A stretch of 64,000 nt of DNA from Deltaproteobacteria bacterium (GCA_034670305.1 JAXMNT010000038.1:1-64000), one strand, 5' to 3'; counted from the stretch's first letter, positions 1-64,000 are shown. Notes: a model not told the origin generated them from the letters alone. Made by a program: numbers and translations.

Positions 1-66
1 GCTCTCGCCCACCTCGAGCAGGTCGTCGCGATGCTCGTCGCGCTGATCAAGCGATCTGACCGCTGA
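1..66 (+). CDS. 3' end of a probable four-helix-bundle (23S rRNA IVP/Avd-like) protein gene, cut by the window edge
   Basis: Frame 1 reads ALAHLEQVVAMLVALIKRSDR*, resembling the last helix of four-helix-bundle proteins (L..IVAML..L); only 21 aa are visible. Confidence 0.4.
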   Translation, partial: ALAHLEQVVAMLVALIKRSDR

Positions 67-150
67 TCCGCGGGCAAGGGCAAAGGCAAGGGCAGGGGCA
101 AGGGGCAGGCTGCGAGAACGCCCTGCAGGCGTTCTTCAGCAGCCTACTAG
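2..150. repeat. Copy of the right end of the 14872-15436 element
   Basis: 2-150 matches 15288-15436 with 4 mismatches in 149 nt; contains a (GGGCAA)-type tract and an end hairpin finishing TTCAGCAGCCTACTAG. Confidence 0.95.
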
Positions 151-1085
151 CGCGCGTCGCGGCCGTGCGGTGCGTCGAGATCGAGGTCCGGCATGAGCGC
201 GACGATGCGGGTCGGGTTCACGCTCTCGTGGCTTCCGAAGTAGTGCGTTCGGATGTGGTGCAGGTTCACCGTCTCGCGCACGCCGGGCGTCTGGTAGACG
301 TCGCGGGTGAAGGCCCAGAGGTGTTCGTAGTCCCGGATCCGGCGCTTCGAGCACTTGAAGTGGAAGTGGTAGACCGGGTCGAACCGCAGCAGCGTCGTGA
401 AGAGGCAGACGTCCGCTTCGGTCATCTGGTCGCCGACCAGGAAGCGCTGATCGGCCAGCACCGCGTTCCAGTGATCGAGTGCGTCGAAGAGTTCGCCGGC
501 GGCTTCGTCGTAGGCGCGCTGGGACCGCGCGAACCCAGTCCGGTAGACGCCGTTGTTGATCGGCTCGTAGATGGCATCGATCACCGCGTCGATCGTGTGT
601 TGCACCGGTTTCGGGGCGAGGTTCACGTCCGGGTCGCCGAGCCCGAGGAACGACGTGTCGAACATGCGGATGATCTCGCGCGACTCGTTGTTCACGATGC
701 GCTTGTCCTGGGTGTCCCAGAGGATCGGGACGGTGACCTTGCCGGTGAACTTCGGATCGTGCCGCTGATAGACCTCCCGCAGAAGCGCGGCGCCGTCGGG
801 ATCGGGCACCACGCCTTCGCCCTCCGCGAACGTCCAGCCGTCCGCGCCCATGAACCAGTGCACCACCGAGACCGGGACATGGGGTGTCAGACCGCGCAGC
901 GCCCGGACGATGAGGCACCGGTGCGCCCACGGACAGGCGTAGGAGACGTAGAGCCGGTGGCGGCCCGACGTGGCGTCTTCGGGGGCGACCCGATCGCGCA
1001 GGCTGACCGGCTCCCGCCGAAAAACACCGTCTTCGTCTGCGAACCCACGCCGCGTCGTCCACTCACCCTCGATCAGTTGGCCCAT
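147..1085 (-). CDS. yqjG: Glutathionyl-hydroquinone reductase (GST omega/Xi class)
   Basis: MGQLIEGEW start, YVSYACPWAHR, KVTVPILWD, IVNNESREI, INNGVYRTGFA, LLRFDPVY, HYFGSH motifs. Confidence 0.92.
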   Translation of the reverse strand: MGQLIEGEWTTRRGFADEDGVFRREPVSLRDRVAPEDATSGRHRLYVSYACPWAHRCLIVRALRGLTPHVPVSVVHWFMGADGWTFAEGEGVVPDPDGAALLREVYQRHDPKFTGKVTVPILWDTQDKRIVNNESREIIRMFDTSFLGLGDPDVNLAPKPVQHTIDAVIDAIYEPINNGVYRTGFARSQRAYDEAAGELFDALDHWNAVLADQRFLVGDQMTEADVCLFTTLLRFDPVYHFHFKCSKRRIRDYEHLWAFTRDVYQTPGVRETVNLHHIRTHYFGSHESVNPTRIVALMPDLDLDAPHGRDAR

Positions 1086-1206
1086 GGGTCTCCTCTGTGG
1101 TGCAACGCCGCACGGCGCAACTGTTTGTCCGCCGAATGAATGGCTCCCTTCAGGCGCTCCGACCTCCTCCGCGTCGACCTTGGACGATCGAATCAAGTGC
1201 GGCAGC

Positions 1207-2685
1207 ATGCGTCCCATCCACATGACTTGTTTCCGTCCGTGTCTCGTTTGCCTGGTCGCCCTCGTCGGTGCGTGCGCCCCCTACATGAAGAGCGAGACGA
1301 TCTCATCCGCTTCATTCGAGGCCCCCGAACGCTGCGGCCAAGGCCCGTACGAGATCGCGCTGCAAGCGCGCGGCAGCCGATGGGGCGAGGGCGTGGTGGT
1401 CGACATCGTCTCGCCCCATGGGCTCGAGTTCGAGCACGAGATCCTCGTCGGTGACGAGACCATCCGGTCGGGCGAGGTGGGCCCCATCGTGGGCGTGCGG
1501 CAGGTGAGCGTCGATGGGCAGACCCGGTACGAGCAGGCCGAGGAACCGATGGTCTTCGACAACAGCAGTTGCCTCATCCAGGGCGTGCCGGTCGCGGGTG
1601 CGTCGGTGCGGGTGGCCGCCGGCCCGCCAGCCGAGGCTGCGCCAGTGCCCGACCAAGTCGTCGTCCATACAGAGGTCCCGCCAGAGGGGGCCATCGGGGA
1701 GACACTCGAGGCGACCGCCCGGGCGAGTCTCGAGTTGCGGGCGGTGCCCCGGTTCAGCGGCGGCGTGGGGCGCAACCACCTCTTCCAACACCAGCTCGGC
1801 CGGGTACACCTTCATCAGGATTGGGAGAACGACAGTCTTGGGCCGGCGCCTTATGCACCGGGGACGCCGATTCGAATCCGCTTCTGGTCGACGGTGCCGA
1901 ACCTGCTCGAGGGCGTGACCTTCGTGGTCCGGCACTTCGGCTTCGTGCCGACGGTGAGTGACGAGGAGTACGTCGCGCATCTCGAAGGCGAACGCTCCGA
2001 AGAAGAACGTCGGGCGGCACAGCGCGAACTCGACCGCCAAGAAGCGGCACGCGAGCGGGCGGAGAACGGGCCCGGTCGACGGGAGCGCCGCCGCATGGCG
2101 CGCGCCGAACGGCGGGAACGAGAGCGGCGCGAACGCCACGAGTTCTGCAACGCGCATCACGACTCCGAAGACTGCTGGGGTCCCGGCGGACTGGAGGGTC
2201 ATCGACAACGACAGGCCGACAGCGCCGCCAACGCAGAGATCGCGCAGCGCGAGCGGGCCGCAGCGGCCGAGGCCGAAGCCTACGCCCGCCCCGACGGTCC
2301 GCCGCCTCCGCCGCGTGCTCAGGCGCAGCCTCCGAAGCCGAGCCTTCATGCCCAGTGGACGCCCGGGTACTGGCACTGGATCCCGCGCGAGTGGGTCTGG
2401 ATCGGCGGACGGTGGACCGTGCCCGAGTCCGACTACGCCACCGCCACCGTCGTCGCCCCGACACAGCCTCCGCCTCCCCGCGCCGAAGCGATCCCACCGC
2501 CGCCGGGACCCGGATTGGTCTGGGTCGGCGGCCACTGGCAGTGGGACAACCAACAGTTCGTGTGGGTCGCGGGCTACTGGGATCTGCCGGCCGAAGGCAG
2601 CGTCTACCAGGCGCCTTCGTGGCGGGTGCAGAACCGCGGCGTGGTCTTCGTCCCCGGCCGCTGGCAAGTGCGCATCGGGCGGTAG
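1207..2685 (+). CDS. Lipoprotein with C-terminal YXWGXW repeats
   Basis: Lipobox LVGAC; charged coiled-coil middle; Pro-rich linkers and repeats WTPGYWHW, WVWIGGRW, WVGGHWQW, WVAGYW. Confidence 0.75.
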   Translation: MRPIHMTCFRPCLVCLVALVGACAPYMKSETISSASFEAPERCGQGPYEIALQARGSRWGEGVVVDIVSPHGLEFEHEILVGDETIRSGEVGPIVGVRQVSVDGQTRYEQAEEPMVFDNSSCLIQGVPVAGASVRVAAGPPAEAAPVPDQVVVHTEVPPEGAIGETLEATARASLELRAVPRFSGGVGRNHLFQHQLGRVHLHQDWENDSLGPAPYAPGTPIRIRFWSTVPNLLEGVTFVVRHFGFVPTVSDEEYVAHLEGERSEEERRAAQRELDRQEAARERAENGPGRRERRRMARAERRERERRERHEFCNAHHDSEDCWGPGGLEGHRQRQADSAANAEIAQRERAAAAEAEAYARPDGPPPPPRAQAQPPKPSLHAQWTPGYWHWIPREWVWIGGRWTVPESDYATATVVAPTQPPPPRAEAIPPPPGPGLVWVGGHWQWDNQQFVWVAGYWDLPAEGSVYQAPSWRVQNRGVVFVPGRWQVRIGR

Positions 2686-2729
2686 GCGGCTACGTGCGGA
2701 CCGTGCTGGTGCGACGGGCGTGTGCGTCG

Positions 2730-2768
2730 GGCCGCCAGTCTCGAGAAGCGAGCCAGAGCCCGTGGTGC
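2730..2768 (+). repeat. Dispersed REP-like repeat, copy 1
   Basis: GGCCGCCAGTCTCGAGAAGCGAGCCAGAGCCCGTGGTGC; near-identical to copies at 30429, 42844 and 52697. Confidence 0.8.
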
Positions 2769-2919
2769 ATACAGAAAGTGACGGTGGCCGCGACATGCAA
2801 TGCGCAGCCACCGGGCGCTGGACCTGATCGCCCCTGAAAAGAAAGGGCTTTCACGGATGGCGCGGCTCCTGCACACCGCGGGGCATGGACTTCCTTCCCG
2901 TGCTGCCCTCGGTGTGCGT

Positions 2920-5900
2920 ATGAGTACCGGCGATCTCTTCGGTGCGATCTGCGCCCTGACGGGGCTGTTGGCGATCGCGACCCCGTTCATGGCCTTCTTC
3001 GCGCTCTCCCGGCGCAAAGAGGTCCGGATGCGTTTACACGCGCTGGAGTCCGAAAACGCCGCGCTTCTCGGCCGGTTGGTCCAGCTCGAACGCTGGGCGA
3101 GCACCGTGGTCGCTGGCGAGCGTGCACCGAAGCTCGGCAGCACCACGGCCATGGAGGCCGCCGGCGCTTCTGGCGACGTGTCGGTGATCGCAGCCGCCAC
3201 CGCGCCTTCGCACCTACCGCCGGTGCCTTCGCACCACCTCGCGCAGCCTTGGCAGCCGCCCGGCTACGTGGGTCCGACCCCCCGAGAGAACGTGGAGCCG
3301 ATGGGCCCGCCGGTCTCGGAACCCGCGCAACAAGAGGCGGGCGCGGCTTCCGAACCGCCTCTGGCGCAGTCGGCTCCGGGATCGGAGTCGGCCTCGGAGT
3401 CGGCCTCGGAGTCGGATTCGGCATCGGCATCGGCATCGGCATCGGCATCGGCATCGGCATCGGCTTCGGCTTCGGCTTCGGATTCGGCTTCGGCATCGGA
3501 TTCGGCTTCGGCATCGGAGTCGGCTTCGGCTTCGGCTTCGGCTTCGGCTTCGGAATCGGCATCAGGATCCGCTTCCGAATCGGCCTCAGGATCGGCTTCG
3601 GAACCGGACTCCGGATCGGGCGCGGAGTCAGGATCGGTGCGCCCAGCTCCTGCGCAGGATCCCCGCGGCGCTTCGCAGCCCCCACAACCTCCGCAGCCCC
3701 CGGCGCCGCAGCACGCGCAGCCCGGTCCGAGCGGTCCAGACAAACCCTCGTTCGACTGGGAGCAGTTCCTCGGCGTGCGCGCCGCCGCTGCGCTCGGTGG
3801 CCTGACGCTGCTCGCCGCCGCCGGATACTTCTTCAAGTACTCGATCGACAACGGCCTCATCGGGCTGACCGCGCGTGTGATCATCGGCGCAGTCATCGGC
3901 GTCAGCTGCATCTTCGCGGCCGAGGTTCCGCTCCGCGCCAAGTACCGCGTGCTCGGCGATTGGCTCGCGGGTGCGGGCGGCGGCATCCTCTACTTCTGTT
4001 TCTGGGCGGCGTCCGCCGGCTACGAGCTCATCCCGATCTGGGCGGGCTTCGCCGGCATGGTGGTGGTCACCGTCACCTGCTGCGTGCTCTCGGTGCGACG
4101 CAACGCCCCGGCGGTCGCGCTGCTCGCCTTCCTCGGCGGCTTCGCCACCCCCGCCGTGCTCTCGACCGGCTCCGATCGGCCGATCGAACTCTTCGTGTAC
4201 CTCGTCGCGCTCAACGGCGGCTTGATGCTGGTCGCACGCGCGCGCAGTTGGCCGTTCCTCCCGGTGGTCTCGCTCGTGCTCACGAGCCTCTACCAGATCT
4301 TCTGGATCACGCAGCGCATGGGCGACGGCGCCGACCGGCTCGCGATCGCGATCGCGGTGTCGCTCGCGTTCCCGATCGTCTTCGCGCTCGGCGCGCGACC
4401 GAAAGCGGACTCCGAAGCGAGTGCTTCCAACACGGCGTTGTGGCGCGGCACCCGGGTCGTCTCGGTGCTGCTGCCCTTCCTCTCCGCGCTCTATCTGGCG
4501 CTCAGCGCGCCGATGGGCCCGGACCTCTGGCCGGTGGGCGGCATGCTCGTGGTGCTCTGCGCCGGCGCGGCCTGGATGGCCGAGCGCGACCAGATGCGGT
4601 TCATCGCGCTCGGCGCCGCCAGCGCGTCGGTCGCGGTGATCACCGCGTGGACGTTCACCCAGTCGTTCACCGACGCGCTCGCGTGGGAGCTCGCCGGTGT
4701 CGTGCTCGCGGTGTGCGCGGCGCTGCACGTCTTCGCCGAACGCACCGCGCGACGCATCCGACGCACACCGGTCCTTGAACCTGCGGGGGACGACGACGGG
4801 GCCACGGCATCGTCCACGGAGCCGAAGCCGAAACCTCGGAACGAAGCGAGCGATGCCGCGACCGTCTTCGTGCTCGGCACCTCCTTGCTGCTGCTCGAGA
4901 TCCCGACCCGACATGCGATCGCCGTCTGGCCGTTCGCGGCGATCTGGACGCTCGCGCTTCTGACCAACCTCCGGCACGTCCGGCTCGGCACCACGGCGGT
5001 GTCGCAACTCGCGGCGCCGGTGATCTTCGGCATCGGTCTGATGAACTTCCACGTGCGGCGCGGGCTCGACGTCGGCTTCCCCTCCGAAGCGTTCTACGTC
5101 GGCTTCTTCGTTGCGGTGGGCCTCGGCATGCAGCTGCTCGCCACCCGCGCGCGCGGCAAAGTCGGCGACCTCGCAAGCCACGGCGCCGCCGGGTTCGCGG
5201 GCCTTGGTCTCATCCACTTCGCGCTGCTCGATCCGAACATCCCGCTCTCGGGCGAGGTCGGGTTCGCGGGCATCGTGTTGTTCGCGCTCTTCGTCGCGAC
5301 CTCGAGCCGGCGGCTTGGCAGCTCGGTCTGGCTGGGCGTCGGGCTCACCGGCGCGGCGGCGTCCACGTTGGCGCTCGTCGCCAACACACTTCATCCGCCC
5401 TTCGGCACAGCGCCCGCCGCCGCTGCGAGCATCGAGGTGCTCACGGTGGGCGTGCTCGTGCCGCTGGCACTCTTCTCCTTCGCACCACTCTGGCTCGGCG
5501 CCCGCGCGCGCCATGCGATCGGCACCTGGCGGGTTGCGGCCCTCGCGCCGCTCGCGTTCTTCCCCGCGTACTTTCTCGTGTACCGCGAGCTCTTCGGTGC
5601 GAGCAGCGACGGCCTCGCGGCGTTCACCTTCGGCGCGCTCTCGGTCGCGGTCGCCCTGTGCTCCAAACGCTTCGGTCCCGAAGACCAGGACGCGCGCACG
5701 AGCGCCTTCGTCTGGCCCGCGGTCGTCGCGCTCGGGTTCCTCACCGCCGCGATCCCGCTGCAGCTCGAGAACGAATGGGTGACCATCGGCTGGGCCATCC
5801 AGGGCGCGGCGGTGCTCTTGCTCTGGCGCCGGGTCGACCACGCCGGCCTCAAGTGGACCGCGCTCGCGCTCTTCGGCGTGGTCGCCATCCGACTCACGCT

Positions 5901-6453
5901 CAACCCGATGGTGCTCTCGTACCATCCGCCGAGCGGGTTCCCGGTGCTGAACTGGTTGGCGTACGGCTACCTCGTGCCGATGGCGGCGATGATCGTCGGC
6001 GCGCGTCTCTTGCTCGACCTGGACGTCGCGCGCCGGCGCACGTGGGAGAAGAACGTGTTCGGCGAGCGCCAGGTGCTCGTCGGGCTGCTTGGCGCCGCCG
6101 CGATCGCCGTCGGCTTCGTGTGGGTGAACCTCACGATCATCGATGCGTACTCGGTCGGTCGCGAACTCGAACTCCCATTCGACCGCGTGCCGGCGCGCGA
6201 CCTGACCCTCTCGATGGCCTGGGCCCTCTACGGCCTCTTGCTCCTCGCGGTCGGCATCTGGCGCACGGTTCGGCCACTCCGCGCGCTCGGCACCACGCTC
6301 ATCGCCATCACCGCGCTGAAGGTCTTTCTCTACGACCTCGGCAACCTCACCGATCTCTGGCGCGTGGCCTCGCTCGTCGGTCTCGCTGTCTCTCTCATTC
6401 TGGTTTCGTTCGTCTATCGACGGTTCGTCTTCGGCGACAAGGAAAATTCATGA
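2920..6453 (+). CDS. DUF2339-type polytopic membrane protein
   Basis: WEQFLG...[14 protein letters not shown]...RVIIG, GGFATP, and C-terminal KVFLYDL...[10 protein letters not shown] motifs; many TM segments. Confidence 0.85.
3381..3630 (+). repeat. Hexamer (TCGGCW) tract encoding a Ser-Ala/Glu linker
   Basis: Tandem TCGGCA/TCGGCT/TCGGAN units in frame within the DUF2339 gene. Confidence 0.9.
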
Positions 6454-8765
6454 CCCGCGTCCTCCCGTTCTTTCCATCCATCGTCCACGGTGGCGCCGCG
6501 CGTCCGCAGGCACGGCTCCGGGCATGGGCTTTGGGGGGCGTGCTCGGAGCGCTCTGGCTTGCGGCGTTCACGCCCACGACCGCGGGTGCCCAGCCGCCGC
6601 CCGGTTCGCTCTACGAACACCAGGCCGAGATCCTCTCGAGCGCGCAGGGCCTCGTCCGGCTTCCGTTGACCGGCGAGGTGCTCCGGCAGTGCGGCGAAGA
6701 CCTCTCGGACCTGCGCGTCTTTCGCAACGGCGCGGAGGTCCCGCACTTCGTCGACGCGCACGGACGCACCGCCGAGCCGGCCGAACGCCGCTTCTCTCTC
6801 TCGCCCGTCTCGGCCGAGCGCGATCTCCGCGAAGTGGAAGGCGCGCCGACCCGCGCGACCGAACACTACGTCGTCGTGCGTCCACTCGAAGCGACGCCGG
6901 ACCGCGCGTGGCGGATCGAGTTCGCGCCGGTGTCGTCCGACTTCGTGCGGGAGGTCGTCGTCTACGCCCACGATCCGGAACAAGCGGTCGGTGGCGCCAG
7001 CGGACGTGGCGAAGAACTCGCGCGCACCCGCATCTTCCGCCTCCCCCGCCAACGCAGCGAGCGACTCTTCGTCGCGTTGCCGGCGCGTTTCCTGGACGAA
7101 GCCCAGCTCGAGGTCGAACTCGTGGGCGACGGCGCGTACCTCGAGCCCGTGATGTCGCTCGTCTCCGATGTCCGCCTCGACGGCGCGGCCGAGAACACCA
7201 CCCTGGCGATCCCGCTCCAAGAGCAGTCGCGCGAAGTGGTGGGCGATGTGACCACCGTCGAGCTCGTGCGTCCGCCCGGCGTGGCGCCGGACCGGCTGAT
7301 CGTGCGCACCCGCGCCCGCACCTTCCACTTGGACCTCGAGGTGTTCGACATCGGCGCAGGCACGTTCTCGAGCGCACCGGTACAGACTTCGCTTGGATCC
7401 GCCGCGGTGTTCCGCATGGCGGACCGTCAGGATCTGGAGTCGCTCGACGTCGCGCTCGCTGGCACCCGCGGCGAGCTGCTTCGAGTGACCCTGCGCGGCA
7501 CCGTGCCCGACGACCTGACCTTCGAAGCGGAACTCCGACAGCCGGTCTTGCTCTTCGACCACCAGCCGGGATCGGTGCTGCGTTTCGGTGGCGGCCGGGT
7601 GCGCGCGCCGAGCTACGACTGGAGCGACGCGATGCGGCTCTACCACTCGGCGAGCCGCACTGCGACTCCCAGAGCCAGCACTGCGATTCTCGAAGCCAGC
7701 ACTGCGATTCTCGAAGCCAGCACCGCGTCGCCCGCCCGCCTCGGTCCGGTCGTGCCGAACCCAAGCTTCGACGACGCGCCCGCGCTCGCGTTCGCGATGA
7801 CGCCCGGCGCGGTGGTGGATGGCCGGGCCCACGCGCACCGGCAGCGTTTCTCGGTGCCCGCGACCCGCGATGGACTCGTGCGCCTTTTGCCGACGCCAGA
7901 GACGTTGGCTGCGTCCGACATCCTGGAGAACGACCTGCGCATCGTCGACGCAGAAGGACGTCAGTGGGCGTACTTGCGCGGGCCCGAGCGTACGCGCCGG
8001 CTGCCCGCCGCGGAGGTCGCACCGACCCCGACCGATGAGATCACCCGCGACGGCCTCGGCCTTCGCGGTCCGACGAGTCGCTACGAAGTGGCCTTGCCAA
8101 GCGAACCGCTGCGCGTCGAAGGGGTGCAGGTCACCACCGACGTGCGCTTCGTGGACCGGGTCTGCACGCTGGTCGGCGAGGTCGAAGGCGAAGAAGGCGC
8201 GCGCAGTCTCGCGCAAGGAAGGCTCGTCGCGCGCCCGGACGGGCAGGGCGCGGCGCTCCTGTTGGAGCAGCGCACCTTCCGTCATGCCCGCGTCCACTCG
8301 CTCGCCGTGTGGGTCTCCGATCAAGACGACGCGCCGCTGCCGCAGCTCACCGTCGAGGTCATGTATCCGGTGAACGCGCTCTACGCGCCCCTGCCGGCAG
8401 GCGACTATGCGCTGCTGGTCGGTGCGCGCGACGCCGAAGCGCCGGCGTACGAACTGCGACGGGCCTCGGAACTCCTGCTCCACGTCGAACCCGCGGACGT
8501 GTCCCTCGGCGCGCTCGAGCCGAACCCCGCGTACGAACCGCCGAGCACCTACAGCGCCGACGTGTGGAAGGACATCGTCATGTGGGCCGTGCTGCTCCTG
8601 GGGGTGCTGTTGCTGCTCTACCTCACCTTCCGCTCCGTCCCGAAGGATGAGGACGAAGAAGGCGACGCCGCTGAGCCGGAAGAACGTGAGGAAGGCGCGG
8701 CAGAAGACAGCACAGGCGATGCAAGAAGCGACGGTTCAGAAGACGAGGAACGTCCAGAGACCTGA
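6450..8765 (+). CDS. DUF3999-like exported protein with C-terminal membrane anchor, partner of DUF2339
   Basis: ATGA overlap with upstream stop; signal peptide; two internal DLR(V/I) modules each ending ..P.Y(D/E)...LG..PNP; C-terminal TM and acidic tail. Confidence 0.7.
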   Translation: MTRVLPFFPSIVHGGAARPQARLRAWALGGVLGALWLAAFTPTTAGAQPPPGSLYEHQAEILSSAQGLVRLPLTGEVLRQCGEDLSDLRVFRNGAEVPHFVDAHGRTAEPAERRFSLSPVSAERDLREVEGAPTRATEHYVVVRPLEATPDRAWRIEFAPVSSDFVREVVVYAHDPEQAVGGASGRGEELARTRIFRLPRQRSERLFVALPARFLDEAQLEVELVGDGAYLEPVMSLVSDVRLDGAAENTTLAIPLQEQSREVVGDVTTVELVRPPGVAPDRLIVRTRARTFHLDLEVFDIGAGTFSSAPVQTSLGSAAVFRMADRQDLESLDVALAGTRGELLRVTLRGTVPDDLTFEAELRQPVLLFDHQPGSVLRFGGGRVRAPSYDWSDAMRLYHSASRTATPRASTAILEASTAILEASTASPARLGPVVPNPSFDDAPALAFAMTPGAVVDGRAHAHRQRFSVPATRDGLVRLLPTPETLAASDILENDLRIVDAEGRQWAYLRGPERTRRLPAAEVAPTPTDEITRDGLGLRGPTSRYEVALPSEPLRVEGVQVTTDVRFVDRVCTLVGEVEGEEGARSLAQGRLVARPDGQGAALLLEQRTFRHARVHSLAVWVSDQDDAPLPQLTVEVMYPVNALYAPLPAGDYALLVGARDAEAPAYELRRASELLLHVEPADVSLGALEPNPAYEPPSTYSADVWKDIVMWAVLLLGVLLLLYLTFRSVPKDEDEEGDAAEPEEREEGAAEDSTGDARSDGSEDEERPET
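7673..7723 (+). repeat. 21-bp in-frame tandem duplication (ASTAILE x2)
   Basis: AGCCAGCACTGCGATTCTCGA twice plus a partial third unit. Confidence 0.9.
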
Positions 8766-8815
8766 GCGCACGCTTGTCGTTTGAGTTGATGGCCCCATGC
8801 GCGTTAGGGTGCCCG

Positions 8816-10615
8816 ATGCGACAAGTGGGGGCTTGGGTCGGGTGTCTGATGATGCTCATGGCAACGGGGTGTGGCGACGACGACGCAGGCGGCGTCGACG
8901 GGGGCACGCGCTGCACCTCGTCCCCTGAATGCGACGACGGCCTCTTCTGCAACGGCGCCGAGATCTGCGATCCCGGATCGATCGAGGCGAATGAGATGGG
9001 ATGCCGCGCCAGTGCAGCGCCTTGTGGCGGCGGAGCGTGCGACGAAGAGGCCGACATGTGCGGTTCGGGATGCACCGACGCCGACGGCGACGGCCACGGG
9101 GAGTTCGCGTGTGGCGGCGACGACTGCGACGACGCCGACCCGACCCGCTTCCCCGGCAACGAAGAAGTGTGCGACCTCGAGGGGCACGACGAGGACTGCG
9201 ACGCGAGCACCTTCGGCGACCGAGACATCGACGGAGACGGACACGCGGACGCGCGCTGCTGCAATGCGGGCAACTGCGGAGAAGACTGCGACGAGACACG
9301 CCGCGGCACGAACCCGGACGTGCCCGAAGTCTGCGATGGCCGCGACAACGACTGCGACGGACTCGTGGACGAAGAGCTCCTCGAAGCGCGCTTCGCCGAC
9401 GACGACCGAGACCTTCACGGGGATCCGCGGGCGCCTGTCCGCGCCTGCCCGGGACGGGCCGGAACGTCCGCGTCCATGCTCGACTGCAACGACGAGGACC
9501 CGAGCACCAACAGTCCGCAATCCGAACTGCGAGACGGCGAAGACAACGACTGCGACGGGATCGTCGACGAAGGCCCGGTGGACTCGATGTTCTTCCCGGA
9601 CATGGATCTGGACGGCTACGGCAACCCGCTCGGCGTGGCCATCGTCTCCGACGAACCGGTGCCGGGGTACTCGCGCATCCCCATCGACTGCGACGACATG
9701 GACAGCGCCCGCTCGCCGCGCGCGCCCGAACTCTGCGACGCCATCGACAACAACTGCGACGGCGAGGCGAACTTCGTCATCGGCGTGAACGACTGGGAAG
9801 ACGACGACGGCGACGGCCACGCGGACGCGAGCTGCGGCGGAACGGACTGCGACGACACCGATCCGATCACGTTCCTCGGCAACACCGAACGCTGCGACTT
9901 CCGAGACAACGACTGCGACGGAACGGTGGACGAAGGCTGCGGTGGCCCCGGCATGGACGGCGGGACCGGCGATGGCGGGCCCGGCGGCGGCGTCGATGCG
10001 GGCGTAGACGGCGGCGCGTGTATGGTCGATCCCGCCGACCGGTCCGATGGCACCGGCACGTTCCTGCTCAACGACGTACCGATCCCCTCTCCAAACGTTT
10101 ACGTCGAGCACTCCACCGGAGCAGGCGAGGGAGGGGCCGTCACCCAGCTGCGCATCTACTTCCAAGAGTTTGCGGGTGCGTGTGCGTTTGCGGTGTCGGG
10201 CGGAGATCCGGCTTCAACGCTCATCGGTTACGTCAGCCTCACTGTCCAGAGCGCCGACGCCAGCCCGCAACCGTTGCCCGGACCGGGGACCTACCCCTTC
10301 AGCAGAGACGATGCGGTCGGTGTCGCCGAGTTCCGTGGCGCGGGGCGTTACATGACTTCCGAGACTTGCTCCACGGGCCTCGGGCGGGGACCGGACACCG
10401 AGATGGGTTCGATCACATTCGACACGCTCGATCCAGTGACCGGTGCGGCCAGCGGCTCGTTCACGTACACCGAGACCTTCGATGGCGGCGCCACCGTGAA
10501 CGTCTACACCGGCACGTTCGACAACAGCGGGGCGGAAGGCAGATTCTGCTTCACCCCCGCCGCTCCCCGCACCTCGACACCGTGTTGCACGACTCCCGGC
10601 GGCGGGGCGAGCTGA
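8816..10615 (+). CDS. Lipoprotein with putative metal-binding (MopE-related) Asp/Cys repeats
   Basis: Lipobox ATGC; repeated D.DGDG..DCDD....PG..E.CDG.DNDCDG.VDE units. Confidence 0.85.
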   Translation: MRQVGAWVGCLMMLMATGCGDDDAGGVDGGTRCTSSPECDDGLFCNGAEICDPGSIEANEMGCRASAAPCGGGACDEEADMCGSGCTDADGDGHGEFACGGDDCDDADPTRFPGNEEVCDLEGHDEDCDASTFGDRDIDGDGHADARCCNAGNCGEDCDETRRGTNPDVPEVCDGRDNDCDGLVDEELLEARFADDDRDLHGDPRAPVRACPGRAGTSASMLDCNDEDPSTNSPQSELRDGEDNDCDGIVDEGPVDSMFFPDMDLDGYGNPLGVAIVSDEPVPGYSRIPIDCDDMDSARSPRAPELCDAIDNNCDGEANFVIGVNDWEDDDGDGHADASCGGTDCDDTDPITFLGNTERCDFRDNDCDGTVDEGCGGPGMDGGTGDGGPGGGVDAGVDGGACMVDPADRSDGTGTFLLNDVPIPSPNVYVEHSTGAGEGGAVTQLRIYFQEFAGACAFAVSGGDPASTLIGYVSLTVQSADASPQPLPGPGTYPFSRDDAVGVAEFRGAGRYMTSETCSTGLGRGPDTEMGSITFDTLDPVTGAASGSFTYTETFDGGATVNVYTGTFDNSGAEGRFCFTPAAPRTSTPCCTTPGGGAS

Positions 10616-10708
10616 GAACGGATGGGTCCGGCTGGCGAGCTCGAGTTCGCCGGCATCGATCGTCCGAGTCTTGGAATGTACGCCCGGGCGGGGGTGGTTG
10701 CTGCGGCC

Positions 10709-11626
10709 ATGCGAATGCTGCTTCTCGTCCTGAGCGCTTGCGCGTCGACGCCCACCCGGTCTGAAACCGCCCCGCCGCCTTCGGAGACCGAGGCGACCGC
10801 GGTGCCGTCTTTGGCAACCGCAGAGACAACCCAGACCCCATCGAACGCTCTCCAGATCGTGCAGCGGGACGACCTCTTGCCCGAGCTGCGCGCGGACGGG
10901 TACGACGGCAGCTTCGTCGCCCACACCTTGGGCACCGATTCGATGGTCTGCGTCGGGGCCGGATGCACCCACCGAGTGCCGCCGGCGTCGACGTTCAAGA
11001 TCCCACACGCCGCGATCGCACTCGAGGTCGGCGCGCTCTCAGGCCCGGAACATCCGATGGCGTGGGACGGCGAAGAGCGCTGGGTCTCGAGCTGGAACCA
11101 GGACCACGTACTGCGCACCGCCATCCGAGACTCGGTGCTCTGGTACTTCATGCGGGTCGCGCCACTCGTCGGACAGGAGCGCATGCAACACGCGCTCGAC
11201 ACCATGGCCTACGGCAACGCCACGATCGGGGAACTCGACCGGTTCTGGATCGATGGCTCGCTCCTCATCTCGCCGGTCGAACAGGTCGCGTTCTGGAGCG
11301 CGCTCGCAGACGGTTCGCTTCCGGGCATCTCCGCCGAGACCCGCGAGACCGTGCTCTCGATGTGCGAACTCGCCCGCGACGAGACCTCCGTGCCGTCCTC
11401 GGGAACCACAGTGCTCTACGGCAAGACCGGCTGGGACCACCGCCCCGACAGCCCCGACCACGGCTGGTTCACCGGCTGCATCGACGCAGCCGGCACCTGG
11501 ACCTGCTTCGCCCTCGTCTTCGAGACCGAGGAAGAGTCCCCCGCCCTCGACCGCTTCGTGCCCGCCCGCCGAGCCGCCGCCGAACGCCTCCTGAGTCGCC
11601 TCGACATCCCGGTGCCGAACCACTGA
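10709..11626 (+). CDS. Class D beta-lactamase-like / penicillin-binding transpeptidase lipoprotein
   Basis: PASTFKIP, SVLWYF, YGN, FWIDGSL.ISP.EQ, GKTG, HGWFTG motifs; lipobox LSAC. Confidence 0.85.
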   Translation: MRMLLLVLSACASTPTRSETAPPPSETEATAVPSLATAETTQTPSNALQIVQRDDLLPELRADGYDGSFVAHTLGTDSMVCVGAGCTHRVPPASTFKIPHAAIALEVGALSGPEHPMAWDGEERWVSSWNQDHVLRTAIRDSVLWYFMRVAPLVGQERMQHALDTMAYGNATIGELDRFWIDGSLLISPVEQVAFWSALADGSLPGISAETRETVLSMCELARDETSVPSSGTTVLYGKTGWDHRPDSPDHGWFTGCIDAAGTWTCFALVFETEEESPALDRFVPARRAAAERLLSRLDIPVPNH

Positions 11627-11681
11627 CCCATACGTTCGCGCGGTCCCGTCTGCGGCGCGCCCACCCGAGTGCTGGCCGGAC

Positions 11682-12014
11682 TCAGAACGGCTCGCACTCC
11701 CCCATGGCCTCGTCGCGGTGGGCGTCGCAGAACGTTTGGCAAGAGGCGAGCACCTCTGGACCAGGGGTACCGAACCGACACGGCTCGTAGTCGGTCGGAA
11801 TGCAGGTTGTCGCAAAGAGGTAGGCCTCGCCGGTCGAGCGGGAGCCCGCGAATGTAACAATCAATCCGCCTCCGTCCGCACAGTTGCACGATGCCCAGAT
11901 GTCCGAGAACGAGCAGAAGGTTCCCGCATCCGACTCAATCGTATGACCCGAGCCACACCCCAGCAGGAGGAGCGTGAGAATGGTCGGCAACCGCTGTCCC
12001 AAACTACGAATCAT
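11682..12014 (-). CDS. Small Cys-rich hypothetical lipoprotein
   Basis: Signal peptide with LLGC lipobox; several Cys in the mature part. Confidence 0.5.
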   Translation of the reverse strand: MIRSLGQRLPTILTLLLLGCGSGHTIESDAGTFCSFSDIWASCNCADGGGLIVTFAGSRSTGEAYLFATTCIPTDYEPCRFGTPGPEVLASCQTFCDAHRDEAMGECEPF

Positions 12015-12085
12015 GCTGTCGGCGTTCTCGAGCACGGGGCAACTCGATGCGGAAACCCAGGTAAGGCGCCGCAACCTTCATTATT

Positions 12086-13891
12086 TCAGAGGGCCCAGTC
12101 GGGGTCGAGGATCTCCAACAGATCGGCGCCCGCCGGTGACCCCAGAAACCCGGAGCCTACGATGTTCATGATGCGTGCGGTGACTCGGAACACGCACGCG
12201 TCGCCGTCATAACCTTCGAACACGATGTGGTGTTGCTCCTCCGAACGAACCGACGTGTGGCATCGCCCGGCTGTCTTGCTGACGAGCTCGGTGACCTCGG
12301 TGGCGGCGATGGTCGCTGCGGGCGCACCGCCGGTCGGCCGGAGCCCGAACCAGGCCTGCCGATGGCTCGCCGTGTACTGAAGGAGTTGGACCTGCATCTC
12401 GCCGAGGGCGCAGTACCGCTCGATCGCTGAGAACATGCCCCCGCTCGAGACACCTTCGGGCCAATCGGTTTCCATGAACTCTGCGATGTCGACGAGCGGT
12501 CGCCCATCGCTGCCGACCAGCCGCACCGATGCGCGCGACGCGCGCAGGATCTCCGCCATCCGGACCAGCAGCGTCGGTCCGCGCCCTTCGTTCGCCAGCC
12601 GCGCTGCCCCTTCGAGCCGTGCGCGGTCTGTCCGCGGCTGTGGGTCCTGTGCCGCGACCGCTTCGAGTTGCTGCGCGGCGTACGCCTGCATGCCTTCGTG
12701 TCCGAACGCGGTCTGCATCCGCTCCGCGTTGCCCACCACGATTTCGTAGGGTGGCTCTCCACGCTCGGCTTCCAGACACGCTCCAAACGAGCGCAGATCC
12801 CACCCGAGGTGTTCGACCGACAACGCGCCTGCGATCGCCGAGACGAAGTCGTCGAAGCTGGCGATCGACGCGCCATCGATCTCGATCCGCTGCACGGGCG
12901 GCTCGCACGCGACCTCGGCGCGCCTGCGTAGCGCCGCTTCGTGGTTCGCGATCGCGCGGACGATCGCAGCGTCCTCCTCGGTCCCGCCGGCCCACGGCAC
13001 CGTCCGCTCGAGCCATGCCACGCCAGGCCACCGGTCTCGTGCGTCGCGGAAACACACCATGGCTCGAAGGACCACCTCGGGTCGGACGAAGAGCGCCATC
13101 GGAAGCGTCTCCGTTTCGAAGGACTCGAAGCAACGAAGGGTGACGCGCTGGTCGGGCGCCGCGGCGACCGCAACCCAGCGCTTTTCGTGGCCAAACGGAT
13201 GCGACCCGTCGATGAACGACACAGCGAAGCGGCGTTCGGGGTGCCGCCGGATCGACAGCGACGCTGCGAGCACACTCTCGTCGATCGAATACTCTTCCCA
13301 CCACTGGAGCGACACGGTTCCGGTGCCGTTCGGGTCGTTCCAAATCGACTCGTCCAGCTCGAGCACACCCATCCAATCGGCCGGCTCGGTGATCCGAATC
13401 GGCGGCCGCTGGTAGGCGTCGGGCAGTTCCAAATACAGGCCCGGCGGACGGATCCGTTTCCGACGCGAGGTCGTGGAATCGAACAGCACTTGACCATTCC
13501 GACCGCGCAGCTGCAACGACGCGGGCGAACCGCAGACCACCCTTGCGAGCGTTTCGAGCAGCGTGTCGCCGACCGAACCACGCGCGTGCAGGAGTGCGCG
13601 CCGATGCCACGCAGCGTCGTCCGTTCTCAGCATGCCGCGCCCACCCTCCGCAATGACCTGCAGCGCCCACGTCTCGTACTGCTCAAGCCCCACGTGCCCG
13701 AACGCCTCGAGCATGGTCTCCGCCTCGGAGACCACGATCTCGTAGGGCGGCTCCCCGCCGTAGCCCCCCTGTAGACAGTCGTGCAGCGAGTGCAGATCCC
13801 AGCCGAAGTAGTCGACCGACAACGCCGTTGCCATCGCCGACACGAAGTCGTCGAAGCACCGAATCTCCGAGCCGTTCAAGTCCACCTGCAT
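12086..13891 (-). CDS. Multi-domain immunity-like protein: barstar - Imm1-like - barstar - unknown domain
   Basis: Two homologous barstar-like segments (YFGWDLHSLHDCL; HLGWDLRSFGACL) flank an Imm1-like motif FVRPEVVLRAMVCFRDARDRWPGVAWLE. Confidence 0.65.
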   Translation of the reverse strand: MQVDLNGSEIRCFDDFVSAMATALSVDYFGWDLHSLHDCLQGGYGGEPPYEIVVSEAETMLEAFGHVGLEQYETWALQVIAEGGRGMLRTDDAAWHRRALLHARGSVGDTLLETLARVVCGSPASLQLRGRNGQVLFDSTTSRRKRIRPPGLYLELPDAYQRPPIRITEPADWMGVLELDESIWNDPNGTGTVSLQWWEEYSIDESVLAASLSIRRHPERRFAVSFIDGSHPFGHEKRWVAVAAAPDQRVTLRCFESFETETLPMALFVRPEVVLRAMVCFRDARDRWPGVAWLERTVPWAGGTEEDAAIVRAIANHEAALRRRAEVACEPPVQRIEIDGASIASFDDFVSAIAGALSVEHLGWDLRSFGACLEAERGEPPYEIVVGNAERMQTAFGHEGMQAYAAQQLEAVAAQDPQPRTDRARLEGAARLANEGRGPTLLVRMAEILRASRASVRLVGSDGRPLVDIAEFMETDWPEGVSSGGMFSAIERYCALGEMQVQLLQYTASHRQAWFGLRPTGGAPAATIAATEVTELVSKTAGRCHTSVRSEEQHHIVFEGYDGDACVFRVTARIMNIVGSGFLGSPAGADLLEILDPDWAL

Positions 13892-13954
13892 GGAAACGTT
13901 TCAACCTAAGTCGCGCCTCGCCTCGCGTCATCTGCATCGTGGTAGATCGTCCCG

Positions 13955-14875
13955 ATGTCGCTCGAACAACCCCAGACCAAACCCATCGTGGTGGGGTACC
14001 TCGCGTTGCAGGGCGCTGCGGTATTCGGTTGGTGGGCTTTGATGTTCTTCGTCGAAGCGTCTCGTGATTGGTTCGTGCCCGCGGGCGAGCCCACCGCAGG
14101 GCTCAGTCGTTTCTGGCTCCCCGATCTCGTGCTCGCGTCGGCCTCGTGGGCGTGTGCGTGGGGTGCCCTGCGCGAGCGCACCTGGGTGGCGACAGCGACC
14201 TGGTGGCTCGCGGGCGTCTGCTGCTACCCGACCATGTACTGCCTGGCTCTGAGCGTTCGGACGGATTCGGGCTGGTTGGCGAGTGGCTGCATGGCGGCGA
14301 TGTCGGGTGGCTGTCTGGTGGTCGCCTCGATCCAAGGGACCGCTTCACAGGACGCCGCCGCCTACCGCGCCGTCGACCTGGGCAAGGGTGGCGCGTTGGC
14401 CTGGACCATGCTCCAGGTCGTGATCTTCTGGGGACTGTTTCTCTGGGTGTTCCCGAAGACGGTGGTCGAGCTCGAAGGGCGCTTCGGCGTGCCCGCCATT
14501 CCATCCGGGGGGTGGATTGCGCTCGCTGGGTTCGGCTTGGCCGGTTGCCTCGGCATGTGGAGCGGCACGACGATGGCACGCATCGGCCGCGGCACGCCGT
14601 TGCCGACGGCGGCGGCGAGCACCCTGGTGACCGCGGGGCCGTACCGCTGGGTGCGCAACCCGATGGCGGTGGCGGGGATCACGCAAGGCATCGTCATGGC
14701 GTGGTGGATGGGGAGCGCGTCGTACATCGCGCTTTCGCTGTTGGGCGGCGCCATCTGGCACGTGTTCGTGCGGCCGTCGGAAGAGGCGGATCTCGAAGCC
14801 CGTTTCGGTGCGCCGTATCGGACCTACAAGACGCAGGTCGGCCTCTGGCTCCCGTGGCTGTTTCGCAGCCGCTAG
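13955..14875 (+). CDS. Isoprenylcysteine carboxyl methyltransferase/PEMT-family membrane protein
   Basis: GRGTPLP, LVTAGPYRWVRNPM, EEADLEARFG.PY..YK motifs. Confidence 0.85.
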   Translation: MSLEQPQTKPIVVGYLALQGAAVFGWWALMFFVEASRDWFVPAGEPTAGLSRFWLPDLVLASASWACAWGALRERTWVATATWWLAGVCCYPTMYCLALSVRTDSGWLASGCMAAMSGGCLVVASIQGTASQDAAAYRAVDLGKGGALAWTMLQVVIFWGLFLWVFPKTVVELEGRFGVPAIPSGGWIALAGFGLAGCLGMWSGTTMARIGRGTPLPTAAASTLVTAGPYRWVRNPMAVAGITQGIVMAWWMGSASYIALSLLGGAIWHVFVRPSEEADLEARFGAPYRTYKTQVGLWLPWLFRSR

Positions 14876-15436
14876 CAGGTCGCTGAAAAGCGACCTGCTC
14901 CCTTGCCGTTGCCCTTGCCCGTGCCCTTGCCCGCGTCGTGGACGCCGTGTGTTTCGCGACAGCTAGGCCGCGAATCGGAGCCCGATGCCCAGCGGACGAA
15001 GCCGCCGGGCATCGGTCGGTGCTACGCGGCGCAGCTCCGCAGCCGCGCGACGCGTAGGAGGTTGTATGCGGCGCCGGCCAGGTAGGCGGCGAACTGTGTC
15101 TTGCGTCTGCCTCGATATTGCTGGTCTCTCGCGGCGTCCCGAAGGGTGCGGACGCCTTCGGCCGTCCTGGAACCCTTCGGGAACGGCTCCGGACCTGCTC
15201 GTCGCTTCGCTCCTGCGCGGGCCCGAAGCCTCGCACGCGAGAGACAATATTTCTTGGGGGCACAGCCCCCAAGAAACATCGAACGGCCTCTCGCCCACCT
15301 CGAGCAGGTCGTCGCGATGCTCGTCGCGCTGATCAAGCGATCTGACCGCTGATCCGCGGGCAAGGGCAAAGGCAAGGGCAGGGGCAAGGGGCAGGCTGCG
15401 AGAACGCCCTGCGGGCGTTCTTCAGCAACCTGTTAG
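14872..15436. mobile_element. Non-autonomous, internally deleted IS5-like element (MITE-like mosaic)
   Basis: Imperfect terminal IRs CTAGCAGGTCGCTGAA / (rc) CTAACAGGTTGCTGAA; inverted (GCCCTT) tracts; transposase C-terminal remnant; right end repeated at 2-150. Confidence 0.7.
15022..15120 (-). pseudogene. C-terminal fragment of an IS5-type DDE transposase
   Basis: QYRGRRKTQFAAYLAGAAYNLLRVARLRSCAA* fits the R(Y/F)RG...AAYNL.R C-terminal signature. Confidence 0.7.
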
Positions 15437-15443
15437 TACTCGG

Positions 15444-16139
15444 CTACAGGACGATGCGGCGGATGTTGAGGGTGTAGCTGCCGATGTCGGTGGTGATGGC
15501 GGTGAAGATGAGGGTGGTGTCGCCCGGGGCGACGCGGCCTCTGCAGGTGGGGCTGCCGCTGCAGTAGATGCCGTCGGAGCGGCCGTTGCTGACGGTGACG
15601 CTCCAGGTGCCGCTACCGCCGCCGGTGATGTCGGCGCAGAACGGATCGCCGGGGCGCACATCCCGGAAGTAGCTGTCGGGCGTGCCGCTCGAGGCGGACT
15701 CCCGGATGGTCTCGACGGTCAGCCCGGCTTCCTCGCAGGTGACCGGACCCGGGCCAGCATCGGTGCCAGCGTCGGTGCCAGCATCGGTGCCCGCGTCGGT
15801 GCCCGCGTCGGTGCCTGCGTCGGTGCCCGCGTCGGTGCCCGCGTCGGTGCCCGCGTCGGTGCCCGCGTCGGTGCCCGAGTCCGTGCTGGCGTCGAGGTCT
15901 GCGCCGGAATCGAGGTCTGCGCCGGAATCGAGGTTCGGGGCGTCGCTCGCAGCGTCCAAGTCGACCGCCGCGTCTGTCGAGGACGCGTCGATGTCTGCGG
16001 CATCGCGGTCGGGCGCGTCCGCTTCGGACCGGGCATCGCTGACCGGCCCTGCGTCCGCGCCAGTGCGCACGTCGTCGCCGCATGCCGCAGCGACGATGGG
16101 GAGAAGAACGAGCAGCGCGACGGGGTGATGAAGTCTCAC
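15444..16139 (-). CDS. Hypothetical lipoprotein with (GTDA)n linker
   Basis: Lipobox AAAC-GDD; about ten 12-bp GTDA repeats; small C-terminal beta domain. Confidence 0.7.
15754..15876. repeat. 12-bp coding tandem repeat (GCGTCGGTGCCC)n
   Basis: About 10 units visible. Confidence 0.9.
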
Positions 16140-16241
16140 CCGGCGGAGGTTCTCACATTGGTCGGGCAGGGGGCAGCCGCGGAGGGCGCCGGCGGGTTCT
16201 TGCCGCCCACTGCCGCAGACCACTGCTGTCTCTGCTCGTTC

Positions 16242-16509
16242 CTGCTGCTGTGTCTGCTGCTGGTTCTGCTGCTGTGTCTGCTGCTGTGTCTGCTGCTGTG
16301 TCTGCTGCTGTGTCTGCTGCTGTGTCTGCTGCTGCCGATCCGAACCGACGCCGAAGCCGAACCCGAAGCCGAAGCCGAAGCCGAAGCCGACGCCGACGCC
16401 GAAGCCGAAGCCGAACCCGAAGCCGACCCCGAAGCCGAAGCCGACGCCGAAGCCGAAGCCGAAGCCGACGCCGACGCCGAAGTCGAAGCCGACGCCGAAG
16501 CCGACGCCG
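16242..16509. repeat. Intergenic double simple-sequence array: (CTGCTGCTGTGT)n then (GCCGAA/GCCGAC)n
   Basis: 16242-16334 dodecamers; about 16340-16509 hexamers. Confidence 0.9.
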
Positions 16510-16517
16510 TCAACGCG

Positions 16518-17732
16518 TCAGAGGCGGGTGCAGGTGGAGGCGTTGGTGGGGCTGCAGGGGATGCCGCAGCTCGAGTCGCAGACCTGGCCGGTGTTGGTGT
16601 AGCCGTCGGGACAGGGCCAGTTGCCGCAGTTGGTGACCGTGGCGGCTTCGGCCAACGTGCAGGTGGTCGAGTTGGCGCCGGAGGGGCAGTCGCTTCCGCA
16701 GGTGGCCGTGCATTCCCAGCGGGAGTGGTAGTGGGTTTCGGGACACCGGTTGAAACAGGTGCGGTAGCTGTCGCTGCAGTTGGGGGCGCAGGTGATGGTG
16801 TTGTAGGGCGACGTGCTGCACGAGGTCGTGGCGTTGCATCCGGCGGTGCAGCTGACCGCGCTCCAGTGGTAGCCGGCGGGGCAGCCAGCGGTGCACTTGG
16901 TGATCGCGTCGCAGGTGCACACGTTGCAATCGCTCCAGGTGCATGTGCTCGAACAGGTGCGCGCGGTGCAGGTGTCGCACGCGCCGGTCGCACCGGGGGC
17001 GCACTCTCCTTCACCGGTGCACGACCCGAACAGCTCCCACCGACACGACTCGTTGCAGCGGCGGCTCTGGGTTCCGCAGTTGCCGCAGCTGCGCGCGTCG
17101 GTCGTGTCCGCCTCGCACTCTCCCGCGCCGGTGCACGGTCCCCACGGTCCGAACCCACAGCCTTCGTTGCAGATGCGGTCGCGGGTGCCGCAGTTGCCGC
17201 AGGCTTCGGTTTCGCGGGTGCCGGGCACGCACGTGCCCAAGTCGGTCCCGCACGCGACGCAGAGCGCATCCACGCACTCGCCACCGCCCGGACACGGGGT
17301 GCCAGGGCAACACGGCGCGCCGGGTGCGCCACACTGGAGACAGCGTCCGACGGAGGTGTCGCATGAGAACCCGGTCGCGCAGGCGTCTCCGAGACAGCAC
17401 GGGTCGTCCATGCGACCGCACGGGACGCAGGTGCCGGCGTCGCACACGAGCACGCCGTTGCACGCGTCGCCGTCGCAGCACGGTTGCCCGGTCGCGCCAC
17501 ACACACCCGGCGGCACATCGAAGCGCAACACGTCGCGGGCGGGTGCATCGAGGTTGGCGTCGACGCTGCGACTGTCCATGGACGCATCTCGGCTCGCCAC
17601 GCGCACACACACGCCCGCCTCGCAGGTCCAGCCATCGGCGCAGGGACACGAACGCCCTTCCAGGTCGACCTCGCTCAACGCGCACGCGGGCACAGTGGCG
17701 AGGAGCAGGAGCGTGAGGAAGGAAGCGCGCAC
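16518..17732 (-). CDS. Cys-rich lipoprotein with thrombospondin-like repeats
   Basis: Signal ending VPAC; CG..GQPCC repeats; two CGNCGT..R.CNE.C...(W/F)G.CTG.GEC repeats. Confidence 0.75.
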
Positions 17733-17781
17733 GAAACAACGACACCATACAAGAAAGCCGGGCCGCCGGACGGATGAGCGT

Positions 17782-18735
17782 CTAGTAGCTGGCCATGTCG
17801 GCGCAGTCCAAGTGGTCTCCGGGATCGACGCCGAGCAAGTCCGTGTAGCGCCGGTAGAACCCGATCCGATCGTCGACACGCGGGTCCGGGCCGATGTTGC
17901 ACTCGAGGCCGCCGTTGATGATGTTCACGGTCATTCCGAATCCCGGACGGCGGTTGCCCGCCTCGTCCGCAGACGACGGAGTCCAGTGGCCCACCATCAC
18001 GTCGTGGCACGAAGGTTTGGGTGGCTGGCTTGTCATCCAGAACCAGATGGCGGTGCGAAACGCGACCACGCCGTCGGTGGCCACGAGATCCGGATCGCTC
18101 AAGAGATCCAGCCCGAGCGCCGCCCCGGCCTGCCCGTAGTTGTAGTTCCACGAGAGCTGCATCGGACCGCGGCCGTGGTACGTGCGTCCGGCCGCGCACG
18201 GCCACATCTCGGATGCAGCGCAGTAGCCCGTACATCCACCGCCGCCGCAGCCCACCTCTTCTTTGAAGCAGAGCCCCCACGCGTGCGGACCGTCCGGCGC
18301 AGTCGACCAACCCCCGGTCGTCTCGTGGGACACGTTCGCGAGAAACGCAGCCGCTTCCCGTCGACGGACCTCGAGGCTGCCTTCGCTGCAGAAGTCCGGG
18401 AACGTCTCGGCGGCCGCCAAGAGCGCCTCGTAGGTGAACAGGCTTCCATCGCACGCCGGGTCGGTTCGATGCAGAAAGAACGCGTCGTACATCGCGCGCG
18501 TGACGATGGCGGCGAAGTCGCCCGTGCCAGCGTCTGTGTCGTCGACGATGGTGTCGAAGGGCGCGTCGTCTGCGCCAGCGTCTCGAGCGCCAGCGTCCGA
18601 CCCGGCATCCGGCGTCCGAGCGGCGTCGGCGAGCGCACTGTCCGGAACGGGTGCAGCGTCGCGCGCCACCGCGTCGTCGTCGCCGCCACAGGCGCCCATC
18701 AAGAGGATCGCCATCGTCGGAATGAAGCGTCTCAC
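17782..18735 (-). CDS. Chitinase, glycoside hydrolase family 19, lipoprotein
   Basis: [57 protein letters not shown]. Confidence 0.95.
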
Positions 18736-18832
18736 CGCCCTCAACGTCTCACGCGGTTCGAGGACATTCCAGGGCTCGAGGTTCTGTGAAACCGCCACGC
18801 GCCACTTCCGTCACCAAGGGGACGGAACACAA

Positions 18833-18863
18833 CTGCCCCTCGCGGCTTGGGCCGGAGGGGCAG
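18833..18863 (-). terminator. Hairpin just 3' of tmRNA
   Basis: CTGCCCCTC...GAGGGGCAG inverted repeat; weak U-tail. Confidence 0.5.
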
Positions 18864-18867
18864 GGTT

Positions 18868-19226
18868 TGGTGGAGGCGCAGGGAATCGAACCCTGGTCCG
18901 AGAACGATCCAAATCGGCGTCTACGTGCGTATTCCGTGGACTTGAGTTTCGCTCAGACGTGCGCCCACGGACGGGCTCTTGTCTTCGCTAGCTGCTCTAA
19001 ATCTCATCACCTCGTCGAGCTGCAACCGTGGTGACCAGTCGATTCAAATGACGCCTCCGAAGGGAGCATCGACAAGCTCCCTAATTCGGCGGCCCTACAG
19101 GTTTTTAAGCTGCGAGAGCGAGTGCGTTGTCGTTGGCACTTATAGGTTCCCACGCTTTTAACGCCGTCGTGAGCCGGCGGACACGCAACCGATTCTTCTT
19201 CGTCCCCGTCGAAACCGATCGCCCCC
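18868..19226 (-). ncRNA. ssrA: tmRNA; tag ORF 19137-19105 encodes ANDNALALAA*
   Basis: 5' GGGGGCGATCGGTTTCGACGGGG; 3' CAGGGTTCGATTCCCTGCGCCTCCACCA; G3.U alanine acceptor stem; 359 nt. Confidence 0.97.
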
Positions 19227-19323
19227 AGAAGGGACACACCGTCGAAGGAACCCGGGTTTTCAACGAACCCGCCCACTATGGGCACGGGCCATCGAAGAAT
19301 CAACGTGCCGGAGCCGGGGAGCC

Positions 19324-19539
19324 GCCCTTGCCCTTGCCCCTGCCCTTGCTCTTGCTCTTGCCCTTGCCCCTGCCCTTGCCCTCGGAAAAAGCGGCAGACT
19401 CAGTGGCAGCGGCAGACTCAGTGGCAGCGGCAGACTCAGTGGCAGCGGCAGACTCAGTGGCAGCGGCAGACTCAGTGGCAGCGGCAGTGGCAGCGTTAGA
19501 CTCAGTGGCCGCGGCAGACTCAGTGGCAGCGGCAGACTG
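19324..19539. repeat. Intergenic double simple-sequence array: (GCCCTT)n then 18-bp (GCGGCAGACTCAGTGGCA)n
   Basis: Hexamer tract to about 19381; five perfect 18-mers 19391-19480 followed by degenerate units. Confidence 0.9.
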
Positions 19540-19552
19540 CGTGCAGCGCCAG

Positions 19553-20077
19553 CTACTTGACGACGCGGAGGTGGGAGGGGCGGCCCGGGGTCGGGCCGTC
19601 GCCATCCGGATCGGGCGCGTCTTCGGTCTTCTCGATCGCTTCGACGAGGGCGCCGGGGGGCGGGGGGATGGTGGACTTTCGACCGCCCTTCACCACACGC
19701 AGACCCTTGGGCTCGCGTTTGCCCATCTCGCGCTCGACCTCTTCGACGAGCTCCGCCGGCATGGAGTCGGGCCAGACCATCGCGCGGCCGTGCGAGTCGG
19801 CGAGCGCGTAGACGGCATCCCAGGGAACCGTCACGGAAAACGGGGAGCCACCGAAGCTCAGGGTTCCGAATATGCCCGCGTCGTCCACCCGGAGGTCCGG
19901 AATGGGTTTCGGCATGTCGAAACCGACCTGGAGCACCAACTGCGGCGACTGCCTCAGGTGGAGCGGGACGACGACGCCTTTGGCGCGCGGGTCCAGGTGG
20001 ATGAACAGATCTCCGCGGAGCAAGAGGCCGCGTGCGACGTCTTGCTTGTCCGGAAGCTGCTGCTCTCCGTCCCCCAC
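19553..20077 (-). CDS. sspB: ClpXP specificity-enhancing factor SspB
   Basis: PIPDLRVDDAGIFGTLSFGGSPF.VTVPWDAVYAL core and C-terminal ClpX-binding tail PSHLRVVK. Confidence 0.85.
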   Translation of the reverse strand: MGDGEQQLPDKQDVARGLLLRGDLFIHLDPRAKGVVVPLHLRQSPQLVLQVGFDMPKPIPDLRVDDAGIFGTLSFGGSPFSVTVPWDAVYALADSHGRAMVWPDSMPAELVEEVEREMGKREPKGLRVVKGGRKSTIPPPPGALVEAIEKTEDAPDPDGDGPTPGRPSHLRVVK

Positions 20078-20453
20078 CTACCAGCCATAGCATGTTGCGC
20101 CCCCTGCGCCAGAAGGGCGCACCGCTTCAAAAGCAGCCCTGGATCACGCGCCACCCTTCCGAACTTGAAACACGTTCCTTTCAGATCCGAACGACGTTCG
20201 CCGGACCCGCCGCGAAATCATGGGGGATTCCGGCTGGCACGCCGCATGCTTTGTATCCCCGCAGACGGTGGTTGGCCGAAACTACCCCCCCCCTCCTGTG
20301 ACGGCCAACCTCGGACTCCGACGACTCGCTCCTGGACGAACCCCCCCTCATCCGGAGCGAGTCGTCGCTTATTTAACCTGCCGAAGCGGCTGATTCGTCG
20401 GTGAGGACCGAGAGGTCTTCGTTTCGTAGGCGGGCTGCGTATACTCCCGCCCC

Positions 20454-22031
20454 ATGAGTGACCAGGAGGAGGAAGAGCAGCGGGCGTTCGTGGTGGCCCG
20501 GCTAGGCACCGAGACGTGGGTGACCGACCTCCCCACCGGTCAGCACATCACGGTGGGTTCTGCCGAAGCCGCCGACCTCCGCCTCGACGATCCGGGCATC
20601 GCGCCCGGCCAGCTGCGGCTCTTCTGGGATGGCAAGACCGTGACGTTGGAGGCGACCGCCGGCACGTTCCTCCAAGGAAAGAAGTTCGCGGGCGCCTGCG
20701 AACTCAAGCCAGGCGAAGAGCTGGCGATCGGTGGCGCGCAACTCGTGCTCGGGGTGTCGGTGCCTTTGGCCACCGGTGGACGTCGCGCGCTGACCCACCA
20801 CGAGTTCCGCGAGCGTCTCTACGAAGAGCTCGCCCGCGCCAGTCGGGTCGGTCGTCCGACGACCCTGGTGATGATGACCGCGCGCAGTGGGGAGGGTGGT
20901 CGCATCTCATCGGCGGCGCTCGATTCGTTCCGAGGCGGCGACGTCGTCGGTACCTATGCCTCGGACGAGCTCGAGATGCTTCTCCCCGACACCGACTGGG
21001 ACACCGCGCAGTTCGTGATCGAACGGTTGCTCGCGTCGGCGGAAGTCGAAGCGGCGGTCGGCCTGGCGGTCTCGCCCGATCACGGCGACTCGCCGGAGCG
21101 GCTCTTGCGGGCTGGGCGGCGCGCGCTCGCGTCCGCGCACAACGACGGCGCGACGTTTCGGGGACCGCCCGAGCCCTCGGCCGGCAGCCCGCGCACGGAA
21201 CTGGCGGTGGAAGATCCCGCGACGGTCGCGCTCGTGTCCGACCTCGAAGACGCGGCCGCCGATGCGCAGCCGGTGTTGCTGCTCGGGGAGCGCAGCGCGG
21301 GCAAGAGCGCGTTCGCGCGGCTGGTCCACGAACGATCCGCCCGGACCGGCGAGTTCGTGACGGTGCACGGTGCGTCGGAGGAGACGTTCGATGCGTCGCG
21401 GCTCGAGCCGGCCGAAGGCGGCACGTTGTTCATGGACGAGGTGGGCGAGCTTCCGATCGACCATCAGCGCCAGCTCTTGGCGTGGCTCGACGAGAAGGAG
21501 CGGGACATCCGCCTCATCGCCACCACCCACCGCGCGCTTGCGGCGCTGGTGGAGCGCGATGCGTTCGACTCGGGTTTGCACGAGCTGCTTTCGACCCGCG
21601 TGCTGGAGGTGCCCGCGCTCCGCAACCGGCCGGGCGACATCCTGCCGCTCGCGACTCAGTTCGCGGAGGAGTCCGGCGCACCGACGCCGGTGAACTTCTC
21701 GCCGGGATCGATCGCGCGACTGCGCAGCTACCCCTGGCCGGGCAACGTGCTGGAGCTCCGCAACGCGATGGAGCGGGCGGTGCGGTTGGCCCGCGAGGGG
21801 GAGATCCTCGCCGAACACCTGCCCTCGGAACCGATGTCGATCGCGTCCAGTGAGGGCCGGCTTCGGGAACACGTGGACAGCGTGGAGCGCGACGCGATCA
21901 TCAAGGCGTTGGCCGACTCCAACCACAACCAGACCCACTCGGCCAAACGACTCGGCATCAGCCGCCGCGCGCTGATCTACAAGATGGAAAAGTACGGCCT
22001 GAAACGACCGCCCAAGGGCAGCAAGCGGTAG
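20454..22031 (+). CDS. FHA - degenerate GGDEF-like - AAA+ - Fis-HTH transcriptional regulator (atypical enhancer-binding protein)
   Basis: Walker A GERSAGKS, GGTLFMDEVGEL, YPWPGNVLELRN, HTH NQTHSAKRLGISRRALIYK; no GAFTGA. Confidence 0.85.
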   Translation: MSDQEEEEQRAFVVARLGTETWVTDLPTGQHITVGSAEAADLRLDDPGIAPGQLRLFWDGKTVTLEATAGTFLQGKKFAGACELKPGEELAIGGAQLVLGVSVPLATGGRRALTHHEFRERLYEELARASRVGRPTTLVMMTARSGEGGRISSAALDSFRGGDVVGTYASDELEMLLPDTDWDTAQFVIERLLASAEVEAAVGLAVSPDHGDSPERLLRAGRRALASAHNDGATFRGPPEPSAGSPRTELAVEDPATVALVSDLEDAAADAQPVLLLGERSAGKSAFARLVHERSARTGEFVTVHGASEETFDASRLEPAEGGTLFMDEVGELPIDHQRQLLAWLDEKERDIRLIATTHRALAALVERDAFDSGLHELLSTRVLEVPALRNRPGDILPLATQFAEESGAPTPVNFSPGSIARLRSYPWPGNVLELRNAMERAVRLAREGEILAEHLPSEPMSIASSEGRLREHVDSVERDAIIKALADSNHNQTHSAKRLGISRRALIYKMEKYGLKRPPKGSKR

Positions 22032-22184
22032 TTCCGCTGGTTTGAGCGCGTGCTGTCCCGAATGTCGGGGCGGCGTGTCTCGTGGTCGTGGGCGAGGGAC
22101 ACGTGGGCACGCGGGCCGTGGTTTGGGTGCGGTTCTGACGGGAAGCAATGCCCCTCTCCGGAATGAAGGTGGTATGGTGCCCTC

Positions 22185-22901
22185 ATGGCCATCGCGCCGC
22201 GATCTGCGGATGAACTCCTTAAAGACGTCTCGAGGCTCAACGAGCTTCCTGCCGCTGATTTGAAGGCCCTTGCGGAGTCCGCCGAGGTGCGAAAAGCACC
22301 CAAGGGCGCTCCGCTCTTCAGTGAAGGTCAAGACGCCGAGGGGCTCTGGATCGTTCGCACCGGCGAAGTGAAGCTCACCAAGAGCGGACGCGACGGCCGC
22401 GAACAGATCCTCTACCTCGCCCGTCCCGGCAAAGCGATCATCGAAGGTCTGCGGTTCGACGGCGGCGGGTACCCCGCAAGCGCCGTCGCCATGCGTGCGG
22501 CGAGCGCCATCTTGATCCCGAACGAGTTCCTCACGCGCCTCGGCGATCGCCGACCGCAGGTGCTGCGCACGTTGATCGACATGCGCGCCAAACGCTCCGA
22601 CCGCACGCTGCAGCTCGTGAGCGACCTGTCGCTCCGCACGGTGCCGGCGCGCCTCGCGTCGTTCCTGTGCACGCTCGTCGCGATGCGCGAAGCCAAGGGC
22701 CAGGACTCGCGCAACCTCGTACGCGACCTGACCACCGAAACCGTCGCCGGCCGACTCGGCACGGTCCGCGAAGAGATCAGCCGCGGCCTCGCGTACCTCG
22801 AACGCCAGGGCGCGCTGAACGTCAGCCCGGATCTCATCGAAGTCGTCGACCTCGAGCGGCTCGAACAGATCGCGTTCGGACCCAAGAAGGGTTCGAGCTG
22901 A
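22185..22901 (+). CDS. Crp/Fnr-family transcriptional regulator
   Basis: LFSEGQ, GEVKL..GREQIL, YPASAVA, RLASFL, HTH LGTVREEISRGL. Confidence 0.92.
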   Translation: MAIAPRSADELLKDVSRLNELPAADLKALAESAEVRKAPKGAPLFSEGQDAEGLWIVRTGEVKLTKSGRDGREQILYLARPGKAIIEGLRFDGGGYPASAVAMRAASAILIPNEFLTRLGDRRPQVLRTLIDMRAKRSDRTLQLVSDLSLRTVPARLASFLCTLVAMREAKGQDSRNLVRDLTTETVAGRLGTVREEISRGLAYLERQGALNVSPDLIEVVDLERLEQIAFGPKKGSS

Positions 22902-23160
22902 ACGACGACTGAGCCGTCGATGAGAGCGGCTGCGACGATCGTCTTGCTCTCGAAGTCTTGCGCACCGGCTGCGGAACCCAGCCACCGGTGCCCAATGGAT
23001 GTGCGGCGAGAGGCACGCGCGCACTGCGCGCAGCTTTGCGTGGGAGTGCCCTCCGCGCCGGGTGTGCTGACTTATGGTCCAGGGGAACTCGCCGAGTAGC
23101 TCCCTCGGCTCTTTGCCCTGAGACGGCACCAACCAAGTGCGACCGCCTAGTGGCCCGAGC

Positions 23161-23407
23161 GTCACCTGCTGCGGGGCCAGAGGACGCCGAGGTCGCGGTG
23201 TAGCTGAGAAGGCGGCGGGGTTCCGGCTTGGAGCGGCTGCGGGGACGGCCGCTGGCGGGCGGCGCGCTGCGGGGGCTTCTTTGCAGATGCACCATGCTGC
23301 TGCACCGCTTTGAACTGCCGTGTTCGGAGGACCGCCGTTCGTTGCCCGGCGGGCGGCACAAAGCGCAGCGCCCGACCCGCGTCGCCGGTGCCGAAAAGTG
23401 GCTGCGC
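23161..23407. repeat. Left arm of long inverted repeat flanking the RAYT gene
   Basis: Reverse complement of 24173-24417; core 23280-23350 is 63/71 identical to rc of 24230-24300. Confidence 0.9.
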
Positions 23408-23421
23408 CAGGAACAAAGGAC

Positions 23422-23450
23422 TTGAAACGATAGCCAAGATGTAGTATATT
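23422..23450 (+). promoter_or_regulatory. Sigma70-type promoter of the RAYT gene
   Basis: TTGAAA-N17-TATATT ending 12 nt before the ATG at 23463, in an AT-rich patch. Confidence 0.75.
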
Positions 23451-23462
23451 AGCCTAATCAAG

Positions 23463-24161
23463 ATGGCGCGCCGCACTCGAAAACTCAAACAGTTGGACCT
23501 GCAGTTTCGGCAGTGGGGTGGTCGACGGGCAGGCGCGGGTCGCAAGCCCAAGGGAGAACGGGCAGGCGTGCCGCATCGCCGGAGGTCGGCCATTCAGAAC
23601 CGGCACCCCGTGCATGTGACCATCAAGGTCGCGAAGGACCTACCGAACCTGCGCCGCCGCGACCTGAGGGCGGTCTGCTTTGCGGTGTTGGAAGAAGCGG
23701 CCGAGCGCCACGGCATGCGCATCGTTCACTTCTCGATTCAAAGCAATCACGTGCATCTCATCGTCGAGTGCAAAGGCACGACGGCGCTGCAACGCGGCAT
23801 GAAAGGTTTGCTCGTTCGGCTGGCCAAGCGGCTCAACAAACACCTCGGCCGGCGCGGACAAGTCTTCCCCGACCGCTACCACGTCGAGCCGCTGAAGACG
23901 CCGACCCAGGTCCGCCACGCGCTCCGCTACGTGTTGAACAACGCCCGCAAACACGCGGGGGCCCGCAAGAAGATCGACGCCCACTGGGTGGATCCCTGCT
24001 CCACCGCGCACACCTTCGACGGTTGGAAGTCGACGCCAAAGTGCCCTGGGAACTGTGATCGGGCCCCGAGGATGCCAAGAGCCGGCACCTGGTTGCTCCG
24101 GGTCGGATGGAGAAAGCGCGGGAGGATCCCGATCGACGATGTCCCCGGCCCTCGCGGCTGA
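23463..24161 (+). CDS. REP-associated tyrosine (Y1/HUH) transposase, RAYT-like
   Basis: PVHVTIK, HFSIQSNHVHLIVE (HUH), VFPDRYH, LRYVLNNARKH (catalytic Tyr); N-terminal WGGRRAGAGRKP. Confidence 0.88.
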   Translation: MARRTRKLKQLDLQFRQWGGRRAGAGRKPKGERAGVPHRRRSAIQNRHPVHVTIKVAKDLPNLRRRDLRAVCFAVLEEAAERHGMRIVHFSIQSNHVHLIVECKGTTALQRGMKGLLVRLAKRLNKHLGRRGQVFPDRYHVEPLKTPTQVRHALRYVLNNARKHAGARKKIDAHWVDPCSTAHTFDGWKSTPKCPGNCDRAPRMPRAGTWLLRVGWRKRGRIPIDDVPGPRG

Positions 24162-24172
24162 CCAAGCTTCAA

Positions 24173-24417
24173 GCGCAGCCACTTCTCGACCACGCCGAGC
24201 CCAGTCCTGGCGCTGTGCCTCAACACAGAGCCGGGCAACGAACGGCGCCGCTTCGAACACGGCAGTTCAATGCGGTGCAGCAGCATGCTGCATTGGCAAA
24301 CAAGCACCCTCGAACCGCCGCTGGTTCGGTCCGTTCAACCAAACTCCTGCGCGCCGGAACCCCGCCTCCCTACTGGCTAGGCCAAGAGATCAAGGCCACC
24401 AACCCACAACAGGCGAC
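24173..24417. repeat. Right arm of long inverted repeat flanking the RAYT gene
   Basis: Begins 12 nt after the RAYT stop; reverse complement of 23161-23407. Confidence 0.9.
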
Positions 24418-24465
24418 TGCGCTGGCCAGTGAGCTGCGCTCGTCCGCGACATTCCCGAGACGCGT

Positions 24466-25326
24466 TCAGCCTTTGACGCCGCCGGCGCCGAGGCCGCTGA
24501 CGAGGTGGCGCTGCAGCCAGTAGAAGAGCGCCATCACCGGCACGCTCACCACCAGCGCGCCCGCTGCGAAGAGGCCCCACTCGGCGTCGTGTTCTTTCAC
24601 GTAGCGCTGCAGCACGACCGGCAGGGTGAAGAACTCTTCGCGGTTGAGGAAGGTCGCGGCGAGAATGAACTCGTTCCAGGCGGTCATGAACGCGAACAAG
24701 AACGTGACCGCGAGGGCTGGGCGGGCGACTGGCAAGACGACACGCACGAACGCGCCGAAGCGGGTCGCGCCATCGACCATGGCGGCTTCTTCGAGGTCGT
24801 GCGGGATGGTGTCGAATGCGCCTTTGAGCTGGAAGATGGCGAAGGGGACCGCGCTCGTGGCGTACACGAGCACCAGACCCGACCGGCTGTCGATGAGCCC
24901 CAGTTGATCGAGGATCAGGTAAAGGGGAATCGCGGCGGCCACACCCGGAAACATCTGGGTCGCCAGCAGGGTGATCATCGTCGTCTTCTTCCCGACGAAT
25001 CGAAACCGGCTCATCGCGTAGGCGGCCGGCGTCGCGATCATCACGGCCACGAGCGCAGTGGCGATGGAGACCACCGACGAGTTGACGAGCTGGCGCACGA
25101 AGAGCCAGCGCCCGTGGTCGTCCGAACGTGTGACAACGGCCTCGAGATGGTCGAGGGACGGGTCGGTTGGCCAGGGGACCGCGCCCGGACTCGCGACGTC
25201 GCTGGAGGAGAAGGCGAGGGCGACGACCCAGAGGATCGGGTAGAGCGCGAACCCAACCGCAGCGATCAGCAACGTGTGCGAGACGATCGACTGCAGCGGC
25301 GTGGGCGGCCGAGTGTTCGGGGTCAT
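24466..25326 (-). CDS. Sugar ABC transporter permease (MalG-like)
   Basis: PAAYAMSRFRF, DLEEAAMVDGA (EAA loop), AWNEF, GLGAGGVKG. Confidence 0.92.
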   Translation of the reverse strand: MTPNTRPPTPLQSIVSHTLLIAAVGFALYPILWVVALAFSSSDVASPGAVPWPTDPSLDHLEAVVTRSDDHGRWLFVRQLVNSSVVSIATALVAVMIATPAAYAMSRFRFVGKKTTMITLLATQMFPGVAAAIPLYLILDQLGLIDSRSGLVLVYATSAVPFAIFQLKGAFDTIPHDLEEAAMVDGATRFGAFVRVVLPVARPALAVTFLFAFMTAWNEFILAATFLNREEFFTLPVVLQRYVKEHDAEWGLFAAGALVVSVPVMALFYWLQRHLVSGLGAGGVKG

Positions 25327-27488
25327 GCCGGCGCCGCCTTGCGAGACGCACCGAAGAGGCGGGTCGAGACCAACAGGATGCCGAAGATCAGCACCGCGTA
25401 CGCGGCCGCATAGCCGTACTGGCTGCCGCGCGTGAAGGCCCAGCGGTAGGCCTCGGAGACGAGGATCTCGGTGCGGCCTCCGGGCTCGCCGGCGCTCACC
25501 AGGAACACGACGTTGAACATGTTGAAGGTCCACACCGCGCCCATCGCGACGGCCGGTCCGAGGGCGGGGCGCAGCATCGGCAACGTGACGCGCCGGAACT
25601 TCTGCCACGAGGTCGCGCCGTCGACCTCCGCCGCTTCGTAGAGTTCGTTCGGGATCGAGGTGAGCGCGCCGAGCGTGACCACCATCATGAACGGGAAGCC
25701 GAGCCACACGTTGGTGGCGACGTTCGCCGTGAACGCGGTCGACCACTGCGCGAACCAGCTCACCGGTTCCACGCCGAGCCCTTCGAGCATCGCGTTGATG
25801 GCGCCGAGTTGCCGGTGGAACATGCCCTTCCACGCGAGCGCGGTGACGTAGCTCGGCACCGCCCATGGGAGGATCAGCACGACGCGGTAGAAGCCGCGCA
25901 GCTTCAGGGTCGGGCGGTGCAAGAGCAGCGCGAGCGCCATGCCGATCCCGAGGTGGAGCGCGATGTTCACCACCGTCCAGAGCACGGTGACGAGCAGCAC
26001 CACGTAGAAGGATCGGCGCCCGAGCAGGTCCCCGCCGCGCGCGGAGAGGATGTCGACGTAGTTCGCGAACCCGACGAAGTGCATGTCGGTGCCGCGTCCG
26101 GCAAAGAGCGACGCGCCCGCGCCGACCAGCAGCGGAAGTAGGACCAGCAGACCCACCGCGACGAACGCGTGGATCAAGTAGCGGTAGGCCGGCATGGAGC
26201 GCCGGATCGCGACGCGGGTCTCCGGATCCTGCAGCCGGCGGACCCAGACGAAGACCACGAAGAGAAGAAATGCGCCGAGTGCGAGCAGGGTCGGGGTGGG
26301 GCTGACCGCTTCTGGCATGGGGCGGGTCGCGTCTGCAAAGTCGGCGGCACCGTCGGCGAGCGCGGCGTCGATGGGGGTGCCCTGGCGCAAGGCCGAGAGC
26401 AGCGCACCGCGCGCCGGCTCGAACACCTGCCGCATGCGCGGATGGGTGGGCATCGGGATCGCAGCCGCGGCGGCGCTGCGGAAGGTCGCGAGGACCTCGT
26501 CGTCGCCCCGCTCGCCCGCGAACGCCACGACCTGCCGACCGACGCGGGCACGGATTTCGGCACCGACCGGTCCAGCCAGAAACTCCGCCAGCGACCGCGC
26601 CTCGGGGCGTTCGGTGTGTGAGGTGACGAACGCGGCTTCGATCGTCGAGAAGGGCTGCACGGCGCCGCCCGATCGCAGCGGCGGCATCGGCACGACGCGC
26701 CATTGGAGATCCTCCGGCAGCCCGGGCGCCATCCAGGGACCGCTGATCGCAGCGGCGGCTTGTCCACCCGAGAACAAACGCGAGACCAGTTCGCCGTTGG
26801 CTTCTTCGGGGATCGATCGTGCCCGCACCGCGTCGCGCACGAACCGGACCGTCGCGTGCGCGGCGTCTCCGACGAAGCCGTAGGTGCCGTCGTCGTTCAA
26901 GAGGCGGCCGCCGTGCGCATGCAGCAGCGCGGCGACGTAGTACGCATTCTCCGCTTCGAAGACGAGCGGGTAGGTCGCGTCGCAGGCGCTCGGTGTTTCG
27001 AGCAGGGCCTCGAAGGTCGCGGGCGCGGCGCCCGGGTAACAGGCCCGGTTCAGGTAGACCGCGGCGGTCTTGGTCGCGAGTGGGATCCCGTAGAGCGCGC
27101 CCCCATCGGTGAGCGCGGAGAGATCCTCCGCCGAGAACGACGTGACGTCGCTGCCTTCGATCGGCGCGATCAGGCTGCGCTCGAGGTAGCTCGCGAGCCG
27201 TTCGTGCGCGTCGATGAACACGTCCGGGCCCTGGCCGGTGGGGATCGCGCTCTCGAGTTTGGAGCCGTACGCGCCGAACGCGTTGGCGAGGATCTCGACC
27301 TCGATGCCGTGCGCCTGCTCGAACGCACGGGCGGCTTGGCGAATGGCGTCTTCTTCCGCCCCGCCGTAGGCGTGCCAGAGTTTCAGTGGCTCTTGCGCGT
27401 GCGCTTCCGTCGCTCCCAAACTTGCGATGGCGGCCACGCACGCGCGAACGAGCCAGCGCAGCGCGCGCTCCCGGAAAGCGGTGGTCAT
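25323..27488 (-). CDS. Fused sugar-binding protein (MalE-like) and permease (MalF-like)
   Basis: LWHAY, GPDVFIDAHE, ISGPW, PMP.HP.M in the N-terminal half; ILPWAVP, WLGFPFM, ELYEAAEVDGA in the C-terminal half. Confidence 0.88.
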   Translation of the reverse strand: MTTAFRERALRWLVRACVAAIASLGATEAHAQEPLKLWHAYGGAEEDAIRQAARAFEQAHGIEVEILANAFGAYGSKLESAIPTGQGPDVFIDAHERLASYLERSLIAPIEGSDVTSFSAEDLSALTDGGALYGIPLATKTAAVYLNRACYPGAAPATFEALLETPSACDATYPLVFEAENAYYVAALLHAHGGRLLNDDGTYGFVGDAAHATVRFVRDAVRARSIPEEANGELVSRLFSGGQAAAAISGPWMAPGLPEDLQWRVVPMPPLRSGGAVQPFSTIEAAFVTSHTERPEARSLAEFLAGPVGAEIRARVGRQVVAFAGERGDDEVLATFRSAAAAAIPMPTHPRMRQVFEPARGALLSALRQGTPIDAALADGAADFADATRPMPEAVSPTPTLLALGAFLLFVVFVWVRRLQDPETRVAIRRSMPAYRYLIHAFVAVGLLVLLPLLVGAGASLFAGRGTDMHFVGFANYVDILSARGGDLLGRRSFYVVLLVTVLWTVVNIALHLGIGMALALLLHRPTLKLRGFYRVVLILPWAVPSYVTALAWKGMFHRQLGAINAMLEGLGVEPVSWFAQWSTAFTANVATNVWLGFPFMMVVTLGALTSIPNELYEAAEVDGATSWQKFRRVTLPMLRPALGPAVAMGAVWTFNMFNVVFLVSAGEPGGRTEILVSEAYRWAFTRGSQYGYAAAYAVLIFGILLVSTRLFGASRKAAPA

Positions 27489-28621
27489 TCCTGTTCGGAG
27501 CCGGTCGCGTCGCCGCCAGAGTCGCTGCTTGAGCTCGGCGCTTCGCCGCCGGAGTCGTTCCCCTCGTGCCGCAGCCCGGTCTCCGGATCGAAACAGTGGA
27601 GCGCCGCTGGGTCTGCGTGCAGACGCAGCGTCTCGCCGGCTTTGGGCCGCTGCTCTCCTTCCAGCCGGGCCACGAAAGCCTGACCGCCCACCGTGCCGTG
27701 TGCGTAGGTCTCGAACCCCATCGCTTCGACGACGCGCACTTCGAGTTCGAGCGCCGCGCGATCCGAGCTGTCCTCCGACTCGGCGAGCCGCACGTCGTGG
27801 GGGCGGATGCCGAGGGTCTGCGGACCGGACAGCCGCAGCTCGAGCGGAAGGTCGACGCCTTGGGCGCGCGCCCGGCCGTCCTCCACGTCGACCTCCAGAA
27901 AGTTCATCGCCGGGCTGCCCATGAACCCAGCGACGAAGCGGGTGCGCGGCCGTTCGTAGATGTCGAGTGGCGCGCCGACCTGTTCGACCACGCCGCGGTT
28001 CAGCACGACCAGCACGTCCGCGAGCGTCATCGCTTCCACCTGGTCGTGGGTGACGTAGACCATGGTCGCGGCGAGCTCTTGGTGCAGCCGCTTGATCTCC
28101 ACCCGCACCTCGGCGCGCAGCGCAGCGTCCAGGTTCGAGAGCGGTTCGTCGAAGAGAAAGAGACTCGGCCGCCGCGCGATGGCCCGCCCCATCGCGACCC
28201 GCTGCCGCTGGCCGCCGCTGAGTTCGCGCGGGTAGCGTGCGAGCAGCTCGCCGAGTCCCAGCAGCCCGGCCACCTCTTCGACGCGCGCGTCGATCGTCGC
28301 GCGCGGCGTCTTGCGCAGCTCGAGTCCGAACGCGAGGTTCTTGCGCACGGTCAAGTGCGGGTAGAGCGCGTAGCTCTGGAAGACCATCGCGACGTCGCGG
28401 TCTTTCGGGGGCGCTCGGGTGACGTCGCGTTCGCCGATCTGGATCTTGCCTTCGTCGACTTGCTCCAGCCCCGCGATGGTGCGCAAGAGGGTGCTCTTCC
28501 CGCAGCCGCTCGGACCCACGAGCACCATCAACTGGCCATCCGCCGCATGCAGGTCGATCCCCCGCAGGACGGGCGTCTTCCCGAACTGCTTCTGGATCCC
28601 CGCGAGTGTCAGGTCGGCCAC
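27485..28621 (-). CDS. Sugar ABC transporter ATP-binding protein (MalK-like)
   Basis: GPSGCGKS, MVFQSYALYPH, LSGGQRQR, FDEPLSNLDA, YVTHDQVEAM. Confidence 0.95.
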   Translation of the reverse strand: MADLTLAGIQKQFGKTPVLRGIDLHAADGQLMVLVGPSGCGKSTLLRTIAGLEQVDEGKIQIGERDVTRAPPKDRDVAMVFQSYALYPHLTVRKNLAFGLELRKTPRATIDARVEEVAGLLGLGELLARYPRELSGGQRQRVAMGRAIARRPSLFLFDEPLSNLDAALRAEVRVEIKRLHQELAATMVYVTHDQVEAMTLADVLVVLNRGVVEQVGAPLDIYERPRTRFVAGFMGSPAMNFLEVDVEDGRARAQGVDLPLELRLSGPQTLGIRPHDVRLAESEDSSDRAALELEVRVVEAMGFETYAHGTVGGQAFVARLEGEQRPKAGETLRLHADPAALHCFDPETGLRHEGNDSGGEAPSSSSDSGGDATGSEQE

Positions 28622-28717
28622 GGCGCGAGGTGTACCGGACGAAGTCGCGGGGGCCAACACCTGTTCCCATCGTCCGACCCTTGGAGGCTGGGCGCGGATG
28701 GAGTACAGCAGGAGGCC

Positions 28718-29203
28718 GTGACGTTTGTTTTCAAGAGCCTCTTCAGCACCTCCGTTCCTTCGCTCTTTGCCGCGGTGCTTTCGGGAATCGCAGTCTTGGT
28801 CGCCGGATGCGCAGATTCCTCGGTCCGGGTCCCCGGCGACCCGTGCCTGAACAGCGCCGACTGCGCCGAAGAGGACGCCTGCTTCGAGACCCGAGGCTCT
28901 GGCGACCCCGTCTGCATGGAGACGTGCGACGAGACGACCCGACTGTGCGACACGGTGGACCGCGAAGTCTGCCTCCCCGGCCCCAGCGGCACGCGTGTCT
29001 GCTACATCGGTGGCGACCTCCCGTTGAACGCAGATTGTGCCGACGGCGGGGACTGCGATGTGGGTCTCGTGTGCGTGAACGCCAACGGGGAAACGAAGTG
29101 CAAAACCGCGTGCGACACGAGAGTGGGCAACTGCGGAGACCTGACGTGTCTGGTCGTCGGCGCGGAGCCGGCGGGCTACTGCGGACTCCCGCCTGCCGAG
29201 TAA
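28718..29203 (+). CDS. Small Cys-rich lipoprotein
   Basis: Lipobox VAGC; repeated GDPC..SADC-type units. Confidence 0.7.
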   Translation: MTFVFKSLFSTSVPSLFAAVLSGIAVLVAGCADSSVRVPGDPCLNSADCAEEDACFETRGSGDPVCMETCDETTRLCDTVDREVCLPGPSGTRVCYIGGDLPLNADCADGGDCDVGLVCVNANGETKCKTACDTRVGNCGDLTCLVVGAEPAGYCGLPPAE

Positions 29204-29210
29204 GGGCCCT

Positions 29211-29627
29211 GTGACCTACCGGACCTCCCTCAAGGTGCGCTTCGGAGACGAAGACCACGCGCGGATCGTCTACTTTCCGCGGTTTCTGCACTTCTTTCAC
29301 TGCGCCTTCGAAGACTTCTTCGGCGACCACGGCCATTCGTACCGGAAGGTGCTGGACGAAGACGGGTTCGGCTGGCCCGCCGTGCACGTCGACGTGGATT
29401 TCCAGAGTCCGCTGCGTTTCGGCGACGTCTTCGACATCGATGTCTGGGTCGAGAAGGTCGGCCGGAAGTCGGCGACGTTCCGATACCGCGGCCGGTGCGA
29501 GGGGCGGGACGTGGCCACGGCGACCATCGTCGTGGCCTGCATCGACATGAAGAAGTTCGTCGGGGTGCCGATCCAAGAGCCCTACCGGACCCTGTTCGAG
29601 AACAACCAGACGCCGCCCCAGGACTGA
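29211..29627 (+). CDS. Acyl-CoA thioesterase (4HBT/hotdog fold)
   Basis: VRFGDEDHARIVYFPRF, DFQSPLRFGD. Confidence 0.88.
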   Translation: MTYRTSLKVRFGDEDHARIVYFPRFLHFFHCAFEDFFGDHGHSYRKVLDEDGFGWPAVHVDVDFQSPLRFGDVFDIDVWVEKVGRKSATFRYRGRCEGRDVATATIVVACIDMKKFVGVPIQEPYRTLFENNQTPPQD

Positions 29628-29678
29628 GCTTCCGTCCAGCCTTCCGCGCAGCCTTCCGCCCAGCCTTCCCCCCAGCCT
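29628..29678. repeat. 12-bp tandem repeat, about 4 degenerate units (CTTCCGNNCAGC)
   Basis: GCTTCCGTCCAGCCTTCCGCGCAGCCTTCCGCCCAGCCTTCCCCCCAGCC right after the stop. Confidence 0.7.
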
Positions 29679-29747
29679 GGGCTCTGACGCGGCGCGTCGA
29701 GAAAAGACCGAGTGATCCGGACGGGTGTGCCGGGTATGCTCCGCGGC

Positions 29748-30428
29748 ATGTCGATGGCACAAGCGGCGCTCGATGCAGCGCGCGGTTACTTGAAGACGCA
29801 CCCCGAAGAGATCGGTCGCGCCATGCGCAACGCGCTCGGCCTCCGGGTCGGTGTCCCGATCAATGCACTGCGATGGCTCGGCCGACAGGCGGAGAAGTCC
29901 GGCAAGGTGGAGGATCTGAAGATCGATCCGACCCCGCCCGGGATCCGCGTGGGCGCCAGCATCGATCTGATGCACACGCCGATTCGCGCGAGCGCGATCA
30001 TCTTCATCGACCGCGTGGTCTTCAACGAAGACGAACTCACCGTCGCGCTGCGACTCGAAGAAGTGTCGCTCAAGCTCAACGGCGAAGCCGAGACGCCGGT
30101 CGCCGCGCTCATCAAGAGTGGCGCGCTCGATCTGAGCCGGCCGGGCACGTTGCTCAACTACATGCCGAAGCGCAGCCCGGTGATCGCCGAGGCCTCGGAC
30201 AACCGCATCACGCTCGATCTGATGCGGGATCCCAAGATCGCGAAGAACAAACTTCTCCGGAACGCCATTGGCGCGGTGACCTCGTTCTTCACGTTGCAGA
30301 CGATCGCGACCGACACGAGCCACCTGGACATCTCGTTCCGAGCGTTCCCTGGCGGCATCCGCGGCGCCGCCCGTTCGGTCCGCCAGCACGTGCTCCTGCC
30401 GTCGATCGGCAAGATCCTCCCCGGCTGA
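29748..30428 (+). CDS. Hypothetical protein
   Basis: Typical GC3-rich codon usage and operon position; no recognised motif. Confidence 0.7.
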   Translation: MSMAQAALDAARGYLKTHPEEIGRAMRNALGLRVGVPINALRWLGRQAEKSGKVEDLKIDPTPPGIRVGASIDLMHTPIRASAIIFIDRVVFNEDELTVALRLEEVSLKLNGEAETPVAALIKSGALDLSRPGTLLNYMPKRSPVIAEASDNRITLDLMRDPKIAKNKLLRNAIGAVTSFFTLQTIATDTSHLDISFRAFPGGIRGAARSVRQHVLLPSIGKILPG

Positions 30429-30461
30429 AGTCTCGCGAAGCGAGCCAGGCCCGTAGTGCTA
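30429..30461 (+). repeat. Dispersed REP-like repeat, copy 2
   Basis: AGTCTCGCGAAGCGAGCCAGGCCCGTAGTGCTA. Confidence 0.85.
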
Positions 30462-30471
30462 GACTAGAAGC

Positions 30472-32280
30472 GTGAAGGCGCTCATCAAGGTCGGCTACGC
30501 CTGCAACGACCATTGCGGCTTCTGCCACACGTTGCACGTGCGCGACGTGCAGGGCAGCGCCGACGAAGTGAGCGCGAAGATCGTCCGGGCGCACGAGCTC
30601 GGCCACACGATGATCGTGCTCAGCGGCGGTGAACCGACCATTCGGCCGGAGCTCCAAGCGTGGGCACAGCAGTCCGCCGATCTCGGCATGGACTTCGGGC
30701 TCGTGACGAACGGTCGCATGCTGGCGTACCCGGAGGTCGTCGACGCATTGATCGAACGCCGACTCAAGTACGTCTACCTCTCGCTGCACGGCGGCACCGA
30801 CCGGGTGCACAACCTGATGGTGCGGAGCCATGCATTCGAGGAGACCTACGGTGCGCTCGCGAACCTCACCGGACGCGGCATCGACCTGCACATCAACTGC
30901 GTCATCACCAAGCAGAACATGAAACATCTGCGCGGCGTGGTGGACGCCTGCCTGCCTTACGAGGACGCGCAGGTGAAGTTCTCCATGGTCGAGCCGAAGG
31001 GCGGCGGCGATGTGCTCTTTCACCGATTGATGCCGCGCGTCGCCGAGGTCGCCGGCCACGTCCGCGATGCGCTCGCGTACGCGGCGACCAAGACCGCGGG
31101 TCGACCGGGACCGACGTTCGCCCACGGCGCGATCCCGCTCTGTCTCATGCCGGGCCACGAAGCGGCGTTCGACGACCTCAAGACCCATGCGTTCCGGACC
31201 ATGGTCGAAGTCGGCGAGACGGACTTCTTTCCGGTCGACGACCTGAACAAGGTGCAGCCGCCCGAGAAGTGCGGGTCCTGTTCCCTGCGCGGGCCGTGTC
31301 CAGGTCTTTACAAGGGGTACGCGGAGTCCTTCGGGAGCGACGAGCTCATCCCGCGTGCCGAACCGGAAGTGTCGGTGCCGCGGGGCAACAGCTTCAACTT
31401 CGTCTTCGTTCGGCGCTGGGCCACCGAGGTTCCGTGCGCGCTGCGCGACGCGGAGCTCGGTGTCACGCCCTGGGACCGCGGCCGGGATCTCTTCGTGCGG
31501 CACGACGGCAAGCTGGGCCTGTACCGATGCGAGAGCCGAGACTTCTCCGACGTCGACATCGCGCACATCAAACACGACCTCGGTCAGATCTACGTGGACG
31601 CGTCCCGTGGCAAAGCCGCGCCGGACGACTTCGCGAAAGACCTGGTCAAACTCCAGCGCTCGAGCACCTGCGAAGGCTGTTCGTTCGAAGCCACCTGCAC
31701 CGGCATGTTCGAGCCGGTGTTCGAAGACGTGTTCACCCGCGACGACCAGACGATCCGCGCGCTGCTCGAGACCGCCACCGGCGACGTGCTCGACCTCGGC
31801 TGCGGCGCCGGTCCTTACGCGGCGCTGCTCAAACCGCGGGTCGCCGAACAGCAGCTCTCCTACGTCGGCGTCGACCCGGACGAACACGCGCTCGGCCGCG
31901 TGCGGGCGGAGTGGCCGGACGTCGAGTTGCTCGCGGCCGAGGGCGAAGACCTCTCTCCCCTGGGCGAACGCACGTTCGATCGCGTGTTCGTACTCCGCAG
32001 CTGGAACCACCTGCACGACCCCGACGCGGTGCTGGTCGAGGTGCTTCGGCACTTGCGGGAGGACGGAGAGCTCGTCGTCTCAGACGACGTCGCGTTCGGA
32101 CTCGCCAGAAGCGCGCCCCAAGCGAAGGTCGGCGAACGCGAGGGGGCGTTTGAACACCACCGCAACGATGGGCTCGACGCCTGCGCACGGGTGCTCGAGC
32201 GACACGGCCTGCACGTGTTCGAGCGCCACGACGTCGAGCGCCAGACCAGCAACCGCTGGCTCCTGCGCGCCCGCCGCTGA
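30472..32280 (+). CDS. Radical SAM enzyme fused to a class I SAM methyltransferase
   Basis: CNDHCGFC, SGGEPT, TNGRML, IPLC, two CxxCx5C motifs, C-terminal VLDLGCGAG. Confidence 0.88.
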   Translation: MKALIKVGYACNDHCGFCHTLHVRDVQGSADEVSAKIVRAHELGHTMIVLSGGEPTIRPELQAWAQQSADLGMDFGLVTNGRMLAYPEVVDALIERRLKYVYLSLHGGTDRVHNLMVRSHAFEETYGALANLTGRGIDLHINCVITKQNMKHLRGVVDACLPYEDAQVKFSMVEPKGGGDVLFHRLMPRVAEVAGHVRDALAYAATKTAGRPGPTFAHGAIPLCLMPGHEAAFDDLKTHAFRTMVEVGETDFFPVDDLNKVQPPEKCGSCSLRGPCPGLYKGYAESFGSDELIPRAEPEVSVPRGNSFNFVFVRRWATEVPCALRDAELGVTPWDRGRDLFVRHDGKLGLYRCESRDFSDVDIAHIKHDLGQIYVDASRGKAAPDDFAKDLVKLQRSSTCEGCSFEATCTGMFEPVFEDVFTRDDQTIRALLETATGDVLDLGCGAGPYAALLKPRVAEQQLSYVGVDPDEHALGRVRAEWPDVELLAAEGEDLSPLGERTFDRVFVLRSWNHLHDPDAVLVEVLRHLREDGELVVSDDVAFGLARSAPQAKVGEREGAFEHHRNDGLDACARVLERHGLHVFERHDVERQTSNRWLLRARR

Positions 32281-32323
32281 GCGGCACCCGGAACTCTGGC
32301 GCCCGGGCGCTGTCGTACCGGGC

Positions 32324-32953
32324 GTGCGCTTCATCGGGTTCGCGGTTGTCACGACATTGGCCATGCTCTTTTGGGCATCCGGCACGAATGAACGCGCGCT
32401 CGAAGCACGGGAGTCCGAGTTCGGCGGCATCCAGCCCGGCGACTTGGTCTTCCAAGATCTCGAGTGTGGGCTCCGCTGCGCACTCATCCGGCGCATGACG
32501 CGCTCGCGCTACACCCATGTGGGCATCGTTCTGGAAGAAGACGGCGAGCGGGTCGTGTGGGAGGCCTACGCGCCGGTCGGTCACGTGCCGCTCGCAGAGT
32601 GGGTCGCGCGCGGGAGGCAGGGGCTGTTGGCCGTCTACCGTCCGAGCGGCGCCTGGGATCAGGACCGGGTCGCGGCGGAAGTGCGCCTTCAGGCCGGCCG
32701 TCCGTACGACGGCGACTATCAGTGGGACGAAGCACGGATCTACTGCAGCGAGCTCATCGCGAAGGCCTACGAACGGGCTGCGGGTGAGTCCGTGTTTCCG
32801 CCGCACACGGTCGACCTCGGACAGGAGGCGCCCCGCATCGCGCGGCTGACCGGTGGGCGGCTCACCCCAGAGACGCAGATGGTCACGCCCTACGATCTGA
32901 CCCAGCACCCGGGCATCCGGCGGGTCGTCGATCAGCTCGCCGACGATCGCTGA
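32324..32953 (+). CDS. Permuted papain-like NlpC/P60 amidase (YiiX/YebB family)
   Basis: QPGDLVFQ, SRYTHVGI, GRPYD, IYCSELI (His before Cys). Confidence 0.88.
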   Translation: MRFIGFAVVTTLAMLFWASGTNERALEARESEFGGIQPGDLVFQDLECGLRCALIRRMTRSRYTHVGIVLEEDGERVVWEAYAPVGHVPLAEWVARGRQGLLAVYRPSGAWDQDRVAAEVRLQAGRPYDGDYQWDEARIYCSELIAKAYERAAGESVFPPHTVDLGQEAPRIARLTGGRLTPETQMVTPYDLTQHPGIRRVVDQLADDR

Positions 32954-33206
32954 ACACCATACGCGAAGCATGACCGGTCGGTCCGGAAGCGCCGCCGTGC
33001 GTGTGGCTTCTCACGGGGGTGTTCGGCCACACCGACCAGAAACCGCGACGATCGCGAACCACCGTCAATCGCGGGCAATTGTGGGCTTGTCCGGACCTTG
33101 CACACCGTTCGCACGCGTTGCTAGGGTTCCGCCGCGACGTGTGTCTCGGTCGGTCGTGTGGTCCGCCCGATTCATCCCTTCGCAACTTCTGGAGGCCTTG
33201 CTTCGC

Positions 33207-35066
33207 ATGTGTCCGACTCGTGTGTGTGTCGTGCTGGTTCTGTCTGCGTTGTCCGCGTGTGTGGTGGATGACGCCGGCTCTCGAACCAGCGCCATCGTCA
33301 ATGGAGAACAAGTCGAAGGCACCGAGCCGGCGACGGTCGCCGTCCTCAACCGCTTCGGTGGCTTGTGCACCGGTACGCTCATCGCGCCGCGCGTGGTGCT
33401 GACGGCCAAACACTGCGTTCAGAACCCAGGCGCCTCCGAGCCGGGGTCCCCGGGCGCGTTCGTGATCGGCGTAGGCGACAACATCAACCGCCTCGAACGC
33501 ACCTTCTCGGTCAGCGACGTGGTGACGACCCCGGGTGTGTACTCCGACCGGGGTGGCCTCTCGGGCGCATTGGTCGGCATCGACATCGCGCTGGTCACGA
33601 CCACCACCGTCGTGGATGGCGTCACCCCGATCCCGGTCCACCGCGGCGACCCCCGTGACCTCATCGGTCAGGACGTGCGCGCGGTTGGGTTCGGACAGAT
33701 TCCAAGCGGCTCCGCCGGCCGCAAGTACCGAACCGTCAACGACATCGTCAACGTGGCCGGCAACGTCATCTACATGAACCCGACGATTTGCCAGGGCGAC
33801 TCGGGCGGCCCTCTGCTGACCATGGACCCGGAAGAAGTCGTCGGCATCGCTTCCTTCGGTACGGGGGCGTGTGGGAGCGGACGCAATGGGCACAACGTCG
33901 TGTATGCGTTCCTCGAGATGGTGGACGACGCGATCCGCGCCAGTGGTGTGTGCGTGGGCGACGGCGAAGAGGTGTGTGACGGCGAAGACAACGACTGCGA
34001 CGACGCGGTGGACGAAGACTGCTCCCGGGTCGGCGAAACCTGCACCGACGACAGCGAGTGCGTGACGCTCTTGTGCCGCGAGATCGACGGAGCACGCATC
34101 TGCACCCAGGACTGCAACCCGCTGCGGCCGTTCAGCTCCTGTCCCCCGTCCATGTTCTGCGCGACCACTGCGGGATGCGACGGCCAATGCGTGTTCGGCG
34201 AAGAGGGCGCGGGCATGAACGACGAGACGTGCGAGGACGCGACCGACTGTGCCTCGCTCTTCTGCGCCGATCCGGGCGACGGGCGCAAGCGCTGCCTCGA
34301 CCCGTGCATGGGCGACGCCGGTACGTGCCTCGCGGGCGACGTCTGCGCCGCGCCTCCGATGGCGTGCGGTGGATGTGTGCCGGCGGCCCTGGTGGGCGAA
34401 GCACGCGGCATCGGTGAACCCTGCGAAGGGCCCGAGTCCTGCCGGAGCGAGATCTGCTTCACCGAGGAGAGCGCGTCGTACTGCAGCCGAGACTGCACCG
34501 TCGACAGCGATTGCGGAGAGGCCTTCCACTGCCGGCCGCCCAGCGACGCGTCCCCCGGACGCTGCGTCCGCGGCGAACGAGGTGGCGTGGGCAGCGGCTG
34601 CGTCGACAACCCGGACTGCGGCGAAGGGTTCTTCTGTGCCGCCCTCGGCGAGACCCGCTGGTGTACGAGCTTCTGCCGCGAGACGGACGAATGCCCGCCG
34701 GAGTTCACCTGCGAGCTCGTTGGCGAAGACACGTCCATCTGCGTGCCCGAACGGGGCGTGGTCGGCGCGCCGTGCATGGGGGCCGACGAGTGCATCTCCG
34801 CCCTCTGCGAGCCGGTCGGCGTCGAAGAGGCGCTCATCTGCAGCCGCGAGTGCGGCGGCGATGCCCCGTGCGACCCCGGTTTCGAATGCCGGCGTAGCGA
34901 AGACGGCTCGGTGGCGTACTGCACCCGGACCCTGGTCCCCGAAGTCGTCGAATCGGGCGGCTGCGCCACCGGCGGTGCGTCGGCCGGCTCTGGTTTCTTT
35001 CTGTTTCTCTTGATCTTCGCCGCACGTCGGCGCCGTTCCATCTCACGAGGTTCCCATGCGTCGTAG
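33207..35066 (+). CDS. S1 serine protease with Cys-rich repeats and MYXO-CTERM-like tail
   Basis: IVNG, CTGTLIAPRVVLTAKHC, DIAL, CQGDSGGP; tail GGC-TM-RRRR. Confidence 0.9.
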   Translation: MCPTRVCVVLVLSALSACVVDDAGSRTSAIVNGEQVEGTEPATVAVLNRFGGLCTGTLIAPRVVLTAKHCVQNPGASEPGSPGAFVIGVGDNINRLERTFSVSDVVTTPGVYSDRGGLSGALVGIDIALVTTTTVVDGVTPIPVHRGDPRDLIGQDVRAVGFGQIPSGSAGRKYRTVNDIVNVAGNVIYMNPTICQGDSGGPLLTMDPEEVVGIASFGTGACGSGRNGHNVVYAFLEMVDDAIRASGVCVGDGEEVCDGEDNDCDDAVDEDCSRVGETCTDDSECVTLLCREIDGARICTQDCNPLRPFSSCPPSMFCATTAGCDGQCVFGEEGAGMNDETCEDATDCASLFCADPGDGRKRCLDPCMGDAGTCLAGDVCAAPPMACGGCVPAALVGEARGIGEPCEGPESCRSEICFTEESASYCSRDCTVDSDCGEAFHCRPPSDASPGRCVRGERGGVGSGCVDNPDCGEGFFCAALGETRWCTSFCRETDECPPEFTCELVGEDTSICVPERGVVGAPCMGADECISALCEPVGVEEALICSRECGGDAPCDPGFECRRSEDGSVAYCTRTLVPEVVESGGCATGGASAGSGFFLFLLIFAARRRRSISRGSHAS

Positions 35067-36882
35067 CGCCGTTCTCTTGTTGATCCTGTCCGCTTGCGTC
35101 GCGGATCCCTACGGCGCCTCGGAGTACGAGATCGTCGACGGCACGAACGACACCGAACACCCCGAAGTGGTGTTCCTCTACCAGACCATCGGCGCGGCCT
35201 GCACCGCGACGGTGATCGCGCCGCGTGTCGTGCTGACGGCCAAACACTGTGTGCAAGACCGGGGGCAGAACCGCGCCGCTGCGGCGTCCACGTTCCGCAT
35301 CCTGATCGGCACCAACTCCCGCCGCGCCACTGCGCAGTACTTTGCGCAGGAAGTGCGTCCGGCACCGGGCCGCTGGGACCTGCGCGACGCGTCGGACGTC
35401 GCCGTCATCATCACGACCGAACCGATCCGCGAGGTCACGCCGCGCGCGATGAACTTCGGCAACCCATCCGCGCTCAACGGGCGCACCTTCACCGCGGTCG
35501 GCTACGGCCAGACGCCGAGTGGCGGAAGCGGTACCCGGCTGACCACGTTCAAGACCGTGCAGGGCACCGAGCGCGGCTTCATCTACGTGCGCCCCTCGGT
35601 GTGTTCGGGCGACTCCGGCGGCCCGCTCATCGGACCGGAAGGCGACATCTGGGGCGTGGCGTCGTTCATCTACAGTGAGACCGGCGGTTCGCCTTCGTGC
35701 GGCAGCGCGCCGGGCGCCTACAACAGCATTCAGTCCTACCAGTCGCTCATCGAGACCGCGATCGAAGACAGCGGTTCCTGCGTCCCGTCGGAAGAGGTCT
35801 GCAACGGCATCGACGACAACTGCGACGAAGTCGTCGACGAGGGCTGCACGCCGCTCGGTGAACCCTGCGTTGCCGACGGCGAGTGCGTCGGAGAGACCTG
35901 CCGCCAGGTCTCGCCGGACTCCGGCAAGATCTGCACGATCGGCTGCAACCCGCTCGAGCCCGAGATCGGATGCATGGAAGGGTTCTACTGTGCCAGCGAG
36001 GGCTGCGACGGATTCTGCGCACCCGGCGTGCGCGGGGAACTCGACCTCGAGGCGGACTGCACCGCCGACACGGACTGTTACTTGCTCAACTGCGAGGACC
36101 CGGGCGATGGCCGGTCGCGATGCCTCGCGCGTTGCATCGGTGACGGCGGCAACTGCCTCGCCGGCGAAGTCTGCGCGGCGCCCTCGGGTGCGTGCGGCGC
36201 GTGTGTCGACCGGGCGCTCGTCGGCGAAGCACGTGGCTACGGCGAGCCGTGCGACATGGACTCGGAGTGCGCGAGCGCGCTCTGCCTCGAAGACGAGCAC
36301 AGCCTTTACTGCTCGCGCACCTGCGAGACCGACGAAGACTGCGGCGACACCTTCCACTGCCGGACCGTGGGAACCGAACCGGAGGTGATGCGCGCGTGCG
36401 TGCGTGGTCCGCGCGGCGACGTGGGCGACGCGTGCGTGACCAACGAGGACTGCGGCTCCGGCATCTGTGCGGTGCTCGGCGATCGCACGTGGTGTACCGC
36501 GATGTGCAACCCGGACGACGGATGCGTAGACGGCTTCTCTTGCGAGCCGGTGGGGGAGAGCATGATCTGTGTGCCCGAGAGCAGCCTGGTCGGCGAAGAG
36601 TGCATGGAGAACGCGGACTGCACGTCCGGCTTGTGCGCCATCGGCACCGCCTCGGGCAACGTCTGCACCCGGTTCTGCGACGGCGGCGAACTCGCCTGCG
36701 CTTCGGGCTTCGAGTGTGTGCGCATCAGCGGCGGTCGCGAGAGCATTTGTCTGCCCGCGGGTGGGAACGAGCCCGCTTCGGGCGGCGGGTGCAACGTGGC
36801 GCTCGACCGCTCGTCGGGTACGCCGTTGGCACTCGGGTTCGGTCTGTTGCTCGCGTTCGTGTGGCGGCGTCGCACCCGTTGA
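35056..36882 (+). CDS. Paralogous S1 serine protease with Cys-rich repeats and MYXO-CTERM-like tail
   Basis: IVDG, LTAKHC, DVAV, CSGDSGGP; colinear with upstream paralog; tail GGGC-TM-RRRTR. Confidence 0.9.
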   Translation: MRRSAVLLLILSACVADPYGASEYEIVDGTNDTEHPEVVFLYQTIGAACTATVIAPRVVLTAKHCVQDRGQNRAAAASTFRILIGTNSRRATAQYFAQEVRPAPGRWDLRDASDVAVIITTEPIREVTPRAMNFGNPSALNGRTFTAVGYGQTPSGGSGTRLTTFKTVQGTERGFIYVRPSVCSGDSGGPLIGPEGDIWGVASFIYSETGGSPSCGSAPGAYNSIQSYQSLIETAIEDSGSCVPSEEVCNGIDDNCDEVVDEGCTPLGEPCVADGECVGETCRQVSPDSGKICTIGCNPLEPEIGCMEGFYCASEGCDGFCAPGVRGELDLEADCTADTDCYLLNCEDPGDGRSRCLARCIGDGGNCLAGEVCAAPSGACGACVDRALVGEARGYGEPCDMDSECASALCLEDEHSLYCSRTCETDEDCGDTFHCRTVGTEPEVMRACVRGPRGDVGDACVTNEDCGSGICAVLGDRTWCTAMCNPDDGCVDGFSCEPVGESMICVPESSLVGEECMENADCTSGLCAIGTASGNVCTRFCDGGELACASGFECVRISGGRESICLPAGGNEPASGGGCNVALDRSSGTPLALGFGLLLAFVWRRRTR

Positions 36883-36912
36883 GGTTCATCGGCGGTCCGC
36901 CGCACACGGATT

Positions 36913-36948
36913 CCACACGGACACGGGGGTTTTGCCCCGTGCGTGTGG
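36913..36948 (+). terminator. Intergenic hairpin, possible terminator
   Basis: CCACACGGACACGGGG GTTTTG CCCCGTGCGTGTGG imperfect stem after the protease pair. Confidence 0.4.
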
Positions 36949-37031
36949 TTGAAGTCACGGCACGCCGTAGATCCCGACCAAGGGATCACCGACCATGCAT
37001 GTGATGATTCGACCGGGGGGACGGAGAGACC

Positions 37032-38993
37032 ATGGAAGCTGACTCTGACTCCATCCAATTCACCGGACGCATTCTGTACCTCACCGAAGATCCGGAGCTC
37101 TTGCGCCGGCAGCTTGGTGGCGAGGACCTGCCGTTCGACGAAGAGCGGGCGCTGCGGAACAACATCAGCACCGACGAGATCACGCCGGGCTGGGTCTGCT
37201 TCTACTACGACGAGACGCTCGGTCGTTTCTCGATGGTCGGCCTCAAAGGCGGCGTCATCGAGAAGGACTCGATCAAGAACGGCGGCTTCGAAGTCATCGT
37301 CAGTGGTCTGAGCAAAGGCTGTGGCAGCAGCCGTGAGACGGCGCCGTACAGCGAGAAGGCCGCGGGCATCCGGCTCGTCATCGCGAAGAGCATCGAGAAG
37401 ATCTACGGACAGAACTGCCAGAACATCGGTCTGCTGACGTCGACCGATTTCGGCCTCATTCCGCGCATCCTCGCGGGCGAAGCGATCCCGAAATCCGAGT
37501 TCACCGATGGGCTCGATCCCATCAGCGCCGACATCGTCTCGAGCGGCGGCCTGTTTGCGTACAACCGGCTGCGCATGGCCGGCGAAACCGCACCGCCGAA
37601 GATCGAACGCGCGCCGCGCCCGATGACGCTCGTCGAGAAGATCATCGCGAAGAACGCGGTCGTGGACGCGCGAGAGTCGAAACTCGGCGTGCCCGCGGTG
37701 GCGCCGGGCGATGCGCTCTTCATTCGCGCCGACGTGCGGTTCAGCCACGAATACGTGACGCCGATGGCGGACTCGCTCTTTCGCGATGCCCTCGGCAACG
37801 ACGCGAAGGTGACCGACCCGGACAGCGTCTTCGCGTTCCGAGACCACCTCACCTTCCTCGGCGACGTGATGAGTCCAGAGAAGCGAGAGATGGGCCTGCT
37901 CACCCACGCCGACGGCCTCGCGACCACCCAGGCCGGCTTCGCGAAGAAGCACGGGCTCAAGCTCTACGGCGAGAGCGACCAAGGCGGCTCGGAAGCCATT
38001 TGCCACAACGCGGTGGTCGAAGACCTTGCGCTGCCGGGCGACGCGGTGGTCGGGACCGACAGCCACACCTGCATGGCCGGTGTGCTCGGCGCATTTGCGT
38101 TCGGCGTCGGCAGCACCGACATGGCGAACAGCTGGTACACGAAGGACGTGCGCGTTCGCGTGCCGGAGACGGTTCGATTCGTCCTGAACGGTTCGCTCCG
38201 TGCGGGCGTGAGCGCGAAGGACGTGATGCTTCACATCCTGAGCCAGCCCTTTTTCCGGACCAGCAAGGGCATCGGCAAGGTGCTCGAGTTCGCGGGGGAG
38301 GGCATCGCCAGCCTGCCGCTCGACGAGCGCGCGACGCTGACGAACATGGCGGTCGAGGCGGGCGGGTTCACCGGCATCATCGAAGCCGACGAAGTCATCG
38401 TGGACTACCTGCACGTGCAGCGCGGCCTCCCGAAGGAGGAACTGCGGGCGCGGATCCTCAAGAGCGATCCGGACGCGACCTACCTCGAGACGATCGAGAT
38501 CGACCTCGACGGCATCGGTCCGATGGTCGCGACGCCCGGCGACCCGCGCAACGGCATCGCGATGTCGGCGCTCGACGACGACGTCAAGATCGACATCGCC
38601 TACGGCGGCTCCTGCACCGGCGGCAAGAAGAGCGACATGGACATGTACGCCCAGGTCATCTCCGCCGCGCTCGAGCGTGGGCTCAAAGTGGCGGACGGGG
38701 TGGAGTGCTACATCCAGTTCGGCAGCCAACAGATCCGGAAGTACGCGGTCGAGAAGGGCTACCTCGCGCTCTTCGAGAAGGCCGGCGTCACGGTGATCGA
38801 CCCGAGCTGCGGCGCCTGCATCAACGCAGGCCCCGGTGCTTCGCGCACCAAAGAGCAGGTTTCGGTCAGCGCCCAGAACCGCAACTTCCCGGGCCGCAGC
38901 GGGCCCGGCCAGGTCTACCTGGCGAGCCCCCTGACCGTGGCCGCCAGCGCGATCATGGGACGCATCGTCCCCCCCGAAGCGATCCTCGGCTAG
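37032..38993 (+). CDS. Aconitase-family dehydratase, LeuD-like swivel domain fused N-terminal to LeuC-like domain
   Basis: NISTDEI and GCGSSRE (swivel), then MTLVEKII, GTDSHTC, GSCTGG, SCGACI, NRNFPGR, YLASP. Confidence 0.88.
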   Translation: MEADSDSIQFTGRILYLTEDPELLRRQLGGEDLPFDEERALRNNISTDEITPGWVCFYYDETLGRFSMVGLKGGVIEKDSIKNGGFEVIVSGLSKGCGSSRETAPYSEKAAGIRLVIAKSIEKIYGQNCQNIGLLTSTDFGLIPRILAGEAIPKSEFTDGLDPISADIVSSGGLFAYNRLRMAGETAPPKIERAPRPMTLVEKIIAKNAVVDARESKLGVPAVAPGDALFIRADVRFSHEYVTPMADSLFRDALGNDAKVTDPDSVFAFRDHLTFLGDVMSPEKREMGLLTHADGLATTQAGFAKKHGLKLYGESDQGGSEAICHNAVVEDLALPGDAVVGTDSHTCMAGVLGAFAFGVGSTDMANSWYTKDVRVRVPETVRFVLNGSLRAGVSAKDVMLHILSQPFFRTSKGIGKVLEFAGEGIASLPLDERATLTNMAVEAGGFTGIIEADEVIVDYLHVQRGLPKEELRARILKSDPDATYLETIEIDLDGIGPMVATPGDPRNGIAMSALDDDVKIDIAYGGSCTGGKKSDMDMYAQVISAALERGLKVADGVECYIQFGSQQIRKYAVEKGYLALFEKAGVTVIDPSCGACINAGPGASRTKEQVSVSAQNRNFPGRSGPGQVYLASPLTVAASAIMGRIVPPEAILG

Positions 38994-41449
38994 CCGAAGT
39001 CGCAGCTCATCAACACTTCGGACATGCCGGAGTTGTTGGTCTCGTCGCACTCGTTGTAGGTGCTGCCGCCCATGCCGTCCGAGTCCACCGTCGCGTCGAC
39101 GGTGAAGTTCACGAACGAGAAGCCGCCGGGGAAGGTGGCGGTGAAGATCACGGTCTCTTCCTGGCCGGGCAACAAGAAGCGGGTGGTGCGCTCGACACCG
39201 AGGTCCATGGCCGCGCCACCCTCCGGCGTGAGCGTGGCGATGACGGGAACGCCCGCCGCGACACCGAGCGCGCCGCGGTTGCCGACGGTGACGCCGATTC
39301 GAAGCGTGCCGCTCGCTTCGCACTCCTCGAGTTCGATGGACACGACCACGAGATCCGGCGCGTCGAAGAGTCCGCCCGGCTGCACGTTCTGGCGGAAGTT
39401 GTTCAGCCGCGAGTTGAGCCAGTTGGGCTCTTCCATGCGCGGGATCTGACCGTCTTCGGTCACGTTCGTCACGTGGTAGGTGTGCTGGTTCCAGATGCGC
39501 CGGGTGCGGACCCAGTTGTTGTCGGTGTCTTCCCAGATCTCGATGCCACCCAGTGTGCCCGAGCCGGTGTTGGGCTCCGGAATGACGACTTCGCTCTTTC
39601 CGTCGTTGTCGACGTCCACGACGATCGGCATCTCCATGCGGGTGTTGCTGCGGTGGGTGGGGTCGTCGTAGAGGACGGCACCCGTCCGGCCGTCGAAGAT
39701 GCGGAAGCTCGTCTCGTCCGCGTAGACGACCTCGGCTGCGCCATCGCCCTCGAAGTCGAACACACTCGATCCAGTCGCGCGGCTCGAGCAGTCTTGGTTG
39801 CGGACCTGCCAGAGCACGAACTCGGATTCGCACTCGTCCGGGAGCGGGTCGCCGGTGCAGTCGAGGTCGATCACCACGTAGTAGTCCGCGCCGGCCGTGC
39901 CGATCTCCGGGCGTCCGTCCCCGTCGAAGTCCGCGATGGTGGGCGGGCCGCTCTCGTTGCTGCCGCACGACACCCGCGGGATGACCACCTGCTGCTTGAG
40001 CGTGCCGTCGTGTTCGAGGATCCACACATCGCCCCGCCGCACGACGACGACCTCTGCTTCGTCGTCGTCGTCGAAGTTGCCGATCGCGTCGTAGCCATCG
40101 CACGCCACCGCGCCCGCGCAGTTCGAGCTCGCGCTCGGGAACGTGAACGTCCACTCCTCGCTGCCGTCCCGGCCGTCGTAAACGGTGTTGCCGGCGATCA
40201 CTTCCATCACGCCGTCGAGATCGATGTCGGCGATCGTCGAGACCGGTCCGAGGAACGCGTTGTTGCCGACCCCCGCGCTGGCGCCGACGGTGTTGCGTCC
40301 GTTCCAGAGCAGGGTTCCGTCGAGCCCGTTGAGCGCGATGTTGCCGACCACGACTTCGGGCTGGCCGTCGCCGTTGAGGTCCGCGATCGCCGGCTGGGAG
40401 CCGCCGCCGGGGTCTGCCGGCACGTTGGTGGTGTTGCGCCAGAGCTCTTCCCAGGCGGAGCCGTCGGCTGCGGTTCGGCGGAACGCGATCGTACCGCCGG
40501 CCTTGAAGGTCACGACGATCTCGGGGACCCGCTCGTCGGCCATCGAGTCCGGGTGCAAGTTGCCGAGCGCGACGCCGGATGAGTTGTCGACGAAGGGCAT
40601 GGTGATCGTCGCCAGCGTGTTCATCGTGCCGTCCTCGTTGCACAAGCCGCTCACCACCCGCAGTCGGCCGTTGGCGGTGCAACAGCCGTTGCCCTGGCGA
40701 TCGAAGCTGACGAACACGATGTCGGGGATGTCGAGCGTGTCGGTGACCCCGTCCTCGTTGTCGTCGGTGAGGTTGGCGACCGCGGGGGTCATCACCACGT
40801 CGTCGAAGCTCGCAGAGTCACCCGCTGCGGGCCGCCACTGACACGCGGTCCGGGGGTTGAAGTCGCCGACGGGCGGCATGAACTCACACACATCGACCGC
40901 GTCGCGCGGCACGCATCGCCCGAGCCCGACCTCGCACAGCTCGTCCGCCTCGCACTGCTCGGTGAGCGTGCACTCGTCGCCGAGATCGATGCAGTCGTTG
41001 CTCAGACACGCTTGCTCTGCGCCGCAGCATTGTTCGCCCGCCGCACCGCAGCGCTGCGCTTCGTCGGCGCATTCGATGACGCACGCGTTGTCGAGGCATT
41101 CGTCGGTCTCGGCGCAGCACACGCCGCCACAGAGCGTGCGCTCGCCGCAGTCGGTGACGCAGCGTCCGTCCATGCACGCGTCGGCTGCCTCGCAGCAGCG
41201 CGCGAGGGCGCCGGTGCCGCACGCCGGCCGTTCGTCTTCACACATCAGGTCGGGCGCATCGCGTCCTGTGCTGCCGTCGATGTCTTCGACCAGGACGCAC
41301 ATGCTGTCGACGCAGTTGCGTCCCGCTGGGCAGTCGGCGGTCGTGACGCAGGTGGTGGGGTCGCCCCCGCCACAGTCGCAGGCGCCGAAGAGCATGAAGG
41401 ACAAAGCGAAGGTGGCGCGGAGAAGACCAAGACGTGACATCGGCGTCAT
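38990..41449 (-). CDS. FG-GAP/VCBS-repeat lipoprotein with Cys-rich N-terminus and CARDB-like C-terminus
   Basis: Lipobox FGAC; repeats ADLNGDGQPEVV, ADFDGDGRPEIG, FDFEGDGAAEVV; WNQHTYHVTNV; terminal ECDETNN. Confidence 0.85.
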   Translation of the reverse strand: MTPMSRLGLLRATFALSFMLFGACDCGGGDPTTCVTTADCPAGRNCVDSMCVLVEDIDGSTGRDAPDLMCEDERPACGTGALARCCEAADACMDGRCVTDCGERTLCGGVCCAETDECLDNACVIECADEAQRCGAAGEQCCGAEQACLSNDCIDLGDECTLTEQCEADELCEVGLGRCVPRDAVDVCEFMPPVGDFNPRTACQWRPAAGDSASFDDVVMTPAVANLTDDNEDGVTDTLDIPDIVFVSFDRQGNGCCTANGRLRVVSGLCNEDGTMNTLATITMPFVDNSSGVALGNLHPDSMADERVPEIVVTFKAGGTIAFRRTAADGSAWEELWRNTTNVPADPGGGSQPAIADLNGDGQPEVVVGNIALNGLDGTLLWNGRNTVGASAGVGNNAFLGPVSTIADIDLDGVMEVIAGNTVYDGRDGSEEWTFTFPSASSNCAGAVACDGYDAIGNFDDDDEAEVVVVRRGDVWILEHDGTLKQQVVIPRVSCGSNESGPPTIADFDGDGRPEIGTAGADYYVVIDLDCTGDPLPDECESEFVLWQVRNQDCSSRATGSSVFDFEGDGAAEVVYADETSFRIFDGRTGAVLYDDPTHRSNTRMEMPIVVDVDNDGKSEVVIPEPNTGSGTLGGIEIWEDTDNNWVRTRRIWNQHTYHVTNVTEDGQIPRMEEPNWLNSRLNNFRQNVQPGGLFDAPDLVVVSIELEECEASGTLRIGVTVGNRGALGVAAGVPVIATLTPEGGAAMDLGVERTTRFLLPGQEETVIFTATFPGGFSFVNFTVDATVDSDGMGGSTYNECDETNNSGMSEVLMSCDFG

Positions 41450-41714
41450 TGTAGCCAACCTGGACCGCCTCTGTCTGGCGATTCGGCGATTCAGGTTGGT
41501 CGCGCGCAGTCGGCCCGAGGAACCACGGGCCGTGCAGAACCTTGCCAAGCCTCGCGGTGGCGATGCCGCGCCCCCGTTCGCGGACTCCGCGGTCTGAAAC
41601 AATTGGAACCGAGAACACGGTTCACTTCCGCCCAGGATCGGCTCGCCAGGTTGCTCGCGCGGTTCGATCATTTCGTCGGGGACCGGCCCGCACCCAGCGG
41701 ACACAGTGCGCCCC

Positions 41715-42797
41715 ATGAAACACGGAATCAGCGCCCTCGGGCTCGCTCTGCCCAGCCGCTACCTCGACGTGCGCGACCTCGCCACGCTGCGCGGTGTCGA
41801 GCCGGACAAGTACACCAAAGGCCTCGGCTGCCACGAGATCGCCCTCTGCGGACCGGACGAAGACGCGGCGTCGCTGGGTGCGAAAGCGGCGCGTCGCGCG
41901 CTCGAGCGCTGGGGCGGAGACCTCGGTCGCATCGGCCTCTTGGCGGTCGGGACCGAGACCGGCGCCGACATGAGCCGGCCGATGAGCGCGTTCGTCGCCG
42001 ACCACCTGAAACTTCGAGGCCGCATGCGCAGCTACGAAGCCAAACATGCCTGCTACGGCGGGACCGTCGCACTTCGCCAAGCGCTCGAGTGGCGCGCGAG
42101 CGGCGCGCATCGAGGACGCGCGGCGCTGGTCGTCGCGACCGATGTCGGGCTGTACGCGCCCGCCGATCCCGGCGAGGCCACCCAAGGCGCGGGTGCGGTC
42201 GCGTTCGTGCTCGACGACGACGCGTTGGTTGCGTCGATCGATCTCGAGAGCCACGCGTTCGCATCGCCCGCCTTCGATTTCTGGCGTCCGGTGGGCGAAC
42301 GGTTCCCCCGCGTCGAAGGTCCCCTCAGTCTCGACTGCTACCGCGAGGCGGTGGAGAAGACGTTCGGCGGCTGGGCCGGAGAGTCGTCGGTGCAGGATGC
42401 GCTTGCGACGCTGGAAGCGGTCGCGTTCCACGTGCCGTTCCCCAAGATGGTGAAGAAGGCGGTGCTGCATCTCGGCGCCACGCAGGGGTGGGACGAGGGC
42501 GATACCGCGACGTTCTTCGAGACGAAGGTCGCTCCGACGATGCGCTGGAACCGCCACATGGGGAACAGCTACACCGCGGCGCTTTGGTGGAGTGTGGCGT
42601 GCGCGCTGGTCGGTCGAAAACCGGGCGACGCGCTCGGTGCGTTCTCCTACGGCTCCGGGTTCGGCAGCGAGCTGTCGATCCTGCGCGCGGGCGAGGCGGC
42701 CGCCGAGGCGCTCTGGCAAAAGGACGTCGAAGCCGACCTGAGCGCACGTGTCCGCATGGATGCCGCCGAGTACGACGCTTGGCGCGGGTCGGTCTGA
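41715..42797 (+). CDS. mvaS: Hydroxymethylglutaryl-CoA synthase family protein
   Basis: VGTETG, EAKHACYGGT, GEATQGAGAVA, FHVPF, GNSYTA, FSYGSG. Confidence 0.82.
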   Translation: MKHGISALGLALPSRYLDVRDLATLRGVEPDKYTKGLGCHEIALCGPDEDAASLGAKAARRALERWGGDLGRIGLLAVGTETGADMSRPMSAFVADHLKLRGRMRSYEAKHACYGGTVALRQALEWRASGAHRGRAALVVATDVGLYAPADPGEATQGAGAVAFVLDDDALVASIDLESHAFASPAFDFWRPVGERFPRVEGPLSLDCYREAVEKTFGGWAGESSVQDALATLEAVAFHVPFPKMVKKAVLHLGATQGWDEGDTATFFETKVAPTMRWNRHMGNSYTAALWWSVACALVGRKPGDALGAFSYGSGFGSELSILRAGEAAAEALWQKDVEADLSARVRMDAAEYDAWRGSV

Positions 42798-42843
42798 GTC
42801 GACGTCGAAGCGAGGCAGGCGGCTCCGCTCGTGCACCTGCGCA

Positions 42844-42883
42844 GGCCGCCAGTCTCGCGAAGCGAGCCAGGCCCGTGGTGCTA
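42844..42883 (+). repeat. Dispersed REP-like repeat, copy 3
   Basis: GGCCGCCAGTCTCGCGAAGCGAGCCAGGCCCGTGGTGCTA between convergent genes. Confidence 0.85.
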
Positions 42884-44638
42884 TAAAAAAAGCCACTGGA
42901 GGATGGTGATGCTCGTGGTGCAGACGATCAGCTGAAGCGGCAGGCCGAGTCGCAAGAAGTCCGTGTACCGGTAGCCGCCCGGTCCGTAGACCATCAGGTT
43001 CGCGGCGTAGCCGACGGGGGTGCTGAACGCGGTGGACGCGGCGACCATGATCATCAGTGTCATCGGCAAGAGCGCGATGCCCTGCGCTTCGGCGACGCTC
43101 GCGGCGATCGGGAACATGAGCGCGGCGGAGGTCGCGGTGTACACGGTGCCGGCGAGCGCGGCGGTGAGCGCGTAGAGGGTCACCAGCAACGCGGTGCGCC
43201 CGTACGGTTCGACCAGCGCGACGACCTGACCGGCCACGACTTCGGCCGCGCCGCTCTCCGCCATCGCGTGACCCACGCCGAGCGCGCTGCCGACTGTGAT
43301 CAACACGCGGATGTCGAGCGCGGCGCGCGCCTCTGCGCCGTCGAGACAGCGCAAGAGCAACATACACCCCGCGGCGGCGAGGCTGGCGGTGACGAGCGGC
43401 ACCGCGCCCGCGGCGTTGACGGCAACCATCGCGACCAGGACCACGAACGCGACGCCGGCTTTCTCGTGTTTCGGCGGTGTGCTTCCTTCGACCTCGCTCA
43501 CGAGCGCGAACGCGGGGTCGCCGCGGTGTTTGCGCGCGAAGGTCGGATGGGTTTCGAGCAAGAGGACATCGCCCGGCTCGAGTTCGATGTCGCCGATGCG
43601 GCCGACCACGTGGGTGCCGTGCCGGTGCACCGCGATGATGGCGGCGTTGTAGAGCGTGCGGAAGCGCGTGTCGCGCACGCTCGATCCCACCAGCGCGCTC
43701 TGCGCGGCGACGACGGCTTCGACCCACCGGCGCTGTCCTTCGAGTTTGTCGACCTGGTCCGCTTCGGGGACCAGCCTCAGCCGCCGCAGATCCACCGCGG
43801 TCTCGACCGCACCAGTGAAGCGAAGGATGTCGCCTTCCCTCAGGTGCGTCTGCGGACCGACCGCGGGCAGCAGCTCACCCTTGCGTTCGATGCCGCTGAG
43901 GAAGAGCCCCGGGAGGCGCCGCAGTCCGCTCGCTTCGATCGTCTCGCCGCCGACCGGCGAACCCTTCTCGACGCGCATCCGGATCAAGTATTCGCGCGAT
44001 GCTTCGTGCGAGGTGTCGACGCCGGTGCGGTCGCGCAGCAGCCAGCGGGACGCGACGACCACGTAGATCGTGCCGAGCACGAGCGCGGGCAGTCCGAGCC
44101 AGGTCACGTCGAACATGCCGAGTTGGAGGTTCGGGTCGACGGTGTGCGCGAGCCCCGAGACGACGAGGTTGGTGCTCGTCCCGATGAGTGTGCAGGTGCC
44201 GCCGAGGATCGCGGCGTAGCTCAGGGGCATCAGCAACATCGAGACGCTGATGCCGGTCTGCCTCGACCAGCGCTGCAGCAGCGGTACGAACATCGCCACC
44301 ACCGGCGTGTTGTTGAGGAACGCGCTGAGCGCTCCGACCGGGACCATGACGCGCAGCTGGGCGCCGGCGATGTTGCGCGGGGTGCCGAGCACCCGGCGGG
44401 CCACGTAGTCGAGCGCGCCGGTCTGTTGCACGCCCGCGGCCACGACGAAGAGCGCGCCGATGGTCACGACGGCCGGGTTGGCGAAGCCCTGAAACGCTTC
44501 GGCCGGTTCGAGCACGCCCGTCGCCAAGAGCACGGTCAGGCCCGCGACCAAGACGAGGTCGGGTCCGGCGAGGCTGGCGACCATGGCCGCGACCATCGCC
44601 GCGACGACGCCGATCGTGACCCAACCGTCGGTGGTCAT
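42881..44638 (-). CDS. SLC13/CitMHS-family permease with TrkA-C domains
   Basis: SAFLNNTPVV, GGTCTLIGTSTNLV, two RCK-C segments, FSTPVGYAANLMVYGPGGY. Confidence 0.9.
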   Translation of the reverse strand: MTTDGWVTIGVVAAMVAAMVASLAGPDLVLVAGLTVLLATGVLEPAEAFQGFANPAVVTIGALFVVAAGVQQTGALDYVARRVLGTPRNIAGAQLRVMVPVGALSAFLNNTPVVAMFVPLLQRWSRQTGISVSMLLMPLSYAAILGGTCTLIGTSTNLVVSGLAHTVDPNLQLGMFDVTWLGLPALVLGTIYVVVASRWLLRDRTGVDTSHEASREYLIRMRVEKGSPVGGETIEASGLRRLPGLFLSGIERKGELLPAVGPQTHLREGDILRFTGAVETAVDLRRLRLVPEADQVDKLEGQRRWVEAVVAAQSALVGSSVRDTRFRTLYNAAIIAVHRHGTHVVGRIGDIELEPGDVLLLETHPTFARKHRGDPAFALVSEVEGSTPPKHEKAGVAFVVLVAMVAVNAAGAVPLVTASLAAAGCMLLLRCLDGAEARAALDIRVLITVGSALGVGHAMAESGAAEVVAGQVVALVEPYGRTALLVTLYALTAALAGTVYTATSAALMFPIAASVAEAQGIALLPMTLMIMVAASTAFSTPVGYAANLMVYGPGGYRYTDFLRLGLPLQLIVCTTSITILQWLFL

Positions 44639-44721
44639 CTCGCGGGGCTCATGACGCGGTGCTCACGCATCGGGTGGTCGGCCGCCCGGTGGAGGCACGC
44701 GGTGGGCGCGATCGAACACGC

Positions 44722-45708
44722 TCACTCCGGGATCTGGAAGAGCACGCTCGGTCCAGGCACGCCGTTCGGGAACGCCGCCCCCAAGAAGCTGACGATGCGC
44801 ATCGTCGGGGTTTGGCTCTCGGCGGTGACGACCACGCCGCACGCGGTGGAGCCACACAGGGGGCGGAGGGTGCGGCCGACGGCGCCGTTCTCGGTGGTGG
44901 TGGACTGGAATCGCCAGGTGAACGCCGCGGTGGTCGCGGGTTCTTCCTCGACCTCTTCGGAACCGGGGGGCGGCGTGATGCCTTCGAGCATCTCGACCGG
45001 CTGCGGGGTGGGCGCGGCCTCTTCGGCTCCGTGGCGGTGCAGCTCGATCTTCACGCCGTTGCCGCGGGCGAAGAGCGTGATCTGCATCTGGCCGCCCTCG
45101 GCCACGCTGCTCGATTTGAAGGCGCAGTCGACGTAGGGACCGTCGCGGCACTCGGTGTACATGTCCCCCCAGACGGGTTCGAGCTCGTCCCATTGCCGCT
45201 GGTAGGGCCCCTCGAAGCTGGCCCACTCTTCGGACTCTTCGCGAACGTCGTAGGCGCCGATCTTCAGGAAGCCGGTGTCGGTCGTCTGGCCGCGCCGAAC
45301 CTCGATCCCAATCTCTCGGAGCCCCGCGGCCTTGAGGGTGGCGAGCACCAGCGCCATCGTGCGGTACGGGGTGTTCGCGTGCAGACGAAGCGCGGCGGAG
45401 CCACGCGCTGGGGCCGCTTCGATGGCGGTCACGAGCGATCGGATGCGCATGCCATCGACCTCCTCGTCCGGGATGCGGCCGCCCGTCAGCTCGAGCACGG
45501 TGTGTGCTTCGACCCGCATCTTGGACGGCGACACTTCGATGCGCAGGGGGCTCTGCGGACTCGAATCGTGCCGGAAGGAGATGGGCAACTCCATGATGCC
45601 GACGACGGGGTCCGGGGACTCTTCGGGCACCTCCGGCTCGTCGTCACATCCCGTAACGGAGAGCGAGAGCGAGAGGGCGACGGAGGCGAGGAGGAGGACG
45701 CTGCGCAT
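44722..45708 (-). CDS. Hypothetical lipoprotein with ExbD-like segments
   Basis: Lipobox VTGC; LRLHANTPYRTMALVLATLKAAG resembles the ExbD periplasmic motif. Confidence 0.6.
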   Translation of the reverse strand: MRSVLLLASVALSLSLSVTGCDDEPEVPEESPDPVVGIMELPISFRHDSSPQSPLRIEVSPSKMRVEAHTVLELTGGRIPDEEVDGMRIRSLVTAIEAAPARGSAALRLHANTPYRTMALVLATLKAAGLREIGIEVRRGQTTDTGFLKIGAYDVREESEEWASFEGPYQRQWDELEPVWGDMYTECRDGPYVDCAFKSSSVAEGGQMQITLFARGNGVKIELHRHGAEEAAPTPQPVEMLEGITPPPGSEEVEEEPATTAAFTWRFQSTTTENGAVGRTLRPLCGSTACGVVVTAESQTPTMRIVSFLGAAFPNGVPGPSVLFQIPE

Positions 45709-45764
45709 GGCGCCGGACGATACTCGAAATGCCCCCAGTGTTAAACGGGTGTCTCTCAGAGGTG

Positions 45765-48032
45765 TCAGGGGATGCAGCGACCGTCTGGGTCGCATGTCTC
45801 GCCTGGATCGCAGTCGCCGTCGTTCCGGCACTCGACCGGAATGCGGCATCGGTCGTCGACGCACACCTGCCCGGCCGGACAATCCGCGGACACCCGGCAG
45901 GTGGTCGCGGGCTCACAGAAGCCGAAGTTGCACACTTCGCCTTCGGCACAATCGACGTCACGGTCGCATTCGTCGGGCGGGATGAAGAAGCAGAAGCCGG
46001 CGAAGCAGCTCTGGCCCGGGGGGCACTCGTCGTCTTCGACGCAGCCGCCCTCGACCGTGCACTTGTTGTTGATGCACATCCGGCCGGGGCCACAGTCCAT
46101 GTCCGTCCCGCAGAAGAGCCACGGGAAACACCGGTCGGCCACGCACTCCCAGCCGTAGTTGCAGTCTCCGTCGCCGCTGCACCCTTCTGGCTGGCAGTAG
46201 TTGGACTCGCAGACTTCACCGGCCGGACAGTCGTCGTCGCGCGCGCAGTCCGGGGTGATGAAACACGCCCCGAAGTCGGCGCAGGTCGTGCCCGGCGGAC
46301 AGCCGGCGTCCGGGCTGCCAGGCGGCGCACAGAGCTGCAGCGCGACGCATTGATCGCCGAGACAGGTCCAGCTGATCGGACAGTCGGCCGAGGAGGCACA
46401 GGTGATCTCAGGCAGGCACGAGCGGGTCGAGACGCTGCAGAACGTGCCGGCGGGGCAGTCGGAGTTCTCGCGGCACGGTTCGTCCTGACACCGTCCGGTG
46501 ACGCAGGTCTCGCCGCGCGCGCAGTCCGAGTCTGTGCGGCACTCGCCGACGAAGCGGCAGGAACCGAGCACGCATTCGAATTCGTCGTCGCAGTCGATGT
46601 CGCGCGTGCACTCGCCCACGAAGGCGCACATGCCGCCAAGGCACGCGAACCGGTCGGGGCAGTCTGCGTCGCGGGTGCACTCGCCGACGAAGATGCAACG
46701 GCCGGACTCGCACACGAGACCGCTGCCCATGCAGTCCGCGTCCGCCGAGCACTCCGGCGGAGGCACGCACACGCCGTCGTCGCAGATCTGCATGCCTTCG
46801 CAGGGCACTTCGGGGCAGGTGGGATCTGGATCCTGACAGAACCCGAAGTTGCACACCTGCCCGCCGGGACAGTCCGCGTCTCGATCGCACATCTCGTCGG
46901 GCAGCTGGATGCACGCACCCGAGATGCAGTAGGAGCGCGGGGTGCTGAACGGGCAGTCTGCGTCGGTGGTGCAGTCGGTGCCCACGCACATGCGCCCAAT
47001 GCACCGCATGCCCGGCGCGGGACAGTCCGTGTCCATCTCGCAGAAGAAGCCGGGGAAACAGCGGTTGGCCACACACGACCAGCCGCTCGCGCAATCGGCG
47101 TCGACGTCGCAGTCCGAGGGCTGGCAGAAGCCGAACTCGCAGATGAGCGCGCCCGGGCAGTCGTCGTCGCTCCGGCACACGTCGTCGTCGACGCAGCGGA
47201 ATCCGTCGCAGAGCTCCGGCGGTGGACAGTCCGCGTGTTCGCGGCAGCGACGAAGGGGCGAACATCGGTTGAAGAAGCAGTAGTCGCCGGCGGGACAGTC
47301 TCCGTCGGTGTCGCACTCGGTGGCGGGGATGCAGCGGCGGGCGAGCGCATCGCAGACCTCGTCGTCGTCGCAGTCCGCGTCGCGCACGCACCCCGTGGGC
47401 ACACACCGCGCGGCCTCACAACGGAACCCAGCGGCGCACTCTCGGTCGCTGAGGCAGTCGCCGGTGAACACGCACCGCGCGGCCGTGCACTCGAACCCGA
47501 CGCTGCACTCGGCGCTGGTCATACAGTCGCCCGTGAAGACGCAGGTCTCCGAGATGCACTCGAACCCTGCGCCGGCGCAGTCTCGGTCGCGGGTGCAGTC
47601 GGGCAGCGCGACGCACGCGCCATCGACGCAGTCGAAGCCGGGATCGCAATCGCTTCGGGTGGAACAATCGGGCCGCGGCACGCAGCGTTCGCGCACGCAA
47701 TCGAACCCGGCCGGGCAGTCGACCGCGCGCACGCACTCGACCGGTGTCTCGCAGCGACCGCCGGTGCAGCGTTCGCCTGGCAAACAATCGATGTCGGTTC
47801 GGCATTCGATCGCGCTCACGCACAGCCCGCCCTCGCAGGCCCGGCCCGGGCCACACTCGGCATCGGTCGTGCACCCCGAGGGTGCGTCGTCGGTGGAACC
47901 GTCGACCGGGCGGGCATCGCGCGCGGCGTCGATGGGCCCTCCGTCGGGCACGAAGTCGTCGACGAGGACCGAACGTCCACAGCCGAGGACGGAAAACACG
48001 AGCCCGAACACACCCATCCACCGGAAGACCAT
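45765..48032 (-). CDS. Lipoprotein made almost entirely of C..D.DC..G..C....C repeats
   Basis: Lipobox VLGC; more than 25 short four-Cys repeats. Confidence 0.85.
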   Translation of the reverse strand: MVFRWMGVFGLVFSVLGCGRSVLVDDFVPDGGPIDAARDARPVDGSTDDAPSGCTTDAECGPGRACEGGLCVSAIECRTDIDCLPGERCTGGRCETPVECVRAVDCPAGFDCVRERCVPRPDCSTRSDCDPGFDCVDGACVALPDCTRDRDCAGAGFECISETCVFTGDCMTSAECSVGFECTAARCVFTGDCLSDRECAAGFRCEAARCVPTGCVRDADCDDDEVCDALARRCIPATECDTDGDCPAGDYCFFNRCSPLRRCREHADCPPPELCDGFRCVDDDVCRSDDDCPGALICEFGFCQPSDCDVDADCASGWSCVANRCFPGFFCEMDTDCPAPGMRCIGRMCVGTDCTTDADCPFSTPRSYCISGACIQLPDEMCDRDADCPGGQVCNFGFCQDPDPTCPEVPCEGMQICDDGVCVPPPECSADADCMGSGLVCESGRCIFVGECTRDADCPDRFACLGGMCAFVGECTRDIDCDDEFECVLGSCRFVGECRTDSDCARGETCVTGRCQDEPCRENSDCPAGTFCSVSTRSCLPEITCASSADCPISWTCLGDQCVALQLCAPPGSPDAGCPPGTTCADFGACFITPDCARDDDCPAGEVCESNYCQPEGCSGDGDCNYGWECVADRCFPWLFCGTDMDCGPGRMCINNKCTVEGGCVEDDECPPGQSCFAGFCFFIPPDECDRDVDCAEGEVCNFGFCEPATTCRVSADCPAGQVCVDDRCRIPVECRNDGDCDPGETCDPDGRCIP

Positions 48033-48161
48033 AGGAGGAGTCTAAACCGAGGCCGCGAGGGCTGCGAGGTTGTCCGGCGGTGGGAATGGACCCAATCCCC
48101 CGTCATGGGTCATTCCACCAAAAGTTTCCGGAAGGGAGCAGCTGATCTACGCTCCCTCACG

Positions 48162-48491
48162 ATGAAAAAGTCCAAGATGAGTCGGCGCGTGTTTCTGGTT
48201 CGTGGCGCAGGCGCGACCGCTGCGGTGGGCGCGGGTCTGCTGACCCTCGGCGCCGGCTGTGGCGGCAGCGAGGGGCCCAACTGTCAGGACGTGACCGCCC
48301 TCACCGATGCCGAGCGCAGCGCCCGCGTGAACCTCGGTTACGTCGAGGTCTCTCCGCACGCCGCGGCGAAGAACTGCACGAACTGCAACTTCTTCACCGC
48401 CGGGGCGGCGAACGCCTGCGGGACCTGCACGCTGGTGAAGGGACCGATCAACCCAGCGGGCTACTGCAACAGCTGGGCGATCAAGGCCTAG
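48162..48491 (+). CDS. High-potential iron-sulfur protein (HiPIP), Tat-exported lipoprotein
   Basis: SRRVFL twin-Arg signal, GAGC lipobox, LGYV, CTNCNFF...C.LV...INPAGYCNSW. Confidence 0.85.
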   Translation: MKKSKMSRRVFLVRGAGATAAVGAGLLTLGAGCGGSEGPNCQDVTALTDAERSARVNLGYVEVSPHAAAKNCTNCNFFTAGAANACGTCTLVKGPINPAGYCNSWAIKA

Positions 48492-49129
48492 GCCCGCCGC
48501 AGGCTCTCGAGCGTCGAAGACGAGATCGCGCGTGGCCGTTCGGAGTCGTGCGCGGGAAGGACCGGCGCGCTGCTGGGCGGAATCGAACCGCGCACCGATC
48601 GACGCATGAGCCCAGCGTGCACGTCGTGCACCGTGAGCCGCTGCCGGATCCAGGTGGCCAGCGCGCTCGCGTCCGTGGCCGCGCGGGTCGCGTGGCGCAC
48701 CGACTCCGCGGCGTGCCCGCGTTCCGCGTAGTACCCGAGGGCGGCTTCTGCGTCGCACGCGAATGCGACCGAAGCGCAGGCGCGCTCCAAATGCGTGGGG
48801 CTCTCGGTGCGGCTGGCTCTGAATCCGGATGCCCAGCACTCGCGGGCGGTCGACGCACCACGGGACCACTGCTTGGCGAGCCTCCACGCGTCGGGGCCGG
48901 CTCCCTCGCCCAGTGAGCCACCTGCATGGCGCGCGACGTCTTCGATGAGATCGCAGGCCAGGGCGACCAAACTCTCGCGCGGGTGGCCGGCCGAAGTGGC
49001 GAGCTGGACCAGCCAGTCGGCGCGTGGGCAGGACCGCCATGCCCGATCCAGGGAGCCGGCGTCGCGCAGGAACTGAGCGAGCGGTTCGTCCGGGATCAAG
49101 GAAGCGAAGTCTTCGTCGAGGTGGATCAT
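48488..49129 (-). CDS. Hypothetical helical protein, weakly Imm5-like
   Basis: AWRSCPRADWLV, ALACDL..., LAKQWSRG; resemblance is weak. Confidence 0.5.
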   Translation of the reverse strand: MIHLDEDFASLIPDEPLAQFLRDAGSLDRAWRSCPRADWLVQLATSAGHPRESLVALACDLIEDVARHAGGSLGEGAGPDAWRLAKQWSRGASTARECWASGFRASRTESPTHLERACASVAFACDAEAALGYYAERGHAAESVRHATRAATDASALATWIRQRLTVHDVHAGLMRRSVRGSIPPSSAPVLPAHDSERPRAISSSTLESLRRA

Positions 49130-49276
49130 GGAACTCCTGGCCAAGGCTCCTGACAGTGCAACGATCGTGCACTGAAAAAGTTCAATCATTCTGCCGAACT
49201 GTTGGGGGCGCGCCCCCGCGCATGCCCCGTTCTTGGGGGCTGCAGCCCACATGGCCAGGGGTGGATCCCACACCCA

Positions 49277-50446
49277 TCACTGCGATTCCCGCAGGACCGG
49301 TGCCAGCGCATCCAGGGCTTCTTCGAGGGCGTCCAGCGGCAAACTGGTGAAACAGAGCCGGACCCAACGGGCGTAGGACGCGCCGCAGGCCGCACCCGGC
49401 GTGAGCAGCACACCGTGGTCGAGGGCGCGCTCCAGGAAGGGCAGCGCATCGGTCTCGCCTTCCCGCAGGTGCGGGGTCGCGTCGAAAAAGAGGAACGTAC
49501 CCCCGGGCGGCACCGGTTCGCCGAGCCGTTCTGCGGCCAGTCGCGCGGCGGCTCCGAACTGGTCGCGGCGGCGGGCGAGGAACGCGTCGCCATGCTTGAT
49601 CGCGGCCGCCACGCCGTGCTGCATCGGGCGCGGGGCGCAGTAGTTGAGGAACGTCTGACACCCGCGGACCGCTTGCATCGCCGCTTCACAGCCATGCGCC
49701 CACCCCACCCGCGCGCCTGCGAGACCGTACGTCTTGGAGGATGTGTGGCAGGCGACGTAGCGATCCTGCACATCGTCGCGGGTCCAGATCGGGCGGGGCG
49801 CGTCACCGAAGTAGATCTTCTCGTAGGCCTCGTCGCAGACGATCCAGAGGTCGTGCGCGACCGCGACCTGAACCGCTTGTTCGACCTGCGCGTCGGACCA
49901 CATCGCGCCGGTCGGGTTGTGCGGCGAGTTGAGGTAGAGCGCGACGGTGCGCGGGGTGATCGCGGCTTCGAGCGCCGCCCGCAGATCGGTGGGGGCAAGG
50001 TGCGCGAGTCCGTCGACCTCGACCGGCACCGCCCCGCGGCTCGCGATGATGCCGCGGATCAGCGGCCAATACGGTGCGGGGAGAAGTACTTCGTCGCCGG
50101 GATCGAGCAGCGCGCGGCTGATCACCATCAGACCACTCGTGGCACCACTGACGATCTGGATGCGATCGCGGGGGACGTCCCGGTGGGCGGACAGCTGCGC
50201 TTGCACCGCGTCGAGCAACACCGGCTCCCCCTGAACCGGTGCGTACTGATGCACGAGCGGCAGCGCAGCGCTCCGCTGAGATTCCGCGCGGGCGACCTCG
50301 AGCGGCTCCTCCCATGTGTCGCCGACATGCAGCGGGTGCACGACTTCTCCGCGGGCGCGCTTCTCCGCGGCCCGGGCGGCGAGCCCACTGAATACTCGAG
50401 ACGACAGGGTGGCGGTGGACGCCGCCACGGAGGGATGTCGAGGCAT
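49277..50446 (-). CDS. PLP-dependent aminotransferase class I/II
   Basis: NSPHNPTG, CDEAY, SSKTYGLAGARVG, RLCF. Confidence 0.92.
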   Translation of the reverse strand: MPRHPSVAASTATLSSRVFSGLAARAAEKRARGEVVHPLHVGDTWEEPLEVARAESQRSAALPLVHQYAPVQGEPVLLDAVQAQLSAHRDVPRDRIQIVSGATSGLMVISRALLDPGDEVLLPAPYWPLIRGIIASRGAVPVEVDGLAHLAPTDLRAALEAAITPRTVALYLNSPHNPTGAMWSDAQVEQAVQVAVAHDLWIVCDEAYEKIYFGDAPRPIWTRDDVQDRYVACHTSSKTYGLAGARVGWAHGCEAAMQAVRGCQTFLNYCAPRPMQHGVAAAIKHGDAFLARRRDQFGAAARLAAERLGEPVPPGGTFLFFDATPHLREGETDALPFLERALDHGVLLTPGAACGASYARWVRLCFTSLPLDALEEALDALAPVLRESQ

Positions 50447-50508
50447 GCGCCAGACGTGCCGCAATCCATGCCCGACTTCAAGCACGCCCGACGCGGCTGG
50501 GAGGGGGG

Positions 50509-51048
50509 CTAGACCAGTTCGAAGTCGCCGGTGAGGGAGTCGGCGATCTGTCCACCGTCGAGCAGCCACGGGAGCTTCGGGGCATGGCGGCGCGGCACCC
50601 GAACGACCACGGGTCGCTCGTAGGTTCGAAATACGAAGTCCCACAGCGGCGAGGTCACGCCGTGGTTCATGAAAGGCCGCGTGAAGTGGTGGTGAAAATG
50701 GTGGCGGCGGGCCCAGCGGCCGTAGAACGTGCGCGGCGCGTGCACATGCAGGTCCCGGTGGACGAACTCGTACGTGCGCCAGCCGGCGGCAAACCCCCCG
50801 ACGAAGCAGCCTGCGGCCCCCATGCCGAAAATGGGGGCCGTGATCAGAAACAGCGCGCTCAGCACGGGCACCGCGAGCAGCAACTTCTTGGTCCACGGGG
50901 TGAAGTAGTCGGGTTTGGAGTGATGGCGCAGGTGCTCGCGTGAGCCTTCCGTGCGCCCTTTGGGTTTGTGGCCTCCCCAGGCGTGGAGCGCGTACTCCGC
51001 GAACGTCCAGAAGAAGAACCCGACCAGCGCTGCGACGACGTATTCCAT
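50509..51048 (-). CDS. Fatty acid hydroxylase / sterol desaturase family protein
   Basis: His boxes EYALH..GGH, HLRHH, YEFVHRDLH, HHFHHHF; NHGVTSPLWD. Confidence 0.88.
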   Translation of the reverse strand: MEYVVAALVGFFFWTFAEYALHAWGGHKPKGRTEGSREHLRHHSKPDYFTPWTKKLLLAVPVLSALFLITAPIFGMGAAGCFVGGFAAGWRTYEFVHRDLHVHAPRTFYGRWARRHHFHHHFTRPFMNHGVTSPLWDFVFRTYERPVVVRVPRRHAPKLPWLLDGGQIADSLTGDFELV

Positions 51049-51281
51049 AATGTGAACCCCGTTCACTTTTTGACATGGGTCGAGGGCGCTGTCCAGTGCG
51101 GAAGACCACCAAAGTGCGGAACACGTTGCGCGAAACGAAGTTGGGGGGAGGCCGGAGGGGCTTTGCCCCGCGGGCCGGAGGGGATGCGCCCATCCCCCGA
51201 ACAGGGTCCGTCAAGAGCAACTGGCCGATGGCGGCGGTTTCCTCAAACGGGGGAGGGCGGCTCCCTGCTAGTCTCCGCGCC

Positions 51282-51989
51282 ATGTCTGAACTGGTTCGGA
51301 TCGACGTGGTCGATTCCGTAGCGACCCTCACGATGGACGACGGCAAAGCCAACGCGTTGTCCCACGACATGTTGACTGCCCTCGCCTCTGCGCTCGAGAA
51401 AGCGCGGACCGAGGCCAAGGCGGTGGTGTTGACCGGTCGGGATGGGCGCTTCTGCGCCGGGTTCGATCTCAAGGTGATGATGGCCGGGCCCGCGGCCGCC
51501 ATCGCCCTCACCTCGGCCGGGTGCGACGTCCTCATGAGGCTCTACGAACACCCTCAACCGGTGGTCGCCGCGTGCACCGGACATGCGATGGCCGGTGGCG
51601 CGCTCCTGCTGCTCTGTTGCGACACCCGCATCGGCATCGAGGGTGACTTTCGCATCGGGCTCAACGAGGTCGCGATCGGCATGCCGCTCCCGGTGTTCGC
51701 CAGCGAGCTCGCCCGCGAACGACTTCGCCGCAACGCCTTCTTGCGCGCGACGCTTCAGGGACACGTGCACAGTCCGAGCGAAGCGGCCGATGTAGGATTC
51801 CTCGACCGGGTCGTCGCGCCCGGCGAGCTCCTCGAGACCGCGCGAAGCGAGGCGCTGGCGCTGGCGAAGCTTCCGGTCAAGGCGTACGCCAGCACCAAAC
51901 GAAGCCTGCGGGAGCCCCTGATCGCCCACGTGCGCGCCACCTACGAAGACGACGTACGCCGGGTCATGTCGGTCATGACCGAGTCGTAG
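51282..51989 (+). CDS. Enoyl-CoA hydratase/isomerase (crotonase) family
   Basis: DDGKANAL, FCAGFDL, GHAMAGGA, IGLNEVAIG. Confidence 0.92.
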   Translation: MSELVRIDVVDSVATLTMDDGKANALSHDMLTALASALEKARTEAKAVVLTGRDGRFCAGFDLKVMMAGPAAAIALTSAGCDVLMRLYEHPQPVVAACTGHAMAGGALLLLCCDTRIGIEGDFRIGLNEVAIGMPLPVFASELARERLRRNAFLRATLQGHVHSPSEAADVGFLDRVVAPGELLETARSEALALAKLPVKAYASTKRSLREPLIAHVRATYEDDVRRVMSVMTES

Positions 51990-52005
51990 AAGAAGAGGAA
52001 CATCG

Positions 52006-52644
52006 ATGGCACAAGACACGCCCGCCCCGCCGGCCTCGGAGAGTTGCCCAGGTACCGGATCCCTCCACGCCACCATCGTCACGAGCATGGGCGAGTTGCA
52101 CGCGGCGCTCTACGAAGCGTCGGTGCCGCGCACGGTCGCCAACTTCGTCGCGCTCGCGATGGGCACCGTCGAATGGACGCCGCCCGCGGCCGCACCGAGC
52201 TTTGGTGATCTCTCGAGTGCGAAGAAGGGGTGGACCGGCGGTGGCGCCGCCACGGTCGACGGTCCTGAAAAAGTACGTCGGCCGCTCTACAGCGGCACGA
52301 TCATCCACCGGGTGATCCCCGAGTTCATGATCCAGCTCGGGTGTCCGAAGGGCAACGGCACCGGCAACCCCGGCTGGAAGTTCGCGGACGAGTTCGTCCG
52401 CTCACTGCGGCACGACGCGCCGGGCACCTTGTCGATGGCCAACTCGGGTCCGAACTCCAACGGCTCGCAGTTCTTCGTGACCGAGGTGCCGACGCCGCAC
52501 CTGGACGACAAACACACCGTGTTCGGTCGCGTGACGGCAGAGAGCGTCGAACTCGTGAAGAAGATCGCCCGGGTTCCGACCGCGGCTCGCGACCGGCCGA
52601 AGACCGACATCGTGCTCGAGGAGATTCGCATCTTCCGAAAGTGA
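52006..52644 (+). CDS. Cyclophilin-type peptidyl-prolyl isomerase
   Basis: PRTVANFVALA, HRVIPEFMIQ, LSMANSGPNSNGSQFF, HLDDKHTVFG. Confidence 0.95.
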   Translation: MAQDTPAPPASESCPGTGSLHATIVTSMGELHAALYEASVPRTVANFVALAMGTVEWTPPAAAPSFGDLSSAKKGWTGGGAATVDGPEKVRRPLYSGTIIHRVIPEFMIQLGCPKGNGTGNPGWKFADEFVRSLRHDAPGTLSMANSGPNSNGSQFFVTEVPTPHLDDKHTVFGRVTAESVELVKKIARVPTAARDRPKTDIVLEEIRIFRK

Positions 52645-52657
52645 GGATCGTGCCTGC

Positions 52658-52735
52658 CCGCCAGTCTCGCGAAAGCCACGCTCAGCCTTGGCGAGAGGCC
52701 GCCAGTCTCGCGGAGCGAGCCCGGCCTGTGGTGCA
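52658..52735 (+). repeat. Dispersed REP-like repeat, partial copy plus copy 4
   Basis: CCGCCAGTCTCGCGAA at 52658; GGCCGCCAGTCTCGCGGAGCGAGCCCGGCCTGTGGTGCA at 52697. Confidence 0.8.
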
Positions 52736-52740
52736 GCGAA

Positions 52741-53772
52741 CTAAGTGCTGCGGGCTTCGCGGTCGGAGACGAGCGCGACTTCGAGTTCTCGGCCGAGCGC
52801 GCCGAGGCCATCGTCGAGTGAGTCGACCTTCGCGTGTCCTGCGACTTCGGCGGCGAGCCGTGCCGCCACGCCTTCGAGTCGGCTGACGAGCGCTTCCATG
52901 CGGGCTTCGGCGACCTGGGTCTCCCCGTCGAGTTCGTCGCGGCGGGCCACCGCTTCCGTTCCGACACCTTCGATGCGCTCGCGGGACCGGCTGATTTCGA
53001 GGGCGTGGGCCCGAACCTTCTCTGCGAGTTCACCGAGTTCGGCGGCCGCTGCCACCACCGGATCGTAGGCCGGTCCGAGCCGACGGCCCTCCCGCGCAAC
53101 GGCCCCCACCGCACGACGCGCGCGCCGGCTCCAGCCCGCCCACCGGTCGCGTCTGCGTCGCCGGAACCACACCAGCAGCCCGAATGTCGCAACGATTGCG
53201 CCGAGGACGACGGTCACGATCGTGGACATGGACTCGGTGCGGGGCGAAGACGTGAGGGCGGGAGACGGGAGCAGGGCGGGCGTCGCGACGGTGGGGACCG
53301 TGCGCACGAGGATCTCGATGCGGCCGCGCAGCTGGCGCACGGCCTCGCTGCGGGTTTGCAAGTTGGCGGCGGCGATGCGGGCGATGGCGAACGAGACCCG
53401 CGCATCGTGCGAGGGGAGCCGCACCACGTACGAGTGGGTGTCGACGTTTTCGCTCAGCAACGTGCTGCCTTCCGGAAGGAGCACGTACGGGCCATCGGCT
53501 TCGAAGCGCAGGTCCGGGGTTTGGCGGTGGAACGCATCCAGGGTGCTTCCGGCCGCGGGAATGGACACGGTGCCGACCACCTCGATCGTCCGCTCGTCGT
53601 CCAAGAGATTGGAGACATCCAGGACGCTTCCGTCGAGCGGCAACTCGAGCCGCTCGGTGACGACGGTCGCCGGTTCGTCCGCCAGCGCGGGCGCGGCACC
53701 GAGCGCGAGTGCGCACACGGCGAGCGTGAGGCGCCATGCGCCTTGCCACCTCGATGCAGTCGACGGGCTCAT
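52741..53772 (-). CDS. Hypothetical single-pass membrane protein with cytoplasmic coiled coil
   Basis: Signal peptide, TM followed by RRRRR, helical C-terminus; 4-bp overlap with the upstream VWA gene. Confidence 0.7.
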   Translation of the reverse strand: MSPSTASRWQGAWRLTLAVCALALGAAPALADEPATVVTERLELPLDGSVLDVSNLLDDERTIEVVGTVSIPAAGSTLDAFHRQTPDLRFEADGPYVLLPEGSTLLSENVDTHSYVVRLPSHDARVSFAIARIAAANLQTRSEAVRQLRGRIEILVRTVPTVATPALLPSPALTSSPRTESMSTIVTVVLGAIVATFGLLVWFRRRRRDRWAGWSRRARRAVGAVAREGRRLGPAYDPVVAAAAELGELAEKVRAHALEISRSRERIEGVGTEAVARRDELDGETQVAEARMEALVSRLEGVAARLAAEVAGHAKVDSLDDGLGALGRELEVALVSDREARST

Positions 53773-55655
53773 CGCATCCGCCGATCACCGAAGTAGTTCA
53801 TCGCCATGACCAGGGTGTCGCGGGAGCCGCTGTCCCAGCTGCCCCAGGCGCCCTGGACGACCTGCTCGTAGCGGGCCAGCAGCGCTGCGTCCTGACGCAA
53901 GCCGTCGTCGCGCCACAGCTGCGCCGCCGCCTGCAGGAGTTCGCGGCGCTCGGTCAATGCGCGTCGGGCACTCGCCGCGTCGCCGCGCCCGAGGGCATCG
54001 GCGGCGCCTTGCAGTGCCGAGCCAGCCTGGAATGCGAGCACGGTGCGTTTCACCGGTCGGACCACCGACGCTTGGGCGCGGGCCGCGTCGGTGGTGCGCT
54101 CGGCGGTGACTTCGCGGACGACGTGGCCGTTCCGGTTTCGGATCAAGTCTTTGAAGTCGAGTGTGACCGTGGCGATGTCGCTCGTGCGGGTTCCGGCCGG
54201 AACCTCCAGCTCCATCAGGATGACGTGCTGGTCGCCGCGGCGGAACGTCGGCAAGTGGATGCGGAGACCGCGCTCTTCTTCGTTCTGGCGGTCGCGGGCG
54301 ACGCCGAGTTGGCGGGCGATGCGCTGGTCGACGGCGACTTCGGTCGCGCGGACGGCGGCGTGTTCGGTCTCACTCAGCAAACGCGATCCGTACACCTTCG
54401 TGGCACGCACGCCTTCGGCGAGTTCGACCCGAACCCGCAGACCCTGCGCCACCGCTTGGGCGCGCGCCTCGAGTTCGTCTTCGAGGATGTCGGCCATGTC
54501 TTCGGGCCGGCGCACGAAGTGGTAGCTGCCGCTTCCTTCGCGGGCGATGGTGATCATCGTCTGCTCGTCGAAGTCGGTGCCGAGCCCGATGGCGGTCGTG
54601 AGCACACCCGCTCGGTCGAACGTGCGTCGGGCGACGGCGCCGAGCATCTGCACGTTGGTCTGACCGACGGTGACCCGACCATCGGAGACCAGGAAGGTCA
54701 TCCCGACGGTGCCGCCGGCGCGCGCCCGGGGGGCGTGTTGGTCGACGAGCTCGAGCGCCGCGCCGATGTTGGTGCCGCCGCCCGGAACGAGCCGGTTGAT
54801 CGCGGCATGCGCCGAGCGGCGGTTGCCCACGCGGGCCGGGCGCACATCGAGCGTGGCTTCGTCCGAGTAGGTGACCAGACCGAACGTGTCCTGGGGCTGA
54901 AGCGCGTCCACGATGCTGTGGGCGGCGCGGATGGCGTGCTGCCACTTGTGGCCGTCTTGCATCGAACCGCTTCGATCGAGCACCAGACGCACATCCATCT
55001 GCGGGCGGCGCGGCATCTCTCCCTGTCGTCCGATGAGCGCGACCTGAAGATGGACTCGCTCGGTGCCGGTGGTCAGCTGAGCGCGTTCGAGCTCCGCGAA
55101 CATGTCGACGCCCTGGCTGGCGGGCACCGGGTAGGGCAGCGGTTCGCGGTCGCCGAACGCTTCGATGCGGACGAGCTCGCCGCCGACCATCACGCCGCGG
55201 TCCAGCAGGTCGTCGAGTCGGGCGCGCACGCCGTTGCCGCCGACGAAGTTCGAGGCGAGCACCCCGTTCTGAGGAAGCGGCGCGGCCGGCATCGGCTGGC
55301 CGGGGGCCATCAGACGACGGGGCCTGGGGCGCGAGGCCTCCTGACGCGCGGTCCCAGTGCTGGCTGCCATGGCGGACGCGCGGCCCACGTAGCCGGCGGC
55401 ACCACCGCGCGCGCCCTGGGAGCCCGCAACGACGTCGTCGTACTCCGCCGGCGCCTCTTCCGCGACGCCGGTCTCCATCTCGGGTTCGGCCAGGTCCGCC
55501 AGTTGTTCGGTCCCCACGGTGGCGGGCTCCTGGGCTCTGGGAAGTTCTTGAACCTCTTGAATGGTGGCCGCCGCCGGCTCGGCATCGGCGTTGAAGCCGC
55601 AACCGAGCGCCAGTACCAGACTCCAGATCCCCACGCGCGTCGTATGTTTGTTCAT
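53769..55655 (-). CDS. von Willebrand factor A domain lipoprotein
   Basis: Lipobox ALGC; MIDAS VLDRSGSM, GGTN, SDG, IGLG.DFDE. Confidence 0.88.
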   Translation of the reverse strand: MNKHTTRVGIWSLVLALGCGFNADAEPAAATIQEVQELPRAQEPATVGTEQLADLAEPEMETGVAEEAPAEYDDVVAGSQGARGGAAGYVGRASAMAASTGTARQEASRPRPRRLMAPGQPMPAAPLPQNGVLASNFVGGNGVRARLDDLLDRGVMVGGELVRIEAFGDREPLPYPVPASQGVDMFAELERAQLTTGTERVHLQVALIGRQGEMPRRPQMDVRLVLDRSGSMQDGHKWQHAIRAAHSIVDALQPQDTFGLVTYSDEATLDVRPARVGNRRSAHAAINRLVPGGGTNIGAALELVDQHAPRARAGGTVGMTFLVSDGRVTVGQTNVQMLGAVARRTFDRAGVLTTAIGLGTDFDEQTMITIAREGSGSYHFVRRPEDMADILEDELEARAQAVAQGLRVRVELAEGVRATKVYGSRLLSETEHAAVRATEVAVDQRIARQLGVARDRQNEEERGLRIHLPTFRRGDQHVILMELEVPAGTRTSDIATVTLDFKDLIRNRNGHVVREVTAERTTDAARAQASVVRPVKRTVLAFQAGSALQGAADALGRGDAASARRALTERRELLQAAAQLWRDDGLRQDAALLARYEQVVQGAWGSWDSGSRDTLVMAMNYFGDRRMR

Positions 55656-55849
55656 GTTTCGTCCTCAGGGCGGACCCGTCCATTTGGGCTGAGCCGCCTC
55701 CCGGGCGTCTCGAGCCGCATCCACCGTCCGCAGAACGAGACTCACGACGGGCGGCCAGTCTTTGAAAAAAAAGACCGGGCCTTCCTGCTTGCCGAGACGG
55801 GTGGCGCGCGCCGCATGCAAGCGGCGGCGGCCTGCAGTAGGATTCGCCC

Positions 55850-57619
55850 GTGAACAACGTCCAGGCGATGCAGCGGATCGGTGAGACGGTCGATCGCTAC
55901 AAGATCGAGTCCGTGCTCGGCTCCGGCGGCTTTGGCGCGGTCTTCCGCGCGCGGCACGTCATGATGGATCGCCAGGTCGCGCTGAAGCTCCTGCACCCCT
56001 CGGCCGCGGCGAGCGACGAGATCCGCGAGCGCTTCATTCGCGAGGCCCGCACGCTCGGCAAGCTCGGTCACCCGCACATCATCGAGATCTACGACTGCGG
56101 CGTGACGAATGGCGGCGAGCTCTTTCTCGCCATGCAGCTGCTCGAGGGCGAAGACCTCTCCGAACGGGCCGAGAAGCATCGTCTGACCGTGGATGCGGTC
56201 GTGGACGTGACGGTTCAGGTACTCGATGCACTCGAAGCCGCGCACGCGGCTGGCATCGTCCACCGGGATCTGAAACCGGCGAACGTCTACCTCGCGACCC
56301 AGCGCGGCCAAGAGGTCGTCAAACTTCTCGACTTCGGCATCAGCAAACTCGACGCGGGCGAGGGCACCGGCCTGACCCACACGGGGGTCGTGATGGGGAC
56401 GCCCCACTACATGGCGCCCGAACTCTTCAGCGGTATGAAGGGCGCGGACCACCGCGCGGACATCTACGCCGTCGGTGTGATGCTCTACGAACTCTTCTCG
56501 GGCGGGCCGCCGCACGACGCAGCGAGTTACGAGCAGCTGGTGGTGAAGATCGCGACCACCGATCCCACCCCGCTTCGGCAGAAGTTGCCCTCGTTGCCGG
56601 AGGCGCTCCAGCAAGTGGTCGAGCAGGCGCTCCGCAGGGATCCCGACCAGCGGTTCTCGAGCGCGAAAGAGATGCGGACCGCACTCGAGCGCGCCCGCGG
56701 TGCGTCGACCGTGCCTCTGCAGGTCGACCCATCGCTCGCGTTTGCGGCGACCGGATACTCGTCCCCCCTATCGTCGGCACCGACCGGTGCCGCCAGTGGG
56801 CCATCGGGCCCGCTCACGCCCCCACCGGCCCGCGCGCCGGTGGACATGATGGGCGGGGTCGCACCCCAGTCGACGCCGATGAGCTCAGCGTCCTTGCCTG
56901 GTCATGTGCCTGCACCCGCCATGGGGGGCAGCCCTGGCTTCGGGGGCATGCCCCAAGCGATTCCTCCGTCCTCCGACGGCGGCGACATGACGAAGCTCGT
57001 CTGGGGCGCGACCGGCGTCCTGACGCTCCTCGTCGCCATGGGCATCGGGCTCGCGGTCTTGTCGAGCCAGGACGACGATTCCGAGACCGCCGCTGGACCG
57101 AACTCCGGCTTCAGCGTCGATGTCAGCCCGCACACTGCGGCGCCCCACCAACCCCCCGTCGTCGACAGCATCGGTGCGAGGGGACCCATGCAGCCAGCCC
57201 AGGTGGTCGCACCGCAGCAGGTCGCGCCGCAGCAGGTCGCGCCCCAGGTCGCGGCGCCACCCGTCCAGCCCTCGATCGTGCCTCAGGCCACGAACACGCC
57301 CAGTGTTCCGGCCGCGACCGGGGGCCGCATTCGGATGCACGAACCCAACTTCGTCAGCAGCACCCCGCCGAGCAGCAGCTCCATCTTCGCGCGCTTCGAG
57401 AGTCAGCGCGCGGCACTGCAACGTTGCCGCCGCGACGTGCCGAACGTCGCGCGGGTGAGCTTGATGTTCAACAGCGGGCGGGTCTCGCTGGCCACGGCGC
57501 ACGGCTCGACCGACGAGGAGGTCGGTCGTTGCGTGGCGAGCATCATGCGCGAAGCAGGACCGATCGACAGCCAAGGCTCGGGCATCATTCAGCTCGTGTT
57601 CGACCTGCCGCCAGGCTGA
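55850..57619 (+). CDS. Membrane-bound Ser/Thr protein kinase
   Basis: GSGGFG, VALK, HRDLKPAN, DFG, GTPHYMAPE; TM and extracytoplasmic C-terminal domain. Confidence 0.95.
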   Translation: MNNVQAMQRIGETVDRYKIESVLGSGGFGAVFRARHVMMDRQVALKLLHPSAAASDEIRERFIREARTLGKLGHPHIIEIYDCGVTNGGELFLAMQLLEGEDLSERAEKHRLTVDAVVDVTVQVLDALEAAHAAGIVHRDLKPANVYLATQRGQEVVKLLDFGISKLDAGEGTGLTHTGVVMGTPHYMAPELFSGMKGADHRADIYAVGVMLYELFSGGPPHDAASYEQLVVKIATTDPTPLRQKLPSLPEALQQVVEQALRRDPDQRFSSAKEMRTALERARGASTVPLQVDPSLAFAATGYSSPLSSAPTGAASGPSGPLTPPPARAPVDMMGGVAPQSTPMSSASLPGHVPAPAMGGSPGFGGMPQAIPPSSDGGDMTKLVWGATGVLTLLVAMGIGLAVLSSQDDDSETAAGPNSGFSVDVSPHTAAPHQPPVVDSIGARGPMQPAQVVAPQQVAPQQVAPQVAAPPVQPSIVPQATNTPSVPAATGGRIRMHEPNFVSSTPPSSSSIFARFESQRAALQRCRRDVPNVARVSLMFNSGRVSLATAHGSTDEEVGRCVASIMREAGPIDSQGSGIIQLVFDLPPG

Positions 57620-57644
57620 ACTTCAACGCCCGAGCGCGCTCGGA

Positions 57645-58637
57645 TCAGTCGTCGGCGTTCTGCGAGCGCGCGTACGCCAGGCCCACGTAAGGCCCCATCG
57701 GGCTCGCGAAGTTGCCGCCCACGGTGGTCAGGCGGCGACCGTCTCCGAAGATGGCGTGGAACGCGTGGAAGGTGTCCTGGTAGTCGTCGTGCACCATCTC
57801 GAGCGACGTGAAGTCGAACCGGCTGATCTGACCCTGCTCGCCCACCGCATGGATGACGTCGTCGCTGCCCATCCACACCCCGTTGAGTCCGGGCAGCGCC
57901 GCGGGCTGCTCGCCCATCCATTCGGTTCCGTCGTACCGGTACACCCAGCCGTTGCCCCGTCCGCCGACCGCTGCGATCCGGTTCGGCCCGGTGCCCCAGA
58001 TGCTGATGAGATCCACCGAGGCGCCGATGTTCACTTCGGACCACGCCGCGCCGTCGTAGTGAAGCACCACCCCCCGTTGCCCGACCACCCAGACATCGTC
58101 GGGTCCGCTCCCCCACACCTTGAAGAACGCGAACACGTTGGCGCGTTCGAGCTCTGGCAGCACGACCGGCGTCCACGCCGAGCCGTCGTAGTGCGTCACC
58201 GTAGGCACGCCGCCGGCGAACGGGTTGCCGCCCACCGCGTAGACGTCGTCGGGTGCGGCGCCCCAGACGCCCCACAGCACCTCGGAGGTGCCCGAGTCCT
58301 GCCGGGTCCAGGACGTTCCGTCGTGGTGGAGGATCGTGCCGCCTTCCCCCACGACGAAGACATCGTCTGAACCGAACCCGAACACCCAGTTCAAGAGCGG
58401 CAGATCGCTGAGTCCCGTGTCGAGGGGGGACCATCCGCCGGCGTTCCGATGGAAGATCGCGCCGGTCGAGGGCCGACCTTGGCCGCCGACCGCATAGAGA
58501 TCGTCCGATCCGGGCCCCCAGACGCTCAGAAGCCATTGGGAGGAGGGGTCGAAGGCGGGCGCCCAAGGTTCGCTGGCGGGGCCGGGACATCCGAGAAGAC
58601 AGGTGAGGCACACCGACAAGAGAAGGCGCATCCCCAC
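57645..58637 (-). CDS. Beta-propeller repeat lipoprotein
   Basis: Lipobox LLGC; repeats VWG.G.DDV..VG..G.IL(H/R)YDG..W. Confidence 0.85.
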   Translation of the reverse strand: MGMRLLLSVCLTCLLGCPGPASEPWAPAFDPSSQWLLSVWGPGSDDLYAVGGQGRPSTGAIFHRNAGGWSPLDTGLSDLPLLNWVFGFGSDDVFVVGEGGTILHHDGTSWTRQDSGTSEVLWGVWGAAPDDVYAVGGNPFAGGVPTVTHYDGSAWTPVVLPELERANVFAFFKVWGSGPDDVWVVGQRGVVLHYDGAAWSEVNIGASVDLISIWGTGPNRIAAVGGRGNGWVYRYDGTEWMGEQPAALPGLNGVWMGSDDVIHAVGEQGQISRFDFTSLEMVHDDYQDTFHAFHAIFGDGRRLTTVGGNFASPMGPYVGLAYARSQNADD

Positions 58638-58700
58638 ATCCTACACACTCCCAAAGTGGGTTGGGCCGGTCGCACGCGTTCGGATGCCCGAGCACTCGAA

Positions 58701-58726
58701 CTGGAACTTGTTCTGGAACTTGTTCT
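58701..58726. repeat. 12-bp direct repeat CTGGAACTTGTT x2 in the divergent promoter region
   Basis: CTGGAACTTGTTCTGGAACTTGTTCT. Confidence 0.6.
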
Positions 58727-58966
58727 GATGCGGCGCCGGACAAGCACTCTCATAACGCCCTGGAAACAAACAGCTTTTCGGCGTACTGCGGACCGTGGAT
58801 CGGCTGACCTGGATCGGGCGACGGTTCGCTTCCCCGTGGCCACCGCTCGCCGGATTCCTCGCATCCGCGTGGGGTTCACTTGCTAACTGGACCCGGTCGA
58901 CCGCTGCGCGCCGTTCGGATCCGGGGGGATCCGCCGACCGCCAGCAACCGCGGCCGACCCGACATC

Positions 58967-61900
58967 ATGACGCACACAACCCACCCTTCGATCGCCAACA
59001 GCTACGACGTCGTCGTCGTGGGCGCGGGCCCTGCTGGGGCTGCCGCCTCCGCCGGATTCGCCCGGCGCGGCGCGCGGGTGCTTCTTCTCGAAGCCAACCC
59101 CAAAGCATCGACCCGGCTCGCTGGTGAGTGGATCCACCCAACCGGGGCCGACGTGCTCGCGGGCTTCGGCCTGACCCCGCATGAAGCGACCGCGTCGCAC
59201 ACCCCGAGCCATGGGTTCGTGGTGTTCCCGGACGACGAGTCCGATCCGATCGTGCTTCCTTACGCCGACGGCGCGGTCGGGTTCTCGTGCGAGCACCACG
59301 ATCTGGTGGAGTCGCTTCGGACCCAGGCCCACGCGCTGAGCGGCGTCACCTACCTCGAGCGGGCGCGCGTCACCGAGATCTCGGGCGCCCGCGTCCAGTT
59401 CGCCTACGAAGGTCAGACCCGTGAGGTCCTGGCCGACCGCATCGTGGGCGCAGACGGACGCTCATCCATCGTGCGCAAGAGCCTGGGCGGTCCGACCGAA
59501 GCCGAGGTGATCTCGCACATGGCCGGCGTCGAACTCAACGACGTCGAAGTTCCGTTCGAAGGGTTTGGCCACGTGCTTCTCGGCGGACCCGGCCCGGTGC
59601 TGCTCTACCGCATCGCGCCTGGTCGCGTGCGCGCGTGTCTCGACATCGAAGTCGGTGCGCCCGGTGCCAGACGCGATGCGAGTTACCTGTGGGAAGCGTT
59701 CGCGCCCCGCTTTCCGGCGGCGCTCCGACCCGCGCTCCGCAAAGCGCTCCGATCGCAGCGGCTCACCTGGGCATGCAACCGGTTCTTGCCGCGTGCGTTC
59801 TACGGCGAGGGACGCGCCGCGCTCGTTGGAGACGCGGTCGGCTTCTACCACCCGCTCACCGCGAGCGGCATCAGCATTGGGCTTCGCGATGCCGAAGCGC
59901 TCGTCCGCTCGAACGACGTGGCCAGCTACCAGTCGGAGCGCGAAGCCGCGTCCTATGTGCCGGAGCTGCTCGCGAACGCGCTCTACCAGGTGTTCACCCG
60001 CGAAGACGCCAGTGCAGCGTCGATCCGAGCGGCCGTGTACGACGTCTGGCGCGCCAGCCCGTCGGAGCGTCAGCGCACGATGCGGATCCTCTCCGGTTCC
60101 GAGATCCGCACCGGTCAGTTCGGCAGCGCGTTCGTACGCGTCGCCCTTCGAGCGCTTCGTTCTCAGGCGGCCGACCAGGGCGTGGCCCGTTTCGCGACCG
60201 AGCTCGGCCGCTTCCTGGAGTTCGCCCAGTGGCCTGGCGCGACGGTGGTGCCCGCAGCGATTCGCCGACGCGTCCGCCCGACCGGCACCGCGCTGCAGCC
60301 GCTCCGCGGTCTCGGCGTGAAGCCGACGCTTCCCGAGCTCCCCGAGGTGTCCAGCGCACAGACCTCCGTGACGGTCGATGTCGACGCGTTGCTCGCGAAG
60401 GTTGCCGACGACGTGTCCCAGGCGTCCGTGATCGCGCGGCTCGCCGAACGTCTCGAGACCCACAGCCGACAGGGCGACCTGGACGCCGTGGTGCTCGACT
60501 CCGAGTCGCTGCTTGCGATGTCCGCCGAGACGCCCGCCGACCGGCTGCACCGCGCGCGCGCACTCGCCACCACCCAGCGCCGGTACCCGGGCGCACTGGC
60601 GCGCCACATCGGGCCCGAGCTTCGCCGGATCGCCGGCCGCGTGCGCGCCGACGAAGCCGTGACGAGCCACCCGCGCGATGTGGCCCTCGCGCTCGAGACC
60701 CTCTTTCACTGCGGTGTGCCCGTGTACGACGCGCTTTGTCGCCGGTTCATCCGCGCGCTTGGCGCCGCGCAGACCGAAGACGGAAGCTGGGGCGGTGCGG
60801 TGACCACCGCGATCGTGGCGCGCGCCCTGCTCGTGTCCGAAGCTCCGCTTTGGGCCGCCATCGAGCGGGGGCTCTCGAGCCTCGATGCATCGATCACGCT
60901 CGGGGCGGAAGCCGCCGAAGCACTGACCCTCTACCGAGCGCGCCGCGCCATGCGCCTCACCGCCCGGACCGCCCGCGCCTCCCAGGACGCTCAGCCGGCC
61001 GACCATGCGTACTGTTCCGAGGCACTGCTCGCGGTCTCGCGCAGCTTCGCGCGTCCAATCGAGATGCTGCCCGGCGATCTTCGGAGCGCCGTCACTTGTG
61101 GCTACTTGCTCTGCCGCATCGCCGACACGGTCGAAGACCACCACGGGTTCACCAGGGACGAACGCGACGAGCGCTACGGAACCTTCCTGTCCGCCATCGA
61201 AGGCCCGGCCGACAGCGCGCCGGTCGCGCGGTTCGAGGAACTGTTCGCAGACGTCGAAGGCGAGCCGGCCGAGATCGACCTCTGCCGCAACCTCTCGTCG
61301 GTGTTGCGGGTGTTCCGCGCGCTGCCTGAGGCGATGCAGACCAAGACGATTCGCTGGGTCGCCGAGATGACCCGCGGCATGCAGATCTACTCGCACCGTC
61401 CGCCCGGCAGCGACGACTACACCGCGCTGCACACGGTCGAGGACCTCGAGCGCTACTGCTACTTCGTGGCGGGCACCGTGGGCCACATGCTCACCGACCT
61501 CTTCGTCGAAGAGATCGGCGAAGTCGGCACCAGCGTGGAGCACGCGCTGCGCACCGAAGCCGAAGCGTTTGGTGTTGGCCTGCAGTTCGTGAACATCCTC
61601 AAGGACGTGACCGACGACCGCGAGCGACTCGTCTCGTTCATTCCGCGGACGTCCTGTTTCAAAGAGGGGCTGCAACTCTCGCAGCTCACCGATCCAGCGC
61701 GCCGGTCCGAAGCCCACCAGGTCGTCGCGCCGCTCTTCGACATCGCCCAGGGCCGCCTCGACCGCGCCCTCAACTACGTGCTGGCCATCCCGGCCGAACA
61801 CACCGCCGTGCGGCTCTTCTGTCTGCTGCCGCTCTGGATGGCAGTTCGCACGCTGGTCCATGCGCGCGGCAACGACGCGATGTTCGTGACCGGTGCGCCA

Positions 61901-62044
61901 GTGAAGATCGCCCGCGCCGAAGTCGAACAGCTGATCGCCGACTGCATGGCGCACGTGGGTCAGGACGACCTTCTTCGCGTTCGTTACGACGCGCTCTGGC
62001 GCGCCCCACTTTCCGCCCCGCACACCCAGAGCGCCGTCCACTGA
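58967..62044 (+). CDS. Squalene epoxidase - QW-motif linker - squalene synthase fusion protein
   Basis: GAGPAG, RLAGEWIHP.G, GADG, PVLLYRI, GDAVGFYHPLTASG, LANALYQVF (epoxidase); QTEDGSWG; VSRSF, CRIADTVED, YCYFVAGTVG, GLQFVNILKD, FCLLP (synthase). Confidence 0.88.
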   Translation: MTHTTHPSIANSYDVVVVGAGPAGAAASAGFARRGARVLLLEANPKASTRLAGEWIHPTGADVLAGFGLTPHEATASHTPSHGFVVFPDDESDPIVLPYADGAVGFSCEHHDLVESLRTQAHALSGVTYLERARVTEISGARVQFAYEGQTREVLADRIVGADGRSSIVRKSLGGPTEAEVISHMAGVELNDVEVPFEGFGHVLLGGPGPVLLYRIAPGRVRACLDIEVGAPGARRDASYLWEAFAPRFPAALRPALRKALRSQRLTWACNRFLPRAFYGEGRAALVGDAVGFYHPLTASGISIGLRDAEALVRSNDVASYQSEREAASYVPELLANALYQVFTREDASAASIRAAVYDVWRASPSERQRTMRILSGSEIRTGQFGSAFVRVALRALRSQAADQGVARFATELGRFLEFAQWPGATVVPAAIRRRVRPTGTALQPLRGLGVKPTLPELPEVSSAQTSVTVDVDALLAKVADDVSQASVIARLAERLETHSRQGDLDAVVLDSESLLAMSAETPADRLHRARALATTQRRYPGALARHIGPELRRIAGRVRADEAVTSHPRDVALALETLFHCGVPVYDALCRRFIRALGAAQTEDGSWGGAVTTAIVARALLVSEAPLWAAIERGLSSLDASITLGAEAAEALTLYRARRAMRLTARTARASQDAQPADHAYCSEALLAVSRSFARPIEMLPGDLRSAVTCGYLLCRIADTVEDHHGFTRDERDERYGTFLSAIEGPADSAPVARFEELFADVEGEPAEIDLCRNLSSVLRVFRALPEAMQTKTIRWVAEMTRGMQIYSHRPPGSDDYTALHTVEDLERYCYFVAGTVGHMLTDLFVEEIGEVGTSVEHALRTEAEAFGVGLQFVNILKDVTDDRERLVSFIPRTSCFKEGLQLSQLTDPARRSEAHQVVAPLFDIAQGRLDRALNYVLAIPAEHTAVRLFCLLPLWMAVRTLVHARGNDAMFVTGAPVKIARAEVEQLIADCMAHVGQDDLLRVRYDALWRAPLSAPHTQSAVH

Positions 62045-62081
62045 AAGATTTCGGCTCGTTTCGCGAGCCAGTGAGAACACC

Positions 62082-63185
62082 ATGAAACACGCAAGCGATG
62101 CTCCCATTCTCGTGACCGGCGGCGCCGGTCATGTCGGCGCCAACCTCGTTCACCGCCTCGTCGAAGACGGCCACCGTGTGCGTGTGTTGCTGCGCGCCGG
62201 CGAGAACAACGAATCCGTGCAAGGGCTCGACGTCGAGTCCGCGATCGGCGACCTGCGCGATCCGACTTCGCTGCGCGAAGCGGTCAAGGGATGCCGCCGG
62301 GTCTTTCACGTCGCCTCGATGGTCAGCACCATCGACGGTGACGCCGACCACCGCCGCGCGATCTACGAGACCAACGTCGTCGGCACCCGTCATCTGCTCC
62401 GCGCCGCGCGCGAGCACTCGGTCGAGAAGTTCGTCCTGACGAGCTCCTTCTCTGCGGTCGGCTACGACCTCGACGAGACCGACCAGCCCGCCCACGAAGG
62501 CATGGGGTTCTACCCGTTCCACCGCGCGATGCCCTACGAGCGCACCAAGGTGCTCCAGGAGCACGAAGTGCTCAAAGCCGTCGTCGAAGGTCTCGATGCG
62601 TGCATCGTCACGAGCTGCGCAGTCATCGGCGCGCACGACTACCTGCCGAGCCGCATGGGCCGCACGATGGCCAAGTTCGCCAACCGGAAGCTGAACGCCT
62701 ACGTGCCGGGCGGCTTCGAGTTCGTCGCCGCGCGCGACATCGTGGCGGGCCACCTGCTCGGCATGGAACGCGGCCGCGTCGGACAGAAGTACGTCATCGC
62801 GAGCCAGTTCCTCACGCTCGACGACATCTGGGACATGCTCGAAGAGATCACCGGCCAGCCGCGCCCGCGCTTCAAGGTGCCGAGCGCCGCGCTCTTGCCG
62901 ATCGCCGAGCTCAGCAGCTGGATGATGTACCGCATCAGCCCGCGCTTCCCCCAGCTCCTCACACCGGGCGCGATCCGGCGGCTGCAGCTCCGCCGCCACG
63001 CGGACACGAGCAAAGCCCGCCGCGAGCTCGGCTTCGTGCCGACCCCGATGGAGGAAGCGTTTGCCGAGGCCTACGCGTTCCACTTCTCGAGGGGCGCGAT
63101 CACCCACCCCGAGGCCAAGAAGCCCGTTGCGCCGAAACCCTCGCGCACCGCGCCCATCCACTCCGACATCCGAATCCACGCCTGA
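62082..63185 (+). CDS. NAD(P)-dependent 3-beta-HSD-type SDR, SdmB-like
   Basis: LVTGGAGHVGANLV, GDLRD, TSSF, YERTK, AYVPGGFEFV, KARRELG. Confidence 0.82.
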   Translation: MKHASDAPILVTGGAGHVGANLVHRLVEDGHRVRVLLRAGENNESVQGLDVESAIGDLRDPTSLREAVKGCRRVFHVASMVSTIDGDADHRRAIYETNVVGTRHLLRAAREHSVEKFVLTSSFSAVGYDLDETDQPAHEGMGFYPFHRAMPYERTKVLQEHEVLKAVVEGLDACIVTSCAVIGAHDYLPSRMGRTMAKFANRKLNAYVPGGFEFVAARDIVAGHLLGMERGRVGQKYVIASQFLTLDDIWDMLEEITGQPRPRFKVPSAALLPIAELSSWMMYRISPRFPQLLTPGAIRRLQLRRHADTSKARRELGFVPTPMEEAFAEAYAFHFSRGAITHPEAKKPVAPKPSRTAPIHSDIRIHA

Positions 63186-63188
63186 GCC

Positions 63189-64000
63189 ATGAGCAGAGTT
63201 TACGTTCAGCAAGATGCCCCGCCGCCTTCGTTCGAAGAGGCGAAGAACACCCGTCAGAAGGTGCGCGCCGCCGGCATGCACCCCGACTACTGGTACCCCG
63301 CGGCCTGGGCCAAAGATCTCAAGCCCGGCGAAGTGAAGGAAGTCGTCTTCTGGAAGCGCAGCATCGCGCTCTTCCGGGGCGACGACGGGCAGGTCCGCGC
63401 CATCGACAACCGGTGCGCGCACCGGCAGCTCAAGCTCACCACCGGCCACGTCGAGGGCTGCAACCTCGTCTGCCCGTACCACGGTTGGGCGTACGACGGG
63501 CAGGGCCGCGTCGTGGACATTCCGCACTCGCTCTTCGGTCGCAAGTTCCCGAAGTTCCAGGTGCCCTCGATCCCCGTGAAGGTGAAGCACGGCCTCATCT
63601 TCATCTTCCCCGGCGACCCGGAGAAGTCCGAGGACGTGGCGCCCCCGGACATCCCTGAGCTCGAAGGCAAGAACCCCTGGCCGACCGTCTGCGTGGACTC
63701 CACCTGGAAGGCCCACCACTCGATGATCATGGACAACGTGAGCGACTTCACGCACGCGTTTCTCCACCGTCGCTTCAAGCCCTTCGACGACGCCAAGCTC
63801 ATTCACTACGAGACCATCGGCGACACCGTCGAACTCGAGTACGAGACCAAGGTCGGACGCGGACCCATCAGTGGACTCTTCGTCGACCGAAGCCGCGTCG
63901 ACTCCGACTCGATGAAGCTCGGGTACGAGTACCCGTACCAGCGCAGCAACACGGACAACCAGATCAAACACTGGTGCTTCGTGCGGCCGATCGACGAACG
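63189..64000 (+). CDS. Rieske non-heme iron oxygenase, SdmA-like; runs off the window end
   Basis: My translation: DYWYP, NRCAHR...CPYHGW (Rieske), DNVSDFTHAFLH (mononuclear Fe site); absent from the ORF track because it has no stop in the window. Confidence 0.88.
   Translation, partial: MSRVYVQQDAPPPSFEEAKNTRQKVRAAGMHPDYWYPAAWAKDLKPGEVKEVVFWKRSIALFRGDDGQVRAIDNRCAHRQLKLTTGHVEGCNLVCPYHGWAYDGQGRVVDIPHSLFGRKFPKFQVPSIPVKVKHGLIFIFPGDPEKSEDVAPPDIPELEGKNPWPTVCVDSTWKAHHSMIMDNVSDFTHAFLHRRFKPFDDAKLIHYETIGDTVELEYETKVGRGPISGLFVDRSRVDSDSMKLGYEYPYQRSNTDNQIKHWCFVRPIDE

Follow-up and report, generated by a model that had tools for sequence, protein, structure and literature searches.

A fused frame at the head of a sterol gene cluster

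The window analyzed here is a whole stretch of 64,000 nucleotides of DNA from a Deltaproteobacteria bacterium (GCA_034670305.1, JAXMNT010000038.1:1-64000). At its far end begins a same-strand cluster that encodes, in order, a fusion of squalene epoxidase (SE) with squalene synthase (SQS), SdmB, SdmA, HMG-CoA reductase, an oxidosqualene cyclase (OSC) and a sterol methyltransferase, with the fusion at the head (Table 1). The initial annotation had read the first gene as SE and SQS in one uninterrupted chain of 1025 residues, with domain boundaries near 60160 and 61000: translation yields 1025 residues and a single terminal stop, and the Pfam placement of SE and SQS_PSY agrees with both the domain content and the boundaries. 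The longest in-frame ORF comprises 1054 aa, from a TTG at 58880; of the two, the ATG at 58967 is the more probable start, since Met fills that alignment column in at least 90% of 121 aligned relatives. Two overlapping ORFs, 59462-62107 (-) and 59635-61329 (+), have no Pfam family match. An AlphaFold2 model of the whole ORF, made with the 121 aligned relatives, reaches a mean pLDDT of 94.2 and a pTM of 0.75. A transmembrane scan of the 1025-aa protein returned no strong segment (top 19-residue Kyte-Doolittle mean, 1.55), and the fused protein is apparently anchor-free.

Table 1. Features of the fused gene and of the two genes that follow it; positions count from the first nucleotide of the window.
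Feature	Residues	Position	Strand	Basis or remark
Whole ORF	1-1025	58967..62044	+	SE module, cyclase-like module, SQS module; 1025 aa + stop
SE (FAD monooxygenase) module	1-440	58967..60286	+	Pfam, PDB sequence match, Foldseek
GAGPAG, dinucleotide-binding GxGxxG of FAD domain	19-24	59021..59038	+	G24 invariant, 121/121
GADGRSS, 'DG' FAD motif	161-167	59447..59467	+	G164 invariant, 121/121
VGDAVG, 'GD' motif	287-292	59825-59842	+	G288, D289 invariant, 121/121
Cyclase-derived alpha/alpha repeat module (most likely), nine helices, non-catalytic	488-662	60428..60952	+	VIA-align, family profile
QTEDGSW, one surviving QW-like repeat		60770-60790	+	Within middle module
SQS module	677-1012	60995..62002	+	Pfam SQS_PSY, PDB alignments
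DTVED	720-724	61124-61138	+	Asp-rich motif
DVTDD	880-884	61604-61618	+	Asp-rich motif
SdmB-like sterol C-4 demethylation dehydrogenase		62082..63185	+	37 nt past fusion stop codon
SdmA-like Rieske 4-methylsterol monooxygenase		63189..64000, on to contig position 64322 beyond window	+	NF052579

The fusion junction is not an assembly artefact. Continuity across it, on which the initial annotation depended, holds in three runs of one study, possibly the source of this DNA: in each, the span 58700-62300 lies on a single 31,900-letter contig with neither a difference nor a gap (depths 12.6, 33.4 and 24.7). There is next to no chance that the frame unites two neighboring genes through an error of assembly or frame calling; such an error is suggested by close relatives that carry both genes separate and adjacent, and it is countered by the contigs without a single difference, by a spacer that is itself a conserved, folded module, and by the recurrence of the architecture across numerous assemblies made independently, among them contigs 9 to 12 Mb long. 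Because single contigs span the gene and the architecture recurs in these assemblies, assembly error is excluded as far as sequence can tell.

The neighbors place the fusion in a sterol context. The SdmB-like gene matches NCBIfam NF052578 (E 6.1e-91; 305.6 bits, below the cut-off of 600) and carries Pfam Epimerase and 3Beta_HSD domains, and the SdmA-like gene matches NF052579 (E 3.8e-89) with Rieske and VanA_C domains. Run X5 holds just two short contigs from this region (95-99% identity), parts of the SQS end and of the SdmB start. The same cluster order is found in a second genome (G235) and in an uncultured Sandaracinus sp. MAG. A genome-wide search identified the fusion ORF as the only SE of the genome and its only SQS-type synthase. 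Apart from the fusion, SQS_PSY occurs in one CrtB/HpnD-like gene, whereas the HpnCDE route takes two distinct proteins of the PF00494 type, HpnC and HpnD. The genome has one cyclase, of the OSC type, with a VSDCTAEA motif. A Glu at the catalytic Asp of this OSC was considered and rejected: the protein does carry VSDCTAEA, and VECTAS is another site farther downstream.

The N-terminal module resembles squalene epoxidases

The N-terminal module matches Pfam SE (PF08491) over residues 160-408 (105.9 bits; cut-off 20.1) and FAD_binding_3 (PF01494) over residues 13-313 (83.4 bits; cut-off 22). Among PDB sequences, human SQLE matches it best (6c6n, E 2.8e-29; 2.9e-49 with the family profile), and its top Foldseek match is 6c6r_A (E 5.6e-21; TM 0.81 on target), with an alignment of 447 columns to a target of 451 residues in which the C-terminal helices match the membrane-associated helical domain of human SQLE. 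The positions G24, E42, R50, G53, E54, G164, G288, D289 and Y214 are invariant in 121/121 relatives. Y214, counted on the SQLE alignment, is the counterpart of human Y335 and is Tyr in 62/62 fused rows; according to passages of PMC6327030, Y335 of human SQLE contacts flavin N5 via a bridging water.

One active-site pair differs from the human enzyme. At the positions of human Y195 and Q168, a Tyr hydrogen-bonded to a Gln, the SE half carries F84 and H57, so the Tyr sought there is a Phe, and passages of PMC6327030 report that the substitution Y195F takes more than 90% of human SQLE activity. Phe nevertheless occupies the Y195 position in 118/120 bacterial SE rows, in every architecture, and His the Q168 position in 120/120; these rows include SE proteins of cyanobacteria and Gemmataceae. 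From these alignments the Phe/His pair looks like a general bacterial trait and no defect of the fused protein: it separates bacterial from eukaryotic SE, not the fused protein from other bacterial SE homologues.

The C-terminal module aligns with squalene synthases

The C-terminal module matches Pfam SQS_PSY (PF00494) over residues 689-983 (146 bits; cut-off 26). Both Asp-rich sites named in the initial annotation are present; aligned to human SQS, DTVED and DVTDD fall on its DTLED and DYLED sites. Invariant across the 121 relatives are S691, R692, F694, D720, E723, D724, Y830, Q873, N876, D880 and D884. In PDB alignments of a 354-residue SQS query, residues 11-322 align to 7wgh (1.3e-16) and residues 2-322 to 3asx, as against only about 70-90 residues for CrtM and phytoene synthase. 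A family-profile search, with a similar outcome, retrieves solved squalene synthases at 2.9e-38.

The initial annotation had named phytoene synthesis as one outcome that would overturn its reading. Membership of the broad SQS_PSY family leaves room for another product in place of squalene (dehydrosqualene or phytoene, or else presqualene diphosphate, the product of HpnD), and there are weak matches to the NCBIfam models of HpnD (54.4 bits), HpnC (44.5) and CrtB (at most 42.9). The top NCBIfam hit, however, is to the squalene synthase model TIGR01559: its 111.2 bits fall short of the cut-off of 286.75 and are about twice the HpnD score; solved squalene synthases align over the whole module, as against about 70-120 residues for CrtM (dehydrosqualene) and phytoene synthases; and the fusion partner is an enzyme whose substrate is squalene. 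Another product is thus extremely unlikely.

The initial annotation had also allowed for one inactive domain, and as far as conserved positions can tell, neither half looks inactive. It could be argued from F84 at the human Y195 position, and from an SQS half that scores under the NCBIfam equivalog cut-off, that one enzyme half is catalytically dead and serves only as scaffold or regulator. We consider this very unlikely: every conserved catalytic position checked is kept in both halves, the two halves are the most conserved parts of the protein, and the genome has OSC and sterol-tailoring genes yet no SE or SQS-type synthase outside the fusion.

A decayed cyclase barrel probably lies between the enzymes

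The initial annotation treated the stretch between the two enzymes as a linker; it is instead a confidently folded third module that appears to be cyclase-derived, with a pLDDT of about 92-98 in the full-length model and of 89.3 overall when folded alone. Pfam assigns no family to the middle of the 1025-aa protein, even at E up to 1, and Foldseek with the middle model returned nothing at E <=0.001, its weak top rows being alpha/alpha toroids. The match to OSC was obtained afterwards with an exhaustive aligner, VIA-align: the best structural match is human OSC (1w6k_A; Z 17.4, rmsd 2.9, 195 residues), followed by SHC 1gsz_A (Z 15.2) and 8paj (Z 14.1), with the first non-cyclase row at Z 13.9. 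A family profile of the middle segment finds the same proteins (SHC 1gsz, 1.2e-12; human lanosterol synthase 1w6k, 5.4e-12; 8pak, 1.3e-11), and an HMM built from it gives 35-131 bits on genuine OSCs, the scores for OSCs of SE-OSC fusions (89-131 bits) and for standalone OSCs (43-117 bits) forming overlapping ranges, so that the module could derive from either kind. Four relatives with a long spacer were searched with Pfam PF13243: three score 30-34 bits (cut-off 26.1) and one 18 bits.

The catalytic signature of a cyclase is gone. The middle module of the 1025-aa protein has no catalytic acid motif (DxDD or DCTAE), and across the relatives DCTA-like motifs occur in 1/121 middle segments and DxDD in 3/121, as against xDCT(A/S)E in 15/15 true OSC frames (SDCTAE in 14, TDCTSE in one). 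QW-like repeats number 0-3 per protein in the long spacer class and 0-2 in the middle class, with one in the 1025-aa protein. A full cyclase barrel has twelve helices, and a true cyclase two barrels. Most likely, judging from the modeled fold, the middle module descends from a class II triterpene cyclase barrel that has lost its catalytic acid; in our reading it serves chiefly as a rigid structural spacer.

A rather unlikely alternative, which leaves both enzyme activities as proposed, is that the module does work of its own by binding squalene or oxidosqualene and passing it on, or by docking the separate OSC; in the docking version, a single membrane complex would carry out three steps. In its favor, the middle and long classes retain the module with a confident fold; near-invariant positions include R592 and R593, immediately before the surviving repeat, and W419, W422 and P423, where SE meets the middle module; and SE-cyclase fusions of the same phylum lie directly upstream of long-class genes (G350, G375, L025, L027, L028), which shows that selection favors an SE placed next to a cyclase. 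Against it stand the pace of change, since identity to the 1025-aa protein within its own class (31 rows) is 36% for the middle module as against 61% for SE and 68% for SQS, so that the module evolves about twice as fast as the enzyme modules; its loss or shortening at least four times on the SE tree; and its absence from 13/121 relatives and from the split forms.

Fused and split forms in Myxococcota

The fused protein is no rarity. Its architecture is common to 120/120 listed database relatives, some of them named from cultured species: every one of these 90%-identity clusters has both PF08491 and PF00494. By spacer the relatives fall into a long class, a middle class that holds the 1025-aa protein, and a short class. 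Named long-class members include Cystobacter fuscus and Sandaracinus amylolyticus, strains of which make cycloartenol, and lanosterol plus zymosterol, respectively, according to passages of PMC4919349. Among the 80 best named genome loci, 8 have single-frame fusions, all with Myxococcota-type titles. The fused layout is real and widespread in its phylum.

In a sister genus (g2) and in other Myxococcota, the SE and SQS genes are split but adjacent, which indicates that the pathway does not need the fusion. The initial annotation was right to place the two domains in one chain, while it overlooked both the middle module and these unfused genes of close relatives. The SE tree nests the split-adjacent genes within the fused group, at support values of 94 and 89 and under a long-branch warning; on the unrooted SQS tree they group with standalone 358-aa synthases.

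Two sets of apparent fusions were rejected. One genome (G275) seemed to encode an 816-aa single-frame fusion and has two same-frame ORFs parted by TAA and TGA, and hence a split pair. Four Gemmatimonadota rows seemed to cover residues 4-1017 as fusions; the two that were resolved are an SQS beside a FAD protein that gives 42 bits or nothing with the SE profile.

Proposed function and significance

We propose that the ORF probably encodes a bifunctional enzyme that takes FPP through squalene to 2,3-oxidosqualene, at the entry to sterol synthesis in a Myxococcota bacterium. The C-terminal SQS module would join two farnesyl diphosphates and reduce the intermediate to squalene, which the N-terminal FAD monooxygenase module would convert with O2 to 2,3-oxidosqualene. 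This product would feed the OSC encoded three genes downstream, to be followed by SdmA/SdmB C-4 demethylation and by the sterol methyltransferase of the same cluster. Fusion would set a 1:1 ratio of the SE and SQS activities and would bring both to one spot, presumably at the membrane surface, where the very hydrophobic squalene could be passed over.

A further conjecture, which we regard as unlikely, goes beyond this bifunctional enzyme: the protein could form the core of a complex for sterol entry, and the decayed barrel could be the remnant of an ancestral SE-cyclase(-synthase) that still holds lipid or docks the cyclase, so that FPP would be carried through oxidosqualene to the cyclase with squalene never leaving the complex. 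If the conjecture were true, the Myxococcota would show a series of fusions that record the assembly of the sterol pathway in the proposed donor lineage of eukaryotic sterol genes: SE-cyclase and SE-relic-SQS would belong to it, as would SQS-SdmB and HMG-CoA reductase-SdmB frames.

In textbooks, SQS and SE are two enzymes, each anchored in the membrane. One natural chain that carries both, apparently with no anchor, may be a ready-made part for bacterial oxidosqualene and triterpenoid production, and would offer a clean test case for the channeling of a very hydrophobic intermediate. The embedded pseudo-cyclase offers a likely case of a catalytic domain decaying into a spacer, and the long, middle, short and split forms constitute a natural deletion series. 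Myxococcota have been proposed as the source of eukaryotic sterol genes (PMC8237579), so unrecognized fusions affect the counting, trimming and tree placement of SE, SQS and OSC homologues. The sterol methyltransferase of the operon also bears on the reading of sterane biomarkers, a subject raised in passages of PMC10070321.

Comparison with known systems

In the sterol literature searched in full text, we found no description of an SE-SQS fusion. Fused SMO/OSC homologues of bacteria are mentioned in the Methods of PMC10070321, and we identified SE-OSC fusions in 8/15 loci examined and in 6 further loci, one of them truncated at a contig end. Like the 1025-aa protein, these are natural fusions of enzymes that act in succession at sterol entry, in which a cyclase fold comes after an N-terminal SE. 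Their cyclase is complete, keeps SDCTAEA and has no synthase behind it, whereas here the barrel is decayed and SQS follows. On the SE tree, the SE parts of the SE-OSC fusions stand as a group apart.

Compared with human SQLE (6C6N/6C6P/6C6R), the SE half shares the FAD monooxygenase fold and the C-terminal helical domain and retains the FAD motifs and the Y335 counterpart. It differs by having no N-terminal membrane/regulatory region, by Phe/His in place of Y195/Q168, and by a chain that runs on C-terminally into two more modules. Eukaryote-type SQS (ERG9/FDFT1; 7WGH, 3ASX, 3VJ8) aligns over the full length of the SQS half, with both Asp-rich motifs and the SRSF and YCY.VAG stretches in common; unlike it, the fused protein is joined at the SQS N-terminus, has no C-terminal membrane anchor and scores under the TIGR01559 cut-off.

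With class II cyclases (1W6K, 1GSZ) and the small single-barrel myxobacterial cyclases (8PAK, 8PAJ), the middle module shares the alpha/alpha toroid and QW-like motifs. It keeps about nine helices and has neither the DxDD nor the DCTAE acid, and the portion of OSC that aligns with it begins past the OSC catalytic motif. The split genes of the sister genus and of other Myxococcota have the order SE, SQS, HMG-CoA reductase, OSC in common with the fused gene and are 43-55% identical to its two halves, but lie in two reading frames, without the middle module.

A single reading frame joins squalene epoxidase and squalene synthase

The initial annotation had placed an uninterrupted ORF joining squalene epoxidase (SE) and squalene synthase (SQS) domains at 58967-62044 (+), and these coordinates are correct: translation gives 1025 residues and one terminal stop, the Pfam families FAD_binding_3, SE and SQS_PSY all score well above their cut-offs (table), and both Asp-rich sites of the synthase domain are present (residues 720-724 and 880-884). 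The frame could also open upstream at TTG 58880, but no fewer than 90% of the 121 relatives in the alignment have Met in the column of ATG 58967, which makes this the likelier start. The ORF is preceded by a 223-nt gap of lower GC adjoining a divergent ORF, and ORFs overlapping it on either strand have no family match in Pfam. The junction, which had been marked for verification, holds: in each of three runs from one study, possibly the one that yielded this DNA, a single 31,900-letter contig spans 58700-62300 and covers the gene whole, with 0 differences, 0 gaps and depths of 12.6 to 33.4.

Coordinates of domains, neighboring genes and related loci (window numbering unless a locus, L, or contig, C, is named)
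Feature	Position	Strand	Details
FAD_binding_3	fusion residues 13-313		Pfam
SE (PF08491)	fusion residues 160-408		Pfam
SQS_PSY (PF00494)	fusion residues 689-983		Pfam
ORF, 705 aa	53736-55853	+	no family match
Ser/Thr protein kinase	55850-57619	+	Pkinase, E 6e-49
Inverted repeat GGCTCG ... CGAGCC	62053-62069		6 bp arms, 5 nt loop
SdmB-like	62082-63185	+	Pfam/NCBIfam
SdmA-like	63189-64322 (ends beyond the window)	+	Pfam/NCBIfam
HMG-CoA reductase	~64379-65620, window scale	+
Oxidosqualene cyclase (OSC)	~65701-67752, window scale	+	TIGR03463 648 bits; TIGR01787 443.9 bits, cut-off 322.7
Sterol methyltransferase	~67800-68801 (L003 5801-6802), beyond the window	+	Sterol_MT_C, E 4.6e-24
Second SQS_PSY gene	C45 47478-48224 (L005 1354-2403)	-
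SE/SQS with in-frame stops	L018 6414-8861	-	genome G275
SE-OSC	L011 3862-7455	+
SE-OSC	L012 2881-6321	-
SE-OSC	L013 84-3680	-
SE-OSC	L014 3855-7436	-
SE-OSC	L019 4192-8373	-
SE-OSC	L020 7760-11341	-
SE-OSC	L021 1417-4803	-
SE-OSC	L022 684-4172	+
HMG-CoA reductase/SdmB-like	L011 2-2725	+
HMG-CoA reductase/SdmB-like	L020 12283-14865	-
SQS/SdmB-like	L072 5917-8268	+
SQS/SdmB-like	L099 1193-3565	+
SQS/OSC-like	L050 441-3518	+	1026 aa
SQS/OSC-like	L096 5944-8907	+	988 aa

The fusion opens a sterol operon

The fusion ORF is the first of six genes on one strand, with homologs of the bacterial sterol C-4 demethylation enzymes SdmB and SdmA next in line and a sterol methyltransferase last; a bacterial side-chain methyltransferase of the Sterol_MT_C kind bears on the debate over sterane biomarkers (PMC10070321). 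The same gene order recurs at 61% identity in G235, another genome of the phylum, and at 58% identity in a MAG titled uncultured Sandaracinus sp. The 37-nt gap from the fusion stop codon to the SdmB start holds a short inverted repeat with no T-run after it. Upstream, a divergent 384-aa ORF without a family separates the kinase gene and the 705-aa ORF from the operon.

The genome (96% complete, 105 contigs) carries one SE, one cyclase and two SQS_PSY matches. The second SQS_PSY gene, on another contig, encodes a 349-aa CrtB/HpnD-like protein for which the HpnD and CrtB models give equal scores (189 and 188 bits), both below cut-offs, and the 461-aa ORF adjoining it has no family match. Because the HpnCDE pathway needs HpnC and HpnD as separate SQS_PSY proteins, the fusion is the sole evident squalene route within the limits of an incomplete genome.

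Both halves resemble their solved counterparts

The best solved sequence relative of the SE half is human squalene monooxygenase, SQLE (E 2.8e-29; family profile 2.9e-49), which is also its best structural match (6c6r_A, E 5.6e-21, TM 0.81 on target). As this match runs over 447 alignment columns for a target of 451 residues, the epoxidase fold extends to about residue 440 and takes in helices equivalent to the membrane-associated ones at the human C-terminus. Across the family alignment, the FAD motifs are invariant, as are E42, R50, G53, E54 and Y214. Human numbering was mapped by counting along the pairwise alignment, where an offset of 116 puts human I162, E165, Q168, Y195 and Y335 on matching letters of the SE half. 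PMC6327030 names all five residues and reports that Y335 holds the flavin N5 water and that Y195F costs more than 90% of activity. The counterpart of Y335 is the invariant Y214, and those of Y195 and Q168 are F84 and H57. Since Y195F damages the human enzyme, F84 called for comparison with other bacterial SE: in an alignment of 120 bacterial sequences of every architecture, which took in cyanobacterial, Gemmataceae and Bradymonadaceae proteins, the Y195 position is Phe in 118 and the Q168 position His in all 120. Judged from this alignment, the F84/H57 pair is a bacterial trait and not a lesion of the fusion gene.

The SQS half aligns full-length with solved squalene synthases (7wgh, 1.3e-16; human 3asx, 1.4e-15; family profile 2.9e-38 and about 1e-27), and dehydrosqualene and phytoene synthases align over only about 70-120 residues. 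Its best NCBIfam model is the squalene synthase equivalog, at 111.2 bits, below the cut-off of 286.75, followed by HpnD (54.4), HpnC (44.5) and CrtB (at most 42.9). Invariant positions include SRSF (S691, R692, F694), D720/E723/D724, Y830, Q873, N876 and D880/D884; counting on the alignment, we take Y830 to correspond to human SQS Y171 and the Asp-rich motifs to human D80 and D219.

With sequence, structure prediction and context in agreement, the bifunctional enzyme proposed by the initial annotation is a well-supported prediction. Going by their families, the synthase half would convert two FPP and NADPH into squalene and the epoxidase half would turn this into 2,3-oxidosqualene, which would then pass to the operon's cyclase and tailoring enzymes. 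No strong transmembrane helix is predicted (top 19-residue hydropathy mean 1.55), so we expect a monotopic, surface-bound protein. Fusion would ensure equal amounts and co-location of both activities; squalene might further be channelled between them, and the protein might dock to the cyclase.

The enzymes are separated by a cyclase relic

The stretch between the enzymes, previously described as a linker, is instead a folded third module in the full-length AlphaFold2 model (mean pLDDT 94.2, pTM 0.75; 121-row alignment). Here 270 residues separate the enzyme halves, with nine helices at 488-662 (10-residue block mean pLDDT about 92-98); low-confidence runs of at least 3 residues occur at 670-672 and both termini, and the segment modelled alone reaches pLDDT 89.3. 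Across the family the halves are near-constant (about 390-430 and 331-354 residues; 35 rows), and the spacer defines short (13), middle (32, including this protein) and long (76) classes among 121 aligned proteins.

Foldseek with the middle-segment model found nothing at or below an E of 0.001. Exhaustive structural alignment over 48,161 chains ranked human OSC first (Z 17.4, rmsd 2.9, 195 aligned, 20% identity), then squalene-hopene cyclase (SHC; Z 15.2) and the small myxobacterial cyclase 8paj (Z 14.1); no unrelated alpha/alpha barrel scored above Z 13.9. By the aligner's own warning, helical repeats reach about Z 13 through arrangement alone, so this margin is modest. Family-profile positions 550-709 match SHC at 1.2e-12 and lanosterol synthase from human at 5.4e-12, genuine OSCs reach 35-131 bits against an HMM built from the middle segments of the family, and 3/4 long-class relatives pass the Pfam SQHop_cyclase_C cut-off in this region. 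We consider the cyclase origin of the module settled by these sequence matches, not by the structural margin.

The alignable part of OSC starts just past its catalytic motif. Cyclase acid motifs are all but absent from middle segments (DCTA-like in 1/121, DxDD in 3/121); true OSC frames carry SDCTAE in 14/15 and TDCTSE in the fifteenth. One QW-like repeat is retained in the window's protein (QTEDGSW, residues 602-608), and two upstream repeats of the long class have decayed. Within the middle class (31 rows), identity to the window's protein is 61% for the epoxidase, 36% for the module and 68% for the synthase. As a lone query, a long-class module matched only 23 representatives among 1.84 billion, 12 of them proteins of 1123-1200 aa aligned at about residues 390-830; by this single-sequence search, the module is limited to the fusion family, where it probably serves chiefly as a rigid spacer.

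A family with graded spacer forms

PF08491 and PF00494 are both found in 120/120 relatives among the matches listed for the full protein (searched at 563-1794 aa). A scan of 401 same-phylum genomes, in which two candidates were scored per genome so that fusion counts are lower bounds, found SE and SQS in one frame in at least five: the window's own genome, G235, G325, G350 and G375, the last four confirmed frame by frame. Single-frame fusions also account for 8 of the best 80 named genome loci, titled uncultured Sandaracinus sp., Myxococcales bacterium, Polyangiales (two), Polyangiaceae, Sandaracinaceae and 'Deltaproteobacteria' MAGs (two).

On an SE-domain tree of 120 sequences rooted with cyanobacterial and planctomycete SE, all 62 fused rows fall within one 70-row group (SH-aLRT 88) that also includes 8 unfused rows. 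The window's protein sits in a 17-row, purely middle-class clade (support 99), and short spacer forms require at least four separate changes. In eight genomes of a sister genus from the window's own family, SE and SQS are separate and adjacent, without the module (split frames checked in G017 and G205), and six further split adjacent loci occur among named genomes. In G275 the two share a frame that is interrupted by two stops, TAA and TGA, spaced four codons from each other, a split form that looks one step from a short-spacer fusion. The window's protein belongs to a Myxococcota family that is large and uncharacterised.

Other sterol-gene fusions

SE is also fused to a complete OSC, which retains SDCTAEA, in single frames of 1129-1394 aa (table), with further loci at L025, L027, L028, L072, L099 and L097, the last running off its contig end. 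In G350, G375, L025, L027 and L028, the gene immediately downstream of SE-OSC is a long-class SE-relic-SQS fusion. At each of E42, R50, E54, G164 and D289, 1-2 of 8 SE-OSC rows are off consensus. The Methods section of PMC10070321 mentions trimming 'fused SMO/OSC homologs', so SE-cyclase fusions are known, if only from brief mention. HMG-CoA reductase and an SdmB-like domain share a stop-free frame of 861-908 aa at two loci, which may be another sterol-pathway enzyme fusion. SQS shares a stop-free frame of 784-791 aa with an SdmB-like domain in two Polyangiaceae MAGs, and at two other loci it runs in frame into a cyclase region with weak likeness to OSC (41-108 bits).

Relation to known systems

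Family sequences are already public, but carry generic labels, for example 'squalene monooxygenase', 'FAD-dependent oxidoreductase' or 'squalene/phytoene synthase family protein'. A full-text literature search found no description of an SE-SQS fusion, though supplements and subscription journals may hold one, and none appears in the main-text term matches of PMC8237579, PMC7306690, PMC10152446, PMC12004948, PMC12146001, PMC4919349, PMC10202945 or PMC10070321. The long class has members named from Cystobacter fuscus and Sandaracinus amylolyticus, species with strains that make cycloartenol and lanosterol plus zymosterol, respectively (PMC4919349), giving indirect support that the fusion proteins work in vivo. 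The present analysis adds two things: a cyclase relic embedded in the fusion, and spacer forms that make up a graded series.
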